Below the pieces are notes generated by a model. It was not told where the DNA came from, ran no database searches, and saw nothing but the letters and a program-made list of their open reading frames with translations. The position numbers and the translations under genes are program-made. A stretch of 63,110 nt of DNA, filler included, from Rhabdomonas costata (Eukaryota): NCBI GenBank assembly GCA_019059605.1. It is 53 parts of 53 records of this genome, joined end to end, with 100 filler letters (N's around TTAATTAATTAA, not from the genome) between each part and the next. Parts side by side here need not be neighbours in the genome. Positions count along the whole stretch, not along the records: positions 5,961 to 7,052 come from JAHMHO010029018.1; positions 7,153 to 8,244 come from JAHMHO010029019.1; positions 8,345 to 9,436 come from JAHMHO010029020.1; 50 more parts are not named here. One strand, given 5' to 3'. Shown one piece after another: positions 1 through 63,110 of this stretch; position 1 is the stretch's first letter; each line of letters starts with the position of its first letter.

Positions 1-1091
1 TTTCCAAAAGAAACAAGAAGGCCAGAATAGCCGTGTTAAGGTCGTTTTCTTTTGCTCCTGGACACATCCCACGCACTCTCCTAAACACAACACAGCGCTG
101 AGCAACAAAAGACGCTTTTACAACCCCCCCCCCCATGCTAAATTTCCCAGGCCGTTTCATTCCTCCTCCTTCCTATATGTCGCGCTTTGTGCATTGCCAT
201 TGCTTTTCGTTTTAAACAGCGCGCGAACGCCACGTCAACCCAAACGAATCCGAGGAGATTGTGGGGCGCAACTGTGTTTTGCCCTCACCCTCCATCAACT
301 GTTGATTTTGCCCCTCAGGATCTTGGCTTTCAAGGTTGCACATGCATTTCCTCGGGCGAAACTCTAATCCCGTCTTTCCCCTTTGTTTTTGCCTTTGTAC
401 CGCTGGATACGGAAGTCGAGTGGTATGCCGGCCTCAAGTTGCGCTCTTGGCGTTGTTCACTCAGTGCTGCGAACATCCTGCGAGAGATGACTCGGGACCA
501 GCTCGCAACAGCGGGCTTCTCCAGCGGTGAATTTGTGGTATGCATAATCTAAATTTGGGAAGTATCTTGTTTGGTTAGCGGTGGGCGATGTGTGTGCATT
601 TCGCTTGCAATTCCTTGTCATTCGACGGGTATTGCTTTTGGAGGGGCAGTCCGGATAATAAAGTGCACAAGCAACGCTTCCCTTCAATTCTTGTTTTTGA
701 ATTTTTTTGCCCGCGCCAAATCTTAGCAACTTTGTTTTACAGAATGGTTCATATTGCCCCCATTTCAAATGAATTCCATAGAACCCACCCTTCCCCTGAC
801 TGCCTGTGGAACTAACTTGGCAGCTCTGCTGTTTTCTCCGTTGGGGAGGGGGATTTCCCCTGGAATTTTGGATCTGTGTCTCCCTGATGTGAGTGTTGGT
901 GTCACTTGAGTGCGAGTTGAGCGAATAACTGTCCTTGTGAAGGCTTTGGGTGTAGCAATCGACAAGGCTTCCCTCCGGCTGCATTTGACACCAACTTGTA
1001 GAGCTGACTTTCGCTTTGCTTCCCTTTTACTCGTGAAGAAGAAACAAAGCAGGACAAGACTTGTCGAAGACTTATCTGGACGATGATGTTG

Positions 1092-1191
1092 NNNNNNNNN
1101 NNNNNNNNNNNNNNNNNNNNNNNNNNNNNNNNNNNTTAATTAATTAANNNNNNNNNNNNNNNNNNNNNNNNNNNNNNNNNNNNNNNNNNNN
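1092..1191. other. Artificial contig linker (first of 52): N44-TTAATTAATTAA-N44, with stop codons in all six frames
   Basis: The same 100-bp spacer recurs about every 1.19 kb through the window, and the intervening contigs are all about 1.09-1.13 kb. Confidence 0.99.
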
Positions 1192-2383
1192 GGTGGGGGG
1201 TGGTCTAGCTGGGCGTACGGCTATGTCATGCACCTCCGCTGCCAGGTTCACCCTGGCCGCGCTGGCCTCGGCATACTGCGTCGAGCAGTCCAACGGTCCG
1301 TTGAAGGAGCTTTTCCCTGAGAGTACGCAGCGGCCACAAACGGCGATCTCAGGCTTGTCTGTTGGAAACATTGTACACCCCTCACCCTCTTATGTGTTCA
1401 TTTTCATTTATCGTGCATGGAAGGTTTCAATGGTGCTGAGAGGAAAAAGAAAGGGGAAAACATGAACAGCCGGTAGTGTCGGGAGGTGGGGTTGATGACG
1501 TGGCTCGAAACCCTAACGATCAACTTCGTGAGCCTTGAAGCTTGTCCTCGAGGTAGGCCAGATCCTGCTGTCTGCAACACCAAAAAAGTCCAGTTCTTTA
1601 TCCTGAATCGAGGACAAGTCAAGGGATGGCCTTGAAATCAATGCCTTCCGCCTACATCTTAATTTGGATGTGGATTGAAAACTGAAAGCGACGAGATATC
1701 CTCCTTTGCTCCAGTATCCCACCCAATGTCCTGCTTTGCTATCACGTCTACCATACATTTTTGCTTGTCGGGCTTAGCGCTGCTGATTGAGCCATTCTTT
1801 TTCTCAAAGGGGAGAACTCCTTGGTGGAGCGTGCCGTTCTGGCCAGCCCCCCTCTGGGGCTGCGGTCCCCGTGCGATAAGAAACGTGATGCCGAGGTGCA
1901 CAGAAGGGGCCCTGCCGTGCCTGTCACCGCAGGCTTTCGCCATAGGGAGCGCCTGTAAACCCCTCTTCGCGACGAGCAGGGTGGTTTTTGTTTTCGCCCT
2001 TCTGTGTGTTGCTTTGTGTGTGTGTGTGCGGCTGTTCCCCGTGCACACGTGCTGTGTTCGTGGATCGGTCTTTCATGTGCTGCGAACGTCCTTCTTCGCA
2101 GCTGGGTCGGAGGTTGTAGGCTGCGAGTCGCACTCTTCTGCGATTTTGCTGGGCGTGCTGCTAGTACCCTGGCTGTTGTGCTGTCTCTGTTTGGTTTGCT
2201 TTCGGGGTCTGTGTGGAGAGAAGCGATAGAAGTTGCCTGCCTTCGAGGGTGTTTCGTCGCATGACCTTTCACCAACCCCTGAGNNNNNNNNNNNNNNNNN
2301 NNNNNNNNNNNNNNNNNNNNNNNNNNNTTAATTAATTAANNNNNNNNNNNNNNNNNNNNNNNNNNNNNNNNNNNNNNNNNNNN

Positions 2384-3475
2384 GTGTGTTGTGCCCTATT
2401 GACCAGCTGGTGCTCCCTCTGGACCCACCGGTCTCGGATTTGCTGAACGGCGGGTGGTTCATGGGCAACTACTTCCTTTCTCAAGAAACGCCGTCTGTGA
2501 ATGTGGTGGGCCTTCTTGAGATTTCGGACCAGAAAACCTTCCCGCGCTCGGTAGCGGGGCAGCCGATGGACCTCGTGCTTGGCCTTCGCAGCACGGGTGT
2601 CACTCCAGGCTGGGTGACGGTCTCTGTTGTTGCAAACCAATATTTCCAAAACGGGCAGTTGTGGTGGAGTCTCGGGGCGTTTAACGGCTCCTCACTGTGC
2701 CCTCTGGACTTTAGCCGACTGTACTTCGTTTGTGAGTTGACTAACGTGCAACTAAACTTCTGGGCGGACACCAACGTGCATTTCTTTTTCACCCCGAACT
2801 CCTACCTCGTGGGCTCAATTGCCCTTCAGTTCGTGCTGGACGCAGATGGATGCAGCAGAGTCACCGCGGACCTGACGCCCCAGGTGACTGTGCTGGGTCT
2901 GTTCTCCTTGAACAGCACCCGTGTCAGCCCCGCCACGCCCGTTGCTGGGCAGCAGTTGCAGGTCATTTTGGGGTTTATCAACGAGGCGGTGTTCTCCGGC
3001 GTCAGCTTCCAAATGATGGCTGCGGAAGCAACGAAGTTTCATTCGTTGGAGATCAGTTCGGGCCCAACTGTTGTCAGGGATATTGTCATTCCAGTGAGCT
3101 ATGTTCTCCCCGGGACGCTCGTTCTGGTCGGAGACAGTCCGACCAACTTTTGGCCTTGCGTCCAAGATGCCAGTGGGGCGGTGTTTTTGTGCAATATTAC
3201 TTCCATTCCTTTCCCCACCGGGCTTCTGACAGATGTCTACCTGTGGTTTACACCCAACATCAGCGTTGTTAACATGTTGACTTTTGTTGGTGCGCAGGTC
3301 ACCTCAACTGGTGGGTACTTCGCTGACCTGACTTGCCCGATTCCTGTCACGCTGTATTCCACCTTGATTCAGGATCCCTCGTTCCTTACGGGAATGAATG
3401 TGAGTGCTGAGGCTGGCGAGCTCCTGAATTTCTCCTTTGCAGTTCGTACCCTCGACGTGAATTCCACCAACCCCC
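2384..3475 (+). CDS. Fragment of a large, probably extracellular protein with tandem ~135-aa beta-sandwich (DUF11/Ig-like) repeats
   Basis: The frame is open across the whole contig. Internal repeat: AGQPMDLVLG..C..FVCELTNV..VHFFFTPN..ADLT versus AGQQLQVILG..C..FLCNITSI..VYLWFTPN..ADLT, with a third unit starting AGELLNFSF. Several N-x-S/T sequons. Confidence 0.7.
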
Positions 3476-3575
3476 NNNNNNNNNNNNNNNNNNNNNNNNN
3501 NNNNNNNNNNNNNNNNNNNTTAATTAATTAANNNNNNNNNNNNNNNNNNNNNNNNNNNNNNNNNNNNNNNNNNNN

Positions 3576-4120
3576 GGTGTGGACCTGGCCGTGGAACATC
3601 CGTGGTGCATCCCCTGCAGCTGCAGGCGGACTTTGGTAAGGACTGCGGGGCAGTGGCCGCTCGCCAACAGGACGAGCAGTACTTCGTCCGGTGCCACAGG
3701 GCCAGCGTGCGCTTCGCCTGGGTGGGGCCCGTCTTCCTCGGGCTTCTTGCAGAAGCTGTTCCGGGCGTACCGCTCGCGGCACCCAGGCTCCGGCCGCTTG
3801 GTGTACTCGGACCTTTGGTGCCGAGTGTCGGTGGGGGTCGCCAAAGCAGTGGGGCGTCAGCTGGGTTGTGTGTCGCGCGTACCGACCCAGTGCTGCGCAG
3901 CACAGCACGTCGTCCCCGTGGGTGTATCCTGGGGCGCCGCAGGCTGGGCATAGGGCAGCTTCCAGGGAGGGGAAAACGGGGACCCCGAACCAGCGCTGGC
4001 AGAGCATTGGAAATTCGTCGGGGTGAAAGAGGAGGCCGAGGGCGGCACTGGGGGGTGCACTCAGCCAGGCCAAGGCGTGCGGCTGGGCCTGACAGAGCCT
4101 GCGGAACCTCTCGCAGGGCG
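3576..4120. mobile_element. Degenerate non-LTR retrotransposon of the restriction-like-endonuclease (CRE/R2/NeSL-type) class; two segments in opposite orientation
   Basis: Minus strand ~4073-3870 gives WLSAPP..LGL..EF..R.FG.PV..CPACG..GDD.LCC..GRYARH (CCHC-knuckle region, His replaced by Asp). Plus strand 3576-3865 gives frameshifted DLAVEHP..GWGPSSSGFLQKLF..LWCRVSVGVAKAVGRQL, resembling the RLE endonuclease C-terminus. Confidence 0.7.
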
Positions 4121-4768
4121 GAGCTTGGGCGTCCCAGAGAGTCTTTAATTATACGCATTAATAATCTACAAGCGCAGGAAAGTGGTTATGAATCGCAGTT
4201 ATGTATTGATCACTTTTCCCCATTCTCAATATGTAATCTGAATCTGAAAAGCTGAAATACAGTGACGTTTTGCTGGGTCACATTGCTAGATCTTTTTTCT
4301 TTTCCATGAGCTTACAGTTTGTCCTGATAGCCTGCGTGTTGGCTTTCTTGTTGCTCAGCTATTTTGCCCCCCTTAGTCTCATTTTTCCTTCCTCCAAAAT
4401 GAGGAGGCTTCTTGCAGGTAACCGTGATTTGACGAATCTTTTTTTTCGCTTGAATTGCGCCAATTTGGTTCCATCGATGGCAATGGGCTTATTTAATGGG
4501 AAAACAGCGGGGCAAGGGGAAAGAAGGTTCTCAACATACTGAGAGTGTTTCGGGCCCATGCATAATTTGGAATGTTATTCACCACCCCTTTTGTTTTGTG
4601 CACCCCAGCACTGGGGGATAGACCCTCGTTGTGATGTATGACGTCAGAAGGTGGTTCCCACCAAAACCNNNNNNNNNNNNNNNNNNNNNNNNNNNNNNNN
4701 NNNNNNNNNNNNTTAATTAATTAANNNNNNNNNNNNNNNNNNNNNNNNNNNNNNNNNNNNNNNNNNNN

Positions 4769-5860
4769 CGCCCGTGTGCTGATGTACAACCCCGAGCTGG
4801 GCCGCGAGGGCGGGATGGTCCCGCTGTGCACCCCCGAGGAGATGAGCCTGCGCTGTGCCCGCAGCCTGGTCCGGGCCGGGATCCAGCACCTCCACGCCAC
4901 GCCACCCCACGCCTACGTCGCTCTTCCCACGCTGTACCCCGCGGTGAAGCTGACGGACCACATGGGGTGGCCCCTGCCCTCCTCCGCGGTGCCCGCGAAC
5001 CCCTTCCTGGTCCCCCTGTGCCAGGGTGTGGAGGTTCTGGCAGTGTGCCCCTCCTCCAGAACTCCAGAAGAGCTGGAGCTGAAGGCCACTGTGCCTTCGC
5101 AGCTGAAGAGCCAGGCTGACGTCCTGCTGGCGAAGCTTGACGCGGCCTTTCTGAATCTCTCTATTACAGTGGCCTCCAGCAAGCCCCCGCCTCCCTTGGG
5201 GGCACCCGTCGCACCCCCGCCGCCAGTGGAGCAGCCTCCTGGAATGGCTCCCTTGTTGGTTCCCCGAAGCTTTTCCGGGCCAGTGGCCAGCCCTGCTGTA
5301 GGGCCTCCTCCTGTCGGTGGTGGTCCTCCCGGGTTGGGGTTTGGAATCCCCGGGTTTCCACCTCTATCACCACCTATACCCATAAAAGCCCTGCCAGTGA
5401 ACATACCGCAGCCCTCTTTTGGGGTGTCTCCAACACCGACCCCTGCGACAGGAGAGCTTGGCACCGCTGGCACGGAGGCCTACCGGCAGATTCTCATGCT
5501 GGACGTTTGCCAGGCTGAGCTGCAGCTAATGCGGAAGAAGAACTTCCTGCTGCGCCAGCGCGACCTCATCGAAAAGCGCCGGCGGTCCGCCAGGGAGACT
5601 CTCTTGGCCCTTCAAAAGGCCCCTGCGGTTGGGTCGGCACAACTCATCCCGACCTTACCGGCCCCCGAACCCCGTCCCGAGAAGCTCCGCCGCCGCACCA
5701 AGGCCTCCTCCCCAGAGAAGAAGGTCAAGAAGCGGAAGCCTTCCCCTGAACCGGTGAGTGATAGCTCCACCGATGCGTCCCGAAGCCCACGACCAGGCCA
5801 CCGCAACAAGCACCGCTCGTCTACAAAGCGGTCCGCTAAGGGAGGTGACCACCCCCCCAC
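4769..5860 (+). CDS. Uncharacterised protein fragment with a Pro-rich middle, a coiled-coil-like segment and a basic/Ser-rich tail
   Basis: GC-rich frame open across the whole contig; no recognised domain. Confidence 0.55.
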
Positions 5861-6073
5861 NNNNNNNNNNNNNNNNNNNNNNNNNNNNNNNNNNNNNNNN
5901 NNNNTTAATTAATTAANNNNNNNNNNNNNNNNNNNNNNNNNNNNNNNNNNNNNNNNNNNNGTGGGGTGGTAAAAAAAGAAATAATTTATTACATTCAATA
6001 ATAAGTAAATATGGTTATGAGAAAGGTGTTGATTTTTTAAATAATATTATTAGAATGGTTACAAATTTTAATT

Positions 6074-6945
6074 TTCTTTTCGTTTCTTTTGTTATAACAA
6101 TATCTCCAATATGTGCAGATGAACCATTTTGTAAATTAAAATTTGTAACCATTCTAATAATATTATTTAAAAAATCAACACCTTTCTCATAACCATATTT
6201 ACTTATTATTGAATGTAATAAATTATTTCTTTTTTTACCACCAACTGCATCTTTTGCTATAATACCATCTTTTATTTTTCCATTTTCAATAATTAAAGTA
6301 AAATTATCTCTTACTAATTTCAAATTTATATTTTCTGGTATAATATATGATATTAAATCTCTTCCATTTACTGTCTTATTTTTATCAAAATATATATTTT
6401 TCTTTTGTATAGACGCTGCTGATAATAAATTCATTGCTGTTTTATATGATATTTCCATATTACCACGAGACATCAAATATAAACCAATTAAACCATCTTG
6501 GACTACAGATATAATTGGAGAACTAGATGCTGGTGTAATTAATTGATACATTACATTTGTAATATTTTTTAATTCAATTTGTGATTGAATATTTTGAGGG
6601 ACAATCATATTCATTTCATCAACGTCAAAATCTGCATTATATGGTGGTGTTACTGCTATATTTAATCGAAATGTTGCAAGATGTTCATTTCTAATAATTT
6701 TTACAATATGTCCCATCATTGACTGCATGTGTAACGTGGGTTGACGATTAAACAACACAATATCACCGTCTTGTAAATGTCTTTCAACAATATCACCATA
6801 TTTAAGTACAATTGTATGTTTTCCATATCGTAAATCAATGGGCATTTGTTTCCCATTAAAACGTTCAACAGGTATAACGTAATTTGCACCGGGGTATATA
6901 TCTCTTCCGTTTCTTACATGTTGTTCAAGTCGTTTTATATTGTAT
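6074..6945 (-). CDS. DNA-directed RNA polymerase largest subunit (Rpb1-like), internal fragment, probably from a giant virus (Nucleocytoviricota, Mimiviridae-like)
   Basis: Motifs YPGANY, GDIVERHLQDGDIVLFNRQPTLH..SMMGH, TFRLN..VTPPYNADFDVDEMN and VVQDGLIG. Intronless and very AT-rich, unlike the host contigs. The ORF-track ends (6015-6073 and 6950-7049) are fold-back duplications, not real coding sequence. Confidence 0.9.
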
Positions 6946-8872
6946 GATGTTACAATATAAAACGACTTGAACAACATGTAAGAAACGGAAGAGATATATA
7001 CCCCGGTGCAAATTACGTTATACCTGTTGAACGTTTTAATGGAAAACAAAAANNNNNNNNNNNNNNNNNNNNNNNNNNNNNNNNNNNNNNNNNNNNTTAA
7101 TTAATTAANNNNNNNNNNNNNNNNNNNNNNNNNNNNNNNNNNNNNNNNNNNNTTTTGTTTGTGGAATTGTGTCGGTCATGTGCTTCTGGGCGAGGGCCCA
7201 TCCTCCCTTGCTTCCTCGAAATGCGATTCGCCGAAAGGTGCGCGTGCGTGCGTGTGCGTGTACAAGCGATGGTATAGAAGGGCGGTATTGTCCCCCGACC
7301 CCGACCTCGACTCCGAAAGCTCCAGAAGATGAGGTGCGAACCCGGTGCCTCTGCTCTGCGTATAGGAAGTGGGTTTTTCCACCCACCCTCGTCCTACTCA
7401 CCATCCTTTTTTCCCTCCTCGATGCGCGATGTGATGCTGGTGGCGAGCGCTGATGTGACTGTGCTGACACGCCAACGGCATTCGGGTTGGGGGCGAACAC
7501 CCCCCATTCCCCTCCGAGGGGGTGCACAGTGGAGATTGCCACCCAGCTGTGTGTGTGCGTGTGTGCGTGAAGATCTGTGTGGTGTGGTGTTTGCCGCTGT
7601 ATGAGTAATTGCTGCGTGGAAAGCGGAGCTGACCCGGCGCCTTCCGCGTGCCTGCCAAGGGTACGAGGATTGGTACGAGGAGGGCTATGCCGCTCCTGGT
7701 CTGCGGGCTTTCCCCCCTCTCTATTCCCTATTGCAACCCCCAGCTCTGTGTCTGTAGGCTTTTTCTTTGCCCTGTAACTGACCTGAGCCCTTTACCGTCA
7801 AAATGGAAAGAGATGGGTTGAGGGACGTCCCTCCCCGGCTGTTCAGAGGACAGCCCTGTTCTTAGTGTGGTGCTGTGTTGTTTTTTCTTGTTTTGGGTGG
7901 CGGCGGGTAAGCGAGCTGCAGAGTTCCACGACATTCGTGACATAGTGCGACGACATTCGACGTCTTCGGTGCCAGTGGACCCGCAGCCCACCAGGGACTT
8001 TGAACTTGCGTAAACCCTACTTGATTTCCCATGCTGTCCCTGAAGCCGTTGTCCTTCCATCCGCGTACTTCCAACTGCTGGAGCAGCTGTGCTAAGATTC
8101 GGCTTTCCCCTCATGTGCCGTGCAGTGGTGATGGGGCCTTTTCTGGACTCTGTTTATTTTGTCAGGCAGATCTTGTGCTCTTGTCTTTTTTTTTCTTTCT
8201 TCTTGGAGGTGTCCGTCACGATGGCGACAAGATCACCAACAAACNNNNNNNNNNNNNNNNNNNNNNNNNNNNNNNNNNNNNNNNNNNNTTAATTAATTAA
8301 NNNNNNNNNNNNNNNNNNNNNNNNNNNNNNNNNNNNNNNNNNNNTTGTTGTGGTTCTTTGTGTGATGCGAGTGTGCAGTTTTTCATTGTGTAAAAATCTG
8401 TCAAATTCTTGTTTTCTCTGTGCCGACCACTTTGCATGGTGACTCCGGTTGGAACGTGTGTTGGAACGTCATGTCTGTGCTACAAGGGGTGAATTCTGCA
8501 TGTTGACGTTGCGCTATTGTACCCTTTTTTCTTGAGGGACGAGGTGGTTAGCTCTGTCTGTTCATCCTCAGTCTGGGTGGTGACATTTTTCTGGAGAGGC
8601 TGAGATAAGAGCCCGAGCAATCCGGCCGGCATGGGAAGGAAAAAGGGCGGCGACTTCTACGACGACAAAAGCGCTGAAGCAGCACGTGAAAAGACCTCCC
8701 GAGCCGCAACTACCAGTCAGTGGTTGGTTTCTAATGTTTCGTTACCTTCGTCATCAATTCTGTCTGCAGTGGTGCAGGGAAGGGCCAGCAGCCTTTAGTG
8801 CCTCTTGGCCCCCCGCCCTGACTCTCCTTTCTCTCTTACTCCAACGCATCGTCCCTTGCCCTCAAGTAACTA

Positions 8873-9084
8873 ATGGCCGCTGAGGAAGAGTCCTACCTGC
8901 GGGCCCTGCTGGCGGGGCTTCCTGTACAAGTCCTCCGCACCCCTGCCGAGGGCCGTGCCCTGCACGCCGCCCGGGCACTACCCCGTGGCACAGTGGTGTA
9001 CTCCGAGGTCCCTGTAGTGGCGATGCAGAGCCTCCCCAACCGCCCGCTCTGTGCGGTCTGCGCGCGGTGCCTACGATTTGTCGG
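8873..9084 (+). CDS. SET/MYND-domain lysine methyltransferase (SMYD5/ATXR2-like), first coding exon
   Basis: GRALHAARALPRGTVVYSEVPVV (SET N-terminal strands) followed by CAVCARCLRFVG; GT donor at 9085; pyrimidine tract and AG just upstream of the ATG. Confidence 0.75.
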
Positions 9085-9540
9085 GTGTGCCACCCACCCA
9101 TACCCACCACCCACACATGCATCAGGCTGGTGTCTGGGGTGTGACACCTCACAAAGGGCACAACTAGGGCGCTGCGCACCGGCGCAAGCGGACAGATACA
9201 TGGACATTTTCCCGTTGCGTTGGCCGCGCATACTAAACCCTCAACTTACTACTCTCAATTCGTTTCGTTTCGGGTACAAAAGTGAGAGGGAGGTTGCTTG
9301 CGCGGTGTGGTTGGTATCATGCACTGTGCGTGCGCTATGCTGGGAAACCCGAAAAGCCGTAGAAAACGCGGCGTGCGTTCCGCTCCGCAGAGATTTTTCT
9401 CCCTACACAAACACAGCGGCACCACCACCACACCCCNNNNNNNNNNNNNNNNNNNNNNNNNNNNNNNNNNNNNNNNNNNNTTAATTAATTAANNNNNNNN
9501 NNNNNNNNNNNNNNNNNNNNNNNNNNNNNNNNNNNNGTTG

Positions 9541-9598
9541 TTTGTGAAGCTTCTTCATTGGTACACGTGCACGTGTACCAATGAAGAAGCTTCACAAA
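9541..9598. repeat. Perfect 58-bp palindrome at a contig start (probable amplification fold-back)
   Basis: TTTGTGAAGCTTCTTCATTGGTACACGTG is followed immediately by its reverse complement. Confidence 0.85.
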
Positions 9599-10855
9599 TA
9601 ATGTACCAATGTGCACTTGTCAGGAAATTTGAGATTTCACCTTCCTACACTGCAAGCCGTCAGTGCAAGGGTGGAGCTGGGAAATCGATCAGAGGGGTTG
9701 CCTTCAGGAAGGATAGCTGGTCTTGTGCAGTTTGGCTTTCTCTTTAGCTGTTCTTTTTTCCGGTGTAGGGTGCCAAGGAGCACCGTCTCAGCGCCCTACA
9801 CTGTATTCTCCACCTCCTGGGCACCTCTCTTCGGCTACCTGTCCAGCAGCCAGCTACTTCCCCGTCGGGGGGACCTCTGACCTCTGCGCTGAGCACTGAC
9901 TCCGCCACAGCCACCTTGGCTTCAACGATGGGCCCACATCCTGTGGAGATCAGGTAACCCACTTTTTCCCTCTACCTAGTTTTTTTTGGCACAGACGCGG
10001 TATGTCCCCTTTCTTTTGCCAAGCGTCCCGGAACATCCATTCATGGATTGATGTGTTCCGGAACATGCACGGTTTTCAGTTTCTGCTCCTTGTGTCACCT
10101 TAGATCGTTGACACCGCCCTCGAGGCTCTTACGGCCAGCTCGATTGGATCCTCCTGAGGTATCTGTGACCTCCGAGTAGGGCTGACGCTTTTCTCCATTC
10201 CGAGTGTGCTGTTCCTGCATGATGTGTGTACGTGTGTCCCTGTGGTTGAAGCACATTCCTTCTTTCGCAATCGCTTTGAGCTAGGAGCCATTCTTCGACT
10301 GACCCAAGCCGACCTTCAAAAGCGCCAACTTCAGCCTTTCTGCAGGCTTTTGGGGCCGTCGCAACCACAATGGATCACGATGCCACTCAGGGAAAACGCA
10401 AAGCTGAAGCTGAGCCAGTGGAAGCCCTGAGTCGGATGCCGCCGCACAGTGCCCCAATTCTTCCGTCCGCTAACGCCACCGTCTCTTTGGACATCAGTGA
10501 AACTTCAGGTGAAGCACCATTCGTAATGCGTGTGGCAGTCAGGCGACGTCCGTCACCGGATCTAATAGCGGAAGCAAAAAGAAGAAGCCCTTTCCTGACC
10601 GACGGCCCAAACGCAATGACAAAACACCNNNNNNNNNNNNNNNNNNNNNNNNNNNNNNNNNNNNNNNNNNNNTTAATTAATTAANNNNNNNNNNNNNNNN
10701 NNNNNNNNNNNNNNNNNNNNNNNNNNNNGATAACGTATAACACCCCCCAAATGCACCAAACCCCTGCAACCGAAACTTTTGCACAACCATTTGACGGCGT
10801 CTCCCAACCTCGTGCTCCTCCTTGCCCGGCTTTTGCATGCCCTGGTGAATCGCAG

Positions 10856-11817
10856 GTGATAGCATCGCCGTTGCTTGCTTTGACAGCCCTATGCGCGTCC
10901 TTAGCCTTGGCACTGGGGTGGAGCTACTGAAGTGCACAACACTAAGAGGATATCCAGCGTACTCTGTGCGCTTCAGCCCTGACGGGAGATATCTTCTCAG
11001 CGGCACCGGCAACTGCACCGCGAAGCTGTATGACACCCTTGGTGGGTCGCCGGTGGTTACCTATCTGGGTCACGAGAGCACTGTACGCTGAGCGAACCTC
11101 CCTTTCTTTTTCGCTGCTGGGATTTCTTTCACCTTTCGGTGACGGCTGCCGCTAGAAAGAAGTGAAGGGCTTGCGTAGTTACTTTTTGGTTAGCGGAAGG
11201 AAGCTATTTGTGACGCACTCGATGAAGGATGACGGAAGGATGAATTCCACTCGTTGACTTTTGGTTAGCGGTATTTTTTCTGGGGGGAAATTCTAATATT
11301 AAGCTTACATTTGCGAGCACGCAGTATTTCTTCAGAATGTTTGCATCGCCCTTTTTCGGATCTTCCATAACCACGGCAATGGCTATTCTCCGAGGCTCGC
11401 ACACATGGGTCCTTGTGAGTCGCCGCAACGCTCGCATCAACTTGACTGCTGCTTCCGTTTAACCCAGAGCTGGTGTACCGACTGAATAAAGCGGTAGGGT
11501 ATTTCATTAACCTTGGCGTGGCGCAGTGCAGCTTGGGGACGAAACCTGCTCCGCTTCTCTTCAAATGCTTGTGTTACTCCACCCGCTCCTTTCTCATGGA
11601 TTCGTTCTTTGCACAGGTAAGGGGTGTAACCTTCTCTTCTGCGGAATCCAGTCAGCCCGTTATTGCCACGGCGTCTGAGGACCGCACGGCCTGGGTGTGG
11701 CCTTTGATAGGCGGGCCGCCTGTGGCCAAGCTGCGAGGCCATGTCAGAGAGCTGACCTCTGTGGATCTCAATGAAAGAGAATGCCGTCTGGCCGTGACAG
11801 GCTCTTGTGACCACACC
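10856..11817 (+). CDS. WD40-repeat protein, two exons (10856-11082 and 11617-~11817)
   Basis: Spliced reading YSVRFSPDGRYLLSGTGNCTAKLYD..YLGHEST|VRGVTFS..IATASEDRTAWVW..LRGHVRELTSVD..VTGSCDHT; phase-0 GT-AG intron. Confidence 0.9.
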
Positions 11818-14656
11818 CACNNNNNNNNNNNNNNNNNNNNNNNNNNNNNNNNNNNNNNNNNNNNTTAATTAATTAANNNNNNNNNNNNNNNNNNNNNNNN
11901 NNNNNNNNNNNNNNNNNNNNCCGCATAGAGACCATTTTGCACAGGATGAGGACCAGGCCAGAGGTTGTTTCCACAAATAGTGCCGTAAAGTTGAATTATC
12001 TTGCAGCAGGTTCACACAAAAGCAACCTTGTTGCGACTTTTGCTTGGGTTATTGGCCGAATTATTTGTTCAAGATGGCACACGGAGGCGCGTCTCGCTAC
12101 TAGTTATTTCATGCCTCTAACACAAAGCCATCGGTAGTAACGAAGTATTTACAAATTGCAGGGACACAGTCAGCGCTGGCTGATGACATGCACTACTGGG
12201 CATTCCTTGTTGAAAAATCACAGTGGCAATCACAGATCACAAGTCAGGTCATGAGAGTTCAGCTTCAAGGATGCTACTGGAAAGTTAATACATCGCTTGT
12301 TATAGGAATCAACATGACAATTCACTTCACCAACAAGAAACAACCATACCCTACTTTCTGAGTTATCAAGGAGATTGTTTCAGGAGGTCATGTACTTTCC
12401 ATGTGCTATCCAGGTAACGTTCCACGTGAGTCCACGTGGATTTAAGTTTCATTATTGCAACGTACTCCACCATGAACCAACACACTTGGACTTCCAGTTG
12501 CGGGGGAGTTACACTGGCTGAAAAGGCCGGAATCCTTGGTGGGAAGTTGCGGTTACAGCGCGGACTAAGATGGTATATGATCCTTTTTCGATCACCGCAT
12601 GCTCGCCAATAATGAGCAGGTGAAGTCCCGCTCATTTCTTTTGCCTTTATTGGTCCTGGGCCGTGTCAAAGAGTTTCAACGCTCGCCGCCAACCTCCTTC
12701 AACACCTCCGTTCCCTTTCCAATGGCGGATCCTGATTCACACAGTGGATGGAATATGGACCAGAGCTCAACCCCTGTCCAAGGGAATTCAGCAGGTCAAG
12801 GACCCGGATCTGATCCTAATGTAATCAAGTTCTTCCAAAGCTTGCCCTTAAACGCCTAACCTACTGGTGAGGGCTTTGCCATTCTGGAATAGCTCAGAAC
12901 GCTCAACGCGGCAACGGCCGAAGCCCCTGATGGAAGGGGCAAAAAAAAAAGGGCAGAGAGCAGCCCGAGTAGAGATCGCAAGATCGCACGTTACCGCTCA
13001 CACCACCAACCCNNNNNNNNNNNNNNNNNNNNNNNNNNNNNNNNNNNNNNNNNNNNTTAATTAATTAANNNNNNNNNNNNNNNNNNNNNNNNNNNNNNNN
13101 NNNNNNNNNNNNGTGGGGTGGTGGTTGTGAACAAGTACTTTTAAGGGCCCCTCCCTGAGACAGGGTGTAGGGTGTTAAGAGGAGATGCACGGGTCCCCTG
13201 GGATTGGAATAGAAGACTTTGCAGGGGGTTAGGTGGTGATGCACGAGTTCCCTGGTATTCCTACACAGTAATTTGAAAAAGTTGGTCACTAATGCTTGGC
13301 ACTTGCCCCGGCATATGGCCTTCCATGTAACACACGCCTTGGTGAAGCACACCTTGGAATGAGACATAGTTGTGAGGGAGGGGGTGACGAGGAGTGACGT
13401 GCCTGGTCCAGCCTCTGAGCCGTTCTGGGGAGCTTCGCACAGCACCGCTCCAGAGCCGCCGTGACGTCTTGTAACTGCCGCAGCAGGTGCACGGCGTACT
13501 CCGCTGGGAGCTCGGAGCTGCTCACCCCTTCAGCCATGCGTAACGATCCGAGTGAGAGGATCGGAAAATCGGAAGCTCGAACCCAAACTTCGCCGGACAG
13601 GAAGTCCCTCCCAACACACAACCACACACAGGGGAAGGGAACAAAGAAGCTCCAAAAACGAACGAAAAATAAAGGCTGCAGAAACCGTGCGCGGAAGAGG
13701 ACGCACGCCGTTCCACACGTTTCACAAAAAGAACAGGGCTGGTCGATTCCGTCACCCCTGGCAATCCCCAACGGCGCTGACAAGGAAACGGAGCTTTCCA
13801 GCTTCGATTTTTGCGCGAGCACAGCCCAACATGCTCTTCAGGTTGAGCTGTAGTTTCCATGGCTCCATCTCCCCTCATTTCTACCATCCTTCCCGTAAAA
13901 AAATCCTTCTAACCGGTGTGACGTTCAAACTTCGCTGAGTGCATGACTGCCGCCCACCACTTGCACAACCCATTGCTGCACCTACAACTCACAGCTTCAC
14001 AAAATTAATCACCCGCATTCGTAATCGCTCTCACCCAGTAAAACACCTAATTCCAATTTCTATACCTTCCAGTAATCATTTGCCAAGGATGCTTCCACTC
14101 ATCCACTTTTCTCTGCTGAAAACAGAATGGTCCGACGGCTCCGTTCATCCCGACCAGCAGAGAGTTTCGGTCGTTTCGAGTAAAACCCCAACTGAACCAC
14201 CCCCNNNNNNNNNNNNNNNNNNNNNNNNNNNNNNNNNNNNNNNNNNNNTTAATTAATTAANNNNNNNNNNNNNNNNNNNNNNNNNNNNNNNNNNNNNNNN
14301 NNNNGTGTTGGGGTTTCGCAAATCGTCTTGCAGCCAACGGTTTACGGTTTTCAGAAGGCTCTCAAGGTTGGCACATCTCATTCAAATATTGAGCCTGAAA
14401 CTCGTAGCCTGAACTACATAGTTGGTGTGGTGAGTCTGGTGGCTGGGGCTCTGGTTCCGTGAAGGGTTCGCTTGTAGGCTTTGCACTGCAAATACTGATC
14501 CGATGTCTTTTTTTTGTCATATTTTGGGTGGTTTTCGCAGCGAGGAGGATCGGCCAAGAGAAATGAGCAGCCACCGGTGTGAAATGCTCCGTTTCTGTTT
14601 TCTCTGTGTGTTTCGCTCTTTTCTTCCTGCGCTTCACAAGCGTGTTACAGCTTGTT

Positions 14657-14660
<4 letters not shown>

Positions 14661-14688
<28 letters not shown>
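14661..14688 (+). repeat. (AC)14 microsatellite directly abutting a Penelope-like ORF
   Basis: Read directly from the sequence. Confidence 0.95.
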
Positions 14689-15398
14689 TTACCACTCGGC
14701 CATATGAAGCGGCCCGTTTTCGAGAGGTTGGGGAAACACTGGAGCGGCAGTGGATAAAGAGGCTGGGGACCATGTGGCCGAAGGGATGGAACAGCGCGTG
14801 GCCTGGAAAGCCAGTGGGCATGCGAGCAACCCGCCCAAAGGTTTATTGCAATCCGTCCCGAGAGCTCCTCTGGACCACAGCCGAGTTGCAAGCCTGGCTC
14901 AGCGAATATAGCAGAAACGAAAAGGAGTGTCGTCGCCGATTAGAAAATCAGACCCGAGAGGCGCTGCGGGAGCTGATGGAGTGGCTAGCCGGGCAGGAGC
15001 AGGAAGGAAGGCAGCCTGGAGCGTGCAGTGCAATGAGACGAGTCATTCACAGCATCCTGAAGAAAAAGCCATCAGCACAACCGAGGCAATTCATCCGGTT
15101 CCCGTTCCTCCACCAAGCCGCAGAAGAGTGCAGAGTACGAGAGGTGCTCCGCTCCCCGCAAATTTACGCGCTGCATCCCGAACCGCAAGTAGCAGCGCAG
15201 CTGCGAGTGGCTGAGTGTTACGGCCCCCGGGTGTCACAAAAACCCTTCAATTATACACCCGTGTCGAGGAGCCTGCAAGAGGTGCCTGCAGCAGGTAACG
15301 GGGAAACCTGCCCGTGCAGGACAGCACTAAGACAAGAAGTGGACGTCGAGAACCACTGCCAAGACGGACATCTCTGCACGTCGCAGTTGAGCGCGTTA
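14689..15398 (+). mobile_element. 5'-truncated Penelope-like retroelement with N-terminal GIY-YIG endonuclease (Naiad/Chlamys-type domain order)
   Basis: LERQWIKRLGTMWPKGWNS matches the GIY-YIG C-terminal E..WI..L.T..P.G.N motif. It is followed, not preceded, by the pre-RT linker FNY..CPC..DGHLCTSQL. The frame stays open to the contig end. Confidence 0.75.
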
Positions 15399-15618
15399 NN
15401 NNNNNNNNNNNNNNNNNNNNNNNNNNNNNNNNNNNNNNNNNNTTAATTAATTAANNNNNNNNNNNNNNNNNNNNNNNNNNNNNNNNNNNNNNNNNNNNGG
15501 TTTTTTTTTGGGGGGGGGGGAGGCGGCAGACGACATCAGGAATCTGGCACAGCTATCCAGCTGCAAAAAACGTTCCCTTATGTCCCCTTCCCTCCACGAC
15601 GCAGTCCTTGCCGCACAC

Positions 15619-16435
15619 CACTGCTCAAGGACCTCCTTGTACACCTCCAGCATAAGCTTGCCTTGTTGCTCCGAGATCATCCACACCCCCAGGCCAAGAC
15701 CAACGACGTGACAGTAAGCCTTCTTTTGCTTCTCTTTGGCTCTGTCGTTAGCCTCGCGCAAAAAGGGCTGGACACTGTGTCTCATCCGCTTCTTAAAGAC
15801 CTGAGGTGGGGGGCCCCCCTTGCTTGCCTGCTCGCTCCCACAACCGGGATACAAATTTAAACCATATGTGCAGACAGAAGGAAACTGTGGCTAGGCCAGC
15901 CCAGGTCTTCCAGGTAGAAACATTTCAACGGACCGTCAATATTGATTTCGCATATCGATTCTGAAATGATCTGTTCATTTTGCAACCTGGGGGAAATGGA
16001 CTAAGACTACACGAACATGAACACCACGAGGGAAACAATGAGGCGCTCAGGACCTCCAAGTGGTGAGATATTTGTCATGCATTCTCTCCCAGGCTGGCTC
16101 ATCGTTTATCCACGATGTGGTGGCATACAATAATTTATCCTAGATAAGTAAATGCGATATCAAATCTTCTCCCTCGCCACCCCTTCATTTTTCGGGCTGA
16201 TGTGCAGCACGGTAGAAGGCAAACTTCTATACTTTCAGTTCAAAAACGGTTTGGGCAGGTCTTTTACAAAACTGTCTATGGAAGCTGCGATTAGGGTGCA
16301 AAATCACGAGTGACAAGCACACGCACAGCATTGAAAAAAGCTCAGCAAAGCAGCAGGGCATACGTCCACGTTGAGGTAAACGGTCTTTCCATACTTGGGA
16401 CCAATCTTCAGGAAGCCACTGGAGGCTTTCTCCGC
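15619..16435 (-). CDS. DUF4804 / MavL-like macrodomain protein, two exons (16435-16364 and 15800-15619)
   Basis: Spliced reading KYGKTVYLNVD|VFKKRMRHSVQPFLREANDRA..KKAYCHVVGLGLGVW; phase-0 GT-AG intron. The AY.HVVGLGLGVW motif is recalled as typical of DUF4804. Confidence 0.7.
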
Positions 16436-18086
16436 CTGCATCGCGAGACACGAAAACGGCATTTCCAAAGGCTGGAAATATTTCCGAGAGACAACTTTTT
16501 ACAAGGAGGACACCCGGAAGCAGCTCAAGTGCAATAAAATCATCCCCACCCCCCTCCACGTCTTCGCTTGTTCCGACGTGCACACAAACCNNNNNNNNNN
16601 NNNNNNNNNNNNNNNNNNNNNNNNNNNNNNNNNNTTAATTAATTAANNNNNNNNNNNNNNNNNNNNNNNNNNNNNNNNNNNNNNNNNNNNGGTGTTGGGT
16701 CCTAGCGAGGTTTTGCTCGCCTTTCTTGTGTCCCGTGTCATGTGCGCGCGTTTTTCGGATGCCTTCGGGGACTCTTGTGATGGCACTGCTCTTGTACATT
16801 TGTCGTGATGGGGGCGCTTCTTTAAGAGGTTAAAAACTCTGGTCTCCCCATCCACTGCGTTTCCCTTCCCCTTGGAGGCGTGGCGAAGTGTGATGGCAGG
16901 GTTGCCGATTCCGGTGCTTATCCGTCCGATTGTCGCTGCTGTGTTCGCGCGTGTGTATTTGTGTATGTTTGTTAGTCTCGCACTGTTACTGCTGCTGTTT
17001 TGTGCGTGCTTTTGTGCACGCGTTGTTTTGCGAGTCACTTTCTCTTAGGACTTTCTGAGGGGAAAGGTACACCAGGTTGCCTCTGGCCTGGTTTTCTAGT
17101 TGCCGGTTGACGTTTTGCCAACGTTGGAATTAGCCTCCCACAAAGAGCTAAACTGTGTGACAGTATGTGACAAACCCTGTGGTTGGTCATCCGCGATTTT
17201 TGAAAACCTTGCACGGCGTTCAAGAATTGAGCGCGCCCTTATCTTCCCAATTCGCATGCCGCGAAGTAAATATAACACCTGTTTTCACCGGAAGGTGACA
17301 AGGAAACCTATGAAAAGCAGAATCGTGGCTTCTTGGGGAAAGAAAACAAACAGACATTTTTATTGTCATGGAAGCCGTTTATGCAGATTTGACTGCAGGG
17401 AATACTTGTTTTCTTTCATTTTTAACCTCAGGGTCCTTCAGCGAAAAAGTGCAAGTCATGTATCTCCCCGGAACTGAAAGTTTAATTCCTGATGTTTCGA
17501 ACAGAAGTCGTTTTATATTTATGCCGCTGGGCCTTTGCGACATCCTGCAATGAGCCGGGGCTAAAACTCACAGTTTACGGTGCCGCGTGCCAGAGTTGGG
17601 GGCGGGGTTTGTCATGGTCTTGGTCAAGCAGCCTTTTTTTGACATAGAAGAACGACAACAACATGGGGCATCCTGCACAAGCGGGGTGCCAACCCGCGGT
17701 GATTCACCACACAAAACGCAAAGTCACAGGGCAAACAGTACAAAAGTACTCGCAAGCCACCGGGCAAGCGACCCCCCAAACCNNNNNNNNNNNNNNNNNN
17801 NNNNNNNNNNNNNNNNNNNNNNNNNNTTAATTAATTAANNNNNNNNNNNNNNNNNNNNNNNNNNNNNNNNNNNNNNNNNNNNGGTGTTTTGTAGGTGCGC
17901 CATCTGACGCCGTCAGACTCCATCTGAATTTTTTTGATCGGCGTTTCGGCAGGCAACAAAAAGAATGATCCCGTCGACGCGATACGAGGTAACAGGACCA
18001 CCCAGAATAATTTGGATAGCCAAAAAACACAGGGTATCGATGCTCGAGTTCATGCCGTTTCTGAGCAGAAGAACGGGAGAACATGC

Positions 18087-18961
18087 CTCCTCCCCATCGA
18101 AGAATACAAGGTACTCGGCCTTGTTCTTCCGGATGTGCTCAACCGCTTTAGTTCGAAGCGCCCTGTGGTATCTGAAATGAAGACGCGAAATGGTAATAAC
18201 AGGTACCAATCTCCAATGAGGTGTTTTTGGGTTCAAAGCACCTCCCGTCCAATAAAAAATAAACAATAGATAATAAGGCCAAGCCCATCACACATGCATG
18301 AAGACGAGCAGAGATGGGAAAGTATCGACTCCATGAATGCGGGTGGATGCACCCCTTACCCACGCCGCTTCCGACCCCAGGGCAACAAGAGGCTTCTACT
18401 GGAGGCTCCCGCATCATTTCACCAATAACACGGGTGCATCACAGCTCGCAAAATGGTAAAAAATTGAATCTCCCCAAAAGGGGGACTGAAGGTTGCTGTT
18501 ATGTTTCAGGGGGCTCCGGGTCAAGAATAAGGTCAGAAATCACGCGCGAACCACGGAGGTTTCCCCATAACTGCAAAAATGCACCTCTTCCTCCGCCTAT
18601 GTTGCCTCACGGACAGAGCAAGAGCCTCTGCGCACCTCTGGGTACGGTACAGCTGGTACGAGAATGCCGCGAACTGGCAGCTGCCATTGTCCGTGACATG
18701 GACCTCCTTGAACTGCAGCGAGTTCAAACGCTCCAACAGCCGTCCCCGGCCCACCGTAATGTCGTCCTCCCGCATCCCGCCGCCATCACCGGAGGTCCCA
18801 TTGCCCGAAGGCGGCGAGGAAGACGAAGCGCTGGCGGGGTTGCTGGGCAGCTGAGGGGGGAAGGAGGAGGAGGTCCCACCCGTGGAAGTGAAGGAGGAGG
18901 TCCTCCCTCGAAACGAGCCCGAAGCGGAGGTGATGACTGCAAGGTCAGCTGGGGCCTGGCG
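18087..18961 (-). CDS. OTU-family deubiquitinase (plant OTU9-12-like), two exons (18961-18636 and 18171-~18087)
   Basis: RLLERL..KEVHVTDNGSCQFAAFSYQLYRTQR|YHRALRTKAVEHIRKN: the OTU Cys box and following helices, joined in frame across a phase-2 GT-AG intron. Confidence 0.85.
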
Positions 18962-19145
18962 CTGCGAGCACCGCNNNNNNNNNNNNNNNNNNNNNNNNNN
19001 NNNNNNNNNNNNNNNNNNTTAATTAATTAANNNNNNNNNNNNNNNNNNNNNNNNNNNNNNNNNNNNNNNNNNNNGTTTTGCGGCTCACTATTTCACAGGT
19101 ATGAACCCCAGAAAGACAAATTGAAGAAGATCATTTCCGAGATAA

Positions 19146-19937
19146 GCAAAGTTCCGCTCATGGAATCTTTGTCAATCTCGGAAATGATCTTCTTCAATTT
19201 GTCTTTCTGGGGTTCATACCTGTGAAATAGTGAGCCACAGGAGACAAGAGAAGCCCTCTTCCACCTCCCTTTATCGTCCCCCAGCTTTTCGGCTTCCAAT
19301 CTACTTCAATTATCCAAATTTACTCGTTGCCATAAGCTTAAGCTTCATTCCTCCTTGCGAATGCAACTCTCTCTGCTGACTGAAAACCCGAAATAAACAT
19401 ACCCCAACGCTCGCAGAGCCACTTTGAGGTCCTTTGCTTCAATGGTACCAACACCTTCAGAATCCAGCAAGTTGAAGGCGGCACGCAAGTCAGCCTCTTG
19501 TTCTTCTGTTAGCTCATTCTGTAGCCTTTCGCTATTCGACGGCTTCGTTGGCTGAAGAAAGGTGTGATGATGAAAAAAAAAGCGTCAAAAAAGGCGAACC
19601 TTGGTGGTTTTCACCAGTGCCAGTACCTTAACTGTGCATAATGATAGATTATGGAGTTTTTTTTGCTGTAGTGCAACAGCACCTGGGTTTCGGCATGAGC
19701 TGAGATAAACCAACAACCGCCTGACAAACCAACAAGCACAATGTACAGAATTCCGGTACAGCAAATTTGTCTTTCTGATCATCCCCCCATGCAATATCGG
19801 TTTTCCACAGTGTGCAAAGGCTTTTCCCCACAAAAGATGGCGCCTCAAAAGGAAACTAATCTTATCGAGAGTTGTCTACTAAAACGGTATGTAGAATGAC
19901 AACACACCTTTTTGGCTGTCTTCGCAGGTTCAGTCAT
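19146..19937 (-). CDS. Centrin (EF-hand protein), 5' part, three exons (19937-19908, 19551-19403, 19219-~19146)
   Basis: [71 protein letters not shown]. Both GT-AG introns keep frame. Truncated by a fold-back at ~19082-19143. Confidence 0.92.
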
Positions 19938-20923
19938 GTTGGGTACCTCAGTCGTCACGCGCACTTGATTTTCCGACTTTGTTCGGCAACTTAATGTGGG
20001 GCCTGTGTTCTCACATTATATTTAAAAAATGAAATTGCTTTAATTTGCTACTTATTAATGAAATTTTTACACGCCTGTTGGAGAGTGCTGGAATTTCTCC
20101 TGAAATCTGTTTTGTGATTTACTTGTTAATTTGTGGTGCTGAGAAGAACCTGTCCACCCCCCACANNNNNNNNNNNNNNNNNNNNNNNNNNNNNNNNNNN
20201 NNNNNNNNNTTAATTAATTAANNNNNNNNNNNNNNNNNNNNNNNNNNNNNNNNNNNNNNNNNNNNGGTGGGGGGGGCGTAGAGGAGAGGCGATTCTGAGC
20301 AATGGATAAGAAACTTCCGCGTGAATCAGCAGAACGTTAATTTCTGCGATCGTAGGATTTTGCTTTTGATCCTCCAGCACTTTGGGCGCCGGGTGCTTGC
20401 GAGATTCCGGAAGCGGTGAATTGGGATGTTCTGCGAGAAAACATGTAATTGAGGATGCCTATTCACTTTTTTTGCATCCCGAAAATTTGACCCCGGGCCT
20501 CGAACCTGCTCCCCGATGTGAACGGGCCCTTTGTCCACCGCATTGGCCTGAACCTGTCTGGGCCCAGGTCCATCCCCCAAGGTTCATATTTCGGCGTGGT
20601 GTAAACGGCAAAATGGCTTCTCTTTTGATGGAACGAGATAGAGCACCAATTTTTCCAGTCGGATATCAATTTTGATCATTTTTGAGAACCTTGAATCTTT
20701 TTTGTTTACCGTGCCTCGCGGGGACCCTGCCCCGCGCGGCGCATCTTCGCCATTCAATAAGCACCAAAAGTCGTTTTTACCTTCTTCAAAACATGTAAAA
20801 CCGGGTAAAAGCAGTGTATGTACGTTCATCACACAGTGAACAGTGTAAAAATGGAGGAATAACTGATGATGAAGCACCTGGAAAAGGTAAAGAGTCAGGT
20901 GGTACCCTGTGAACCGCATGGGT

Positions 20924-20950
20924 AGAGAGAGAGAGAGAGAGAGAGAGAGA
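20924..20950 (+). repeat. (AG)n microsatellite
   Basis: Read directly from the sequence. Confidence 0.95.
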
Positions 20951-22042
20951 AATTTACGCTGCAAGAGCAAAGGTACCACCACTATGGAGAGAATCCGGAC
21001 CTGTGTCCGGGCAGGTCCGGGCAGTGTAGAGGAAGCGTAGGGCGCAGAGGATGAGAATAGAGTTGGAGGAATAGCAGGCCACAAGCATAATGCTCATACC
21101 GATGCTATAATGAGTGTGTGTAGGACAGACGGTGTGTGGCTCTCCTTTACTTACACGTTCGCCTGGATGCAGAGGGAAGAGTGCTTCTTCCCCTCGCATT
21201 GACCACAAACAAGCAAAGAAATCAGGCAAAGACCGCCCATAGAAGAGCATGAACGTGGCGAACTCACAGTGCCCCTGGCAAACGCGGTGTAAGGGGGTAG
21301 AGAAGGTTCCGAGTCCCCAGTTTGGGGGTTGAGGGGGGGGGCGCATACACACCCCCCANNNNNNNNNNNNNNNNNNNNNNNNNNNNNNNNNNNNNNNNNN
21401 NNTTAATTAATTAANNNNNNNNNNNNNNNNNNNNNNNNNNNNNNNNNNNNNNNNNNNNCCAGGCGGTGTGTGTGTGTGTGTGTGTGTCTGATGTGTGAAT
21501 CCGACGACATCCTGCGGGTGATTATTGGAGAAGTGCCAGAGACAGAAAAGAGGATGTGTGTGTACCTGCGTGTGGGTAAGTGGTTTCTCAGCCATCATCT
21601 CAAGTTTCCAGAGACTGGACCACACACCGGCTGACACTAGATTTGAGCCTTCACCCTTACGCCTGAGCCAGACCAGCGTGGTGGAATTCGGGCCGATTTC
21701 GTGGCCTGACAGTGTCAGTAGCAATTTTTTCCCGTCGCCCCTAGCTCGGTGGGTGGGCCGGTGGTGGGTGGTTGTTCCCCGCATCCGCATCTCTCTATCT
21801 TCCAGCTTGTGATCATGCCAGGAAGGACTTGTGGCACTCCACCGTCTCAGCCGTGCCGTAGTGTTTCCTCTTACTGTTGGGAATCGGCTCCTTGCCGTGG
21901 GCGTTTTGTGGCCGTGCGCTCTCACCGCTTCGCCAACCCCATGCGGGATCACTTTGCGCAAAAGAGCGCTATCTTTCAGCGCCTTGTCAGGGCATCTTAC
22001 TGATCGTCCAGAGTACCTAGACCAAAGCAAAACAAAACAAAG

Positions 22043-22239
22043 GTTAACTGCGCGGCACGGGTCTCCGCGCTGGCGAACGGGGGGCAGGTGCTACTCACCA
22101 CGGAGACGGTGCGGGCGCTTACGGAGCGGGTCACCGACGAGGCGTTGTTCGAGCTGCAGGACATGGGCTCGCTCAAGTTGAAGGGCATTTCCCGGGAACA
22201 GGGCATCCACCACCTCATCCCCTTGGCTCTAAGTGAGCG
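22043..22239 (+). CDS. Class III adenylate/guanylate cyclase catalytic-domain exon
   Basis: VNCAARVSALANGGQVLLT..MGSLKLKG contains the catalytic N...R motif and the ANGGQVL motif known from trypanosomatid receptor cyclases; bounded by AG and GT. Confidence 0.9.
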
Positions 22240-22648
22240 GTGTGCATGCTTTTGGTTGTGTCTGCGTGGGCGTCGGTGTAGACATAAAACCGATGCTGAA
22301 TGCACCATTGACGCTTCTCCAGGACCTGGAGGCGGAAAGACTTCCCCAACATCAGTGCCTCGGGCACGCAGTTTGTGTATGTGTGCGACTGTCTAGAAAT
22401 CGAATGTAATCTGAAGACCCGGCTCTGCGCACTGGGCTGTTTGCTCTGGCTGCAGCTACCGCGTTTGCGGCTGAATGGATGAGTCTCGCAGTCTGACTTT
22501 TGCACTTTTATGACTGGTGAGCTGACGGGGTAAGCAAGCCCCCCCACANNNNNNNNNNNNNNNNNNNNNNNNNNNNNNNNNNNNNNNNNNNNTTAATTAA
22601 TTAANNNNNNNNNNNNNNNNNNNNNNNNNNNNNNNNNNNNNNNNNNNN

Positions 22649-23370
22649 TGTGTGTGCGAAGGGTGTGGATGGTCTGTTGGATTGACAGGAGGGTGTTGAG
22701 AGTTTGCGTGTTCGTTGAGGGTGTGGTTAGTCAGAGGGTCAGGGTCACGGTGGGGTTTCGCGTTTCAGTCGTCATGGTCATGGTGGTGCTGGTGGGTGAG
22801 AGTGACAGGGTAAGAGTGACGTGGAGCGTCAGTTTCGTACGCAGGGTACGTTTCGTGTGAAGGGTCAGTTTCGTGGGAAGGTGTCAGGGGTGTGAATGGT
22901 GACGGTGGGTTGTTGGATTGACATGTGAGTCGGAGGGAGGAGTCAGGGTCTGTCGTGAGATTGGACGTGGGTGTCATGGTGAGGGTGAGTGCTGCGTGAG
23001 GGTCTTGCGTTTAGTTTCTAGGGTTCTGTGCGTATGATGGAGGATGGAGGGTGAGGTTAAGGTCAATGTGAAGGTGAAGGTGAAGGTGAAGGTGAAGGTG
23101 AGGGTCAAGGTTGCGTGTGGAAGGTGACGGATGGTGGATGGAGGATGCGTGATGGTTTTGTGTTTTGGGGTCAGGTTCAAAGGAAGGGTGCGTGGGTTTT
23201 GTGGAGGGTGTTTTTCGTGGATGGTGGATTTCGTGGAAGGGTAAGTGGTTGGAGGGTGAGCTGTAGGGTGGGTGTTAGTAGTCGGAGTGTGGTTAAAGGG
23301 TCCTTGGGTTGATGGTTCAGGGTCCGCGGTGTGTGCGTTTTTGTTTTCGCGTGTGTGTTTGACGTCACTC
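22649..23370. repeat. Strongly G/T-skewed low-complexity non-coding tract including a (GTGAAG)n run at ~23068-23100
   Basis: C and A are depleted on the plus strand; ORFs here are compositional artefacts. Confidence 0.8.
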
Positions 23371-24459
23371 GTGGTGTCCAAGATGAATTCACCGACTCCT
23401 ATCCAAAAGATGGAACAAAGCACGCCGTGAGCAATGACATATGAAGATTAAAAACAACCCCGATGTGAATGGGAACGAGAGGGTCAGACCGCCCACGCAT
23501 GAGCATCGACAGGAAGGCTAGGATGACCAGGCGTCAACGCCTGATGAACCCACTGTCTCAGCATACACTACGAACAGCGATAAGCATGGAGATGCAACTA
23601 AGTGGGACTAAGTGGCCTATGGTGTTAGTTGAACTGTTTCTTGTGAGTTCTGCGATTAAGTGGTAAAAGAATATGGTAAGAGTAAAGCACAATAGCGCCA
23701 GTGGTCGATGGCTATAAAGTACCACTGGTTGACACAACAANNNNNNNNNNNNNNNNNNNNNNNNNNNNNNNNNNNNNNNNNNNNTTAATTAATTAANNNN
23801 NNNNNNNNNNNNNNNNNNNNNNNNNNNNNNNNNNNNNNNNGGCAAGTTCACCAGCCAATAGGATAGGGTTTCGAACACCAGCTACAGCGGCGCAAGACCC
23901 AACCACTGGAAGAGCAGGCTTTGGCACACATCCCTGGAAGCAAAAGGGAGGTCAAAGGAAACCACAATATATGAAGGTATGGGGATCCTTCTTTTGCAGG
24001 AGAAAAGGAAGAAAGATTACGAAAAGCGGCAACTGCAAGAAACACGCCTTACCCAAATTCACTCATACTTCTTTTGATGAAGCACAAACCTCAAAGTTCA
24101 AAAGGTCCCACGAAAAAACTCAATTTCAATTCAGTGTCACCCAGATTCGGAGAGGTCGAAAATCCTCAACAAAAACCCACCCAGCTCAACGTGGGAAACT
24201 TCAATCCCAGTTCAATCCATTAAAAAAAGTTCAAGGTTCAAAGCAACCCTGGGGACAAACTGGCAACCTTCCCTGTATGCACGGGCCTTGAGTTCGAATA
24301 AGAGGATCATAGTTTTTTGATTTCCCGGTTGGGGACCACAGCACGAGAGGGAGGGGGGTGCAGCGTTTCTTTAAGTGAACCTTCCCTTATGTGGACCACC
24401 ACACACATTTCATTTTTTTTTCATTTTTGCCCACACGAAAAAACAGAGAAAAGCCACAC

Positions 24460-24601
24460 CACTATGCAAGCATCGCATTCCACCACTCCCTCTGCAGTGA
24501 GATTCGATCCCAAACCAGCGTTGGTCAAAGGGTCGTTTTCCAAAACCATCACAGCCTTTGAAGCCGCATTGAGAACCAGTTCTCCTGCAGCCAACGAAAC
24601 C
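24460..24601 (-). CDS. Threonine aspartase (taspase-1-like, asparaginase-2 family) exon
   Basis: AVMVLENDPLTNAGLGSNLTAEGVVECDACI matches the LEDxPxTNAGxGSNLxxxGxxECDAxI signature; bounded by AG and GT. Confidence 0.88.
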
Positions 24602-25030
24602 CTCAGCAAAAAAAGCAAACAACCGTCGTTGTCAGAAAAAATGACTGATCTGGCACGACCCCGCAGAGAAGGGCGTAAGTCGAGGTATTGTCAAACCCTT
24701 GGAGAATTCAAGGGTTGAAAAAACGCAGCGTTTCGAGAAGCCTGCTGTAGAAACAAAAGACCCCTCAATTGTTTTGTTTTTTCTTTATAAAATTTCAGAA
24801 AAGGAGATTAGTTCAACAAAGCAACAACCTGCTGGATAAGATTTGGCAAACTCAGCAGCAGCCGCAAAGCACGCCTTCTTCATGGTGTTGCAAAGGGAAT
24901 CAGTCTCACGAGAGAAACAACCCACANNNNNNNNNNNNNNNNNNNNNNNNNNNNNNNNNNNNNNNNNNNNTTAATTAATTAANNNNNNNNNNNNNNNNNN
25001 NNNNNNNNNNNNNNNNNNNNNNNNNNGGGG

Positions 25031-25032
<2 letters not shown>

Positions 25033-25108
<76 letters not shown>
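25033..25108 (+). repeat. (GT)38 microsatellite
   Basis: Read directly from the sequence. Confidence 0.97.
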
Positions 25109-25109
<1 letters not shown>

Positions 25110-27489
25110 TTTTCTGTCGTTGCATCACACAAACACACGCAAATATAAACAAGCAGACACAACTGTTCCTAAGTCAAAACCCTTTAACCTTTAACATTGC
25201 CTTTTTACGTGCGTATGTGCGCTAATAATAATGTTGAATGCCCATTGTTGTGTTCTCCAAATATTCAAAAATAGAGGCGGAGCCCCCGCCTTGAGGCGGT
25301 GGATGTGATCAGGATACAATACGTGCGGGGAAAGGGGTGACCCTATTGTACAGTTCTTGTGTGTGGACAGGGGACAGAAACCGACTGTTCATGACACGCT
25401 TTGCTGCTGTCGTCGTGCGCCGGTTTTGTTTCTACGGAAGATGTCCCATTTTGCTCTTTGTTTCCAGTGAGACGAAAAGAGCAACCACCACATAAAAAGA
25501 GTCCATAGTTCTCTGAAATGCCCGAACGCGAAGAAACTTAAACTCCACATACTTAGTATTGAACGTGGTACTCTAGACATGCTAGGTGTTATTCAAGATT
25601 TGATGAAACCATAAATGCAAATATAACATCTAAAAACACTCAGCTTTCCACGCTCACCGATCATCTCGTAAATCTTCAAAAGACGATACGCTTCTGCAAC
25701 GGTAATATCATTCAACGGAAGTTACACAAAAAGTCAGCTTAACATTTGCCTTAGGCACAAACAATTCAATAATGAGATTCAGCTCTATATAAATGGCATA
25801 CTTTTACTAAACATGCCCAGGAAGAAGAATAAACAACCCCACAAACGTCACAGAAAACAACAGTCACTTATGCAGCAGAGAATGGAAAGTAATGAATTGG
25901 CCTATGGAGGAAGTTTTTTTTAGGCCACTGGAACTCTTTCACAAGTTCTCCTAGTGGTCCTTGGAGATTTAACCTTTGCTGAAGGAAAGTTTTCATGCGC
26001 CCCCAAGTAATATCAATAACCTGCGCAGATCCAGAGCGAAGCTTCCTCCACAGGATCTGCGTGCAAAATTACCCTTCTTATGGTCGAAATGGGGGGACAA
26101 CCTTATCCACAAATGGTCTAACATTCTTCAAGGACGGAGGCCCGAACCCCCCAACNNNNNNNNNNNNNNNNNNNNNNNNNNNNNNNNNNNNNNNNNNNNT
26201 TAATTAATTAANNNNNNNNNNNNNNNNNNNNNNNNNNNNNNNNNNNNNNNNNNNNGGGGGGTTTGAAAGCTTATATTGTGCTAGTGCTGACTGAATGTGG
26301 AGCTGCCGATGTCCACATATGGCCAAAATTATCTAATTATAAATCATTAGGATGTACATTAAGGTTCAGCATCTCCATTGCCTTTCAGTGGTTTTCATTG
26401 CATTCTACACGTCATCATATGGACCACACTATTTTGGCCATCATGGGCTTGGCGTTTAGCACAATTCTGAGGCAAAGTTTGCCGCCCATGAGGCCGAAAA
26501 TCCAGCGCCATCAGCCACGTGGTTATGTAGTGTCCCTTGGTGGTTGAATGTCGCGGACCAGCCTTGTGCTGGGAGCCATCCGTTCGAGTCCCTGTGGAAT
26601 GTGAAATGGAGGTGACTGCGTCGTCACATGATGAGAGGAAGTGGAAGCAGCGACAATTAGAGATTGGTAAATGGAGCGGAATGCCAATCTTCTTCCCATT
26701 ACGAGACCACAAAGTGGAACCATCTGCGCGGGAGGGTGGATACAGCACCACTGGTTCTCGGTAGATATCGATGAAAAAACATCACGGCCCAAGGACTGTA
26801 CATACCAGGCGCTGCTCTCCTGCCTTATTCATTATGAAGTCCATCATGAGCGGCGTGGTGACCCTAAGATCCAGTGACGACACCAGGACCAACTCGACAA
26901 CTCGGGAAGGAACGCTTGCGTAAGTGCGAGGAGCGCGTACAACAAGGAAGGTACTCCGTCAGTGTGCACGCACCATGTCTTGGAGGAGACTCCACGCTGT
27001 GCCACCGGGCATGATCGGAGATACCGCGACAGGGGGTCACATGACACATTGTACCTCACAGGAAGAGCCTGAGAAAACCCTCTGGGCCACCGAAGAGTGG
27101 CCGGAGTGCCATGGGTGTGTGGTCATTTGGACGTGGGTAATGTCCCCCCATTTTTGGTCGCCTCCGTGGCTCCTTCTGCGCCAGCAGCGTTGCTGTACGA
27201 GGAGCGTTTAGGCTCCATGCTGCGCGCGTGCGTGGGCTTTTGCCACCAATCTAGTGAAGTGCGCTCTGCAAACCGTCGTGCAATACTGGAATCACTATTG
27301 AGAGCAATGTCTTCAAAAACCAAAAGCAAACAGAGCTACCAAACACCNNNNNNNNNNNNNNNNNNNNNNNNNNNNNNNNNNNNNNNNNNNNTTAATTAAT
27401 TAANNNNNNNNNNNNNNNNNNNNNNNNNNNNNNNNNNNNNNNNNNNNGGTGTTCCGAGCCCGGTCGCTGCGATCCACCACCACACCTCC

Positions 27490-28539
27490 AGATCGCAGCG
27501 ACCGGGCTCGGATCACCCCCACCGTGGCCTGCTTGTGGTGCAGCGTGAGCTGGCTTCCTCCGATCCCGGCCACAAGCCCTGAGGCCGCGCTGGGGACCGA
27601 CGACGACGTGAGCTTGCGGGACACCGTCTTGGTCAGCCGGACTTCTCCACTGGAGCTCTGGGCGATGGGACGCCCGTCGCTATTCACAGAAATTAGAGAG
27701 GGGGAGGACGCCAGAGACTTTGCCATGGACCGCGAGCTGTTCGAACGCAGCTTCCGGACTCGAGCTGTACGCGGGGTGAGTACCTCAGAGACGGAGACAG
27801 AGGTTGTTTGGGTATAGCTCCCCCCGTGGTATAGCTCCCCCCGTGTTCAAACGCAAGAGAAATTTTATCACTGAAGCGGTGTCCGCATTCCAGAAAAAAG
27901 AAGCGTGACCCGATTTACAACGGGACGTAATGGAAACATGGACAATGATGCGATTCGCGCATCGCTTGCTAAGGCTCGCCAGAGGTCTGCTCTACACCCT
28001 CACCGAGAGGGAACCCCGGCTTGATTTTTCGGTCGTTTTATTTGCCCGATTTTGCTCCATTCCCATTTTTTCTTGCCTTTTTCTGATCAGGTCGTTATCA
28101 GAAAAACCACCAACTTTTTTTTCCAATTGGCAAATCAACCCTCAAAAAATGCTGCATAATGTCCATGACCATTCAGCATTCAACAACAAGGCTTCCATGG
28201 TTACATCCGTTTTATGAATCATATTCGAGTTTTTGATTGAGGCCGGATATGCCACAGGCGGGGAGGATATGCTGAAATAAACTCCTAAATGACAGCGTTC
28301 CCCCGCGGGTGCCGGTCCGCGGCTTTCGGGGAGTCCCCCACGTTCGGCTCCTCGCACGCGAACACCGCAGCGGGGATGAACGGCTTCCATGCAAGAATCC
28401 TCTCCACAATCGTGAAAAGGCTCTTCTGCAGTGCCGGGGCCTCGGGCGGGGGCTCGGGGATGGAGTCCAGGTCCAGCCGCACCACCTTCTCCGTCACCAG
28501 GGCGAGCTGCTGCTGGAGTACCTCGTGCTCCTTCATTCG
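27490..28539 (-). CDS. Spliced uncharacterised protein, possibly the linker preceding a nucleotidyl-cyclase-like domain (exons approx. 28539-28290 and 27815-27490)
   Basis: Two GC-rich open segments separated by an AT-richer gap. SLFTIVERILAWKPFIPAAVF resembles the L..YxPYLP..V pre-cyclase motif, followed by a Ser-rich spacer. Splice sites not resolved. Confidence 0.4.
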
Positions 28540-28639
28540 NNNNNNNNNNNNNNNNNNNNNNNNNNNNNNNNNNNNNNNNNNNNTTAATTAATTAANNNNN
28601 NNNNNNNNNNNNNNNNNNNNNNNNNNNNNNNNNNNNNNN

Positions 28640-29463
28640 CGGCCTCCAGGCCGGCAGCTTCCTCGAGCTCCAGCCTTCCTCCTGCTGATGCCGCACGCCA
28701 ACTTACGGTGGCCGAGTACCGTGCTGCGGAGTCTCAGCCTGTCGCTCCCGCTGCTACGGTTGTGCGGCACAGCTCCAGCAGGCCCTCCGTTGCCTCTCGC
28801 AAGGAGGCGACGCTTGCTCTTCCAGCATGGCTTAAGCAACACCGATACCTGCGCGCAGCTCCAGTGGATGAAGGGGAGCCCTCTGTGGCCCTTCTACTCC
28901 TTTGGGAGGCGGACCACGGGAAATTCTTTCCCTGCCGTACTGAGGACATCTCCGGCCGCCTGAACACCTTCACACGGCAGCTGCAAGACGCGGTAGCCTT
29001 GGACGCGCAGCTCTCCTCATGGCTGACCAGCAAGCGGAAAGCGTTCCCCCTAGTGGCCGGCCTTCCCTCTCGGGCTCACCTCCGATGGGCTCTGCGAATC
29101 GACCCCGCAGTGGGCGACCCTTTCGTGAGCATGTGGAAGACCCATGCGATGGAGCTGGTGCGGCAGCACCAAAGTGATGCCCTCTCCGGGACGGCATGGC
29201 GCGGTCGCCCCAAGCGCACCCCAGCGAGCGTGGTTCCACCTCGACCTCCTCAGCAGGGAACCAAGCGAAAACGAGAAGGAGCAGTCCCTCCTCCATCCAG
29301 CTCACAGCAAGCGCGCCTTAAGCGTCTTGCCAAGGCTCGGAAGCTCTTGGAGATACAGCACTCGCCGCCTGCCTCCTCCTCTTCCTCATCAACGAATGAA
29401 GCTGGTGGATCTGCCTCCTCTGAGACGGGATTGGGGCTTCTCCCTCCCGGGGTCCTCACCTAA
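28640..29463 (+). CDS. C-terminal part of an uncharacterised intronless ORF (possibly retroelement-derived)
   Basis: More than 250 GC-rich codons ending PPGVLT-stop, followed by a T-rich tail; no domain recognised. Confidence 0.45.
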
Positions 29464-30665
29464 CGCTGGTGAAGGAGGTCCCTGGGCATTCGCTCACGCG
29501 GCCTAGAAAGGGACCTCAACACCGAGCTCGCGCACATGTTATGCTTCTGCGCATAGGCATCTCCTTTGCTTCCCTTCGCTCTTCTTCTATTTTTGGTTCA
29601 ATTTTTTGACAGTCCCATTGAACTGTGCCCTTTTGTTTTTCTATCTCCTGGTGCTTTCCTCGTGTGGTTTGCAGAATTGCCGTTGCAGCATGCTGACTTT
29701 AGAATTTTGTAAAATCTCGGCTTAAAAAAAGTAACANNNNNNNNNNNNNNNNNNNNNNNNNNNNNNNNNNNNNNNNNNNNTTAATTAATTAANNNNNNNN
29801 NNNNNNNNNNNNNNNNNNNNNNNNNNNNNNNNNNNNAGGATTGTGAGGTTGAGGCTGAGGGTGTGTTTGAGGGTCACGTGTCAGGGTTTGAGTCGGAGGG
29901 TGGGGTTTTGTGCGATGTCAAACTGAGTACTGCCTTGATGTGTTGATGCTTCACGTGTTCTTAGGGCCTTGGGTTTCAGGGTGTGAGGGTTTACGTCTCG
30001 AGGGGTTGAAGGGTTCTAGGGTGTGAGTTGAAGGGTGAGTTGATGCGTAGTGTAAAGGCATTCCTACTCCGCTACGCTACGTGACCTTGACCCTCTACTA
30101 CGGCAAGACCGCGACGCACTCTTGCCTTCGTGACCTTGATGCATTCCTGAGGCCTTCACGTGATGCCTTTAGAGAGAGTGTAAGAGTGATGCCTTAAGCC
30201 TTCAACCTCTACCAAGCTTCTCCCGAAAGCCTCGAAAGCTCTCCCGGAAGAATGCAAGTCAACATGGGATCCTCTCTTCAATGATGTCCCACAATCTATA
30301 GAAGCGTTTCTTTGTCACGCTTGTCCGCCCTAACCCTGTACCTTGCCTCCCTCGCCTTTATGATGCTACCCATACCTTTGTCCGGTCTCAAACCGTGTTT
30401 TTCCGAAATGTACTTGTTATCATTACTGAGCTGTTAGTCGGAGCGGGCCCTTGCCGATTTGGTTCACGCAACTGGATGTGACTCAGAGCTGAGCCAACGC
30501 TTCGTGAAGCCTGGCACATTCTTCCGGCGATTTCCAATGCTGGCCCTGTGTTGGCAGTGACCGTGTAGTTTCTGCCTTTTTTTTTTACGGGGGCAACAAC
30601 CTCCCCAACCTTTTCCATTTCTCATCCTTCGCTCACTCCGAGCGAATCGCATTAACCCCACCCCG

Positions 30666-30928
30666 ATGTCTTCGGCGTCGTTGCCCGCCGTTGTTGTTGA
30701 AGAGTGGTTGGACGCCTCCCTGCCCGCCAAGCGCTCCGAAGCGGGGTATGCCCTGCTTCTGGGGCTGTTCTGGGACGCCGCGCAGCGCATTCCCGAGGCT
30801 CAGTTCCAGCTGGGGTGGTGCTACGAAGTTGGTCAGGGGGTTCCCCAGAACCACCACGCGGCCCGCCGGTGGTACACCTTTGCCGGGGAGCAGGGTCATG
30901 TCGTGGCCAAGCTGTCGGCAGAGAGGCT
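30666..30928 (+). CDS. Sel1-like repeat protein, N-terminal part
   Basis: EAQFQLGWCYEVGQGVPQNHHAARRWYTFAGEQGH is a canonical Sel1 repeat; pyrimidine tract and AG upstream of the ATG. Confidence 0.88.
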
Positions 30929-32884
30929 NNNNNNNNNNNNNNNNNNNNNNNNNNNNNNNNNNNNNNNNNNNNTTAATTAATTAANNNNNNNNNNNNNNNN
31001 NNNNNNNNNNNNNNNNNNNNNNNNNNNNGGGGGAAGGCCACTGCGTTGCACCTGCTTCTGAGTTTTGGCAACTCTTACTCAAAGCCAAACGACTGAGCAA
31101 CAGGTATTTTTCTTCTCCCAAGAGGAGGCCCTACCCCCAGCAGTCCAGGAACACGATCACAAGGCTTCCGATGGCCCGCGATATGTGCACGGAGGTGTAT
31201 CCTGTCAGTCAACTCGTACTCCTGCCAGAGCTTCTCCACGGCCGCCTTGGGGTCGCTAACGCCCCTCCTTCACAAATCCGAGTGCAGCTCATACAGGGCC
31301 TTCTGGGTCAGGTAGCCTAGCCCAGAGGCGCGAAGAACTCCACCAGATGGGGGGGGGACTTAGCAGTGTGCCGCAGCCGCTTCAGCAGCGCCGGGGGACC
31401 ATACAGAAAGCAGAACTGAGTGGGGTCGGGCTTCCAAGCTCTGGTCTCCGGAGTTCGTCGGGGTTTGCTCGGGTAAGGGACTGAAGGGCAAATAAACAAG
31501 TCTACTGAATACAGAGTGGCGCCCCTCGTTCCCGTTCCTGTTATTAGCTCGACACACTTCAGTTGAATGCCATGGGGGCATAAACTAACAAAAACGATGG
31601 CCCATGGCTGCCGACGGCTAGTGGACCCGATGGGCCCATACCTCACCCAAGGAACGAGTATGCTTCTTTACTCGCACATTTCTGGTGGTGTTCAGGGCAT
31701 ATCTGCCAACACCTTGGTTGTCAACCATTGTTGAAATATCTTTTCTGTAGTGGTTGCTCTTTTGTCACTCATGCGCAAACATGAGGCGAGAGCACAAGGG
31801 GATCACCGACGAAGCATACTAGCACCACAACGCGATGTGTGCGGCCGCAGTGTATCCACAGTCCACACATACAGTTTCATTTTAATTTCCGATGACTCAT
31901 CGTCACCAAGCGGGACTATACCTTCCGGTCTAAACACTCAACATCCACACACATCAGTTGCGTGGCAACGGGAATGAGGAACACGCGATGGGTGCTGATA
32001 CAGGCAAATTCAAACTGATGTTAGTAAAATGACGCTTTGCCCATTCCCGCAGGATATTGGGTGTTCCATTCCCACAGCCATTCCATATCATCACCAAAGT
32101 ATCGCATCGAAAACACCACANNNNNNNNNNNNNNNNNNNNNNNNNNNNNNNNNNNNNNNNNNNNTTAATTAATTAANNNNNNNNNNNNNNNNNNNNNNNN
32201 NNNNNNNNNNNNNNNNNNNNGGTTGTGGGGAGATGTCTCCACGCCTCGACCACCAAGACTGACTTCAGCAGGGAGCGGCACTGCCTCCTGTCACAACTAG
32301 TTTAACTGATATACACTCTTCTAAAATTCTCCTACTTAACTCTTCGGCACACTTCTATGGACAAATTCCGTCTTAGCCAACAGCCAATGCACAATCCATA
32401 TAAAAGTGAATCGTATTTTCACAATACATAAACACTATGGAAGTGATCTGCTGCTTTGGCGTTCTCCAAACTTGAACTCGGAAAATGTGACTACTGCCTG
32501 CTCCCTGCTGAAGTCAGTCTTGGTGGTCGCGGCGTGGAGACATCTCCCCTCATGAAAAACGGCAGGTTATTCTGGTTCTACCGCTTCTAGAATGTGAATG
32601 TGATTTGTAACCTCGGCCTCATCTTACAACGTATCCTCCACCTCTGAACTCCAGCATTCCTCTGGATGGAGTCACCATCCTCTCTGTAGAAGGCGTACGC
32701 GTTGCATTACATTGTAGCTGTTGATGGGAGAAAAACCTTTACCTAACTCGCAGGAACTTTGGCTGCTAACGTTGGTGGTGTAGCAATTTCGAACAAATTT
32801 GCAGTTCTCTGAACCGCACTTACGTTAAACATAACTCTGAAAAAATGATGCGAGTACACGAGCATCATGACGACTGTTGGAGTG

Positions 32885-33300
32885 AAGGAGCGTACCGCGT
32901 AGCAGTGAACTACCACATTAGGAGCGTAGCGATGGACATGCAGTGGACCGAGCGTAGCGAGAGTGTGGCCCGGAGGGCCTCTTCAACATCTTACTCTTAG
33001 GGGCCCATGAGCGGGTAGCGATTGGTGATACAGGACGAGGAGCGTAGCGAAGAGGACGTCAAGCATTCTTTCTTCTAACAGTAAGCATGAACGCAGTGAA
33101 TGCCGACAGAACGCATGGAGACATGAATAAGAGCGTAGCGAGTATGAATGTCGACTATGATGTGAACATGAGCGTAGCGAATGTGAACCCTATATCATTA
33201 TGGAGACATGAAACACGAACGTAGTGAGAGTTGAATGTCGACTAAGATGACGAACGAACGTAGTGAGTGAGGACTTCAGGATGGAATTAGCGTAGCGACT
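32885..33300 (+). repeat. Array of about 10 GA-[GC|AC]-GNA-[GC|GT]-GA hairpin motifs with tandem GA/GA mismatches
   Basis: Examples: GCAT-GA-AC-GCA-GT-GA-ATGC (33085-33103); ACAT-GA-GC-GTA-GC-GA-ATGT (33166-33184); C-GA-AC-GA-AC-GTA-GT-GA-GT-GA-G (33251-33271). Confidence 0.85.
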
Positions 33301-33415
33301 GACCCACAAAAANNNNNNNNNNNNNNNNNNNNNNNNNNNNNNNNNNNNNNNNNNNNTTAATTAATTAANNNNNNNNNNNNNNNNNNNNNNNNNNNNNNNN
33401 NNNNNNNNNNNNTTA

Positions 33416-33815
33416 AACGTTTAGCGGTGCTAAACGTTAAGGTCAGAACGCAAGGGCGACAAACGGTTCCCAGGAGATGACAATACAAAAGGGATTTTAA
33501 TTAGTTTGGGTGTGAAGGCCAGCGCCGCCGAGGCCAGTCCGCGGTGCGGGAGCGGGCGAATGGGTTGGGACGTTAATGGGGTGGGCGATGCTCCGTTTAG
33601 CACTGCTAAACGTTTAGCGGTGCTAAACGTCCGAATCAGACACATTTTTTGGGATGTTATTTTTAGGACACGGGGGTTAGGTAAACTGTGTCAACTACCT
33701 CTAAATACATTTATTTTAGCAAAATGGGGTTAGGTATACTGTCTTTCTGACCCCTAGGCATACATATTTGAATTGAGCGAGGTTTAAAATTTTGTAACCC
33801 TTTAGCGGTGCTAAC
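33416..33815. repeat. Three copies of a TTAGC-GGT-GCTAA hairpin motif; the middle copy lies within a 36-bp near-perfect palindrome
   Basis: AACGTTTAGC-GGT-GCTAAACGTT (33416-33438); CGTTTAGCACTGCTAAACGTTTAGCGGTGCTAAACG (33594-33629); TTAGCGGTGCTAA (~33802-33814). Confidence 0.8.
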
Positions 33816-35446
33816 CCCCCCAAAAAAAAGCAAGAGGCCCGGATGTCGGTGTTTGTCTTGGGACAGTTGCCGTGAACAGGGTTGGGGAGAGGTATTTGTG
33901 TGAAGATTTGTCCCTTCGTGTTCAAGAGACCCAAGGGAAGGTGGAGCATATATGGGCCAGGTCCTGCTGCAAAGAAGCTGCTGGATGCTGGGTACAGGAT
34001 CCTGGTGTATCAAGATGAACAGTAAAAAATGCACCTTCGACGTCCCAAGACATCGCTCAGAGGAAATGTGACGGGTTGGCCTGACACATCCATTCTTTTG
34101 GGATGCGGGTGGGTGTGCTGGAGGTCTCTCCTCAATAAGCTTGAGACGACATTCTGATGAGGGGAAGAAAGCGGGTGATTCCCGGACGAGGCGGCCCGGT
34201 AGAGATGATGGCGGTCGGGATTTCGTTGTGTTGAGCGCATGGCACGCTTGATCAAGTTAATGCCAAGACAATGTCTTGGCACCTATAATGTTTGATCCCC
34301 ACTGGGCTTCTGCTCCGGAGTCGACTGCCGGTTTTTTCCATGTGCTGTTCGTAGACACCAGAGGTGGTCACTTCCCCTGTGCCACAGTCGGTCGTGGCAG
34401 GGATAGCCAGCTCACCCCCACTGTGGTTTCATCACGGAGACGGAGCAATACCCTTATCGAGCATCTAATACAATAGGGCCTGTAGAAGCGCGGCACCACA
34501 CACCNNNNNNNNNNNNNNNNNNNNNNNNNNNNNNNNNNNNNNNNNNNNTTAATTAATTAANNNNNNNNNNNNNNNNNNNNNNNNNNNNNNNNNNNNNNNN
34601 NNNNGGGTGTGTGTCATGGAATCGGTGAAGCCCGGTGGGGAGTAACGGGGTTGCCCATTCATTGCAAGGTCAAATTCATTCGCGCACTCAAGAACTCAAG
34701 AGGCGAGGATTGCAATGGTGCTTTTTTGGTTTCGGAATCAAAAACGAAGAATATCCCACATCATGCTTATCGATAATTTGAACTTCAACAAATTCAACAC
34801 GGAGAGCTACCTAGAATTCAAGACTAAAAAACGAGACCAGAGAACGACAAAGACTCCTGTCACAACAAAGGGTCAAGTCTGAAAAGAAATATGTGTTTTA
34901 ACTCAAAGTTATTCATTCTTCCAACGGAAGTGAATCATCCACTGCTCCGCGGCCCAAGATCCTATTTACAGTTAGATCACTTATTAATAGATCGCTCATT
35001 TTGGGGGGTCTTGGACGGGTACCAACGGTGCCCGGTAACAATGGTGCCGGGTACTGCACCCTAAAACACACACTACTTTACATTACCCGCGATCCGCCGC
35101 AACCTCAGGAACAAGAGAGAAAAAGAAGCAAGCAAACTGCTCACCCGCTTGCACGAAGGGCTGGAAAAGCCGCCCTGCCGCCTCCGCGGACAGCCCAATG
35201 CCCGTGTCCTGCACCTCAAAATGCAGCCGGCTGCCATCGGGACTGAGGCGGCAGCGCAGGCTTACCCGTCCGCGGGGCGTGAACTGAAAATATCCACATC
35301 ACAACATCCCATCTAGTCCGAAAACTTAAACGAGGCAGCAAAAAAAATGCTCAATTTCACCTATACCCGGGAAAGTGAACGAAAAAGCGGATCACCCTGA
35401 GAAAAAGCCGCCGAAAAACTGGGGGAGAGCCAACCCAAACACGAAC

Positions 35447-35662
35447 CTTGATGGCGTTGCTCAGAAGGTTCAAAAGGATCTGCCGCAGACGCCCAGCGTC
35501 CCCAACCATCACCCGCGGCACCGCCGAGCTGACCCACGACACCAGCTCAAGGCCCTTCTCCTCCGCCTTCATCTGCACAATCTCCAGCGTGCGGTCAATG
35601 CAGTCGTGCACCACGAAGGGCTTGAAGTCCAGCTCGAGCATGCCACTCTGAATCTTCGAGAA
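35447..35662 (-). CDS. Sensor (hybrid-type) histidine kinase exon, end of HisKA to HATPase_c N-box
   Basis: FSKIQSGMLEL..AEEKGLEL..VGDAGRLRQILLNLLSNAIK; a 72-codon exon with cag acceptor and GT donor. Confidence 0.93.
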
Positions 35663-36018
35663 CTGAGCGACAAGCACCGCAAAAATATCAAACAAANNNN
35701 NNNNNNNNNNNNNNNNNNNNNNNNNNNNNNNNNNNNNNNNTTAATTAATTAANNNNNNNNNNNNNNNNNNNNNNNNNNNNNNNNNNNNNNNNNNNNCATG
35801 CGGGTCTCGATTCGGCGTAATGTGTGAAGGCAACTCTGGCCCCACCCCAACCACGTCTTCTCCTGTGGAACATGGCGGCCAGCAGGTGCCAGCAGGTGGT
35901 GCCAGCAGGTAAGGGCATCAATAGCCTGAAGATGACCGGAGTCTCGAGCAGTCTCGAAACTTAATCTCTAACTCTAACTCCCTCCCCCACAAATTCACTC
36001 GCTGGCTCGCGCGCTCAC

Positions 36019-36757
36019 CAAAATGGAGGACACCGCTTCCGGGCACGGCGCTGCGATGAGGTACGGCTGAGGAGTGGGGCGGTACGAAGGCCCCAGGAGT
36101 GTCTTAGGGCGCTCGGGGAGGGAGATGGCCATACCCAGCTGCCGGAGCTCCTCTGTCCTCTGCCAAACAGAAAAACAGCGAGGTAATGGTGAAGAGCTCT
36201 GGGGATGCCGGGACCCACCCAACGAATAAAGAGAGAGTGAGGGAGTAAGAGATTGCAGAAGTTGACGTGATCGATTGCATCAAGGTTCCATGTCTCGCCC
36301 TATGACAGTTCTCAGCCCAGTGCTCCGGTGCGATAGCGAGCGAGAGAGATAGGTAAGCAGGGAGAAGAGGGGAGGGGGGTTCAGTGGAAATTCCAAGCAC
36401 CGTGGAAAGCAAGGAGGTCCCAGCGCAGAAATGGGTAGAAAGGTGGAAGCAACCGAAATCCAGCTCTCTATCCATCCATCCCCGCAATGTGCATGTGTGG
36501 CGTGTTTTGCAACCGATTCCACTTTGAGAGCGCCACTCGGGACGGTGCAGAAAGGGCGTGAGCGAGTGAATGTGTTCTCGACACGCGCTACCTTCTTCGC
36601 GCTGGGAAACGTCGTGCGTCGATGCCATGTCCGTGCAGTGCCGCTGTTTTTCAGCGAATTCGATTATGTGCGTAAATGTGTGCAGAACTGAGCACTGGAT
36701 CACCTTGCGCCTCTCCTCCGCGACCTTCGAAAGCCCCTTGGGCATTCTCAAATCATC
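36019..36757 (-). CDS. Hypothetical protein, two exons (36757-36704 and 36159-36019)
   Basis: AG/GT-bounded phase-0 exons joining as DDLRMPKGLSKVAEERRK|RTEELRQLG..VSSIL. Confidence 0.55.
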
Positions 36758-37098
36758 CTGCAGAGTGACGAGACAGGCACAAAAGGAGAACACTGCTCGA
36801 CACACTCAGCCGGGTCCACACACACAACCAATGCACAGATCCCTGGAAAAACCAAAGGCCCCTCTTCTCCCTCTTTGCCCCCCCAACCNNNNNNNNNNNN
36901 NNNNNNNNNNNNNNNNNNNNNNNNNNNNNNNNTTAATTAATTAANNNNNNNNNNNNNNNNNNNNNNNNNNNNNNNNNNNNNNNNNNNNCATACCCTCCCT
37001 CGAATGCACGAGTGTGCACATGGGTGCAGGTCGGCACATCCACTTGTACGCATACCCGTGCATCAGCAAGTCTCCCCACACTTTGGTAAGAATACAGG

Positions 37099-38088
37099 CT
37101 ATGGTGGGTGGGCCTCGGGCTTCCCGGAGGTCTCTTGAGATCTCTGGAGGCCCTCCTCCTCGTTCTTGTGCCCTGCAGGAGGCTGTGCCAATCCATGGGG
37201 GTCGTAGTGGTACCCCGCTACCGGTACGAAGCACCCGCCCCGACCGTCGTCAAACGCAAACATCACCGTGGGCCCGGAGGTTTTATCACGGCTTAGACGG
37301 CGCGGGTCCTCCCTGGACTCCCTGTGCGAGTACAAAACAGAAACAGATGCAAGCGGGGAACGTGGCGAACACTATCGGTCAGAAGTTCACTCAAGATGAA
37401 AGGAGATGGGGATGCCGTTCTCTACGCTGCCCCCACCCCCCCAAAAAAGCCACTGATACCTGAAAGGCCTTGCATGAAGGGAACAGGAGATACGTGCGTG
37501 ATCTGCATTTTCAGGACCTGCGCCTGCGCAACGGTGGGGGCAGGTTGAGCTGGAAGTGCAGGTGAGGTCCCGTGGAGAAGCCCACGTTGCCTGAGTACCC
37601 CAGCAGGGAGCCTCTGGGGATGCTCTGCCCCACCCTGACCTGGGCGCTGCCACACTCCAAATGCAGGTAGCTCGCAATGGTCCCGTCGATGTGCTGAACC
37701 TGCACCTACAAACAGTGGCGTATAACAGGTGTATTCGTCAGAATTTGGCTCTTCAAAATCCAGCAGCTTCGCCCACAGTACTCAGATTCCCTCCAGATAA
37801 CAAATCACTAGAGAGCAAAGTAGTACGAAGTAGTACATGCCGAAGAGCAGCAAAGGTGCTGTCAGGGGTGTCGGCCTCCCATTGGGCCCCACTTCTCTGC
37901 TTTGCACAGATCATGATTTTCACCAGGGGGAGCCTTAGGCTGTTCTGAGAATCTCTGCATAAAAAAAGCACTATGCTTTCCCCACACCTCGTTCGCCTCG
38001 AAAAGGAGACCCACGAAAATCCCGCTGCCTCGCCGGCTGTCCTGCACCCTCACCACAACCCCACCAGCGGCGGCCACCACAGGGGTGT
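37099..38088 (-). CDS. M23 (LytM-type) metallopeptidase, 3' part, three exons (38088-37988, 37705-37518 or 37524, 37321-37099)
   Basis: TPVVAAAGGVVV..FEANE|VQVQHIDGTIASYLHL..VRVGQ..GSLLGYSGNVGFSTGPHLHF with the HxH zinc motif intact; both introns keep frame; stop codon at 37099-37101. Confidence 0.92.
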
Positions 38089-39230
38089 NNNNNNNNNNNN
38101 NNNNNNNNNNNNNNNNNNNNNNNNNNNNNNNNTTAATTAATTAANNNNNNNNNNNNNNNNNNNNNNNNNNNNNNNNNNNNNNNNNNNNGGGTGTTGTGTC
38201 CCTGATATGCGTGGGCTGTTTGATTTTTAACCAAGAACGCAGAGCAATGAGCGCGAAGCGGACGCAGGCTTGGGCCTTTACCAGGCCCCATGGTGGCCCT
38301 ATATATCTATTTTGGCTTGAAGCGGTTCGTAGGTGCGCTCTGAGTGAGCAGAACAACCACGACAAGCACAATTTGCTAATGTTTGTTGGAGTTCAAATGC
38401 GTTTCGTCTGCGGCAAGTTGTCGGACAACTTTCACGGGAATCACGAACAACTTTCGTGGGAAAGTTGCGAGAGTTCCTGATTCATCTCTGAACAGGAAAC
38501 AAAGCTCGCAGTTGCCCGCTCCGCTATGTAGGCATTCACCATTTTCACATCCCACACAATCACAGGAGGTCACTGCGTGCAGGTCACTTCACATCTCCTG
38601 CTGTGATGCTGCGGCTTAACTCGCGCCCAATCAAGGGGGAAGTTTCCGAGAGTAAATACATTTTCGTAGCTCCGAAGCATTCTTTAAAACTATTCATAAG
38701 GTGCCGTTAACACGTTTCGGCCATGAGTTAGCGATTGTCACAGGCAGAGTTGTCGATAAGAGTGAAAAAAAACGTGTCAGTAAACTAACTCTACTTGCAC
38801 TAAAAGCAGAACAAAAACTCTGAAGATCATCTACCAAAAAACACATCTCTGATTACAAAATAAAAGCAAGGCTACCGTTTCCATGTTGAAGCCGATTGTG
38901 GGCACGGTGGCAACGACCTAAAGGCAAGAGGAACGAAAGCAACCGCAACCCATGACAGAAACCAGCAATTTGGGGTTCAAAAGGGAATAATGACATTTCA
39001 TTACGAATCTCTAACTGTGCCAAAAAAAAAAGTACAACCCCCAGGCTTCGCCTGCCAAAAGACAGGCAGCCAGCTCCTAAGCAGACTGTAAGCCCATAAC
39101 CCATGCCAAGGCATCGACTCAGAGATTCCACTGAGAAGACTGTAATCGGCTGAAAGTCCGTGATGAACAAAGACGCACAGTTCTGGGATGTGTTCTACTG
39201 GACATCTCTCTTGGGGGCTGAAGAGAGCGC

Positions 39231-39281
<51 letters not shown>
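39231..39281 (+). repeat. (CTA)17 microsatellite at a contig end
   Basis: Read directly from the sequence. Confidence 0.97.
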
Positions 39282-41765
39282 NNNNNNNNNNNNNNNNNNN
39301 NNNNNNNNNNNNNNNNNNNNNNNNNTTAATTAATTAANNNNNNNNNNNNNNNNNNNNNNNNNNNNNNNNNNNNNNNNNNNNTTTTGGTGGTTACAATGTG
39401 TTTTTTTTTGGTTTTCTTCTAACGGTTTTGTTTTGGGAATCGGAAAAGAGGAGTTTCAACTAACTTTTTACCGAATTAACAAAGTATTTTGTAAAGTAAA
39501 GTACGTATCCATAAACCGGGCCCTGAGCCCAGTACGAGTCCTGCCCAACCACCACCACTGTTTTTCACGTAGCAAATTGCCCAGTTTGCTAGCACAGCAA
39601 GCTTATTTATAAAGTCATTGGTAGTCTTTCGTTCGCAACGGGCCATTTGCAACAGACGTAGGCGGGGAGGGTTCCCCCGAAGCACGTCGGCCAAGTTGTT
39701 GCAACTTTAATTCCCTATTGGCCCTTTAGGCCACTTCCTTTCATCGGGCGTTTCGGGGATTTAAAATGATACCTTCCTGAAAATGTATCTTGCGGCTTCA
39801 TGATCTCATGCTGGATGAAATTCTTTTTGTCTGCGTCAACAAAAAAACCGAAGGTCTTTCATAATCAACTTCCTGAAAAAGTTTGCCGCTGGTGTAAAGA
39901 CTCTCTCTCAATCAGATGCTCCGCGTTGTGGCATGGTGCTCGGAAAACACCTGCTGTGCTTGCAGAATCTTGTGTTAAATTCGCGGCATCGCTTGCAAAG
40001 GAGCGGTCATTGAATGGCGTTAATTCCATTGGTCCGGGTGCCCTTCCTCATGGATAATTGGTCCACCCATTGATAGCCAGTCGCCTTTGGAATCACCCGT
40101 AAAGTGGGAAGTTGTGCGGCACAATCAATCATGACGTGCATGTTCTGTTGTTTTACCAGTCCCCTCAAAAACAAGATAGAAAGAACAAAAATGGCAATGG
40201 GTTACTACGGCCATGCCAACTGTTCTGTTTCAAACGCTGTTTCCGCTCAAAGGGCATAAGTACGACGCTGCGCTTTGTGTTACAACCGCGGCGGCTTGTC
40301 AAACCACTCCTCAACGGCTACCTCGGTTTCTGGTTCCTGGTTTTGATAAACGACGCCTTTACATTAGAAAACCCGGGGATTTATCCGCTTTCCGCGGATT
40401 GTTGAGCGAAGCCATTCCTTGTGGTGGGAAAGTGGGGGAAACCACACAAGCACACACAACACACACACCAACANNNNNNNNNNNNNNNNNNNNNNNNNNN
40501 NNNNNNNNNNNNNNNNNTTAATTAATTAANNNNNNNNNNNNNNNNNNNNNNNNNNNNNNNNNNNNNNNNNNNNGTTTTGGGTTACGAATCGATAAGAAAC
40601 CTCATCCCCCTCCCATCCCCCCCCATACCGGACAGTCCTTGCTGGACCCTGAGACGGTTGCCCGGCTTTTGCCTGCCCTCCGGGAGCTCCTGCAAGGACT
40701 GTCCGGTATGGGGGGGGATGGGAGGGGGATGAGGTTTCTTATCGATTCGTAATCCAAAATCCTTTGTCGTTTCTGGTTCTGCTGTGTGCACTGTCGGGGA
40801 TGGTCACCCAACATCCGCCAGGCCGGCACGGTGGCCTCGCGGCAGAATGTCTTCCAGGTATGAACGGTCTTTGGCAACGAAGGTGGCTGCATCCGACCCC
40901 CACCTGAAGTTGCAGTGGGGACAACAGTGTCCATTGCAAGCGAGTGACGTGGGAAGCAACAAGAAAAAGCAGAGTGCATCTACAGTGGGAAGCAAACGGG
41001 ACCACAAAGGGAACGCTGCGAGCAGTTAAATGGCAGTCCGGCTCCAGTGGATCAGCGAAATTCCTGTCCCACACTCCCGCCGACCCCTGTGAAACAGCAC
41101 CCAAGCCTTCTCGCGAGCAGCGTCGAATCCTTCCACATAGCTTTAACCCCCCAGATGCATGCTCTGCCTTAAAAGATTATGTCCTCCTGACGAGCGGCTT
41201 CTTTTAGGAGGGTGTGGTAATGGAATGGGACAGATGCTGACCAGACTCGGGCCGCTCTGCCCATGGCTGGGGAGGCCGTGGTGTTGCGTGCACGATGTGC
41301 CGCCCTGCATGCGCTGGCCTTCCTCTTCCCCCACCACCACCAGTGCCCCGCTAACTCCACCAGCGCTGCCGTGCTGGCAGCTCTGCAAAGGTCATGTGTG
41401 TGTGCGCGCGCAACACCAGCTAGCAGACATCTCAAGTAGAGAGATTTCCAGAGTATCGAGCCGTAGGCCCCAGTAACAGCCACGTCATCTGGGGAGTAGG
41501 TGACAATAATCTTTTGTGAGCACTGTGATCACTGGTGAAGTAGTGAAAGGGCATTCTCCGTAACGAGGGTGTTCCTGTTATCCCAACATCAGAAGTACAA
41601 AGAGGGTCCAAAGAGAAAGACCCCGCAACACCCCTGTTTTCCAGGCAACCCAGCAAAAAGACCCCNNNNNNNNNNNNNNNNNNNNNNNNNNNNNNNNNNN
41701 NNNNNNNNNTTAATTAATTAANNNNNNNNNNNNNNNNNNNNNNNNNNNNNNNNNNNNNNNNNNNN

Positions 41766-42106
41766 GGGTTTTGTTCAATGTAAAATGTTTGAAAAATATT
41801 TTTTACTTTTTCGATAATTTGTTCCATGACTGGATCTATTTCATGTGTCTGTCTGTTATAAACTGGAAGTACTTCTGTTTTGTTACTTCCAGATGACAAC
41901 GATGAATTATCTGATGAATCAGATGATGTATCAGGTGATGAATCAGTATCAAACGTTGTCTCTTCTTCGACTTTGTTGATTGGAATAATTTTTGTTGTCG
42001 GATAGTATGTCTGTTTTTGTGGTTGTGTTTGTTTAACTGATGGTCGAAATTCAAAATTCAAAGAATCTGTAGTCGTTTTACTGAGTGGTTCGTAAGTGCG
42101 AAACAT
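41766..42106 (-). CDS. Hypothetical protein (5' part), probable giant-virus early gene
   Basis: AT-rich intronless ORF open to the contig edge, with an Asp/Ser-rich stretch; AAAATTGA about 80 nt upstream. Confidence 0.65.
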
Positions 42107-42186
42107 TTTTATTTCTTATTGTTTGAATGTGTGTCTTCGTATGTGTAGACTAATTGTTTATATATATCATGTAACATAATAAATTA

Positions 42187-42194
42187 TCAATTTT
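42187..42194 (-). promoter_or_regulatory. AAAATTGA mimivirus-type early promoter motif (for the minus-strand ORF)
   Basis: Plus strand reads TCAATTTT in a very AT-rich intergenic spacer. Confidence 0.7.
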
Positions 42195-42250
42195 TATTTT
42201 TAAATATAAATAAAATTATTTGTTCTACCATCATAAAAGTCATTAGACAA

Positions 42251-42258
42251 AAAATTGA
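42251..42258 (+). promoter_or_regulatory. AAAATTGA mimivirus-type early promoter motif (for the plus-strand ORF)
   Basis: Exact octamer about 70 nt upstream of the ATG at 42327. Confidence 0.7.
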
Positions 42259-42326
42259 TTTTTTTATCTTTTGTATGTTAAATTAAAATATAATTTATGC
42301 TCTTATTGTAATTGAAGTTATTCACA

Positions 42327-42842
42327 ATGCAATACGCTATTCCGTCTAGTTCCGATTCGAATTTGAGTAATGAACAACAAACTACACAGTGTAGTATATG
42401 TAAATGGATCAACAAACAATATAAATCTATTACACAAAAGAAGAAAGTTCAATCAGAAATTACAGTACAAAACAAACTTACAAATTTATGTAGTTCGTGT
42501 GCATTTACACGATATGCAACAATTACAAACAGTAAAAATTATACAATGGCATCAATGGTTTCACCGAAGCTAACTGAACTATTGTATCAAATGTTAAATG
42601 AACAATACGGTAGTCCGGTAAAAACAAATTTCTGGCTTTCTGGTAAAAGTGAATTTAAACCAACAAAATGTAAACATGTTGTCATCTCAACATCAAATAT
42701 ATGTACATATCTTCAAGATGCTAAGAAGAGAAATCATTTCATTGAACATCTTAAATTGATGCAAACAGAATTTCTAAAACGGAAAACAGAATACATTGGA
42801 ATCTCTGATGATGATATTTCTAGATTAGCAGATATCAATTAG
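42327..42842 (+). CDS. Hypothetical protein with CxxC..CxxC pairs, probable giant-virus early gene
   Basis: Intronless AT-rich ORF of about 170 codons containing CSIC and CSSC. The stop is close to the contig end, so the gene may be truncated. Confidence 0.7.
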   Translation: MQYAIPSSSDSNLSNEQQTTQCSICKWINKQYKSITQKKKVQSEITVQNKLTNLCSSCAFTRYATITNSKNYTMASMVSPKLTELLYQMLNEQYGSPVKTNFWLSGKSEFKPTKCKHVVISTSNICTYLQDAKKRNHFIEHLKLMQTEFLKRKTEYIGISDDDISRLADIN

Positions 42843-42997
42843 ATGACACACCAACACNNNNNNNNNNNNNNNNNNNNNNNNNNNNNNNNNNNNNNNNNNN
42901 NTTAATTAATTAANNNNNNNNNNNNNNNNNNNNNNNNNNNNNNNNNNNNNNNNNNNNGGGGTGTGTGTTCTTCTTCTTATATATATGGATGGTATGG

Positions 42998-44049
42998 TGT
43001 AGTGTAGTAGAGTAGAGTAGAGTGTAGTAGAGTGTAGTGTAGTGTAGTGTAGTAGGTAAGGAGTAGAGTTAGGTGTTGTTGGTGTTGGCGTTGGTTGTGG
43101 AGTCGGCAAGGTTGACAGAACCGGAGACAGAAAGCATGGTTGAAACACACACAGAGCATGGTAGATAGTGAGCATGGTTGACGCACACAGACACAGAACC
43201 TGAGAGCATGGTTGACAGAGAGCATGGGTGACACACACGAGACCTGGATGCTAACTTGGGAGTGCAAATACGGATAGTAAAGAAAGGATTAAGGCACGAA
43301 ACCATAAAAGCGGACGCAACATCACAATACGCAATGACACCAAAAGGCATGAAACCATGACCCGACCAACAAAGCTCAGCTCACTAACCGGAATACTACC
43401 CAGGACACAAATCACTAGCACGCACCCACGAGACACTGCCAGGAATTGCATCAACCTTCACACCAAGAGCCGGAAACAATGAATGACATCCACACTAGAT
43501 ACCGCTAGACACACCGAGTAACCACACGCTACAAACAAGGGCTGATCAGCAAGCACCATACGCACCATACTTTGCTCCAACGCACCACTGCCCACCAATC
43601 GATAGCAACGCAAGAATCCCACCACCCGAACTCCTAACCCTGACACCTAAAGCAGAAACCATCCTCCAAAACGCATCCGAACCACGAGCATACACGAATA
43701 CACATCCACCATCCAACCCCGAATGCAAGAACACAAAGACGCTAAATCCAACCCACCAACCCTCCAACACCCAAGAAGGCAACAAATACCGGAAGGCACA
43801 CTTACGTAGAGAAGCAACCCCGAAATACATCCCACGACACGAACCCAGAAACCGAAAACCGAAAACATAAACCCCACCACGAAATCCAAAAACTACCACC
43901 TATTCCACCACCAACCACGTAAGCCCACATTACATCCACTGCGCCCGATACGCACCCTACACCATGCCTCCGACCCAGCCTCGAATACCACACTCAGAAC
44001 CCCGATGCACCAGATGCCCACATGACCACCAGATACGTACAACCCACAA
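42998..44049. repeat. (GTAGT/GTAGA)n run, about five AGCATGGTTGA-like repeats, then a long A/C-skewed non-coding tract
   Basis: Pentamer run ~42998-43055; AGCATGG repeats ~43133-43232; G/T-depleted plus strand to the contig end. Confidence 0.8.
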
Positions 44050-44149
44050 NNNNNNNNNNNNNNNNNNNNNNNNNNNNNNNNNNNNNNNNNNNNTTAATTA
44101 ATTAANNNNNNNNNNNNNNNNNNNNNNNNNNNNNNNNNNNNNNNNNNNN

Positions 44150-44554
44150 TTTTTGGGTCGCATGCCTCCCGGTTGGAGGGATAGCCGAGGTGGGATGGGC
44201 GACGTAGGAACCGGTCAGTGGCGGAGAGGTGAAGGCAGTGTAGCTCGCGATGGGAGGCAATCCCAGAGTGGGGTAAGGAGCGGTGGAAGCAGGAGTTGAA
44301 AGGGTGGTGTAGCTGCCAACCTGTGGGTATCCCGAGAAGGACGAAGTGCCTTGGGGTACCGTGATGCCCGTCATGGGGGCAGCGGGGAAGACGGGGTAGC
44401 TTGAATAGGAATGCGAAGACACGCTATAGACAGCAGTGGGCGGTAGGCTGCTGAAAGTGGTGTAGGTCAGGTTTTGAGGCATCCCCGATATGGGAGCGAC
44501 GTAAGGGGTACTCGACGGAGCCGACGGAGCCGAGAAGGTGCCTTGACCTTGCAT
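44150..44554 (-). CDS. N-terminus of a Pro/Ser/Thr/Tyr-rich protein (possibly LTR-retrotransposon Gag)
   Basis: ATG at 44554, frame open to the contig edge, almost no charged residues; a PBS-like sequence lies upstream. Confidence 0.5.
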
Positions 44555-47011
44555 TGAAAGCTCACAAAGGGGTCAGAAGTTAACAACGAATGAAAGGTGG
44601 CTGAGATGGGGTACTGGAACAAGTGAAGAAAGGTGCGGGACCCCAGGGGGTATAATCCCCACGCGGATCACTCACAAGAGCGTTGCCAATGATATTTTCG
44701 ATGGCGAGCTGGCGGGACATGGCCGATGAGGTCAAAGGAAGGAATCAAGGAGCAAGTGAATCGGCTTTTAATCAAAAGCAAGACCGGAGCGTATCTTCAT
44801 CACCGAAGAAGTGGGGCATGATTCACGCCTATCGTCCATATTAAGAGCATGCACAAACACATATGAATACACCGGCTCAATTAAACTCACCCGCAACCTC
44901 GTCACAGAGCCAGACCATAGAAAAAGTCAACGATTCCACCGAAAGAAACCAATTCACAATCAGTCGCTTTCCGTCAATGTGACCTTGCTGTCCCCACATA
45001 CCTTCCACAAAACCTGTCGCGATCTCGGCGTTAGGTGCGGAGAACTGGCACTGAGTGAGATGATTCCCCCTGTCATCACAGGCCACCTTTGCACCAAAGC
45101 ACACGCACGATTCAGCAGCCCCAATAATCCGCCGGTTCCCGCGGCCTTCCAGGCAGGGCGACCTCACCGCGAGCAGCAGAGGTTTCCTCAAGGGTCAGCT
45201 GAGTCCCGAATAAAGGGACTTTCTCTCTCATCACCACCCCCNNNNNNNNNNNNNNNNNNNNNNNNNNNNNNNNNNNNNNNNNNNNTTAATTAATTAANNN
45301 NNNNNNNNNNNNNNNNNNNNNNNNNNNNNNNNNNNNNNNNNCCCGTTTCTGCAGGTTTTGGTGTGCACACAGTCCTTGATGTGAACTTTTTCCTTCCCGA
45401 TTCCCTGCGTGGCCGTGGTATGCGTCACTTGCCTCTTTGTAGCGGTTTTCCATTCACTTCTCTTCGATATATCGGGGTTCCTCCCGCGCTCTAACGGTGC
45501 TTTTTTTTATGCATTTACCCCGGATGATGTTTTGTAATGCTACTGTGCGCTTTGCCGGTATGGATGTCGGGGACTTTGGAACTGGTGCAGGTACGGCATG
45601 GGAGGGGGTGGGGTAGAACTAGCTCCAAAAGGGCAAACTGAATTACGGCGATTACTTTGTCGCGTGGAACGGAGCAGAGGCAGAAAGCACACAGTCTCCA
45701 GAGGCAGGCACATGACGATGACCGGGAGTCACCCCCGAGGTGAGAAACTGCAATTCGATGCACTTCACAACGCTTGATCCCGTCCCGATCAAGGGGAGTT
45801 CTGGCTCCATTTCCCAAAAGCAGTCTGTGTATATGACTTTTCCGTGAGTTTGGTCTGTTATTCAGTGTTGTCGTCGCTGGCGCCGGTGGGTCATGTTTTG
45901 GTCATTCGGAAAGTGAGCTGATCGCGGGCCTTCTTTTTTTACCAGATGCATGTTGTTTGCATGAGCTGCTTGCAAGATTCCACTTTCGTTTCCGCCTTCC
46001 TGCGCTTCAGGTTCTCGCTTGCTTATATTGGATCCTTTTTGAGCCACAAGTTTCTTTTTTTCGGGTGTGCAACTCTTTTTTTGTTTCCACGAGTGGAGCA
46101 CCGCGCTCCCCGTTCCCCACTGTGGTGTGCAGAATGCTTCTGGACACCAGCTTGGCCAACCCTGTGGTGTGGTCCGATGTCTATCTCATTGGGGTTCCGC
46201 TGATCGACAGTCAGGTCCTCCGCCCCTCCCTCGCTCTCTCCTCGACACGGAAAAATCAACCAGTTTTGGCGGCGGGGCAATCGAACGTGCTCGCTTTTTC
46301 ATCGTCATCATCGTTAAGTTGGTAATCATGATTTATGACTCCCACCCCCCGCTGAGTTTGCCCAGTACCTCCCTCGCACGTCTGCACATTCGCTGATCGT
46401 GTGTTTTCCCACCTCAACTGCTGACCAACCCCCNNNNNNNNNNNNNNNNNNNNNNNNNNNNNNNNNNNNNNNNNNNNTTAATTAATTAANNNNNNNNNNN
46501 NNNNNNNNNNNNNNNNNNNNNNNNNNNNNNNNNGTGGGGTGACCGCAAGCATGTTTCCAATCATAAATGCCTGTTTTGTTGCATAGGTTCAGAATTGGAT
46601 GGGGTGCTGAGGAGAGGCGGGAGCATTTTGACACACATTGGATGGGTGGCCGCGCTTCCAGAATTCTGGCTTAGAACGTATGGAATGCAAAGAATTACAC
46701 CCAACGATTTGGGCGGTGACGCCAATTCTGGTTTGGTGGTTATTAAAGCGCATACAATTTCCTATTGGATTTTGCATTCACTTCACTCCCACTTCGGCCT
46801 TTGTCTTCTTTTGTGTTGTCCTTAGGCAAGGGCTTTTTCCCCTGTTTTGTGTGCCCCCTTGCTCTGCTGTGCTTGCGTACAGTTGGGTATTTGGGAACCC
46901 CTCACTCCCCTGTGGGTTTGCAGTGGGTAGGAGAGTGCAGGAGGCAGGAGCGAAGCCACACGCACACCCCTTTCCTCACCCGTTGTCCCACAAAAAAAAG
47001 AGCCCTCGAAA

Positions 47012-47118
47012 ATGTCGATGTCCAAGAAGTCGAAGATGTTCCAGTTCATCAACTGCCGGATCCGGGTGCGGATCCAGGACAACCGCGTTCTGGTGGGCAA
47101 GTTCCTGGCCTTTGACAG
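47012..47118 (+). CDS. SNRPB: Spliceosomal snRNP protein SmB, first exon
   Basis: MSMSKKSKMFQFINCRIRVRIQDNRVLVGKFLAFDR matches the SmB N-terminus and Sm1 motif; GT donor at 47119. Confidence 0.92.
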
Positions 47119-48259
47119 GTCGCGGAAGTACCCGTACATTCCCCACACGTTTACCACTCACATTTTGCTACGGGCTTTACTCCGCTCATGCTACGGGCTT
47201 TACTGCGCCCTTGATCCGAAGGGAAGGAGCTGCGTCGGGACTCACAGTACCGGATCGATGTGTGCTTTTTCTGTCTCTTGCCCCTTCTAGTGTTTCGCTT
47301 CGGGGGAGCGTGGCGGACGTTGGCGGGAGTCGGAAACTGTTTGAAAGGGGAGCAGAGTTAAGGATTGGTGTCACTTTCGATTTCTTTCCATGAGTCTAGG
47401 ACTTGACTGCGCAGTGCCACCCATTGTATCTCACTCCCTTTCCCCGTGCTTCCCTTCAAAATAAGGTATGTTTTACCCGAAAACACAGAAAATCGTTAAC
47501 GTTTCCAGCCGAAGGGTTTCCAACATATAAAATGTCTGGTCACGTGTTTTGCATTGAACCCGGATTGCCTTCTGGGTGGTATGCCCAGAATGCAATCCGG
47601 GTTCAATGCAAAACACGTGACCAAACNNNNNNNNNNNNNNNNNNNNNNNNNNNNNNNNNNNNNNNNNNNNTTAATTAATTAANNNNNNNNNNNNNNNNNN
47701 NNNNNNNNNNNNNNNNNNNNNNNNNNGTGGTTTTTTTACAATTTAAAAGGGGTGTCGTTTTGGGCGCCGTGGGGATACAATTACTCGTGCGCCCAGCTCC
47801 TCACTGCGGCAACAAAACCCCTCGTGGACCTACTGGAGGCCATCAAGTAGAGTTATTTCCACAACTGAAGCATGCTAATTAACCTGTGCATAGTTCCCTA
47901 ACCCTAGGAAGGTTGGGTGGTCTTGCTGTTGAGATAGGTTTGAAAAGGGTAGGCTTTTTATTTTTAAAAAAGGGTCTAGTTAATAACTCGCTAATAAACC
48001 TGACACGAATCCAGGGCGCAGACGAGTAACAAAAACCAAGTATACAAGGCGATCGTTATAAGTACAGGAAAGTCAGCAAGATAACAGAATACTCTCCACA
48101 AACGTTTCGGCAGCACCAGGAGAGAAAAAGAGAAAAAGCTTCGCTTACCGAAGCCACACACAAGTGCAAGTCCACAGTTACAATGGCTTGGTGGCTAGAA
48201 TGACAGTGGACATGTGAGGGTCCTCTCGGGCAATGTGGACGCCGGTGAAGCCCACACAC

Positions 48260-48781
48260 GTCAGATCCTCAGTGTACTCCGACAGGGTGTAGCTGTCACC
48301 ACACTCAGTGTTCACCAGCATATTTACCGCAAATAGTGCCCCACCGAGGGGCGCAGTGCGGCTCTGTACGGCAGAAGAAAAAATGTCGCGACCCCGACCA
48401 TCAAAGTCTCTTCTTCACCAGCCGCGCTACCCAGCCTTCACAATTTGCGAAGGATGGGTCGCCCGCGTTGCAACAAAATAAGTCCCGGAAACCATTCGAG
48501 GAAAAAGGCAATCAGATAAAAAACAACTGATATGATGAGAGGGGATTTCCAAGGGGAAAAAGGGTTTCGAAAAGCAAACGGAACCTCTTCCATCACAACG
48601 TCCCGGATCGCGATCTGCCCTCCAGGGGCGAGCACCGCAAAAACCTTGGCAAACAGCTCTCGGTTTTGCTCCCGGGAGTTTTGGTGGGCAATGGCGCTGA
48701 CCCAGGCCAGGTCTGCACCCACGGAGGGCAGCGGGTCTTTGTAGAAGTCGCCGGGAACCAGATCGACGCGGCTGCTTAGTC
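48260..48781 (-). CDS. SAM-dependent O-methyltransferase (Methyltransf_2-like), two exons (48781-48585 and 48363-48260)
   Basis: RVDLVPGDFYKDPLP..ADLAWVSAIAHQNSREQNRELFAKVFAVLAPGGQIAIRDVVMEE|SRTAPLGGALFAVNMLVNTECGDSYTLSEY; phase-0 GT-AG intron. Confidence 0.9.
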
Positions 48782-49037
48782 CTGCATCGTCAAGGGTTGC
48801 GTGTTCAAAAACCCACCCNNNNNNNNNNNNNNNNNNNNNNNNNNNNNNNNNNNNNNNNNNNNTTAATTAATTAANNNNNNNNNNNNNNNNNNNNNNNNNN
48901 NNNNNNNNNNNNNNNNNNGTTGGTAGTACACACGGGCGCTGGGTAACACGACGCGATTCTCAGTGGAACCCGCTCAAAACGAGCCCCGCTCTTTTCGTTC
49001 TGGTTTCGATTTTTGTCGCGTTTCGCTGGGCACGCAG

Positions 49038-49866
49038 GGATCAACCTTGAGCAGACCCTGGCCGAGCTCAAGGTGGTGCATCAGGCCCTTCACAGGCGGA
49101 AGACGGTGGTGGAGGGTGTGGTCCCCGAGGCGATGCTTCCCTTTGTGAGACAAATGAGGCGACCCTTGACGACGGAGGAGATGGTACTGCTCACGGGGAC
49201 TTCGGTGGTCGCACTGCAGCACGAGATTGACTGTAGAGCAAAGAAGGCGTGTGTTTCGTGCTTTGATACTCTTTTCAGGCAGCTTTTGCTCTGACCTTCT
49301 CCGTGACTCTTGACTCTCCTTGATTTCTACACGGTGACGAGAGAAACCCATTTGCAAGAACATTTTAGGAAAATTATCAGTGAACTTGGACAGTTATTTG
49401 CAGAATTCAGGGTTACCCCAAACATCACTTTGTAGCTTTTTGGGGGAGGGGGGGGGTCGATTCGCGTTTTCATTGTGTGATTCATTTTTAATTCTTGGTC
49501 GAGTTACTGAGCAGACGCGGAGACCCCCTTTTCTTCCAACGTTGCGAGCCCCGTTCGTTTTCTATTCTTGCGTCTACCACTCTCGTTTCTTTTTTTGGGG
49601 TGACCATTCGGCGGCCATCGTAGGGAGAAGCGCTGGAGGACATCGTGCAGGAGCTCGCCGAGGAACACAGGCAGAGGCTGCTGCAGAGCAGCGCTCTGCA
49701 GCTGCTTTGCGAGGAGAACAAGCGGGTCTGCCTGACCCCACTCAGCCCGACTCAGCTGAATCCCTGCCACCCCATTGGGCTGACGGTGTCTGTGACGGAG
49801 ATCGCTGGAAAGAACGAGCGGCTTCGGGTGGGGTTTGGCCCCGTGGTGACGTGGTTTTCGGAGACG
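49038..49866 (+). CDS. Hypothetical protein, two exons (49038-~49246 and 49624-49866)
   Basis: Two GC-rich open exons with AG acceptors, joined in frame most simply through an AAG|GC donor. Confidence 0.6.
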
Positions 49867-52493
49867 GTATGCTTATGTGTGCGCGTAGCAGTGGGGAGAC
49901 AGGGCGATCAGGGACGCTCTTGCCCGAGATTTCTGAAGGTTCTGGTTTCGGCGTTCCAACGTTGCTGAAGTTTATTTTTAGCTGCGGGCGTTCGGTTCCG
50001 TCCCCGCTGNNNNNNNNNNNNNNNNNNNNNNNNNNNNNNNNNNNNNNNNNNNNTTAATTAATTAANNNNNNNNNNNNNNNNNNNNNNNNNNNNNNNNNNN
50101 NNNNNNNNNGGGGGTGTTGCTCGAATGTAAAGAATACTACGCCGGCAAGCTCGTGCGTGTGTGCGTTTTCATCGCGGTTTGGACTGCTCCGCGCCCTCCC
50201 CTGCCACGTGCGAGCGAGAGACGATCATCCCCCCCCTGTTTTTATGTTATTTTTGTGTCGCCCTGCCGCGCCTGTCCATGTTCAGCTCGTGCGACTTGAG
50301 TGCACCGCACAGCTGTGGTGACTTGCACCTTTTTATCCTGCAATGCTCGCCCGCTTTTCCGCTGGTTTATTTTCCCCTGGGATTGTTGCTTGCATCATGT
50401 TTGTTTTGTGCGATTGCGAAGCGGCAAGTCGGAAAGCGGTGAACTTGAGTTCTCCAGCAGTCGGTCTGTGATAGCATTCTGTTTTTTGTTGGTTTTCTTC
50501 GCCGTGTCGTGGTTTCGTTTTCGTTGTCCTCGTGTGCCTTTTTCAACGTTTGCCCGTATATGATCAAGAGGGTGCCGTAATACTTGCCTGAGTCTGAATG
50601 GTGTGAGAATTCACTGAGTTTGTGGGAGGCCAATGTTCGAACTGTTCTGAAGACACCTTACTGTCCATCTCCCCGTTTTGATGGTGTGTCGTTAGAGACA
50701 TGGGTTCGAGAAGAAATCCGACCACTCCTCCTGTTCCGAGGTTTGCAGTTAAACCCCAGGAAATTTGGGTTAAGGGGATTCTTTTGCTTAAGTTAATGAA
50801 TATCTCTGGGTCTCTTTGTACCCTGTCCCACCGAGTGCTCCCCCCCTTCACCCAATTCCTGTGTCGCCACACCCCATCCCGGTCTGTTCTATTAATTTGA
50901 CAAAAAATGTCATTCCCAACCACGGCTATGCTTGTCATTATCCCCAGCCACGTTTTGTGGAATCTTTCGTCACCTTGGTGTTCAGCAGTAAGGAGCAAAA
51001 ACAATGCTAAGAACCAAAACACGCGACGAAAGAAGCAATTTACACGAAATAAATACAGACGCACGAGATGGTAGATGGTAGATGGGGCGGGGGGCTCGTC
51101 GCAAGGGAGACAAAGTAGAGATGTGCCCAGGTTTCCCAGAAGATGACGAGAGATCGTGCGTACGACCAAGAATGAAAGGTGCCATCAAAGGCAAAAAACC
51201 CNNNNNNNNNNNNNNNNNNNNNNNNNNNNNNNNNNNNNNNNNNNNTTAATTAATTAANNNNNNNNNNNNNNNNNNNNNNNNNNNNNNNNNNNNNNNNNNN
51301 NTGTGTTGTGTATGATAAACCAGAACTTAATTACACTCTGTTTCTTTTCACATCCACTGCAATCGTGGTGCCAGTGCTGGGCCACGTTTATCGTAGCTCG
51401 GTAAATGATCCCAGTGACTCCACAAGAAACTATGTGTGCCGTAATGTAACGGTACGTGCAATAAACGGCGCATACATTGCATTCCAGTTTTCATTTTTGC
51501 CTACGTTAACAATGAGACTATTGTTGTCTGGCGCAACATTGTTCAAAAAGAAATATGAATAATCAGAACATGACCAGCGCGCAAACCTGCTGCACTACAT
51601 TAATGCAGAGAATCCGTAATCATATCCAAAAGCTTACCACAATCCAGAGCGCAGGAAATAATGAATTAGTCAGCCTAAATATGACACCATAGAGCTACTC
51701 ATCACGTGGAGTATACGATCTAATCATCCGCGTTGGATTCTCATCCTTTTCCAGTACGCCACTACAATTCCACTTGCAATGAAATTTACTTCTCTATCAT
51801 GCGGCACGTTGCCTTCAGTGCATCAAAGCCACCGATTTCGAATTGTGATCTTCGCTTCCACGATACGCGTGTCATAATTTTAGCTGTAGTTTGGTTCGCA
51901 CTTAGGGCTAGTGGTAAGCGGAGGCATAAAATCTAGGTGGTGGGTGCTGTAAAGGACATAGAAAGCTGATGTAATAAAGCCTCTAAACACTATGAATTCT
52001 CCAGCGGAGATTTTTGCCATTTTGAGCTGCTTGTACTCCTCTACGTATTGCCCAAGCTAAAAAAACAACTTTTCAGTGTGCTATTCTTTGCATATTTTGC
52101 ACATTTGAAGTAGTTTCAGCTCCATGTGAGACGATCTGTGCTACTGTGTAGAGAAGCGCTGCTCATGCGCTTGTATTGATCAGTAGTTCTCTTTTTCTTT
52201 CCCATATCTGTAGATACCTTGCCGTTGCCGTTGCCGTAGGAAACAACGTTCATAATTCGCGCTAAATAAGTACCTTACTGTGGCTATATATAGGGTGCTG
52301 CGCTCATAATAAACGGCAGTGTGGTTAAAAATGACAGCTCGTTCCAATCATATTCGCCAAGGGGTACACGAGGCAGCCATTTTGTGTTCTCAANNNNNNN
52401 NNNNNNNNNNNNNNNNNNNNNNNNNNNNNNNNNNNNNTTAATTAATTAANNNNNNNNNNNNNNNNNNNNNNNNNNNNNNNNNNNNNNNNNNNN

Positions 52494-52866
52494 TCAGCTC
52501 AACAGGGTGCTCCACCAACTTTTGAGCGTCTTGTGGAACGCTTTGAGTCCCTGAGGAATTGGACGGAACAAAGCGTACCGACCCAGGACTTAAAGAGACA
52601 AGTTTGGACTTCGAATATGCAATATGGCCTATGATCTTGCCAGCCGATTCGGGGGCGATGTCTTCATCAACTACGGCAACAAACGCGAGCTCAGGGACAT
52701 AATCCGAACGCCCGCGCATCACGTGCAGAAGATAGTGCTCGTCACATCCAGGCTGGTGCAAGTTCCAAAACGCACGGCGGGTTAAGGCCTCCACTTCTGC
52801 GAAATCTGAGGCCCGCTCGCCCCGAAGGTGAAACGCACAAGAAGGGGATGTCAAACACGTTACCAT
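52494..52866 (-). CDS. GNAT N-acetyltransferase (bacterial YhbS-like), 5' part
   Basis: LRGERASDFAEVEALTRRAFWNLHQPGCDEHYLLHVMR..YVPELAFVAV..GKIIGHIAYSK. Confidence 0.88.
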
Positions 52867-54484
52867 TCTTCGGATGTAATTAAACAGAACAGGCTGAACA
52901 TATACCAATCACAGAAAGAAGTTTCAGTGAGGAAAAGAAGCAGAAGGTTGGGTAAAAATAAGGGACACCATGCACAAACGAGGAGCCCAACACCGCTTTC
53001 CTGCCTCCCCCACCTCCCAAATGGATAAATAAAATGGATCAATATTTAACAGAAATAGTGAGGCAAACTCCCTGCCGTACGATCGGTTTTGAAGCATGGG
53101 ACGCTGTTCCCACGTCCGAGGGGGGGGGGACGTATTACAGGGCGCTCGAAGCGAGTGGGTCCATTGGAGAAACACAAACCCTCCCAGTCTCCCAGCTCTT
53201 CGATTAGTTCTATGGACATCACTGCTTGGATCACCTCGAACTCGGAAGCAAGGAAAAAAGGAAGAGCCACTAAGGGGACCGGCTACGCAGCATTTCGGGA
53301 GGTTCCTTGTACACAGAAAAGACCCCGGATCTGGAAGCCAAGACTCCAGTCAAGAATCTCGATTGCTTCCCACTGTAGACGCTGCACTCCAATTGATACA
53401 CAGAAACAACCCCAAATTCAACGTTTACGGCTGTTCTCCTGCACCGTTTGACCACAAAAACTTGATTCATGCGCTTTTTATGAATGCAATAATTGTCGAC
53501 ATGAAGTGATAAATATCAAAGGGAAGCATGAAACTCCGTGCAATTTTATCACTTCATGTCGACAATTATTGCATTCACAAAAACCNNNNNNNNNNNNNNN
53601 NNNNNNNNNNNNNNNNNNNNNNNNNNNNNTTAATTAATTAANNNNNNNNNNNNNNNNNNNNNNNNNNNNNNNNNNNNNNNNNNNNCCAGGGAGACAGTTT
53701 ATTGTGCCCTGCTGTCGCCCCTACTCCTCACGGCACGCAAGATCACACCTCATTCACGCTCCCCAAAACAATCTCCCTTGCTTACCTCGAGCTGGGTTGA
53801 TAACACCTCTATCGATGAGCACAGAGCGCAGCGACTGATTCCTCAAACTAGTACGGTAGTCACGGTAACATTCCTGTGGTGTGGAGTCCGATCAACACTC
53901 AACGTGGGTAAAACCGACAGACAACAAACGGCGAATTCTTGTTGTGGATGACGCTCAGTTTCCGAGAACCCTGGTGCTGCCGTCAACCTGCACCCACTTG
54001 AGCTCCAAATACACACATAAATCAAATGACAGAACCTCTCTTTGCAGCCAGAACAGAAAGGGTTTCAAACACGGCCGATAAAAAACCTCTGTGGCAGCTA
54101 CAAACGAACCAACAAAATAAGTCATTCGGGATTCACCCAGCGGCAGCTGATAGGGCGAAGATTTAGACTGAAATGGTTGTCCCTGTCTCTCGGACTCCTC
54201 TTCCCATGCCGAGAGACCCTCTCAGGGTCCATTTTCGGCCTTTTTAAGGGTCTTTTCGGAAAATTTGAAGGGCCTGGGGTTGGTTTGCCAACAGCGATGT
54301 CTCTTGCTTTTTTTTATACTCTTGTTTCCAAATGCGTGAATTATGGCTGAGCACCCTGTCAGCCCCATACACCAACAAGACGAGACCACCCCACCTTCTA
54401 AACGAAAAAAGGAATTCCCTTTGACACACAGAAGGCAAACGATGCACCCACACGCCCGCCCGCATCTCCCGCATGAACGCACAC

Positions 54485-54770
54485 GGAGACCCTGGCGGTC
54501 ATCCAGACGTAGGCCTCGTCAGCGAGCTTCAGCGCCGGGCTGCGCGGGCTCTCGTGGGCTCGCAGCAGGTCCTCCGGGGTGTTGAAGAGGACGCGGTAGG
54601 GCGCTACCTCCACAGTATACGGCCCGGTGCCTCCCTCGCGGCGCAGCACCCTCTCGTCTCCTTTCTTGAACATCGGGAGCCGGCTGCTCTCGTGCTCCCG
54701 GAGCACCTTCTCAGGCTCCACGAAGACCACGTGGGGGGACCCTGGGGCCTGCCCCGCAACCCGTAACCTC
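54485..54770 (-). CDS. Hypothetical protein exon
   Basis: GC-rich open segment (HVVFVEPEKVLR..YRVLFNTPEDLL..ADEAYVW) ending at a GTGTGC donor. Confidence 0.5.
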
Positions 54771-55423
54771 AACACCNNNNNNNNNNNNNNNNNNNNNNNN
54801 NNNNNNNNNNNNNNNNNNNNTTAATTAATTAANNNNNNNNNNNNNNNNNNNNNNNNNNNNNNNNNNNNNNNNNNNNGGGTGAGCCAGTGGCACCCGGATG
54901 CCAGCAGTCTGCCTTTTATTGCACGGACAGGGTACTCTTCCGGGTCTCCTCCAGGTGATCAAGAGAGGACTACCTTTTCTTTCCTTCCAACGAGCCCGTT
55001 GGCATCCGGGTGCCACTGGCTCACCACCTCGGTTGTCTGAATCTGCCCCAAGGCTCACCCGTGGTAGGCGTGAGTTTGCGTCCAGGGCATAGCGCGCTGA
55101 ATGATGCAGAGCTGATGACTTCCACATCAGATGATCCCGTATCTTCTGCGCCCATGAGCCCCACGTCTGCTTTGGTCTAACGCACACACTCGTTAATTAT
55201 CGGGGCGTTCCCCGAGCCCTCGTTCAGTGGCGTCCCGGGGTAATGGCCACCATTATGACTTTTGGGCCTCTAAGGTCTGCCCGGTGAGTCCCCAGATCGC
55301 TGGTTGCCTTAGCTGGGGTTGGTCTGCAGCCACTCATGCACCGTCGGTGTGGCTACGTGCCTTTTCTTAACACAAAACACGCACGATGGTAAGTATGAGC
55401 AGAAGCACAGGTCATGCCAGCAC

Positions 55424-55594
55424 GAGGGACCAGCCTAAGTCTCGCAGGGCGCGGCTGAGCTCGGGGATGTATCCGTCCACCTTGAGGCCCCCACTAAGCC
55501 CATCAATAAATACCACAACCTTTGGGGAATTCCCCGCACGGAACAGCACGCGGTAAGGGTCCACCGAAGAGTAAGACATTAGCACTCCCTCCAT
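55424..55594 (-). CDS. DUF1749 (UPF0613, alpha/beta-hydrolase-like) protein, first exon
   Basis: MEGVLMSY..VVVFIDGLSGGL..YIPELSRALRDLGWSLV resembles the family motif VIFIGGLxDGL..YxxxLxxAL..WSLV. Confidence 0.75.
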
Positions 55595-56134
55595 TTGGGC
55601 AACAAAAGCGAGCGAAAGTCAACCTCCTAGTGCGAGAAGAAAAAGGCTGTCCTAGTGTTGTCCCAGTATCAAGGTCTTTCAACACTGCTGAAAACATGGT
55701 TCAAAGACTGTTTTAAGATGAAGGTGGATTGAGGTTTGATCTACGATCCTTACTTCGGCTTTCCGGAGTCCATCGAGACATCGCTAGAAATCGATCCAAC
55801 CGATCCATTTTCTCGGAGGGAAAAAGCATTCGCAATGATTCACAACGCAAATGAGGTGGGCAGGCCCCCCGGTATTCCTATGAGATGCACAGAGGTTCAA
55901 TTGACAATAAATACAAACACTACAAACCCACCAACGATACTACAAACCACACCAACCACACCCAACACNNNNNNNNNNNNNNNNNNNNNNNNNNNNNNNN
56001 NNNNNNNNNNNNTTAATTAATTAANNNNNNNNNNNNNNNNNNNNNNNNNNNNNNNNNNNNNNNNNNNNGGGGTGGGGTGGGGAAAGAGGGCTCTCGTCTA
56101 TGGTTCTTCCCTACCCTTCCGCATCGAATCTCAG

Positions 56135-56971
56135 GGACCTTCCGAGAGAACATTTTCTTCGACAACTCGCAGTGGGCCGCTGACATCGCGGAGGGCACGT
56201 TTGCTGAGATTGTCGAGAACCGCTTCTACAGGTAATGTCTCGGGGAGGGAGTGCTTTCCTTCACCGCCTCCCCCCTCCCATATCAAGTTATGCAGAACCA
56301 GGGTGTTAGTATCTCTTTCCCAATTCTTTAGCCCACATGCCGCCTCCGCCCAGAGCAAAGCTGAGGCTCGCTGAGGCGAGTTTGAGCAATGCCTCCCGGT
56401 GAGCACGGCAATAAGGTGGGTTGGGTAAAAATGCAACTTTTCGAGTGGGAACAGTTTTCTCTTTCTGTTTCTGGTACTCTCACCTTTTTCACTCTTCGGC
56501 CTGTGCCGCAAACCGTGCGCCTGCATATTTCCGTGGCTCACAGCCCCACCACCGACCCGCCGATTCCGAACAGCAGCAGCCAGGTTATGGGCTACGGGAA
56601 CCGCAACGACGTCCGCACGGAGGCGAGAATTCTGAAAGACATCCCCGCCCACCCTCAGGCAAGCAGGGGGCGTGTGGATGAGTGGGTTGGAAGTTGGGGC
56701 TGGAGCGACTCCGATACCCTAACCTAATGCCCTCCGAAGTTCACATCTCCCCGCTGCTGCGCTTTGTTTGTTCTGTTTGCTTCTGTTGCAGGCTCCGTGT
56801 CCATTTTTTTGCGGTTGGGCTTTTGGTTTTTAGTCAGATCTTTTACACTATGTTTGGGTTTTACAGCGCGTGGAGAAGTACCGGCTGGAAGAGCAGCAGT
56901 TCCGCAAGACCAAGCGGACTCGCCAGACCTTGCAGCAGGGGCTTGACTCTGCTTTTGTCGAGATTGCTGAG
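56135..56971 (+). CDS. Hypothetical protein, possibly the end of a parallel beta-helix followed by a coiled coil; three exons (56135-56231, 56544-56658, 56867-56971)
   Basis: In-frame splice TFRENIFFDNSQWAADIAEGTFAEIVENRFY|SPTTDPP..PAHPQ|RVEKYRLEEQQF; the second intron is best explained by a CAG|GCAAGC donor. Confidence 0.7.
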
Positions 56972-58479
56972 GTGTGATGGCCTCACGTGCGTTTTGATGA
57001 CATCAGATATGTGTTCTTCTTGTATAATAAATTAAGTGCCTTAGCCAGACCGCCGTGTTGTGGTGTGCTTCCACAACTGCCACCACCGTGCAGGCGCGAG
57101 CACGATGTGCTTGATGCTCGCAGAAGCATGAGAAGCACCAGGAGTTAAACCCCCCCCAACNNNNNNNNNNNNNNNNNNNNNNNNNNNNNNNNNNNNNNNN
57201 NNNNTTAATTAATTAANNNNNNNNNNNNNNNNNNNNNNNNNNNNNNNNNNNNNNNNNNNNTGGTGGCTCATGCGTATCCCCGAGTCCATGTTCCGCCCGT
57301 GTCCCTTGACTTTTTGTACCACAAACACAAAGCAAATCCAACGGCTTCTGTTTGCCTTGCGTAAACAGCCTGTCTCGTGTTCAATTCCTGCCGTCTCTCT
57401 CCCCCCACCCGTCCAGCGCGCCCGTCCAACGGACGGGTGACGGGTGCACCCCGCACGCCGGTGGAACATTGGAATACTGTTTCCTTCTAACTTTCTCCAT
57501 ATCCCTGTTTTGTGTCACTTGCCGCGGGGCTTACCATCGTCGCACACTGCTCTTGCATAGCTGTCGACGTGGCTTACGCAGCAGCACCTTTCTCTTTTTT
57601 TTGTTGTCAATCTTTTCAGCTGTGTAGTCCACACCTGTACCAACAGAAAGCAGTCACGCAGTCAGGATAATAAGTGTGCTTCTTCGGGAGAGTGAGTGTT
57701 TCGAGGTGTAGTAAGCTGTCCGCGTGAATCGGAGGATCAAGGGAGCTGTGGCTGGCTGTTTGCTCGTTTTCCGCCCCACTTCAGCTCTATCGTCGTTATA
57801 GGGGAAGGGATAGGTACAGAGGTGGGTACAGTGGAATATCAAAACCCGATTTCAGGCTCTTCCGCCCACTCCTCGGGGCGGTCACCTCTCCATCTCCGCT
57901 CCCCATTGCACCCTCCAAACGTGCGGAACGTGTCCACCTTGCCCTCCGTAGCTGTGATTTGTGAGAATAAGTGATTCACAAGACAAGCCCTAAAAAGACC
58001 TTGCGTATCTTTCCTTCCCCTATATATTCTGCTCCTCCCTGTTGTGCAATCTCTGTGCAGGAGCAGTACCTCTGGTTGTCACTTCTCTTTGTGCCCACTT
58101 CACACTGGACATTCTCTTCTTTGGTGGCTTCTCCTCGTCCCTCTCCAGCATGGGCCTTTGCAGGGCTATTTGTGAACAGGAAGGGCTGCGGCAAAGTCTC
58201 GCCATGACTTCAAAAGAAGCCGTTGCACGAGAGTCCGTATTGATAGTGGAGACATTGTGATGGTTGACCCACACCTTTTGTTTTCCTTTTCATCCCCTCC
58301 CCCTCTACCTTTCCCTTTCCGGACGCTGAGAGGCGTCAGTGCTGTAACTGTGNNNNNNNNNNNNNNNNNNNNNNNNNNNNNNNNNNNNNNNNNNNNTTAA
58401 TTAATTAANNNNNNNNNNNNNNNNNNNNNNNNNNNNNNNNNNNNNNNNNNNNGTGGTGGGTGCGAACCATGACATCTTG

Positions 58480-58780
58480 ACGTTGGAGGAGGAGCATGCG
58501 AGGGACCGAGCATGCGACGTGAAGAGGACCGAGCATGCGACGTGAAGAGGAGTTGGAGGAGGGATGCGAGGTACCGAGCATCACGACGACCCTTTCATCT
58601 TCTTTCTTCTGTTGGAGGAGGAGCGTAGCGACGACGACGTAGGGGTGGAGAGGAGGAGCGTAACCGCATGCGGTGAAGCGACGACGTCATGCATTGGAGG
58701 TGGGAGGAGTGGAAGCGCGTAGCGGTGGAACAACGACCCACACACGTAGGAGGGAGGAACCAGCGTAGCGAGTGACGCCC
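58480..58780 (+). repeat. Second G/A-rich array with GA-mismatch hairpin motifs and a ~23-bp tandem duplication
   Basis: GATGC-GA-GG-TA-CC-GA-GCATC (58563-58582); GAGCGTAGCGA (58621-58631); GGACCGAGCATGCGACGTGAAGA twice (~58503-58548). Confidence 0.7.
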
Positions 58781-59938
58781 GACACACAAACATCTTTTTA
58801 CCCTGCGGGCCCGTCCCACGCACCTTCTCACACCCTGTACATAGACAGCCTCAATCAGCTGGGTGTGAGGGTTCATCTTTGCATACGGTGGGCCCTCTGT
58901 CAACATTCCTCTCTCACCTCACCTGTCAGCATCTTCCTCTCCTGCAGCAAGGTAGCGGTAGGGTAGCATGCTTAGTCCACTCATCACCCTAAGAGTGGGC
59001 ATTGTACCTTTCTTACACCCTGGTTGTCAGCATACCGGTCATGTCGGTCTCGGCGACCCCCACTATGGCATACTCTACCATCGGGTGGTAGGGTACATCA
59101 ACGCACACGTAGCGATACTCACACCCGCTACCTTGCCACCTTGGCGTAGGAGTGGCAGCATCACCACAAGCTCCATCCACACCGGGTACGGTGAGACTTC
59201 CCTGCTACCACCAACATCCGATGCTACGGTTGGCATCATCACGTGTGGGCTGGTTCTTGCTCCATGACAGTCAGCGTTGCACCAACGGTAGGCCATATAC
59301 CATCACCATCATCGCTGGATGTGGCTGGGTTGAGCCTTGGCCTGACCTTCTAGCTTCCTCCGGAGGGGTTTACCGGTCGTATCCGTTACGTGGACTAAGC
59401 GACTCCTGCATGGCCTGCTCACAACTAGGGTGTATACCCATAGTGCTACTAGGGGGCATGTGTCAACCAGTGGTAGTAAATAGCCATCGACCACTGGCGC
59501 TATCGTGGAGCACTGTCACCATAGGACTGGTTACCCACTTAGANNNNNNNNNNNNNNNNNNNNNNNNNNNNNNNNNNNNNNNNNNNNTTAATTAATTAAN
59601 NNNNNNNNNNNNNNNNNNNNNNNNNNNNNNNNNNNNNNNNNNNTTGTTGTTGTCATTCCTCACACAGCCCTTCTTTCCTTCTTTCATTCACTTCTTTGTT
59701 TGGTGAGAAACACTCTGGCCTCTGCGCTATCAATGCGCTTATATCTTGGTATCCTCTCGAATGGTTAGCACTGCTGCTCAAGGGTCCGAAGTTTCGCATC
59801 TCAGAACGTCCCTTTGGGTGTGGAGCGAATCTCGCACGTGTGTTGTGAAGAGCTCATTTGTCCTTGACCTGTTTTCGTCTTGCTGTTGGGCGGGACTGCT
59901 CACGTTTGAGCTGGGACGGACGGGGGTATGTATTGCAG

Positions 59939-60724
59939 GTCGGAAAGCGGACTTCCTGTGGATGTACGTGGTTATGCTCTCGGCGATGCTGCTTCTCGGG
60001 GGTGGGGTCCTGGGGATGCGCGTGTTGGGCCGCAGCGTTCTTCTTGCGGTGGTGTGGGTGTGGTGCCGCCACAACCCCACGCAGAACATGAGCATCATGG
60101 GCATATTCACGGTCAGCGCGCTGATGTTCCCTTGGGTATGTGGGCACGCACGTGCGCAGCATAACCTGCTGTCGGTCAGATTCATATCTAGTGACAGCAG
60201 CTCCCGCAGTTCCGCATTCAAATACGTGCCTATACCTCTTGCCTGCAGTGTTTTCGCCCACTTCTGGGCGGAAAGTACTCAAACCAACAACAACAACAAA
60301 AAACAGCACAGCATCAGCAGGTCAACAACCTGCAACATATACGGGACGTTCGATTCAGTTGTGTGGACAACCAAGACTTATGGCGGGCAGGACTAGACGG
60401 AGGAGACAGCAAACGGATAATTGGCAGAGCGCTAAAATACACAAAGCCCACTGCTTTCTTACGGGACCAATTGTATGGAGTGCGAGGCGAAGGAATGAGA
60501 TAATGAGATCGATCCCGTCACCCAATTTGTACACTGAGGATGGTATTCGGTTCTTTTCGTTTTTCAGTGGCCGTTTGTTTTTGGTCGCTTCGTGGCCACA
60601 GGTTCTCCTGGGGCTGCATATGATCATGGGCCAGGGCTACCTCCCCGCCCTAGTGGGGATTGCGTCTGGCCACCTGTATGTCTACCTCACCGACATCCTT
60701 CCCACAACCCACGGGGTGACCCTG
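59939..60724 (+). CDS. Derlin (Der1-like ERAD membrane protein), two exons (59939-60135 and 60602-~60724)
   Basis: GRKADFLWM..VWVWCRHNP..ALMFPW|VLLGLH..LVGIASGHLYVYLTDILP; phase-0 GT-AG intron. Confidence 0.93.
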
Positions 60725-60882
60725 CACACCCAACANNNNNNNNNNNNNNNNNNNNNNNNNNNNNNNNNNNNNNNNNNNNTTAATTAATTAANNNNNNNNN
60801 NNNNNNNNNNNNNNNNNNNNNNNNNNNNNNNNNNNAGTCCCAAAGAACCCGACGAAGAGCGTCCAAGGCAGGCGGAGATGGT

Positions 60883-60944
60883 GCCTTGCTGATGATGACC
60901 CAACCACTCCCCTAGGGTCGAAACGCCAGTCACTCCAGTAAGAC
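60883..60944 (+). ncRNA. Minimal type I hammerhead ribozyme motif (Penelope-associated type), stem I degenerate
   Basis: CTGATGA (60889-60895), extra T, stem II GACCC/GGGTC (60897-60901 and 60915-60919), GAAAC (60920-60924), short stem III loop GCCA, GTC cleavage triplet (60929-60931). Confidence 0.75.
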
Positions 60945-61013
60945 CAGATCATCCAGCTGCTCAACCCAGAGTTCACCCCTTTCACCAAACTTAAACACAC
61001 ACACACTCTCTCT

Positions 61014-61069
61014 CTCATGATGACCCAACCACTCTGCCAGGGTCGAAACGCCGGTCACTCCAGTAAGAC
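61014..61069 (+). ncRNA. Second, 5'-truncated or core-mutated copy of the hammerhead motif, directly after (CA)n(CT)n
   Basis: Direct repeat of 60892-60944. The core reads CTCATGA instead of CTGATGA; stem II and GAAAC..GTC are kept, and the differences fall in loops. Confidence 0.65.
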
Positions 61070-61646
61070 GTTGCGTCTTCTTCAAATTTAATACTGCTCT
61101 TTTGGCGCTCCGCGCGTTTTGTTGCCTTGTTGGCCTGCTGTTGTGTTACCATCCTTTTTCCTCGGCTTTTTCTTCAAAATTGCATTTGAGGCTGTTGTTC
61201 ATAGGCTTGAATTGACAGTGTGTCTTGGGAACCCTTGCTCCCTGGAGAACCCTTGCGTTTTTCGTTTGCTTACTTGTATCGGGATGAGGCTCTTCTCTTT
61301 CCCTCAGATGATCGTTATGTTCTCCAAGAAAGTTGTCGATTCCACATCGCTGGTACACACTTTCTTTCCATCCCGGCGCACATTGTTCTCTGGATGCTGT
61401 GGCCCAGACTGGCCCTGCCCCGTCTGATCGGAAACTATGATGGTAGTATGTCCCTCCCGGCACTGCACTTTTTCGGGCCAACATTGACCGGCGGGGGAAG
61501 GGGGTAACGAAAACAGTTGTTGTCCATTTTAAGCCCCCTTTTATCTAGAGTTTTGACACATTTTTTGACACGACTTTTGCTACCAAATTTTATGAATTCA
61601 TGAGGCTTTTTCTTTTCTCCCGACTTGTCATTTGGGCTGCTCACAG

Positions 61647-61831
61647 GCCACCTCCAGCCCCTCCGTGATGCACAGCGGCCTGGGGGAAGCCTTCGTGGTG
61701 TGGCCCTGCCTGTACTACGCCCTGCGGTGCGGGCTGCTAGAGGCTGCGGAGCAGTTTGCGGAGGAGGCCCGCGGCACAATCCCCGCCCCGCTGGTCGAGG
61801 AGCTCAGGCGCTACCGCGCGGCCCCTGACCG
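61647..61831 (+). CDS. Nucleoporin Nup93/Nic96-like exon
   Basis: VWPCLYYALRCGLLEAA matches the Nic96 W..IYYxxRCG..xAA motif; bounded by AG and GT. Confidence 0.75.
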
Positions 61832-62472
61832 GTGTGCTATGTCTGTGCATGCCCGTCTGCCAGTAATAAATCCAAACCCTTATCGCTCTCAGGTGTTTCC
61901 AATTCACGAGGCCAGTTCGNNNNNNNNNNNNNNNNNNNNNNNNNNNNNNNNNNNNNNNNNNNNTTAATTAATTAANNNNNNNNNNNNNNNNNNNNNNNNN
62001 NNNNNNNNNNNNNNNNNNNGTGGTGGGTGTGTTTGGTTGTGTACGTGTCGTTGTGGTTCGGGTGTCGGCTGTTCCACCTGCCCTCTTCCCCGACAGGCGA
62101 CATCTGACCCGTGGCTGGTGTCACCTGACCTCAGTGGTTACAACCTTGTGATGGGCGACCGAAGAAAAATAAAGCAAAAACAACGCTCTTTAGAGTTTAT
62201 CAGCGCACTGGGTCGACAGAAGGTGCGCAAACACCCATTTCGGTGGTTCCAAGCCATATACCGGGTGTGCAACGAACATTGCATATAACGCAGAAGCCTC
62301 ACAGTGGGTATGCAAATTACCACTGTTTTCCACATTATCCCTCCCGCAAAGACCACCCCACCTCCGGAATCCTTGATCCCTCACAGCCTTTTCCTTTCTT
62401 TCACTGCCATCAGGGGTCGGGCGCAGAAGTCAGACCGCCACTCTGCCAAACCAAGATCACACACATAAATAC

Positions 62473-63069
62473 CGGGGGGAAGCTTGTCTGTGTAGCCCGA
62501 GGCGTGCTCGTGGCGAATTGGGTCCCGCTTGTAGCCCGGCGAGGGATTGATGTAGTTCTGCGCAGCACACCGCAAAACCGACAACGGTGAAGAGAGCCTG
62601 GGTCCATCGCATCATCACCATTTCTTTTTCTAAGACTGCCCACCTTGATCGACGAAAAAACTGTTCCCAACATGTTAATTTCTTTTGGACTTGCAGGGGG
62701 TTTGGGGATGGTATCACTTTGTAAACCAGGTCAATATGTTTGTTTCGAAGCTCCTTGGTGTTGGTCTATGGATATGCCGCTGTTTTCCAGATGTTTGGGA
62801 GACGATAGCTGTAGTCTCTCGCTTCTCACTATTCTCACCATTGCCCCATCTGGTTGTGATCAACTGATATCACGGTCTCCAGCACAAAAGTAAACGTATC
62901 AGAAAAGAAAAAGCGGCCCCGCACGCACATCTCTGTACTCGCTGTTTTCGAGCTTGGCACAGCTGGGCCTCCAGATGTGCGGGCAGTGGTGGGCCCCGCA
63001 GGTGCAGATCGTGCACAGGCAGTTTTGCCGCGGGCACAGGTTGGCCGAAACCAAGGCATCCCCGGAGAC
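62473..63069 (-). CDS. SAXO/FAM154 (MAP6-related axonemal microtubule stabiliser), two exons (63069-62929 and 62557-62473)
   Basis: CLCTICTCGAHHCPH N-terminal Cys motif followed by SEYRD|NY across a phase-0 GT-AG intron. Confidence 0.85.
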
Positions 63070-63110
63070 CTGCATCCCCAATTCCCCCCGCGGTATTTTC
63101 CAACCCCCAC

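What the first reader, a model, noticed from the sequence alone, without database searches (positions are those of the whole stretch)
5961..7052. Giant-virus-like RNA polymerase in a probable euglenozoan cell
Seen: an intronless, extremely AT-rich Rpb1-family fragment among GC-balanced, intron-rich host contigs. Knowledge: Mimiviridae encode such polymerases, and Bodo saltans virus (Klosneuvirinae) infects a euglenozoan. Inference: an infecting, ingested or endogenised giant virus, which could give a new virus-host link. VVQDGLIG in place of the Pol II VQDTL motif argues against a cellular Pol II.
Basis: partly seen in the sequence, partly recalled or inferred. Interest (0 to 1): 0.8.

Follow-up and report, generated by a model that had tools for sequence, protein, structure and literature searches.

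The report
Giant-virus RNA polymerase fragment among eukaryote contigs
A 0.9-kb AT-rich piece of a giant-virus (mimivirus-type) RNA polymerase gene was amplified together with DNA of an unidentified eukaryote, but nothing in the window shows whether the virus infected that cell, was eaten, was stuck to it or is built into its genome.

Summary
Contig 5961-7052 (26.6% GC, against 42.5-65.5% for 51 of the 52 others) carries an uninterrupted 292-codon minus-strand frame (6075-6950). It matches Rpb1 domains 2 and 3 (Pfam E 3e-41 and 2e-25).

It is viral-type, not cellular. The best relatives are CTD-less, roughly 1470-aa RPB1s from metagenomes (59% identity, 357 bits). Hokovirus HKV1 scores 261 bits, the best solved cellular Pol II 190 bits, and archaea reach at most 41% identity. 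In maximum-likelihood trees the fragment sits in a well-supported clade with Hokovirus and IMG/VR giant-virus contigs. An AU test rejects grouping it with the Pol II-like rows (p 3.5e-05).

Three caveats apply:
- Both contig ends are fold-back amplification artefacts.
- The catalytic motif reads NADFDVDEMN, while 268 of 268 relatives have G at that position.
- There is no host junction.

No other contig in the window shows giant-virus homology. A second AT-rich contig is an ORFan. The assembly, its reads and earlier notes were not available. The euglenozoan host is therefore untested, and infection, ingestion, contamination and endogenisation cannot be separated. This is a new member of a known kind, of modest interest.

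The parts
5961..7052 (.). AT-rich contig (1092 bp, 26.6% GC). It starts with a G/T-only stretch and ends with a C/A-only stretch, like most other contigs of the window.
6075..6950 (-). Genuine coding fragment of a giant-virus-type RPB1: 292 codons, Rpb1 domain 2 (from profile position 38 on) plus domain 3, with no stop and no intron.
6609..6638 (-). Catalytic metal-binding motif NADFDVDEMN. The Val codon GTT lies at 6621-6623, where every relative has Gly. The codons were read from the sequence printed.
6483..6506 (-). VVQDGLIG motif. Cellular Pol II in PDB has VQDTL here.
5965..6074 (.). Fold-back artefact: a 110-nt, 100% reverse-complement copy of 6133-6242. It reads as junk codons after KETKR.
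6951..7050 (.). Fold-back artefact: a 100-nt, 99% reverse-complement copy of 6845-6944, with a 6-nt loop.
41766..42857 (.). Second AT-rich contig (28.7% GC), possibly from the same virus but unproven. It carries two divergent ORFan genes (41766-42106 on the minus strand, 42327-42842 on the plus strand). A 220-bp intergenic region carries AAAATTGA on each strand (42187-42194 minus, 42251-42258 plus).

Best explanation
The contig is a fragment of the RPB1 gene of a giant virus. RPB1 is the largest subunit of the multisubunit DNA-dependent RNA polymerase. The virus belongs to the mimivirus-type radiation (order Imitervirales, inferred from the one named anchor, Hokovirus). In such viruses the enzyme transcribes viral genes in the cytoplasmic virus factory, which is established knowledge and not shown here.

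The fragment covers the active-site domain, with the three Mg-binding aspartates, and the pore domain. It belongs to an uncultured, divergent lineage known only from unnamed metagenome proteins (P0002-P0006 and P0017).

The viral DNA was physically present when the eukaryote's DNA was amplified. The contig has the same primer-like G/T and C/A ends and the same kind of fold-back chimeras as the other contigs. It shows no junction with host sequence.

The single G-to-V change in NADFDGDEMN is most simply an amplification or assembly error in a one-amplicon contig. This is inference. If the change is real, this copy probably encodes an impaired enzyme.
For: - **Family:** Pfam Rpb1 domains 2 and 3.
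- **Database ranking:** the best of 5.8 billion clusters is 59% identical and scores 357 bits. None of the 120 listed hits has the precomputed CTD family PF05001, many carry intein families, and their contigs reach 490 kb. The only organism-named hit is Hokovirus HKV1, at 47% and 261 bits.
- **Cellular polymerases score lower in PDB:** Pol II 158-190 bits, Pol III 141-152, Pol I 72-107.
- **Prokaryote genomes:** all 80 loci kept were archaeal or labelled uncultured archaeon, at 32-41% identity.
- **IMG/VR:** the best contigs are 50-51% identical, with loci of 26-31% GC. One of them lies in a 791-kb 'giant virus bin' that has NCLDV capsid matches.
- **Fragment tree (96 rows, LG+C20):** query plus P0002, SH-aLRT 92. 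The 7-row clade has 98. It is nested in a 49-row clade (99) with Hokovirus and 10 IMG/VR loci and without any Pol II-like row.
- **Full-length tree:** the nearest relatives are a 4-row clade (100) inside a 17-row clade with Hokovirus (99) and a 29-row clade (100) that excludes the Pol II-like rows.
- **AU test:** rejects query plus Pol II-like rows (delta lnL 134, p 3.5e-05).
- **No CTD in relatives:** the two tails printed (P0002, P0005) end about 50 residues after the GTG.C motif, like Hokovirus, with no heptads. The alignment shows the other four ending at the same place.
- **No decay:** the query differs at only 1 of 28 columns that are at least 97% conserved.
Against: - Only one organism-named viral anchor (Hokovirus) could be obtained.
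- Only one tree row (P0237) is a demonstrable cellular Pol II, with 7 CTD-type heptads. At least one of the rows grouped with it, P0213, carries an intein and may itself be viral.
- No Pol I or Pol III sequence was in the trees.
- The AU group was named after the tree had been seen.
Its viral nature rests on protein architecture and tree position.
- No other NCLDV marker was found in the window.
- The universally conserved Gly is replaced.
Confidence: 0.85

Rival explanations
1. Endogenised giant-virus DNA: the fragment is part of a viral insertion in the eukaryote's nuclear genome.
For: The G-to-V change at a position with G in 268 of 268 relatives could be early decay. Two of 53 same-length contigs are AT-rich, a share that a large insertion could also give.
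Against: There is no host-virus junction: both ends fold back onto viral sequence. GC is 26.6% and GC3 12%, against roughly 50% in the neighbouring contigs, so there is no amelioration. The 292-codon frame is intact in very AT-rich DNA, and only 1 of 28 conserved columns deviates. None of this excludes a recent insertion.
Confidence: 0.12
2. Bystander virus: a free or attached virion, ingested prey that was infected, or environmental or reagent DNA, co-amplified with the cell without infecting it.
For: The contig has the same primer-like ends as the host contigs, so it was in the same amplification. Only 1 of 53 contigs is demonstrably viral, which a single particle's genome amplified in patches could produce.
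Against: Nothing argues against it directly. It is indistinguishable from true infection with the data in the window.
Confidence: 0.4
3. Cellular RNA polymerase II (or I or III) gene of an AT-rich eukaryote, such as prey, a symbiont or a contaminant.
For: Identity to S. pombe Rpb1 is substantial (190 bits over residues 3-293). Viral RPB1s are Pol II-like in general.
Against: More than 120 database clusters score above the best solved cellular chain, and none has a CTD family. Trees and the AU test place the fragment away from the Pol II-like rows. The nearest full-length relatives have no CTD. The frame has no intron.
Confidence: 0.03

Closest known systems
Unnamed metagenomic RPB1 clade (P0002, P0003-P0006, P0017; Logan and ENA assemblies)
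   Same: They are 50-59% identical over the fragment and form a 7-row clade with it (SH-aLRT 98, FastTree 99). They share the insertions relative to yeast Rpb1 (VERFNGKQMP and RNEHLA regions) and the LHMQSMM signature.
   Different: At most 59% identical, so this is a different virus. These relatives read VLDGLIG or FQDALIG where the fragment has VQDGLIG. P0003-P0006 read PYGADFD where the fragment, P0002 and P0017 have PYNADFD. No organism, host or DNA context is known for them.
Hokovirus HKV1 RPB1 (ARF10760.1; assignment to Klosneuvirinae/Mimiviridae is recalled)
   Same: It is the only organism-named hit: 47% identity and 261 bits over the fragment. It sits in the same 49-row and 17-row clades. 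Its C-terminal ending is the same as in the fragment's nearest relatives.
   Different: It is not the sister group. Full-length identity of the nearest relatives to Hokovirus is only 39-41%.
IMG/VR giant-virus contigs (for example GVMAG-M-3300013133-4, GVMAG-M-3300023174-160, and the 482-kb contig of L003)
   Same: 50-51% identity, with GC of 26-31% where measured (L001-L003). One lies in a bin with NCLDV major capsid protein.
   Different: They fall in a neighbouring clade, not the fragment's own clade.
Bodo saltans virus, the one documented DNA virus of a euglenozoan
   Same: It is a giant Mimiviridae-type virus of a kinetoplastid (passages read in PMC8061765 and PMC6163669).
   Different: No BsV sequence was available in any tool output, so no comparison was made. 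The host of the present fragment is unknown.
Cellular Pol II Rpb1 (S. pombe 3h0g_A, K. phaffii 5x4z_A)
   Same: Same domains, same three catalytic aspartates, and alignable over residues 3-293.
   Different: 190 and 183 bits, against 357 for the best viral-type hit. It has VQDTL rather than VQDGL and lacks the two short insertions. The trees separate them.

Membership tests
Multisubunit RNA polymerase largest subunit (Rpb1 / beta-prime) | Rpb1 domain 2 and domain 3 profiles | tested here: met
   PF00623 E 3e-41 and PF04983 E 2.3e-25, both above the curated cut-offs
Multisubunit RNA polymerase largest subunit (Rpb1 / beta-prime) | Invariant metal-binding motif NADFDGD | tested here: inconclusive
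   The three Asp residues are present, but the Gly is Val (NADFDVDEMN). 123 of 123 motif-bearing relatives and 268 of 268 aligned relatives have Gly. Error and a real variant cannot be told apart.
Imitervirales (mimivirus-type) RPB1 | Branches with named or curated giant-virus RPB1s to the exclusion of cellular polymerases | tested here: met
   A 49-row clade (SH-aLRT 99) with Hokovirus and 10 IMG/VR loci. The full-length tree of the nearest relatives agrees. AU p 3.5e-05 against the Pol II-like grouping. There is only one named anchor and one proven cellular row.
Imitervirales (mimivirus-type) RPB1 | No C-terminal heptad-repeat domain | not testable with these tools
   The fragment ends at domain 3. 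Its six nearest full-length relatives end shortly after the GTG.C motif. None of them has three or more heptads, and the listed hits show no PF05001.
Imitervirales (mimivirus-type) RPB1 | Other NCLDV hallmark genes (MCP, PolB, A32, VLTF3) in the same genome | not testable with these tools
In the window, only 1 of 53 contigs matches 4.1 Mb of fetched viral-type loci, which are mostly RPB1 neighbourhoods.
Mimiviridae | AAAATTGA early-promoter motif upstream of genes (criterion quoted in PMC6163669) | tested here: inconclusive
   The RPB1 contig has no intergenic DNA. The second AT-rich contig has the motif on both strands of its 220-bp divergent intergenic region, 69-88 nt upstream of each start. 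32 of 5000 shuffles of the intergenic region and 398 of 5000 shuffles of the contig do as well. That this contig belongs to the virus is unproven.
Cellular RNA polymerase II | Clusters with CTD-bearing Rpb1; VQDTL-type motif | tested here: not met
Endogenous giant-virus element | Junction with host DNA, or decay (stops, frameshifts, amelioration) | tested here: not met
   Both ends are self fold-backs. The frame is intact, GC3 is 12% and 1 of 28 conserved columns deviates. A 0.9-kb fragment cannot exclude an insertion.

The most novel reading that the evidence does not exclude
The amplified eukaryotic cell was truly infected by, or carries a recent insertion of, a member of a divergent, uncultured Imitervirales lineage. 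That lineage (the P0002-P0006/P0017 clade) so far has no named member, no host, and no close relative in the IMG/VR scans made here.

The window would then give that lineage its first host. If the cell is a euglenozoan, this would be only the second DNA-virus link for that phylum after Bodo saltans virus.
Probability: 0.2. Interest if true: 0.6.

Novelty: new member of a known kind. Interest (0 to 1): 0.3.

Why it matters
Hosts are known for very few of the thousands of giant-virus lineages seen in metagenomes. A viral gene amplified together with one identified cell is one of the few culture-free ways to propose a host.

According to the 2021 Euglenozoa review (passage read), Bodo saltans virus is the only documented DNA virus in kinetoplastids, and infection of euglenids, diplonemids and symbiontids had not been verified experimentally. 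A real second link would be useful.

As it stands, the window offers one 0.9-kb marker fragment with amplification artefacts, no host junction and an unidentified host. It is a lead for screening the full assembly, not a finding.

Tried and rejected
- **Whole assembly, reads, earlier notes:** all unavailable. Binning of low-GC contigs, coverage and read-pair linkage could not be done.
- **Named references:** a cluster look-up of 10 hits and a second database search with Hokovirus gave no further organism names. Placement within Imitervirales therefore cannot be refined, and Bodo saltans virus could not be compared.
- **Cellular references:** the control genomes of the genome search are prokaryotes only. 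Only one CTD-bearing row appeared among the 150 representatives. A Pfam scan of the six 'Pol II-like' rows showed an intein in P0213 and no domains 6 and 7 in P0263, so that label is loose.
- **DNA context of the nearest clade:** IMG/VR and JGI metagenome scans with clade-specific patterns returned nothing closer than 51% or 48%. A scan with P0005 reached at best 40% over the full length, and a scan with P0002 found none.
- **Second AT-rich contig:** no Pfam family, no homologue, no tblastn hit at or below E 0.05 against 84 loci, and an atlas score of 0.75. Its origin is unresolved.
- **Host identity:**
  - The first Rfam scan found nothing at gathering score.
  - No tRNA was found.
  - The atlas search of a 363-aa host frame gave only weak DUF11-like leads.
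  - The cyclase fragment's best PDB hits are Trypanosoma GRESAG4 at E 0.014, which is not significant.
- **Rfam miRNA-like hits at 6864-7031 and 6022-6185:** these are the fold-back hairpins, not genes.
- one search was a mistyped reference, corrected.

Full report
**What the window is.** The 63,110 bases are not one locus. They are 53 contigs of 1084-1129 bp joined by runs of N around the word TTAATTAATTAA. The finding is one whole contig, 5961-7052. Its GC is 26.6%. One other contig (41766-42857) has 28.7%, and the remaining 51 have 42.5-65.5%.

Of the 53 contigs, 31 begin with eight G/T-only bases and 36 end with eight C/A-only bases. None shows the opposite pattern. I read these as remains of non-self-complementary degenerate primers of a PCR-type whole-genome amplification. 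A review describes such 'self-inert' primers for PicoPLEX-type kits (passage read in PMC9102663). That those primers are made of G and T is my recollection. Each contig then looks like roughly one amplicon. The AT-rich contig carries the same kind of ends, so its DNA was in the same amplification as the rest.

**The observation.** The minus strand is open across the contig. The translation of 6075-6959 (P0001, 295 aa) matches Pfam Rpb1 domain 2 (E 3e-41) and domain 3 (E 2.3e-25). It also matches 118 distinct PDB polymerase sequences.

Both ends of the contig are artefacts. Bases 5965-6074 are a perfect reverse-complement copy of 6133-6242, and 6951-7050 are a 99% copy of 6845-6944 with a 6-nt loop. 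Homology to Rpb1 stops exactly where these copies begin. My script found terminal fold-backs in 5 of 53 contigs, and it missed the imperfect right-hand one of this contig. The Rfam 'microRNA' hits below gathering score at 6864-7031 and 6022-6185 are these hairpins.

**Viral or cellular.**
- In a search of 5.8 billion protein clusters, the best hit (P0002, 1465 aa) is 59% identical at 357 bits. The next (P0003-P0006) are 53-55% identical.
- None of the 120 listed hits carries the precomputed CTD family PF05001. Many carry intein families. Their contigs reach 490 kb.
- The only hit with an organism name is Hokovirus HKV1, at 47% and 261 bits.
- The best solved cellular chains score lower: S. pombe Rpb1 190 bits, other Pol II 158-183, Pol III 141-152, Pol I 72-107.
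- In one genome per prokaryote species, all 80 loci kept were archaeal or labelled uncultured archaeon, at 32-41% identity.
- In IMG/VR the best contigs are 50-51% identical, with loci of 26-31% GC. One belongs to a 791-kb record that the tool calls a giant virus bin and that holds NCLDV capsid matches.

**Trees.** The exhaustive HMMER search found 7227 representative proteins at E 0.001 or better. Its best 150 reach down to 175 bits.

Among all 279 proteins fetched up to that point, only one (P0237) has three or more CTD-type heptads, with seven. It and five rows that group with it served as 'Pol II-like' rows. A later Pfam scan showed that this label is loose: P0213 has an intein and P0263 lacks domains 6 and 7.

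A 96-row tree of the fragment region (IQ-TREE quick, LG+C20+F+G4, 303 columns, 10 archaeal rows as outgroup) gave these results:
- The query joins P0002 with SH-aLRT 92.
- Both fall in a 7-row clade with P0003-P0006 and P0017 (98).
- That clade lies inside a 49-row clade (99) that contains Hokovirus and 10 IMG/VR loci and none of the Pol II-like rows. Those rows sit next to the archaeal root.

A 209-row FastTree tree recovered the same 7-row clade (99) but placed it near the base, which I attribute to the simpler model.

Holding the query together with the six Pol II-like rows costs 134 log-likelihood units (AU p 3.5e-05). The group was named after the tree had been seen.

A 44-row tree of full-length proteins (1492 columns) puts the query's nearest relatives (P0002, P0003, P0005, P0017; support 100) inside a 17-row clade with Hokovirus (99). 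That clade lies inside a 29-row clade (100, stem length 0.49) that excludes the Pol II-like rows.

The tails printed for P0002 and P0005 end about 50 residues after the GTG.C motif, like Hokovirus. The alignment shows all six nearest relatives ending at the same place.

I conclude, with about 0.85 confidence, that this is a fragment of a mimivirus-type (Imitervirales) RPB1. It comes from a divergent uncultured lineage. The order-level name rests on a single named anchor.

**The odd residue.** The metal-binding motif reads NADFDVDEMN. All 123 fetched relatives with the motif and 268 of 268 aligned relatives have Gly there. The Val codon GTT (6621-6623) differs from a Gly codon by one base, as read. 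Elsewhere the fragment looks healthy. It deviates at only this 1 of 28 columns that are at least 97% conserved, and 37 of the 269 aligned sequences also show at least one such deviation. An amplification or assembly error in a one-amplicon contig is the simplest reading. A real, probably crippling, substitution is not excluded.

**How it got there.** Nothing in the window decides this. There is no host-virus junction, no compositional amelioration (GC3 12%) and no frame damage. These argue weakly against an old insertion but not against a recent one.

A tblastx of all 53 contigs against 4.1 Mb of fetched giant-virus-type loci matched only this contig. Those loci are mostly RPB1 neighbourhoods.

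The second AT-rich contig carries two divergent ORFan genes.
- They have no Pfam family and no database homologue.
- They have no match in the viral loci and no atlas neighbour.
- The 220-bp intergenic region carries AAAATTGA once on each strand, 69-88 nt upstream of each start.
- A review lists this motif as a hallmark of Mimiviridae early promoters (passage read in PMC6163669).
- The enrichment is modest: 32 of 5000 shuffles of the intergenic region and 398 of 5000 shuffles of the contig do as well.
- The link to the virus is therefore a lead only.

**The host.** 'Probable euglenozoan' could not be tested. The first Rfam scan found nothing at gathering score, and no tRNA was found. The only Pfam hit among eight host frames was a cyclase fragment. 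Its best PDB matches are Trypanosoma GRESAG4 cyclases at E 0.014, which is not significant.

**What is known.** The 2021 Euglenozoa review states that Bodo saltans virus is the only documented DNA virus in kinetoplastids and that infection of the other euglenozoan groups had not been verified experimentally (passage read in PMC8061765). Searches for 'giant virus' with 'single-cell genomics' and 'Euglenozoa' (8 papers, listing only) and for 'diplonemid' with 'Nucleocytoviricota' (4 papers, listing only) showed no title claiming another such link. I did not read those papers, and their supplements are closed.

**Verdict.** The fragment is a new member of a known kind, and by itself it establishes no virus-host link.

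Noticed in passing
all contigs, e.g. 1192-1203, 2272-2283, 4769-5860: 31 of 53 contigs start with eight G/T-only bases and 36 of 53 end with eight C/A-only bases (0 and 0 for the opposite pattern). All contigs are about 1092 bp. This looks like untrimmed degenerate amplification primers, with each contig being roughly one amplicon.
   Followed up: partly
11993-13012 (-): Eukaryote-type SSU rRNA 3' part, scoring 80.4 bits when the contig is scanned alone (model positions 636-1831). It is far too divergent for a working gene. The universally conserved decoding-centre stretch and the 3' end carry many substitutions, mostly towards A/T. It is probably a decayed rDNA copy. It could help to identify the host if compared with an rRNA database.
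   Followed up: partly
41766-42857: Second AT-rich contig (28.7% GC) with two divergent ORFan genes and AAAATTGA on both strands of the intergenic region. The 171-aa product has CxxC...CxxC cysteine pairs.
   Followed up: yes
9541-9598, 19082-19236, 47537-47623, 54878-55025, 40603-40731: Further terminal or near-terminal fold-back (hairpin) chimeras in GC-balanced contigs. Several give sub-threshold Rfam microRNA hits on both strands. They are artefacts, not genes.
   Followed up: partly
22004-22393 (+): Fragment of a class III adenylate/guanylate cyclase catalytic domain (PF00211, E 8.8e-05). Its best PDB matches are Trypanosoma brucei GRESAG4 receptor-type cyclases, at only E 0.014.
   Followed up: partly
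2386-3474 (+) and 4770-5858 (+): Two GC-rich contigs are open in one frame over their whole length (363 aa each), so they are very probably coding, yet neither has a Pfam family. The second is proline-rich and low in complexity.
   Followed up: partly
proteins P0002-P0006 and P0017 (relatives, not in the window): The nearest RPB1 clade is unusual. It reads VLDGLIG or FQDALIG instead of VQDGL, and four of its six members read PYGADFD. P0002 has a strongly altered trigger-loop region. No close relative was found in the IMG/VR scans.
   Followed up: partly

Follow-up and report, generated by a model that had tools for sequence, protein, structure and literature searches.

A putative dispersed repeat of Rhabdomonas costata with a one-strand array of predicted GNA mini-hairpins zippered by tandem GA/GA mismatches

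Mini-hairpins, sheared G.A pairs and hairpin repeats described so far

The closest described counterparts of the structures considered here are the mini-hairpins d(GCGNAGC) and d(GCGNNAGC) of Hirao and colleagues, in which a C-GNA-G triloop stands on two G-C pairs. In the available text of a 2026 review (PMC13037366), GCGNAGC mini-hairpins are characterised as extraordinarily stable, undenatured in 7 M urea and nuclease-resistant; established parameters are said to be unable to account for the motif, and the natural sites named there are phage and plasmid origins and N4 promoters only. G:C pairs combined with sheared G:A pairs form 'CGAG block' hairpins, whose thermal stability was shown by NMR and UV melting. 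As far as the accessible text describes them (PMC10085684), they belong to a single locus, the AUTS2 promoter, where G:C-only blocks of Watson-Crick pairs alternate with tandem sheared G:A pairs and the loops are long purine loops. Satellite III (ATGGA)4 folds via sheared A-G pairs (PMC11014236). Both this human satellite (HSat3) and the Drosophila dodeca-satellite (PMC4542561) consist of short homogeneous tandem units, in which the purine strand folds by sheared G.A pairs and the complement cannot.

Mini-hairpin and sheared G.A chemistry, REP-like hairpin repeats and Bpu elements are all known already. The Bpu elements of Cycas mitochondria reportedly go back to Chaw et al. 2008. In the accessible description of Bpu and Bpu-like elements of Cycas and Ginkgo mitochondria (PMC8297867), a 36-nt consensus contains GAGCGTAGCGA between the complementary arms CCTTTCCT and AGGGAAGG, is bordered by AAGG terminal repeats, and is dispersed in mitochondrial DNA as a single hairpin. 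REP/BIME elements of the CGTC/TGTC superfamily (Di Nocera et al. 2013, PMC3733652) are likewise short palindromes with covarying stems, often grouped; as the available text has it, their tag is CGTC/TGTC followed by a stem that starts with A-T.

The open-access literature gave no eukaryote-like genome with a GA-zipper element of several hairpins and several tiers, and 'not described' is used for such an element provisionally. Searches of the same literature gave no report of a selective enrichment of GA-GCGNAGC-GA in viral contigs with the core also present in prokaryotes, metagenomes and a plant mitochondrial element, and no occurrence of longer strings from the DNA studied here. The 11-mer GAACGTAGTGA has one relevant occurrence there, the Cycas Bpu element in the accessible text of PMC8297867; the others look primer-type or unrelated.

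An array of GA-flanked cores on one strand

The window, i.e. the whole analysed stretch of 63,110 nucleotides, consists of 53 mutually unrelated contigs of 1084-1129 bp (about 1.09 kb each), which were joined artificially; the linker TTAATTAATTAA occurs between the N runs 52 times at a spacing of ~1192 bases. The context of the array is confined to the 1092 bases of contig A (32221-33312). G+C is 43-66% in most of the 53 contigs, two others being AT-rich; most contigs carry CA/GT microsatellites and proline-rich or low-complexity open frames, and we read most of them as probable eukaryote-like nuclear DNA. The two contigs bearing the array, with 47% and 56% G+C, are like the other nuclear-like contigs and unlike the two AT-rich ones. 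A Pfam search of eight long frames of the window gave a single match, an RPB1-like fragment, and the protein atlas returned generic Rpb1 clusters only. The frame at 28642-29463 had 18 metagenome relatives in the protein search, and the frame at 2386-3483 had none in this search, which covered longer proteins only; the tRNA scan gave nothing relevant.

The motif GARCGNAGYGA has 10 matches in the window compared with 0.35 expected (100 shuffles, none of which reached 10), and eight of them lie at 32922-33266, all on the + strand. The original prediction had proposed a strand-specific structural signal, and the counts agree with the strand specificity, the GNA loop and GA/GA being always on the same strand: the strict pattern GA-xy-GNA-y'x'-GA occurs in 32885-33300 eight times on the + strand and never on the - strand, whereas 1000 Markov-1 simulations of the array's own composition gave a mean of 0.033 and a maximum of 1. 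A ninth, partial core, TAGCGTAGCGA, is located at 33288 and a bare GCGTAGC at 32897. Exact GCGTAGC heptamers number seven in 32897-33296, all on the + strand, and three more copies are ACGNAGT variants. The array is composed of A and G by 61%. Start-to-start distances over seven cores (the copy at 33089 is outside this set) are 28-91 nt; the spacing had been predicted as roughly 30-60 nt, and its actual range is somewhat wider. The features of the array and of its second copy are collected in Table 1.

Table 1. Features of the two copies of the putative repeat, with positions along the window
Feature	Position	Strand	Basis
Copy A of the putative repeat, purine-rich mini-hairpin array	32849..33312	+	local alignment to copy B starts at 32849
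Core GA-GC-GTA-GC-GA, no clear outer stem	32922..32932	+	
Core GA-GC-GTA-GC-GA, no clear outer stem	32950..32960	+	
Pyrimidine-rich island CCTCTTCAACATCTTACTCTTAG interrupting the array; aligns with a similar island of copy B	32978..33000	+	
Core GA-GC-GTA-GC-GA, part of a hairpin rich in G and A with the pair string g||aggag|ag|a	33040..33050	+	
Hairpin GCAT-GA-AC-GCA-GT-GA-ATGC; A-T core variant with GCA loop	33081..33107	+	
Three-tier GA-zippered hairpin of unit 1, GACAT-GA-ATA-a-GA-GC-GTA-GC-GA-g-TAT-GA-ATGTC	33117..33155	+	
Hairpin GT-GA-ACAT-GA-GC-GTA-GC-GA-ATGT-GA-AC of unit 1	33162..33188	+	
Three-tier GA-zippered hairpin of unit 2; compensatory changes relative to unit 1	33203..33241	+	
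Hairpin AC-GA-AC-GA-AC-GTA-GT-GA-GT-GA of unit 2	33249..33273	+	
Terminal core TA-GC-GTA-GC-GA, followed by CTGACCCACAAAAA; similar end in copy B	33288..33298	+	
Copy B of the putative repeat, from the first base of its contig	58453..58795	+	alignment, hairpin scan

The pair string of the core begins g||ag, i.e. a loop-closing G.A, two Watson-Crick pairs and then A.G with G.A, which make up a 5'-GA/5'-GA tandem. Five cores continue outward and form hairpins 25-39 nt long, whose stems are made of short Watson-Crick blocks separated by tandem GA/GA mismatches, as in the pair strings g||aga|||ag|||||ag| (33136) and g||ag|.|||ag|||||ag| (33222). The two hairpins that the original prediction had spelled out, at 33118-33154 and 33203-33241, are exact by sequence. 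The hairpin 33117-33155 contains 11 Watson-Crick pairs and three GA tandems, and positions other than Watson-Crick in the five well-formed hairpins are nearly all G.A or A.G. At offsets 6-15 outside the core, 41 of 90 positions are Watson-Crick, compared with 24% at 338 other centres of the array, and eight further GA/GA tandems were found beyond the core; none of 5000 random sets of nine centres reached either the Watson-Crick count or the tandem count. Hairpins with at least six Watson-Crick pairs and at least two GA tandems enclosed and repeated along the stem number five in contig A and two in the contig at 58453-59543, with 0.01-0.02 expected from simulations. Such multi-tier hairpins were found on neither strand of the other 51 contigs, and nowhere on the strand that is not purine-rich.

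The array is heterogeneous, since its two most upstream cores (32922 and 32950) are without an outer stem. Its downstream half consists of an 85-nt unit that occurs twice in tandem; the unit holds one 39-nt and one 27-nt hairpin, and its two occurrences are 78% identical over 72 columns (BLAST). Tandem Repeats Finder returned no rows at a score of at least 30 on contig A. The array of copy A stops 14 nt short of the contig end.

The covarying core and the compensatory outer stems of the original prediction are also borne out by variation within the array. Positions 3 and 9 in the eight strict cores are G..C five times, A..T three times and never mixed. The two 85-nt units have 12 common pairs, of which four are changed on both sides and none is broken, so that 100% are paired, compared with 0-46% when the partner column is slid; this comparison has two rows only and a weak shuffle control, in which 29 of 500 shuffles reach the observed value, and the structure tested was derived from the same two sequences. 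A common origin of the A..T cores may reduce the independent compensatory events to as few as one to four.

Part of the core covariation has a second formal reading, because positions 3, 6 and 9 are the third codon positions of E-R-S-E, and a protein-coding repeat E-R-S-E/D (GAR CGN AGY GAR) would vary at just these positions. A bacterial locus with the same core, L121, is a real coding repeat (NERSDR...). Against this stand the eight cores of the array lying in three frames and the TGA and TAA codons interrupting every frame; the longest stop-to-stop open frame over the array has 76 aa, and none in contig A exceeds 79 aa. When TGA was read by hand as Trp, the frame through two hairpins was still closed by TAA and TAG. 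The E-R-S-E reading was rejected on account of the stop codons and frame changes, and its probability is next to nil.

Calculated folding energies do not single out the array. Whole-array folding of the + strand with ViennaRNA gave z = +3.4 for DNA and +1.25 for RNA, not more stable than shuffles, and single hairpins of the purine-rich strand had -1.2 to -2.6 kcal/mol in the nearest-neighbour DNA model, a value matched or bettered by 39-116 of 200 shuffles. These energies, which as a result speak against the fold, were judged uninformative because the model gives no credit to GNA loops or sheared G.A pairs. Since it shows no stability over shuffles, the claimed stability of the hairpins rests on the published biophysics, and the predicted link to d(GCGNAGC) mini-hairpins agrees with the motif as given in the available text of PMC13037366.

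The same strand could act at the RNA level: the purine-rich strand would be transcribed, and the tandem G.A hairpins would work in the transcript, for example as a UTR module, as a protein-binding platform or within a non-coding RNA. Sheared G.A pairs in tandem are also stable in RNA, RNA folding of the + strand recovers the same local hairpins, and the polarity of the array as well as two pyrimidine tracts ending in AG are in line with a transcript. However, the RNA fold is not better than shuffles (the z of +1.25 above), and Rfam gave no matches at gathering score for the whole window and none even at E<=1 for contigs A and B. Tetraloops typical of RNA are GNRA and UNCG. The C-GNA-G triloop at the tips is instead a hallmark of DNA mini-hairpins in the available text of PMC13037366, and an RNA element seems to us decidedly unlikely.

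A second copy and the comparison with known repeats

Local alignment of 32849-33143 in contig A with 58461-58773 in contig B gave 192 identical columns among 275 ungapped ones (~70%). The score was 64; the best of 200 shuffles scored 40, and the reverse complement 21. The two copies have in common the pyrimidine-rich island and the landmark GAGGAGCGTA...GACGTCA(A/T)GCAT; the array of copy B ends with ...CAGCGTAGCGAGTGACGCCCGACACA and contig A with ...TTAGCGTAGCGACTGACCCACAAAAA. The hairpins of copy B follow the same design as those of copy A, with the tips GCATGC, CCGCATGCGG and GCGTAGC and (GGA)n/(CGA)n GA-zipper arms. Copy A is longer by ~170 nt, which corresponds to the two 85-nt units, and each copy has its own unique flank. 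Judging from these alignments, the region is probably one copy of a dispersed non-coding repeat, roughly 0.35-0.47 kb long, in a eukaryote-like genome, two copies of which are visible in the window. The second, ~70% identical copy on another contig points to a dispersed genomic repeat rather than to a separate replicon.

G.A-stabilised fold-backs of the purine strand have been proposed for human satellite III and the Drosophila dodeca-satellite, and the element could likewise belong to a centromeric, pericentromeric or subtelomeric repeat with a structural role in the chromosome. Both arrays abut a contig end, and small unplaced contigs are typically repeats. Arrays that touch contig ends are the usual behaviour of assemblers at repeat borders. 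The hairpin with sheared A-G pairs formed by HSat3 (ATGGA)n (PMC11014236, available text) is a further point of contact. The tandem structure expected of such DNA is, however, scarce: contig A gave no array with Tandem Repeats Finder, and contig B only a 23-mer present in 2.1 copies. The copies are only 70% identical and have unique flanks, and therefore an interspersed element fits better than a homogenised satellite; a structural chromosomal repeat appears distinctly improbable. Satellite DNA in the strict sense was rejected, as no head-to-tail homogeneous array was found and the only tandem structure is one 85-nt duplication. Copies A and B also differ from HSat3 (PMC11014236, available text) and the dodeca-satellite (PMC4542561) in representing a heterogeneous 0.35-0.47 kb element with GNA-loop tips.

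The original prediction had gone further and interpreted the array as a strand-specific signal (priming, replication or protection) of an unrecognised replicon. Such a signal would be a single-strand initiation site, priming site or origin of a separate rolling-circle, organellar or viral replicon. Mini-hairpins do occur at the complementary-strand origins of phages G4 and St-1, at RSF1010 ssiA and in N4 promoters (PMC13037366, available text); the Bpu element of cycad mitochondria is built around the 11-mer core (PMC8297867, available text); and in one viral contig, L251, two GA-zipper hairpins lie beside iteron-like direct repeats. Yet contig A has no open frame above 79 aa, and the replicon interpretation is unsupported because no cox, cob, Rep or viral gene could be linked to the array. 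The two copies are diverged and have different flanks, and the G+C of their contigs (47% and 56%) is nuclear-like, not as in the two AT-rich contigs. This part of the prediction was not upheld, and we regard a replicon signal as very unlikely.

Among the known systems, d(GCGNAGC) corresponds to the heptamers of the array. In the array, these heptamers always stand between GA and GA with further stems outside, three copies have the outer G-C replaced by A-T, and they are arrayed in a eukaryote-like repeat, unlike the natural sites named in the accessible text of PMC13037366. The AUTS2 CGAG blocks have the alternation of Watson-Crick pairs and tandem G:A in common with the element, and (GGA)3-GCGTAGC-(GAC)3 of copy B at 58613-58639 has essentially the design described in the available text of PMC10085684; unlike AUTS2, the element contains A-T blocks too, has the GNA triloop at the tip and repeats the design.

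Bpu hairpins have the plan stem-GA-GC-GTA-GC-GA-stem in common with those of the window (PMC8297867, available text). Only the 11-mer is common to both, however, and the 17-mer core of Bpu has one match in the window, with two mismatches. The window element is without AAGG terminal repeats, and Bpu, as described in the accessible text, is a single 36-nt hairpin and not a multi-hairpin element. A Bpu-like element was rejected as a candidate, since the window lacks its 36-nt consensus, which has a Bpu10I site and ends in direct repeats of AAGG. The cores also lack the tag of the REP superfamily given in the available text of PMC3733652, and their host is eukaryote-like; YGTCAY was found within 12 nt upstream of none of 11 window cores, and no RAYT-type gene could be linked to them within the 1092 bp of contig A, which has no long ORF.

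Helitrons end with a 3' hairpin followed by CTRR, begin with a 5' TC and are inserted between A and T. Copy A has a Helitron-like small hairpin a few bases before its 3' border (...GCGTAGC-GA-CTGA...). Unlike in a Helitron, copy B has GTGA in place of CTRR, the base after CTGA is C, and no Rep/helicase is present in the contig.

The core in other genomes and the proposed role of the fold

The pattern GAGCGTAGCGA-N15-45-GAGCGTAGCGA, which requires paired cores, was scanned in other sequences and found in at least 119 metagenome stretches, at least 120 bacterial and archaeal stretches from many phyla, and 70 viral contigs, including giant-virus bins. In the viral scan, GA-GCGTAGC-GA gave 70 loci and GA-GCGAAGC-GA at least 115, whereas the controls gave 7 (reversed 11-mer), 14 (loop changed to GAT), 13 (random permutation), 7 (TC-GCGTAGC-TC) and 6 (the Watson-Crick-flanked GA-GCGTAGC-TC). 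At short range, GA-GCG(T/A)AGC-GA is therefore 5-16 times as frequent in viral contigs as control 11-mers, and the paired GA-flanked core exceeds the Watson-Crick-flanked and TC-flanked versions about ten-fold. The GNA mini-hairpin in viral contigs is specifically coupled to GA..GA on the same strand, ~10 times more than to a perfect stem, and it is difficult to account for this coupling in any other way than by a single-strand fold. The enrichment suggests that ssDNA folding shapes the evolution of repeats in many genomes.

Outside the window, a complementary pair directly outside GA..GA is missing in 182 of 644 distinct instances (28%) in the 309 loci listed, compared with 75% expected. Second-tier GA zippers were found in 41 of 946 distinct instances among the matches listed, compared with ~1 in slid controls; five of the nine cores of the array are multi-tier. 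In most matches, which form short-period arrays or groups of repeats, the 11-mer stands between variable complementary arms, such as tgtcatccc-...-gggatc, ttgac-...-agtcaa or tagct-...-agcta. BLAST of all 53 contigs against the 451 core-bearing loci listed gave no homologue of the window element. The gene context of the prokaryotic and viral arrays listed, with no preferred strand in co-directional spacers, did not discriminate between action as DNA and action as RNA.

These data bear on a neutral origin, according to which the array would be a degenerate minisatellite whose palindromic look came from hairpin-templated repair or slippage, with no selection on the fold. The 85-nt tandem duplication and the different number of units in copies A and B speak for such a process. 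Template-directed fold-back synthesis, however, would put the Watson-Crick partner TC opposite GA and not GA; the stem mismatches are almost only G.A, and the paired Watson-Crick-flanked version is about ten times rarer in viral contigs (6 compared with 70 loci). A neutral by-product is, in our opinion, highly improbable.

The reading we put forward, tentative but quite possible, is that of an interspersed repeat, selfish or structural, in which a DNA fold of one strand is the property maintained. We infer the function of the element, including folding in vivo, folding as DNA and not as RNA, and the role of the fold. Each mini-hairpin would consist of a C-GNA-G triloop, a 2-bp stem, a tandem 5'-GA/5'-GA and further Watson-Crick blocks with GA/GA, a structure that may be called a 'GA zipper'. 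Its complement would have TC/TC and a TNC loop at these places, and therefore the fold would be available to one strand only; since the pyrimidine strand would be unable to fold, the duplex would contain no cruciform-prone perfect palindrome. Folding would be possible only while the purine strand is unwound, i.e. during replication, in a transcription bubble, in repair or in a single-stranded transfer intermediate, when this strand could snap into a row of GA-zippered mini-hairpins. The single-strand fold itself would be what is maintained, the changes seen being those that keep pairing, and the array would grow by local duplication, as the 85-nt two-hairpin unit duplicated here may illustrate. 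The behaviour of such an element would resemble that of REP- or MITE-type hairpin repeats, as they occur in bacteria, viruses and cycad mitochondria. The fold might serve to pause or prime DNA synthesis, to shield the strand from SSB or exonucleases, or to be recognised by a single-strand-specific enzyme, as with REP/RAYT.

A broader proposal would unite all GA-flanked GCGNAGC hairpins whose outer stems covary freely in one class of ssDNA elements, hitherto undescribed. Its members would occur in phages, giant viruses, bacteria, archaea, plant mitochondria and eukaryote-like nuclear DNA, and a conserved single-strand-specific process (priming, a hairpin-binding nuclease or transposase, or fork slippage) would read or propagate them. 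We consider this unlikely; if it were true, the window would contain the first multi-hairpin eukaryotic member of the class and the most elaborate GA zipper in the set.

Mini-hairpins and sheared G.A pairs have been well studied in vitro, and their known natural sites are a few phage and plasmid origins and promoters. A dispersed repeat in a eukaryote-like genome would here employ this chemistry many times over and on one strand only. Such arrays can stall polymerases and break assemblies, and each of the two arrays in the window reaches a contig end. An enzyme that recognises the fold, if there is one, should be sought at these repeats.

Hairpins close to those of the window were found elsewhere, namely ACGAAC-GAGCGTAGCGA-GTGAGTG in L251 and TGAAC-GAGCGTAGCGA-GTGAA in L275. 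The two GA-zipper hairpins of viral contig L251 are near-identical to each other and adjoin its iteron-like direct repeats. Some matches are coding, as in bacterial L121 with the Erwinia NERSDR repeat; for peptides translated from the bacterial version in its three frames, the open-access literature had no relevant match. The YGTCAY tag accompanies 47 of the 236 prokaryotic and metagenomic loci listed (about a fifth). About 55-70% of the prokaryotic and viral arrays listed lie outside ORFs of at least 90 aa, and the prokaryotic arrays listed are situated 19 times between convergent and once between divergent gene ends, with co-directional spacers divided by strand as 6 and 7.

The heptamer and its arrays

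The mini-hairpin heptamer GCGNAGC occurs 56 times in the whole window, against 23 occurrences expected from dinucleotide shuffles, and none of 100 shuffles reached this number. Ten of the 56 are located in array A of GA-zippered mini-hairpins and in its copy, array B, and the remainder are mostly GCGCAGC or GCGGAGC within G+C-rich frames. Clean tandem arrays of the 11-mer core GA-GCG(T/A)AGC-GA were also observed in very unlike DNA, namely in three loci from other sources (L026, L256 and L169; see the table). The repeated unit of the array in L026 is GATGTCTGAA-GAGCGTAGCGA-CTGAGAC.

Positions of the features considered (in the window, unless a locus is named)
Feature	Position	Strand	Remarks
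RNA polymerase II largest-subunit-like fragment	6015-7100	-	Pfam Rpb1 domains 2 and 3
G/T-rich degenerate array, 700 nt	22649-23360		in contig 22649-23740
Open frame, 273 aa	28642-29463	+	
53-nt inverted repeat	32224-32276 / 32500-32552		contig A, upstream of the array
CGTTTAGC-(ACT/GGT)-GCTAAACG palindrome copy	33413-33440		contig start
CGTTTAGC-(ACT/GGT)-GCTAAACG tandem	33594-33630		17-nt unit, ~2.2 copies; 180 nt further in
Core array, 7 copies, period 32-35	L026 1-250	-	gene-poor, eukaryote-like metagenome contig
Core array, 6 copies, period 38-39	L256 290-510		giant-virus bin
Core array, 6 copies, period 37	L169 6537-6750		actinomycete intergenic spacer

Other hairpins and repeat families

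The arms of the inverted repeat in contig A, which holds array A, are 96% complementary and lie 223 nt apart, and short fragments of them, GCGTGGAGACAT and GACTTCAG.A.GGA, reappear within the array itself, a recurrence that may be due to chance. The contig placed after contig A carries a hairpin repeat, CGTTTAGC-(ACT/GGT)-GCTAAACG, in which a loop of 3 nt separates the halves of a perfect 8-bp palindrome; it differs from the mini-hairpin repeat of arrays A and B.

The G/T-rich degenerate array includes (GGTGAA)10 and has a GC skew of about +0.3. A 65-bp segment of the same contig (23672-23736) matches, inverted and at 85% identity, positions 59459-59523 at the far end of contig B, the carrier of array B, and this suggests that more interspersed repeat families surround these arrays.

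Window make-up, AT-rich contigs and an open frame

The window consists of 53 contigs of 1084-1129 bp each, and its joints, N(44)-TTAATTAATTAA-N(44), carry stops in all six frames. Because adjoining contigs are unrelated, any feature apparently crossing a joint is artificial.

Contig 5961-7052 is AT-rich (26.6% G+C), with a composition foreign to the other contigs. The product of its RPB1-like frame contains the catalytic motif NADFDVDEMN and finds its top solved-structure match in S. pombe Rpb1 (E 1e-55); possible sources of this contig are a virus, a nucleomorph or some other associated genome that is AT-rich. The second AT-rich contig (41766-42857, 28.7% G+C) has a 176-aa open frame giving no Pfam match, and both contigs may come from a common source.

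No Pfam domain was found in the 273-aa open frame. Its product has 18 relatives with 41-70% identity, all from short metagenome contigs, and the frame looks like a member of a multi-copy family.

Follow-up and report, generated by a model that had tools for sequence, protein, structure and literature searches.

The contig at positions 41766–42857 is most likely a fragment of an NCLDV-type genome, derived in the likeliest case from a member of the Imitervirales, or otherwise from a satellite. The reading that we prefer, with a probability of about 0.6, is that it represents a scrap of an uncultured, AT-rich NCLDV of the Imitervirales, on which two divergent, lineage-specific orphan genes have a bidirectional early-promoter region in common. 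According to this reading, the scrap of viral DNA would have been co-amplified with the DNA of a eukaryotic cell of ~53% GC. In the course of infection, the virus-encoded RNA polymerase and early transcription factor would recognize each of two AAAAATTGAT elements located between the genes, transcription would start shortly downstream of each element, and both genes would be switched on early.

The features relevant to this reading are given below. All coordinates are counted from the first letter of the window, i.e., of the whole 63-kb stretch of DNA that was analyzed.

5961–7052, minus strand: giant-virus-type RPB1 fragment, domains 2 and 3; no other hallmark gene of the window could link the finding to a virus
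41766–41775, no strand: G/T-only contig end of 10 nt; probably derived from an amplification primer, not from the genome
41768–42106, minus strand: ORF A, with its ATG at 42106; first 113 codons, after which the frame runs off the contig; no relatives detected in the searches described below
41901–41946, minus strand: three 12-nt tandem copies in ORF A, which encode a Ser/Asp-rich acidic low-complexity stretch
42012–42034, no strand: G/T-only run of 23 nt in ORF A (the KQTQPQKQT part); either a low-complexity stretch of natural origin or a join made by the primer
42107–42326, no strand: divergent intergenic spacer, 220 bp, 17.7% GC
42187–42194, minus strand: AAAATTGA in the context AAAAATTGAT, directed towards ORF A, 80 nt before the ATG
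42251–42258, plus strand: AAAATTGA in the context AAAAATTGAT, directed towards ORF B, 68 nt before the ATG
42327–42842, plus strand: ORF B, complete, 171 aa plus stop; no relatives detected in the searches described below
42390–42500, plus strand: C22-x2-C25 ... C55-x2-C58 region of ORF B; candidate four-cysteine metal site
42846–42857, no strand: A/C-only contig end; probably primer-derived, so that genuine sequence extends just 3 nt past the ORF B stop, too little for 3′ signals to be read

An amplified and fragmented assembly

The window consists of 53 contigs of ~1092 bp each, separated by N/TTAATTAATTAA spacers, and does not represent a single locus. Most of the contigs have a GC content of 47–59% (bulk ~53%); only two of the 53 are AT-rich, namely the contig with the RPB1 fragment (26.6% GC) and that with the divergent ORFs (28.7% GC). 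A Pfam family, the Der1-like family of ER-associated degradation, was recognized in one of the 19 longest background ORFs, and neither rRNA nor tRNA genes, nor any other Rfam family, were recovered in Rfam and tRNA scans that covered the full window. The bulk of the window therefore resembles a poorly known eukaryote.

The contig ends carry a recurrent signature. Thus, 32 of the 53 contigs open at the 5′ end with a G/T-only run of at least 7 nt, and 38 close at the 3′ end with an A/C-only run of at least 7 nt, the usual size of these terminal runs being 10–12 nt. We interpret the runs as traces left by an amplification primer of degenerate G/T sequence, which implies that the outer ~10 nt of each contig are probably non-genomic. 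Internal G/T or A/C runs of at least 16 nt are present in 17 of the 53 contigs, compared with ~1.6 expected in random sequence by our own estimate. Furthermore, four of the 53 contigs have fold-back duplications at their ends. One of these is the RPB1 contig, which is folded back at both ends: on its 5′ side, positions 5965–6074 pair with 6133–6242 (110 nt, 100%), and on its 3′ side, positions 6845–6944 pair with 6951–7050 (100 nt, 99%), the unique part of the contig being ~6075–6944. The odd C-terminal residues and the stop of the RPB1 fragment are not genuine biology; they belong to the inverted fold-back copy. The assembly is amplified and highly fragmented, and it contains amplification chimeras.

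Layout of the contig and its reading frames

Without its primer-derived ends, the contig 41766–42857 measures about 1070 bp. A preceding interpretation, made by a model that was given the DNA alone (hereafter, the sequence-only reading), described an AT-rich contig with two divergent ORFs and a 220-bp spacer between them; this description is confirmed by the base composition and by the two frames, of 113 and 171 aa. At the composition of the contig, such open frames are unlikely to arise by chance (probability of 2e-7 for a frame of 176 codons and of 8e-5 for one of 113), and the third codon position has the lowest GC content in both ORF A and ORF B (GC3 of 20%). For these reasons, both ORFs look like real coding sequence.

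It should be considered whether the divergent layout, or ORF A as one gene, is itself a product of amplification, i.e., a chimera of two AT-rich fragments joined through primer-like G/T sequence. The fold-backs and the excess of internal runs described above are in keeping with this explanation, particularly because one of the runs, 42012–42034, is situated in ORF A. If taken as a junction, however, this run leaves the two motifs together with the ATGs and the whole of ORF B on one side, so that a chimera would touch the distal part of ORF A only; moreover, the reading frame of ORF A remains open across it. No long inverted repeat is present in the contig, in which the longest pair measures 28 nt at 71%. 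Finally, the sequence is AT-rich on both sides of the run, yet with only two AT-rich contigs among the 53, host DNA would be the partner in nearly every random join. A chimeric origin is, in our opinion, very improbable.

Two proteins of unrecognized families

The two predicted proteins differ in charge: ORF B encodes a basic product (pI 9.3), and the visible part of the ORF A product is acidic (pI 4.7), with residues 41–80 having a pI of 4.05. Both are hydrophilic and have no membrane segment, in contrast to the products of typical organelle genes. The ORF A product is free of cysteine in its visible part and starts with an acidic Ser/Thr/Asp-rich region that is probably disordered. In ORF B, four cysteines (C22, C25, C55, and C58) form the pattern CxxC-x29-CxxC. 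Because the protein is small and basic and has this pattern, it is most likely a zinc-stabilized nucleic-acid-binding protein, and we infer zinc binding from the spacing of the cysteines. The possible zinc-binding motif of the sequence-only reading thus stands as a cysteine pattern but not as a profile match: the Pfam family Zn_ribbon_3 aligns with ORF B at an E value of 0.65, with 10 bits against a cut-off of 27, which is far below the threshold. For ORF B, single-sequence modeling with AlphaFold2 gave a mean pLDDT of 37, and the model is unusable.

No homologue of ORF B was returned at E ≤0.001 when 1.84 billion representatives, standing for 15 billion proteins from genomes and metagenomes, were scanned in full with HMMER. 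ORF B likewise had no match in IMG/VR (pattern scan), in 50,697 phage records (tblastn), in a 90%-cluster protein database (near lengths), in JGI metagenome contigs, or among PDB sequences (E up to 10); it had no usable match in the ESM Atlas, and its comparison with Pfam gave sub-threshold noise only. For ORF A, there were no matches in Pfam, in IMG/VR, in JGI metagenome contigs, or in the 90%-cluster database ('longer' lengths), and none in PHROGs, where the best E value was 0.27. The searches for ORF A were shallower, and its orphan status is less secure than that of ORF B. As the sequence-only reading had it, these are two unrecognized genes; no family or homologue was found for either in Pfam, IMG/VR, or protein libraries. 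That reading had named a match to an AT-rich cellular organism as evidence that would speak against it, and no cellular match appeared in any search made. It had also proposed a search for giant-virus matches, which found none for ORF A or ORF B. Since there is no hallmark or orthogroup gene on the contig, as judged from Pfam and homology searches of both ORFs, and no homologue of either ORF in the viral collections searched, the viral assignment is indirect. Orphan genes are common in giant viruses.

These observations bear on a different explanation, namely that the contig is AT-rich DNA from outside the NCLDVs (a mitochondrion, an AT-rich bacterium or phage, or prey) and that the octamers arose by chance in a spacer of 18% GC. 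Nothing on the contig is demonstrably viral, and residues 108–158 of ORF B align with phrog_8058, a phage family of PHROGs that has no assigned function, at a borderline E value of 0.0012, a point that leans in the same direction; we do not, however, take this match as evidence of phage origin. Other features of the contig do not fit this explanation. ORF B lacks a homologue among the 1.84 billion representatives and has no tblastn match in the phage records; sigma-70-like sites are not enriched on the contig (9 vs 7.5 ± 3.1), a bacterial terminator scan found no intrinsic terminators on it, and tRNA and rRNA genes are absent according to the Rfam and tRNA scans. The hydrophilic proteins are unlike mitochondrial membrane subunits, and a mimivirus-type RPB1 of similarly low GC (26.6%) is present in the same assembly. 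With the behavior of the motifs, discussed next, also taken into account, we consider an origin outside the NCLDVs quite unlikely.

The motif pair in the spacer

The spacer contains two exact AAAATTGA sites, one per strand, which are placed back to back, each aimed at its own gene. The distance from the start of the motif to the ATG is 76 nt for ORF B and 88 nt for ORF A; counted from the end of the motif, the distances are 68 and 80 nt. The sequence-only reading, which reported one exact AAAATTGA per strand at about 70–80 nt from the ATG, was therefore a fair account. The 10-mer AAAAATTGAT is common to both sites, and both have an A at position −1 and a T at position +8, the same bases that form the majority in the related viruses (66% and 57%, respectively). 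Upstream ATGs, seen in the sequence of both putative leaders, count modestly against the promoter reading.

The contribution of chance was estimated from 20000 dinucleotide-preserving shuffles of the spacer. The share of shuffles with AAAATTGA was 3.3% for the plus strand, 8.3% for the minus strand, and 0.24% for the two strands together, while at least one site was present in 11%. A second background was taken from convergent spacers, which are real AT-rich DNA that should be promoter-free: the 109 convergent spacers of the related viral contigs contain 8 motifs in 22989 bp, both strands counted. The corresponding rate, ~0.04 motif per strand per 220-bp spacer, agrees with the shuffles.

The motif pair in the spacer exceeds chance for the local composition, and the signal fades at the scale of the contig and of the window. 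The whole contig has 2 sites vs 0.46 expected, and at least 2 sites are found in 7.3% of 5000 shuffles; across the whole window, there is no enrichment of AAAATTGA, the 5 observed sites comparing with 3.5 expected and 29 of 100 shuffles reaching 5. For the explanation by AT-rich DNA from outside the NCLDVs, these figures cut both ways: an AT-rich spacer favors matches, as the 11% of shuffles with at least one site indicates, but a motif on both strands is rare in the shuffles (0.24%), and the observed pair is in the correct back-to-back orientation besides.

The RPB1 fragment and motif use in its relatives

RPB1 domains are recognized on the contig 5961–7052 at Pfam E values of 7.5e-42 and 5.3e-25. 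The best matches of the fragment are RPB1 proteins of ~1460–1500 aa, at 59–44% identity, or longer ones with intein domains; the scores are 359 bits for the best match (an RPB1 of ~1465 aa), 264 bits for Hokovirus HKV1, and 192 bits for the best solved eukaryotic Rpb1. A profile of RPB1 proteins applied to IMG/VR gave 597 pattern matches, 554 of which were confirmed as relatives. The sequence-only reading had regarded the polymerase fragment as viral; the Hokovirus HKV1 match and the IMG/VR relatives uphold this view, the fragment being giant-virus-like, and a mimivirus-order virus is therefore present in the assembly. There is no AAAATTGA site on the RPB1 contig, which is all coding and has no intergenic DNA.

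Motif use was assessed in the best 80 of the 554 loci, which amount to 1.27 Mb; ORFs were defined as ATG-started, non-overlapping, and at least 100 aa long. Many of the best 80 of the 554 IMG/VR loci carry the name GVMAG. In this set, AAAATTGA is found within 150 nt upstream in the sense orientation for 101 of 795 ORFs and in the antisense orientation for 46 of 795. The distance from the motif to the ATG is sharply peaked, being 30–49 nt in 70 of 102 sites and at least 60 nt in 13 of 102. Among the 156 divergent spacers of the same best 80 loci, a plus-strand motif is present in 35, a minus-strand motif in 27, and both in 13; the orientation is back to back in all 13 of the latter. When the size of the spacer is restricted to 150–300 bp, both motifs are found in 9 of 25. 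Overall, a paired motif is ~35–55 times likelier in the related viral spacers than in random AT-rich DNA (0.083 vs 0.0015–0.0024).

The closest loci, L001–L003, in which RPB1 is 50% identical to our fragment, have 11 sites for 41 genes, at distances of 45–72 nt. One divergent spacer of L001 has spacings of 72 and 67 nt, vs 80 and 68 nt in the contig 41766–42857. The site at 68 nt falls inside the range of L001–L003 and that at 80 nt just beyond it, which speaks modestly against the promoter reading, and both are above the 30–49 nt mode of the larger set; that these spacings exceed what is typical for most relatives is a point in favor of an origin outside the NCLDVs. The occurrence of the pair in 13 of 156 spacers and the similar spacings in L001 indicate that the back-to-back arrangement is a normal feature of the virus group of the RPB1 fragment. 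The supportive weight that the sequence-only reading placed on the paired geometry is borne out by the same numbers, and we infer that the two motifs are used as promoters and that the genes would be expressed early.

In the 1.27 Mb of the best 80 loci, neither ORF A nor ORF B has a homologue, the best tblastn E value being 0.04. Weak tblastn matches of ORF B inside RPB1 genes, to which this value belongs, were rejected as chance because they are non-collinear, because RPB1 is the gene common to all 80 loci, and because hhalign against the RPB1 profile gives a probability of 0.2%, for ORF B as for ORF A.

Composition and the question of a shared genome

The composition of the two AT-rich contigs makes it plausible that they come from one genome. 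In tetranucleotide frequencies, they are mutual nearest neighbors among the 53 contigs; their GC3 values are 20% (41766–42857) and 16% (RPB1 contig), and the synonymous codon use of the contig ORFs correlates with that of RPB1 at r 0.76, compared with 0.20 for background ORFs. The agreement in tetranucleotides and codons largely restates AT-richness. The composition-normalized dinucleotide distance between the two contigs is 0.205. When an RPB1 piece is set against another 1-kb chunk from its own viral locus, only 10% of 627 distances reach this size; across different viruses, 34% of 358 do, and of the host contigs, 47% are at least as close to the RPB1 fragment. Thus, the tetranucleotide co-binning with 5961–7052 that had been proposed did pair the two contigs, but normalized dinucleotides add nothing to it. 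The distance of the contig to pooled L001–L003 is 0.237, which exceeds that of all 44 of their 1-kb chunks. The contig is short of CC/GG and GC dinucleotides, in part as a consequence of the low Gly and Pro content of its proteins.

The octamer in viruses and in their satellites

The available text of the published reports documents wide use of the octamer. AAAATTGA lies within 150 nt upstream of 45% of mimivirus genes, where it marks early genes, and ahead of 35% of the genes of CroV (PMC5294985); in moumouvirus, it is found at 37.7% of genes (PMC3542560), and in Tupanvirus, it is ~6 times commoner in intergenic than in coding DNA (PMC5829246). The early motif of PgV has a AAAATTGA core (10.1101/2022.07.28.501842), and AaV uses the one-mismatch variant AAAAATGA (PMC5917014). 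Beyond these viruses, AAAATTGA precedes 44% of the genes of pacmanvirus, the octamer has been reported in ASFV too (PMC11788076), and the promoter of the DNA polymerase gene of iridovirus IIV-6 starts with AAAATTGATT (PMC5294985). As far as these accounts extend, the presence of the octamer in pacmanviruses, ASFV, some iridoviruses, and satellites means that it indicates early transcription of the NCLDV type; it is not specific to the Mimiviridae, nor does it distinguish a virus from a satellite. The statement that this octamer is the Mimiviridae early promoter, with which the analysis started, is accordingly correct for mimivirids (PMC5294985) and does not hold in the sense of a specific mark (PMC11788076; 10.1101/2022.07.28.501842; PMC5294985), on the evidence of the text available from these sources.

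The contig might instead be a piece of a giant-virus satellite (a virophage or polinton-like virus, a transpoviron, or a small episome) that borrows the early promoter of its helper; the borrowed promoter would let the helper polymerase read the satellite genes. Satellites of giant viruses are AT-rich and have mostly orphan genes, both of which we count for this explanation, together with the poor fit of the dinucleotide signature to the RPB1 fragment and its relatives. Precedents are found in the accessible parts of two reports: the polinton-like virophage PgVV has a AAAATTGA-core motif upstream of 5 genes (10.1101/2022.07.28.501842), and a pacmanvirus transpoviron and a 2-kb episome carry AAAATTGA ahead of genes of unknown function (PMC11788076). 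Against a satellite, it should be noted that the 1.1 kb include no capsid, packaging ATPase, protease, or helicase gene, and that there is no homologue or similar locus in IMG/VR and none in protein libraries. Moreover, genome size (hundreds of kb vs 7–20 kb) makes a giant virus by far the likelier source of a random 1-kb scrap, unless the satellite is in high copy. We regard a satellite origin as unlikely. A more specific proposal, in which the contig would belong to an unseen small mobile element, transpoviron- or episome-like, that parasitizes an uncultured marine or freshwater mimivirid, takes over its early transcription with two borrowed AAAAATTGAT promoters, and encodes in ORF B a new zinc-binding DNA-binding protein, is decidedly improbable.

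If the reading as a scrap of an Imitervirales NCLDV is true, the contig further suggests that a mimivirus-like virus had infected the amplified cell or been eaten by it. Two orphans driven by early promoters would be added to the great many genes of giant viruses that have no known function, and back-to-back AAAATTGA sites could be used to flag viral scraps that have no recognizable gene. For this virus group, such a promoter, its use in both directions, and the wealth of orphans have all been described before, and no new question is raised.

Comparison with known systems

ORF B is comparable to zinc-ribbon and other four-cysteine small DNA-binding proteins in being small and basic and in having the CxxC-x29-CxxC pattern; it differs from zinc-ribbon proteins in its Zn_ribbon_3 E value (0.65) and in the low confidence of its model (pLDDT 37).

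The contig as a whole differs from PgVV and from the pacmanvirus transpoviron and episome in that its 1.1 kb have no sequence similarity to them and no satellite hallmark gene. It shares with these elements, as they are described in the available text, an AT-rich composition, orphan genes, and AAAATTGA before genes of unknown function.

With regard to transcription, the predicted promoter has spacings (68 and 80 nt) longer than the mode of the fetched relatives (30–49 nt). It resembles the mimivirus-type early promoter of Mimivirus, Megavirus, Moumouvirus, Tupanvirus, CroV, and PgV, as presented in the accessible portions of the literature, in having the exact octamer, in the sense orientation, at most 150 nt before the ATG, and also in the AT-rich spacer and in the back-to-back placement for divergent genes; the A and T that flank the octamer at −1 and +8 agree with the related viruses.

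Among the sequences compared, the Imitervirales GVMAG contigs L001–L003 (GC 26–31%) differ from ours in that neither ORF A nor ORF B has a homologue in them and in that the dinucleotide signature of our contig lies outside the range of their 1-kb chunks. They are like it in being AT-rich and in having a divergent spacer with both motifs, theirs at 72 and 67 nt.

Amplification footprint at the contig ends

The uniform size of the contigs, which is about 1092 bp in all 53 of those in the window, is accompanied by a characteristic base composition at their termini. A start of about 10 nt composed of G and T only is present in 32 of the 53 contigs, and a finish of similar length (about 10 nt) composed of A and C only is present in 38 of 53. 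These G/T starts and A/C finishes were left by a degenerate G/T primer during whole-genome or whole-transcriptome amplification; therefore, the terminal bases should not be taken for genome sequence.

Runs of G/T only or A/C only, 16–52 nt long, also occur internally in 17 of the 53 contigs (for example, at 25057, 14658, 60280, and 13610), far above the expectation for random sequence. Part of these runs are (GT)n/(CA)n microsatellites; the others have a primer-like appearance and may mark chimeric joins.

Fold-back chimeras

The AT-rich contig 5961–7052, which carries the giant-virus-type RPB1 fragment, has at each end a perfect inverted copy of internal sequence:

5965–6074 with 6133–6242, inverted, fold-back pair 1
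6845–6944 with 6951–7050, inverted, fold-back pair 2

This contig is an amplification chimera, and what look like the C-terminal residues and the stop codon of its RPB1 ORF belong to the inverted copy rather than to a true gene end.

Separately, three host-like contigs (9537–10628, 19075–20165, and 40574–41665) repeat their 5′ end as a reverse complement within the same contig; these, too, are fold-back chimeras.

Background ORFs

The bulk organism of the window is apparently a poorly characterised eukaryote. Among the 19 longest background ORFs, only one matched a Pfam family, a Der1-like domain; the other 18, two of which fill their contigs entirely, gave no match:

2386–3474, + strand, ORF of 363 codons filling the whole contig, ~55–65% GC, no Pfam family
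4770–5858, + strand, ORF of 363 codons filling the whole contig, ~55–65% GC, no Pfam family
59707–60393, Der1-like domain

Comparison with RPB1 relatives

In P0003, the protein of contig 5961–7052, the catalytic metal-binding motif at residue 143 reads NADFDVDEMN, while all 11 aligned RPB1 relatives have Gly at this position (NADFDGDEMN). The Val may stem from an error in amplification or sequencing, or it may be a genuine unusual substitution.

Among the IMG/VR giant-virus loci found via RPB1 (L001 and others), the distance from AAAATTGA, the mimivirus-type early-promoter octamer that precedes both ORFs of contig 41766–42857, to the ATG varies by clade of RPB1 relatives: its median is 51 nt for the closest three loci, 44 nt for the ten after them, and 41 nt for the other 67.
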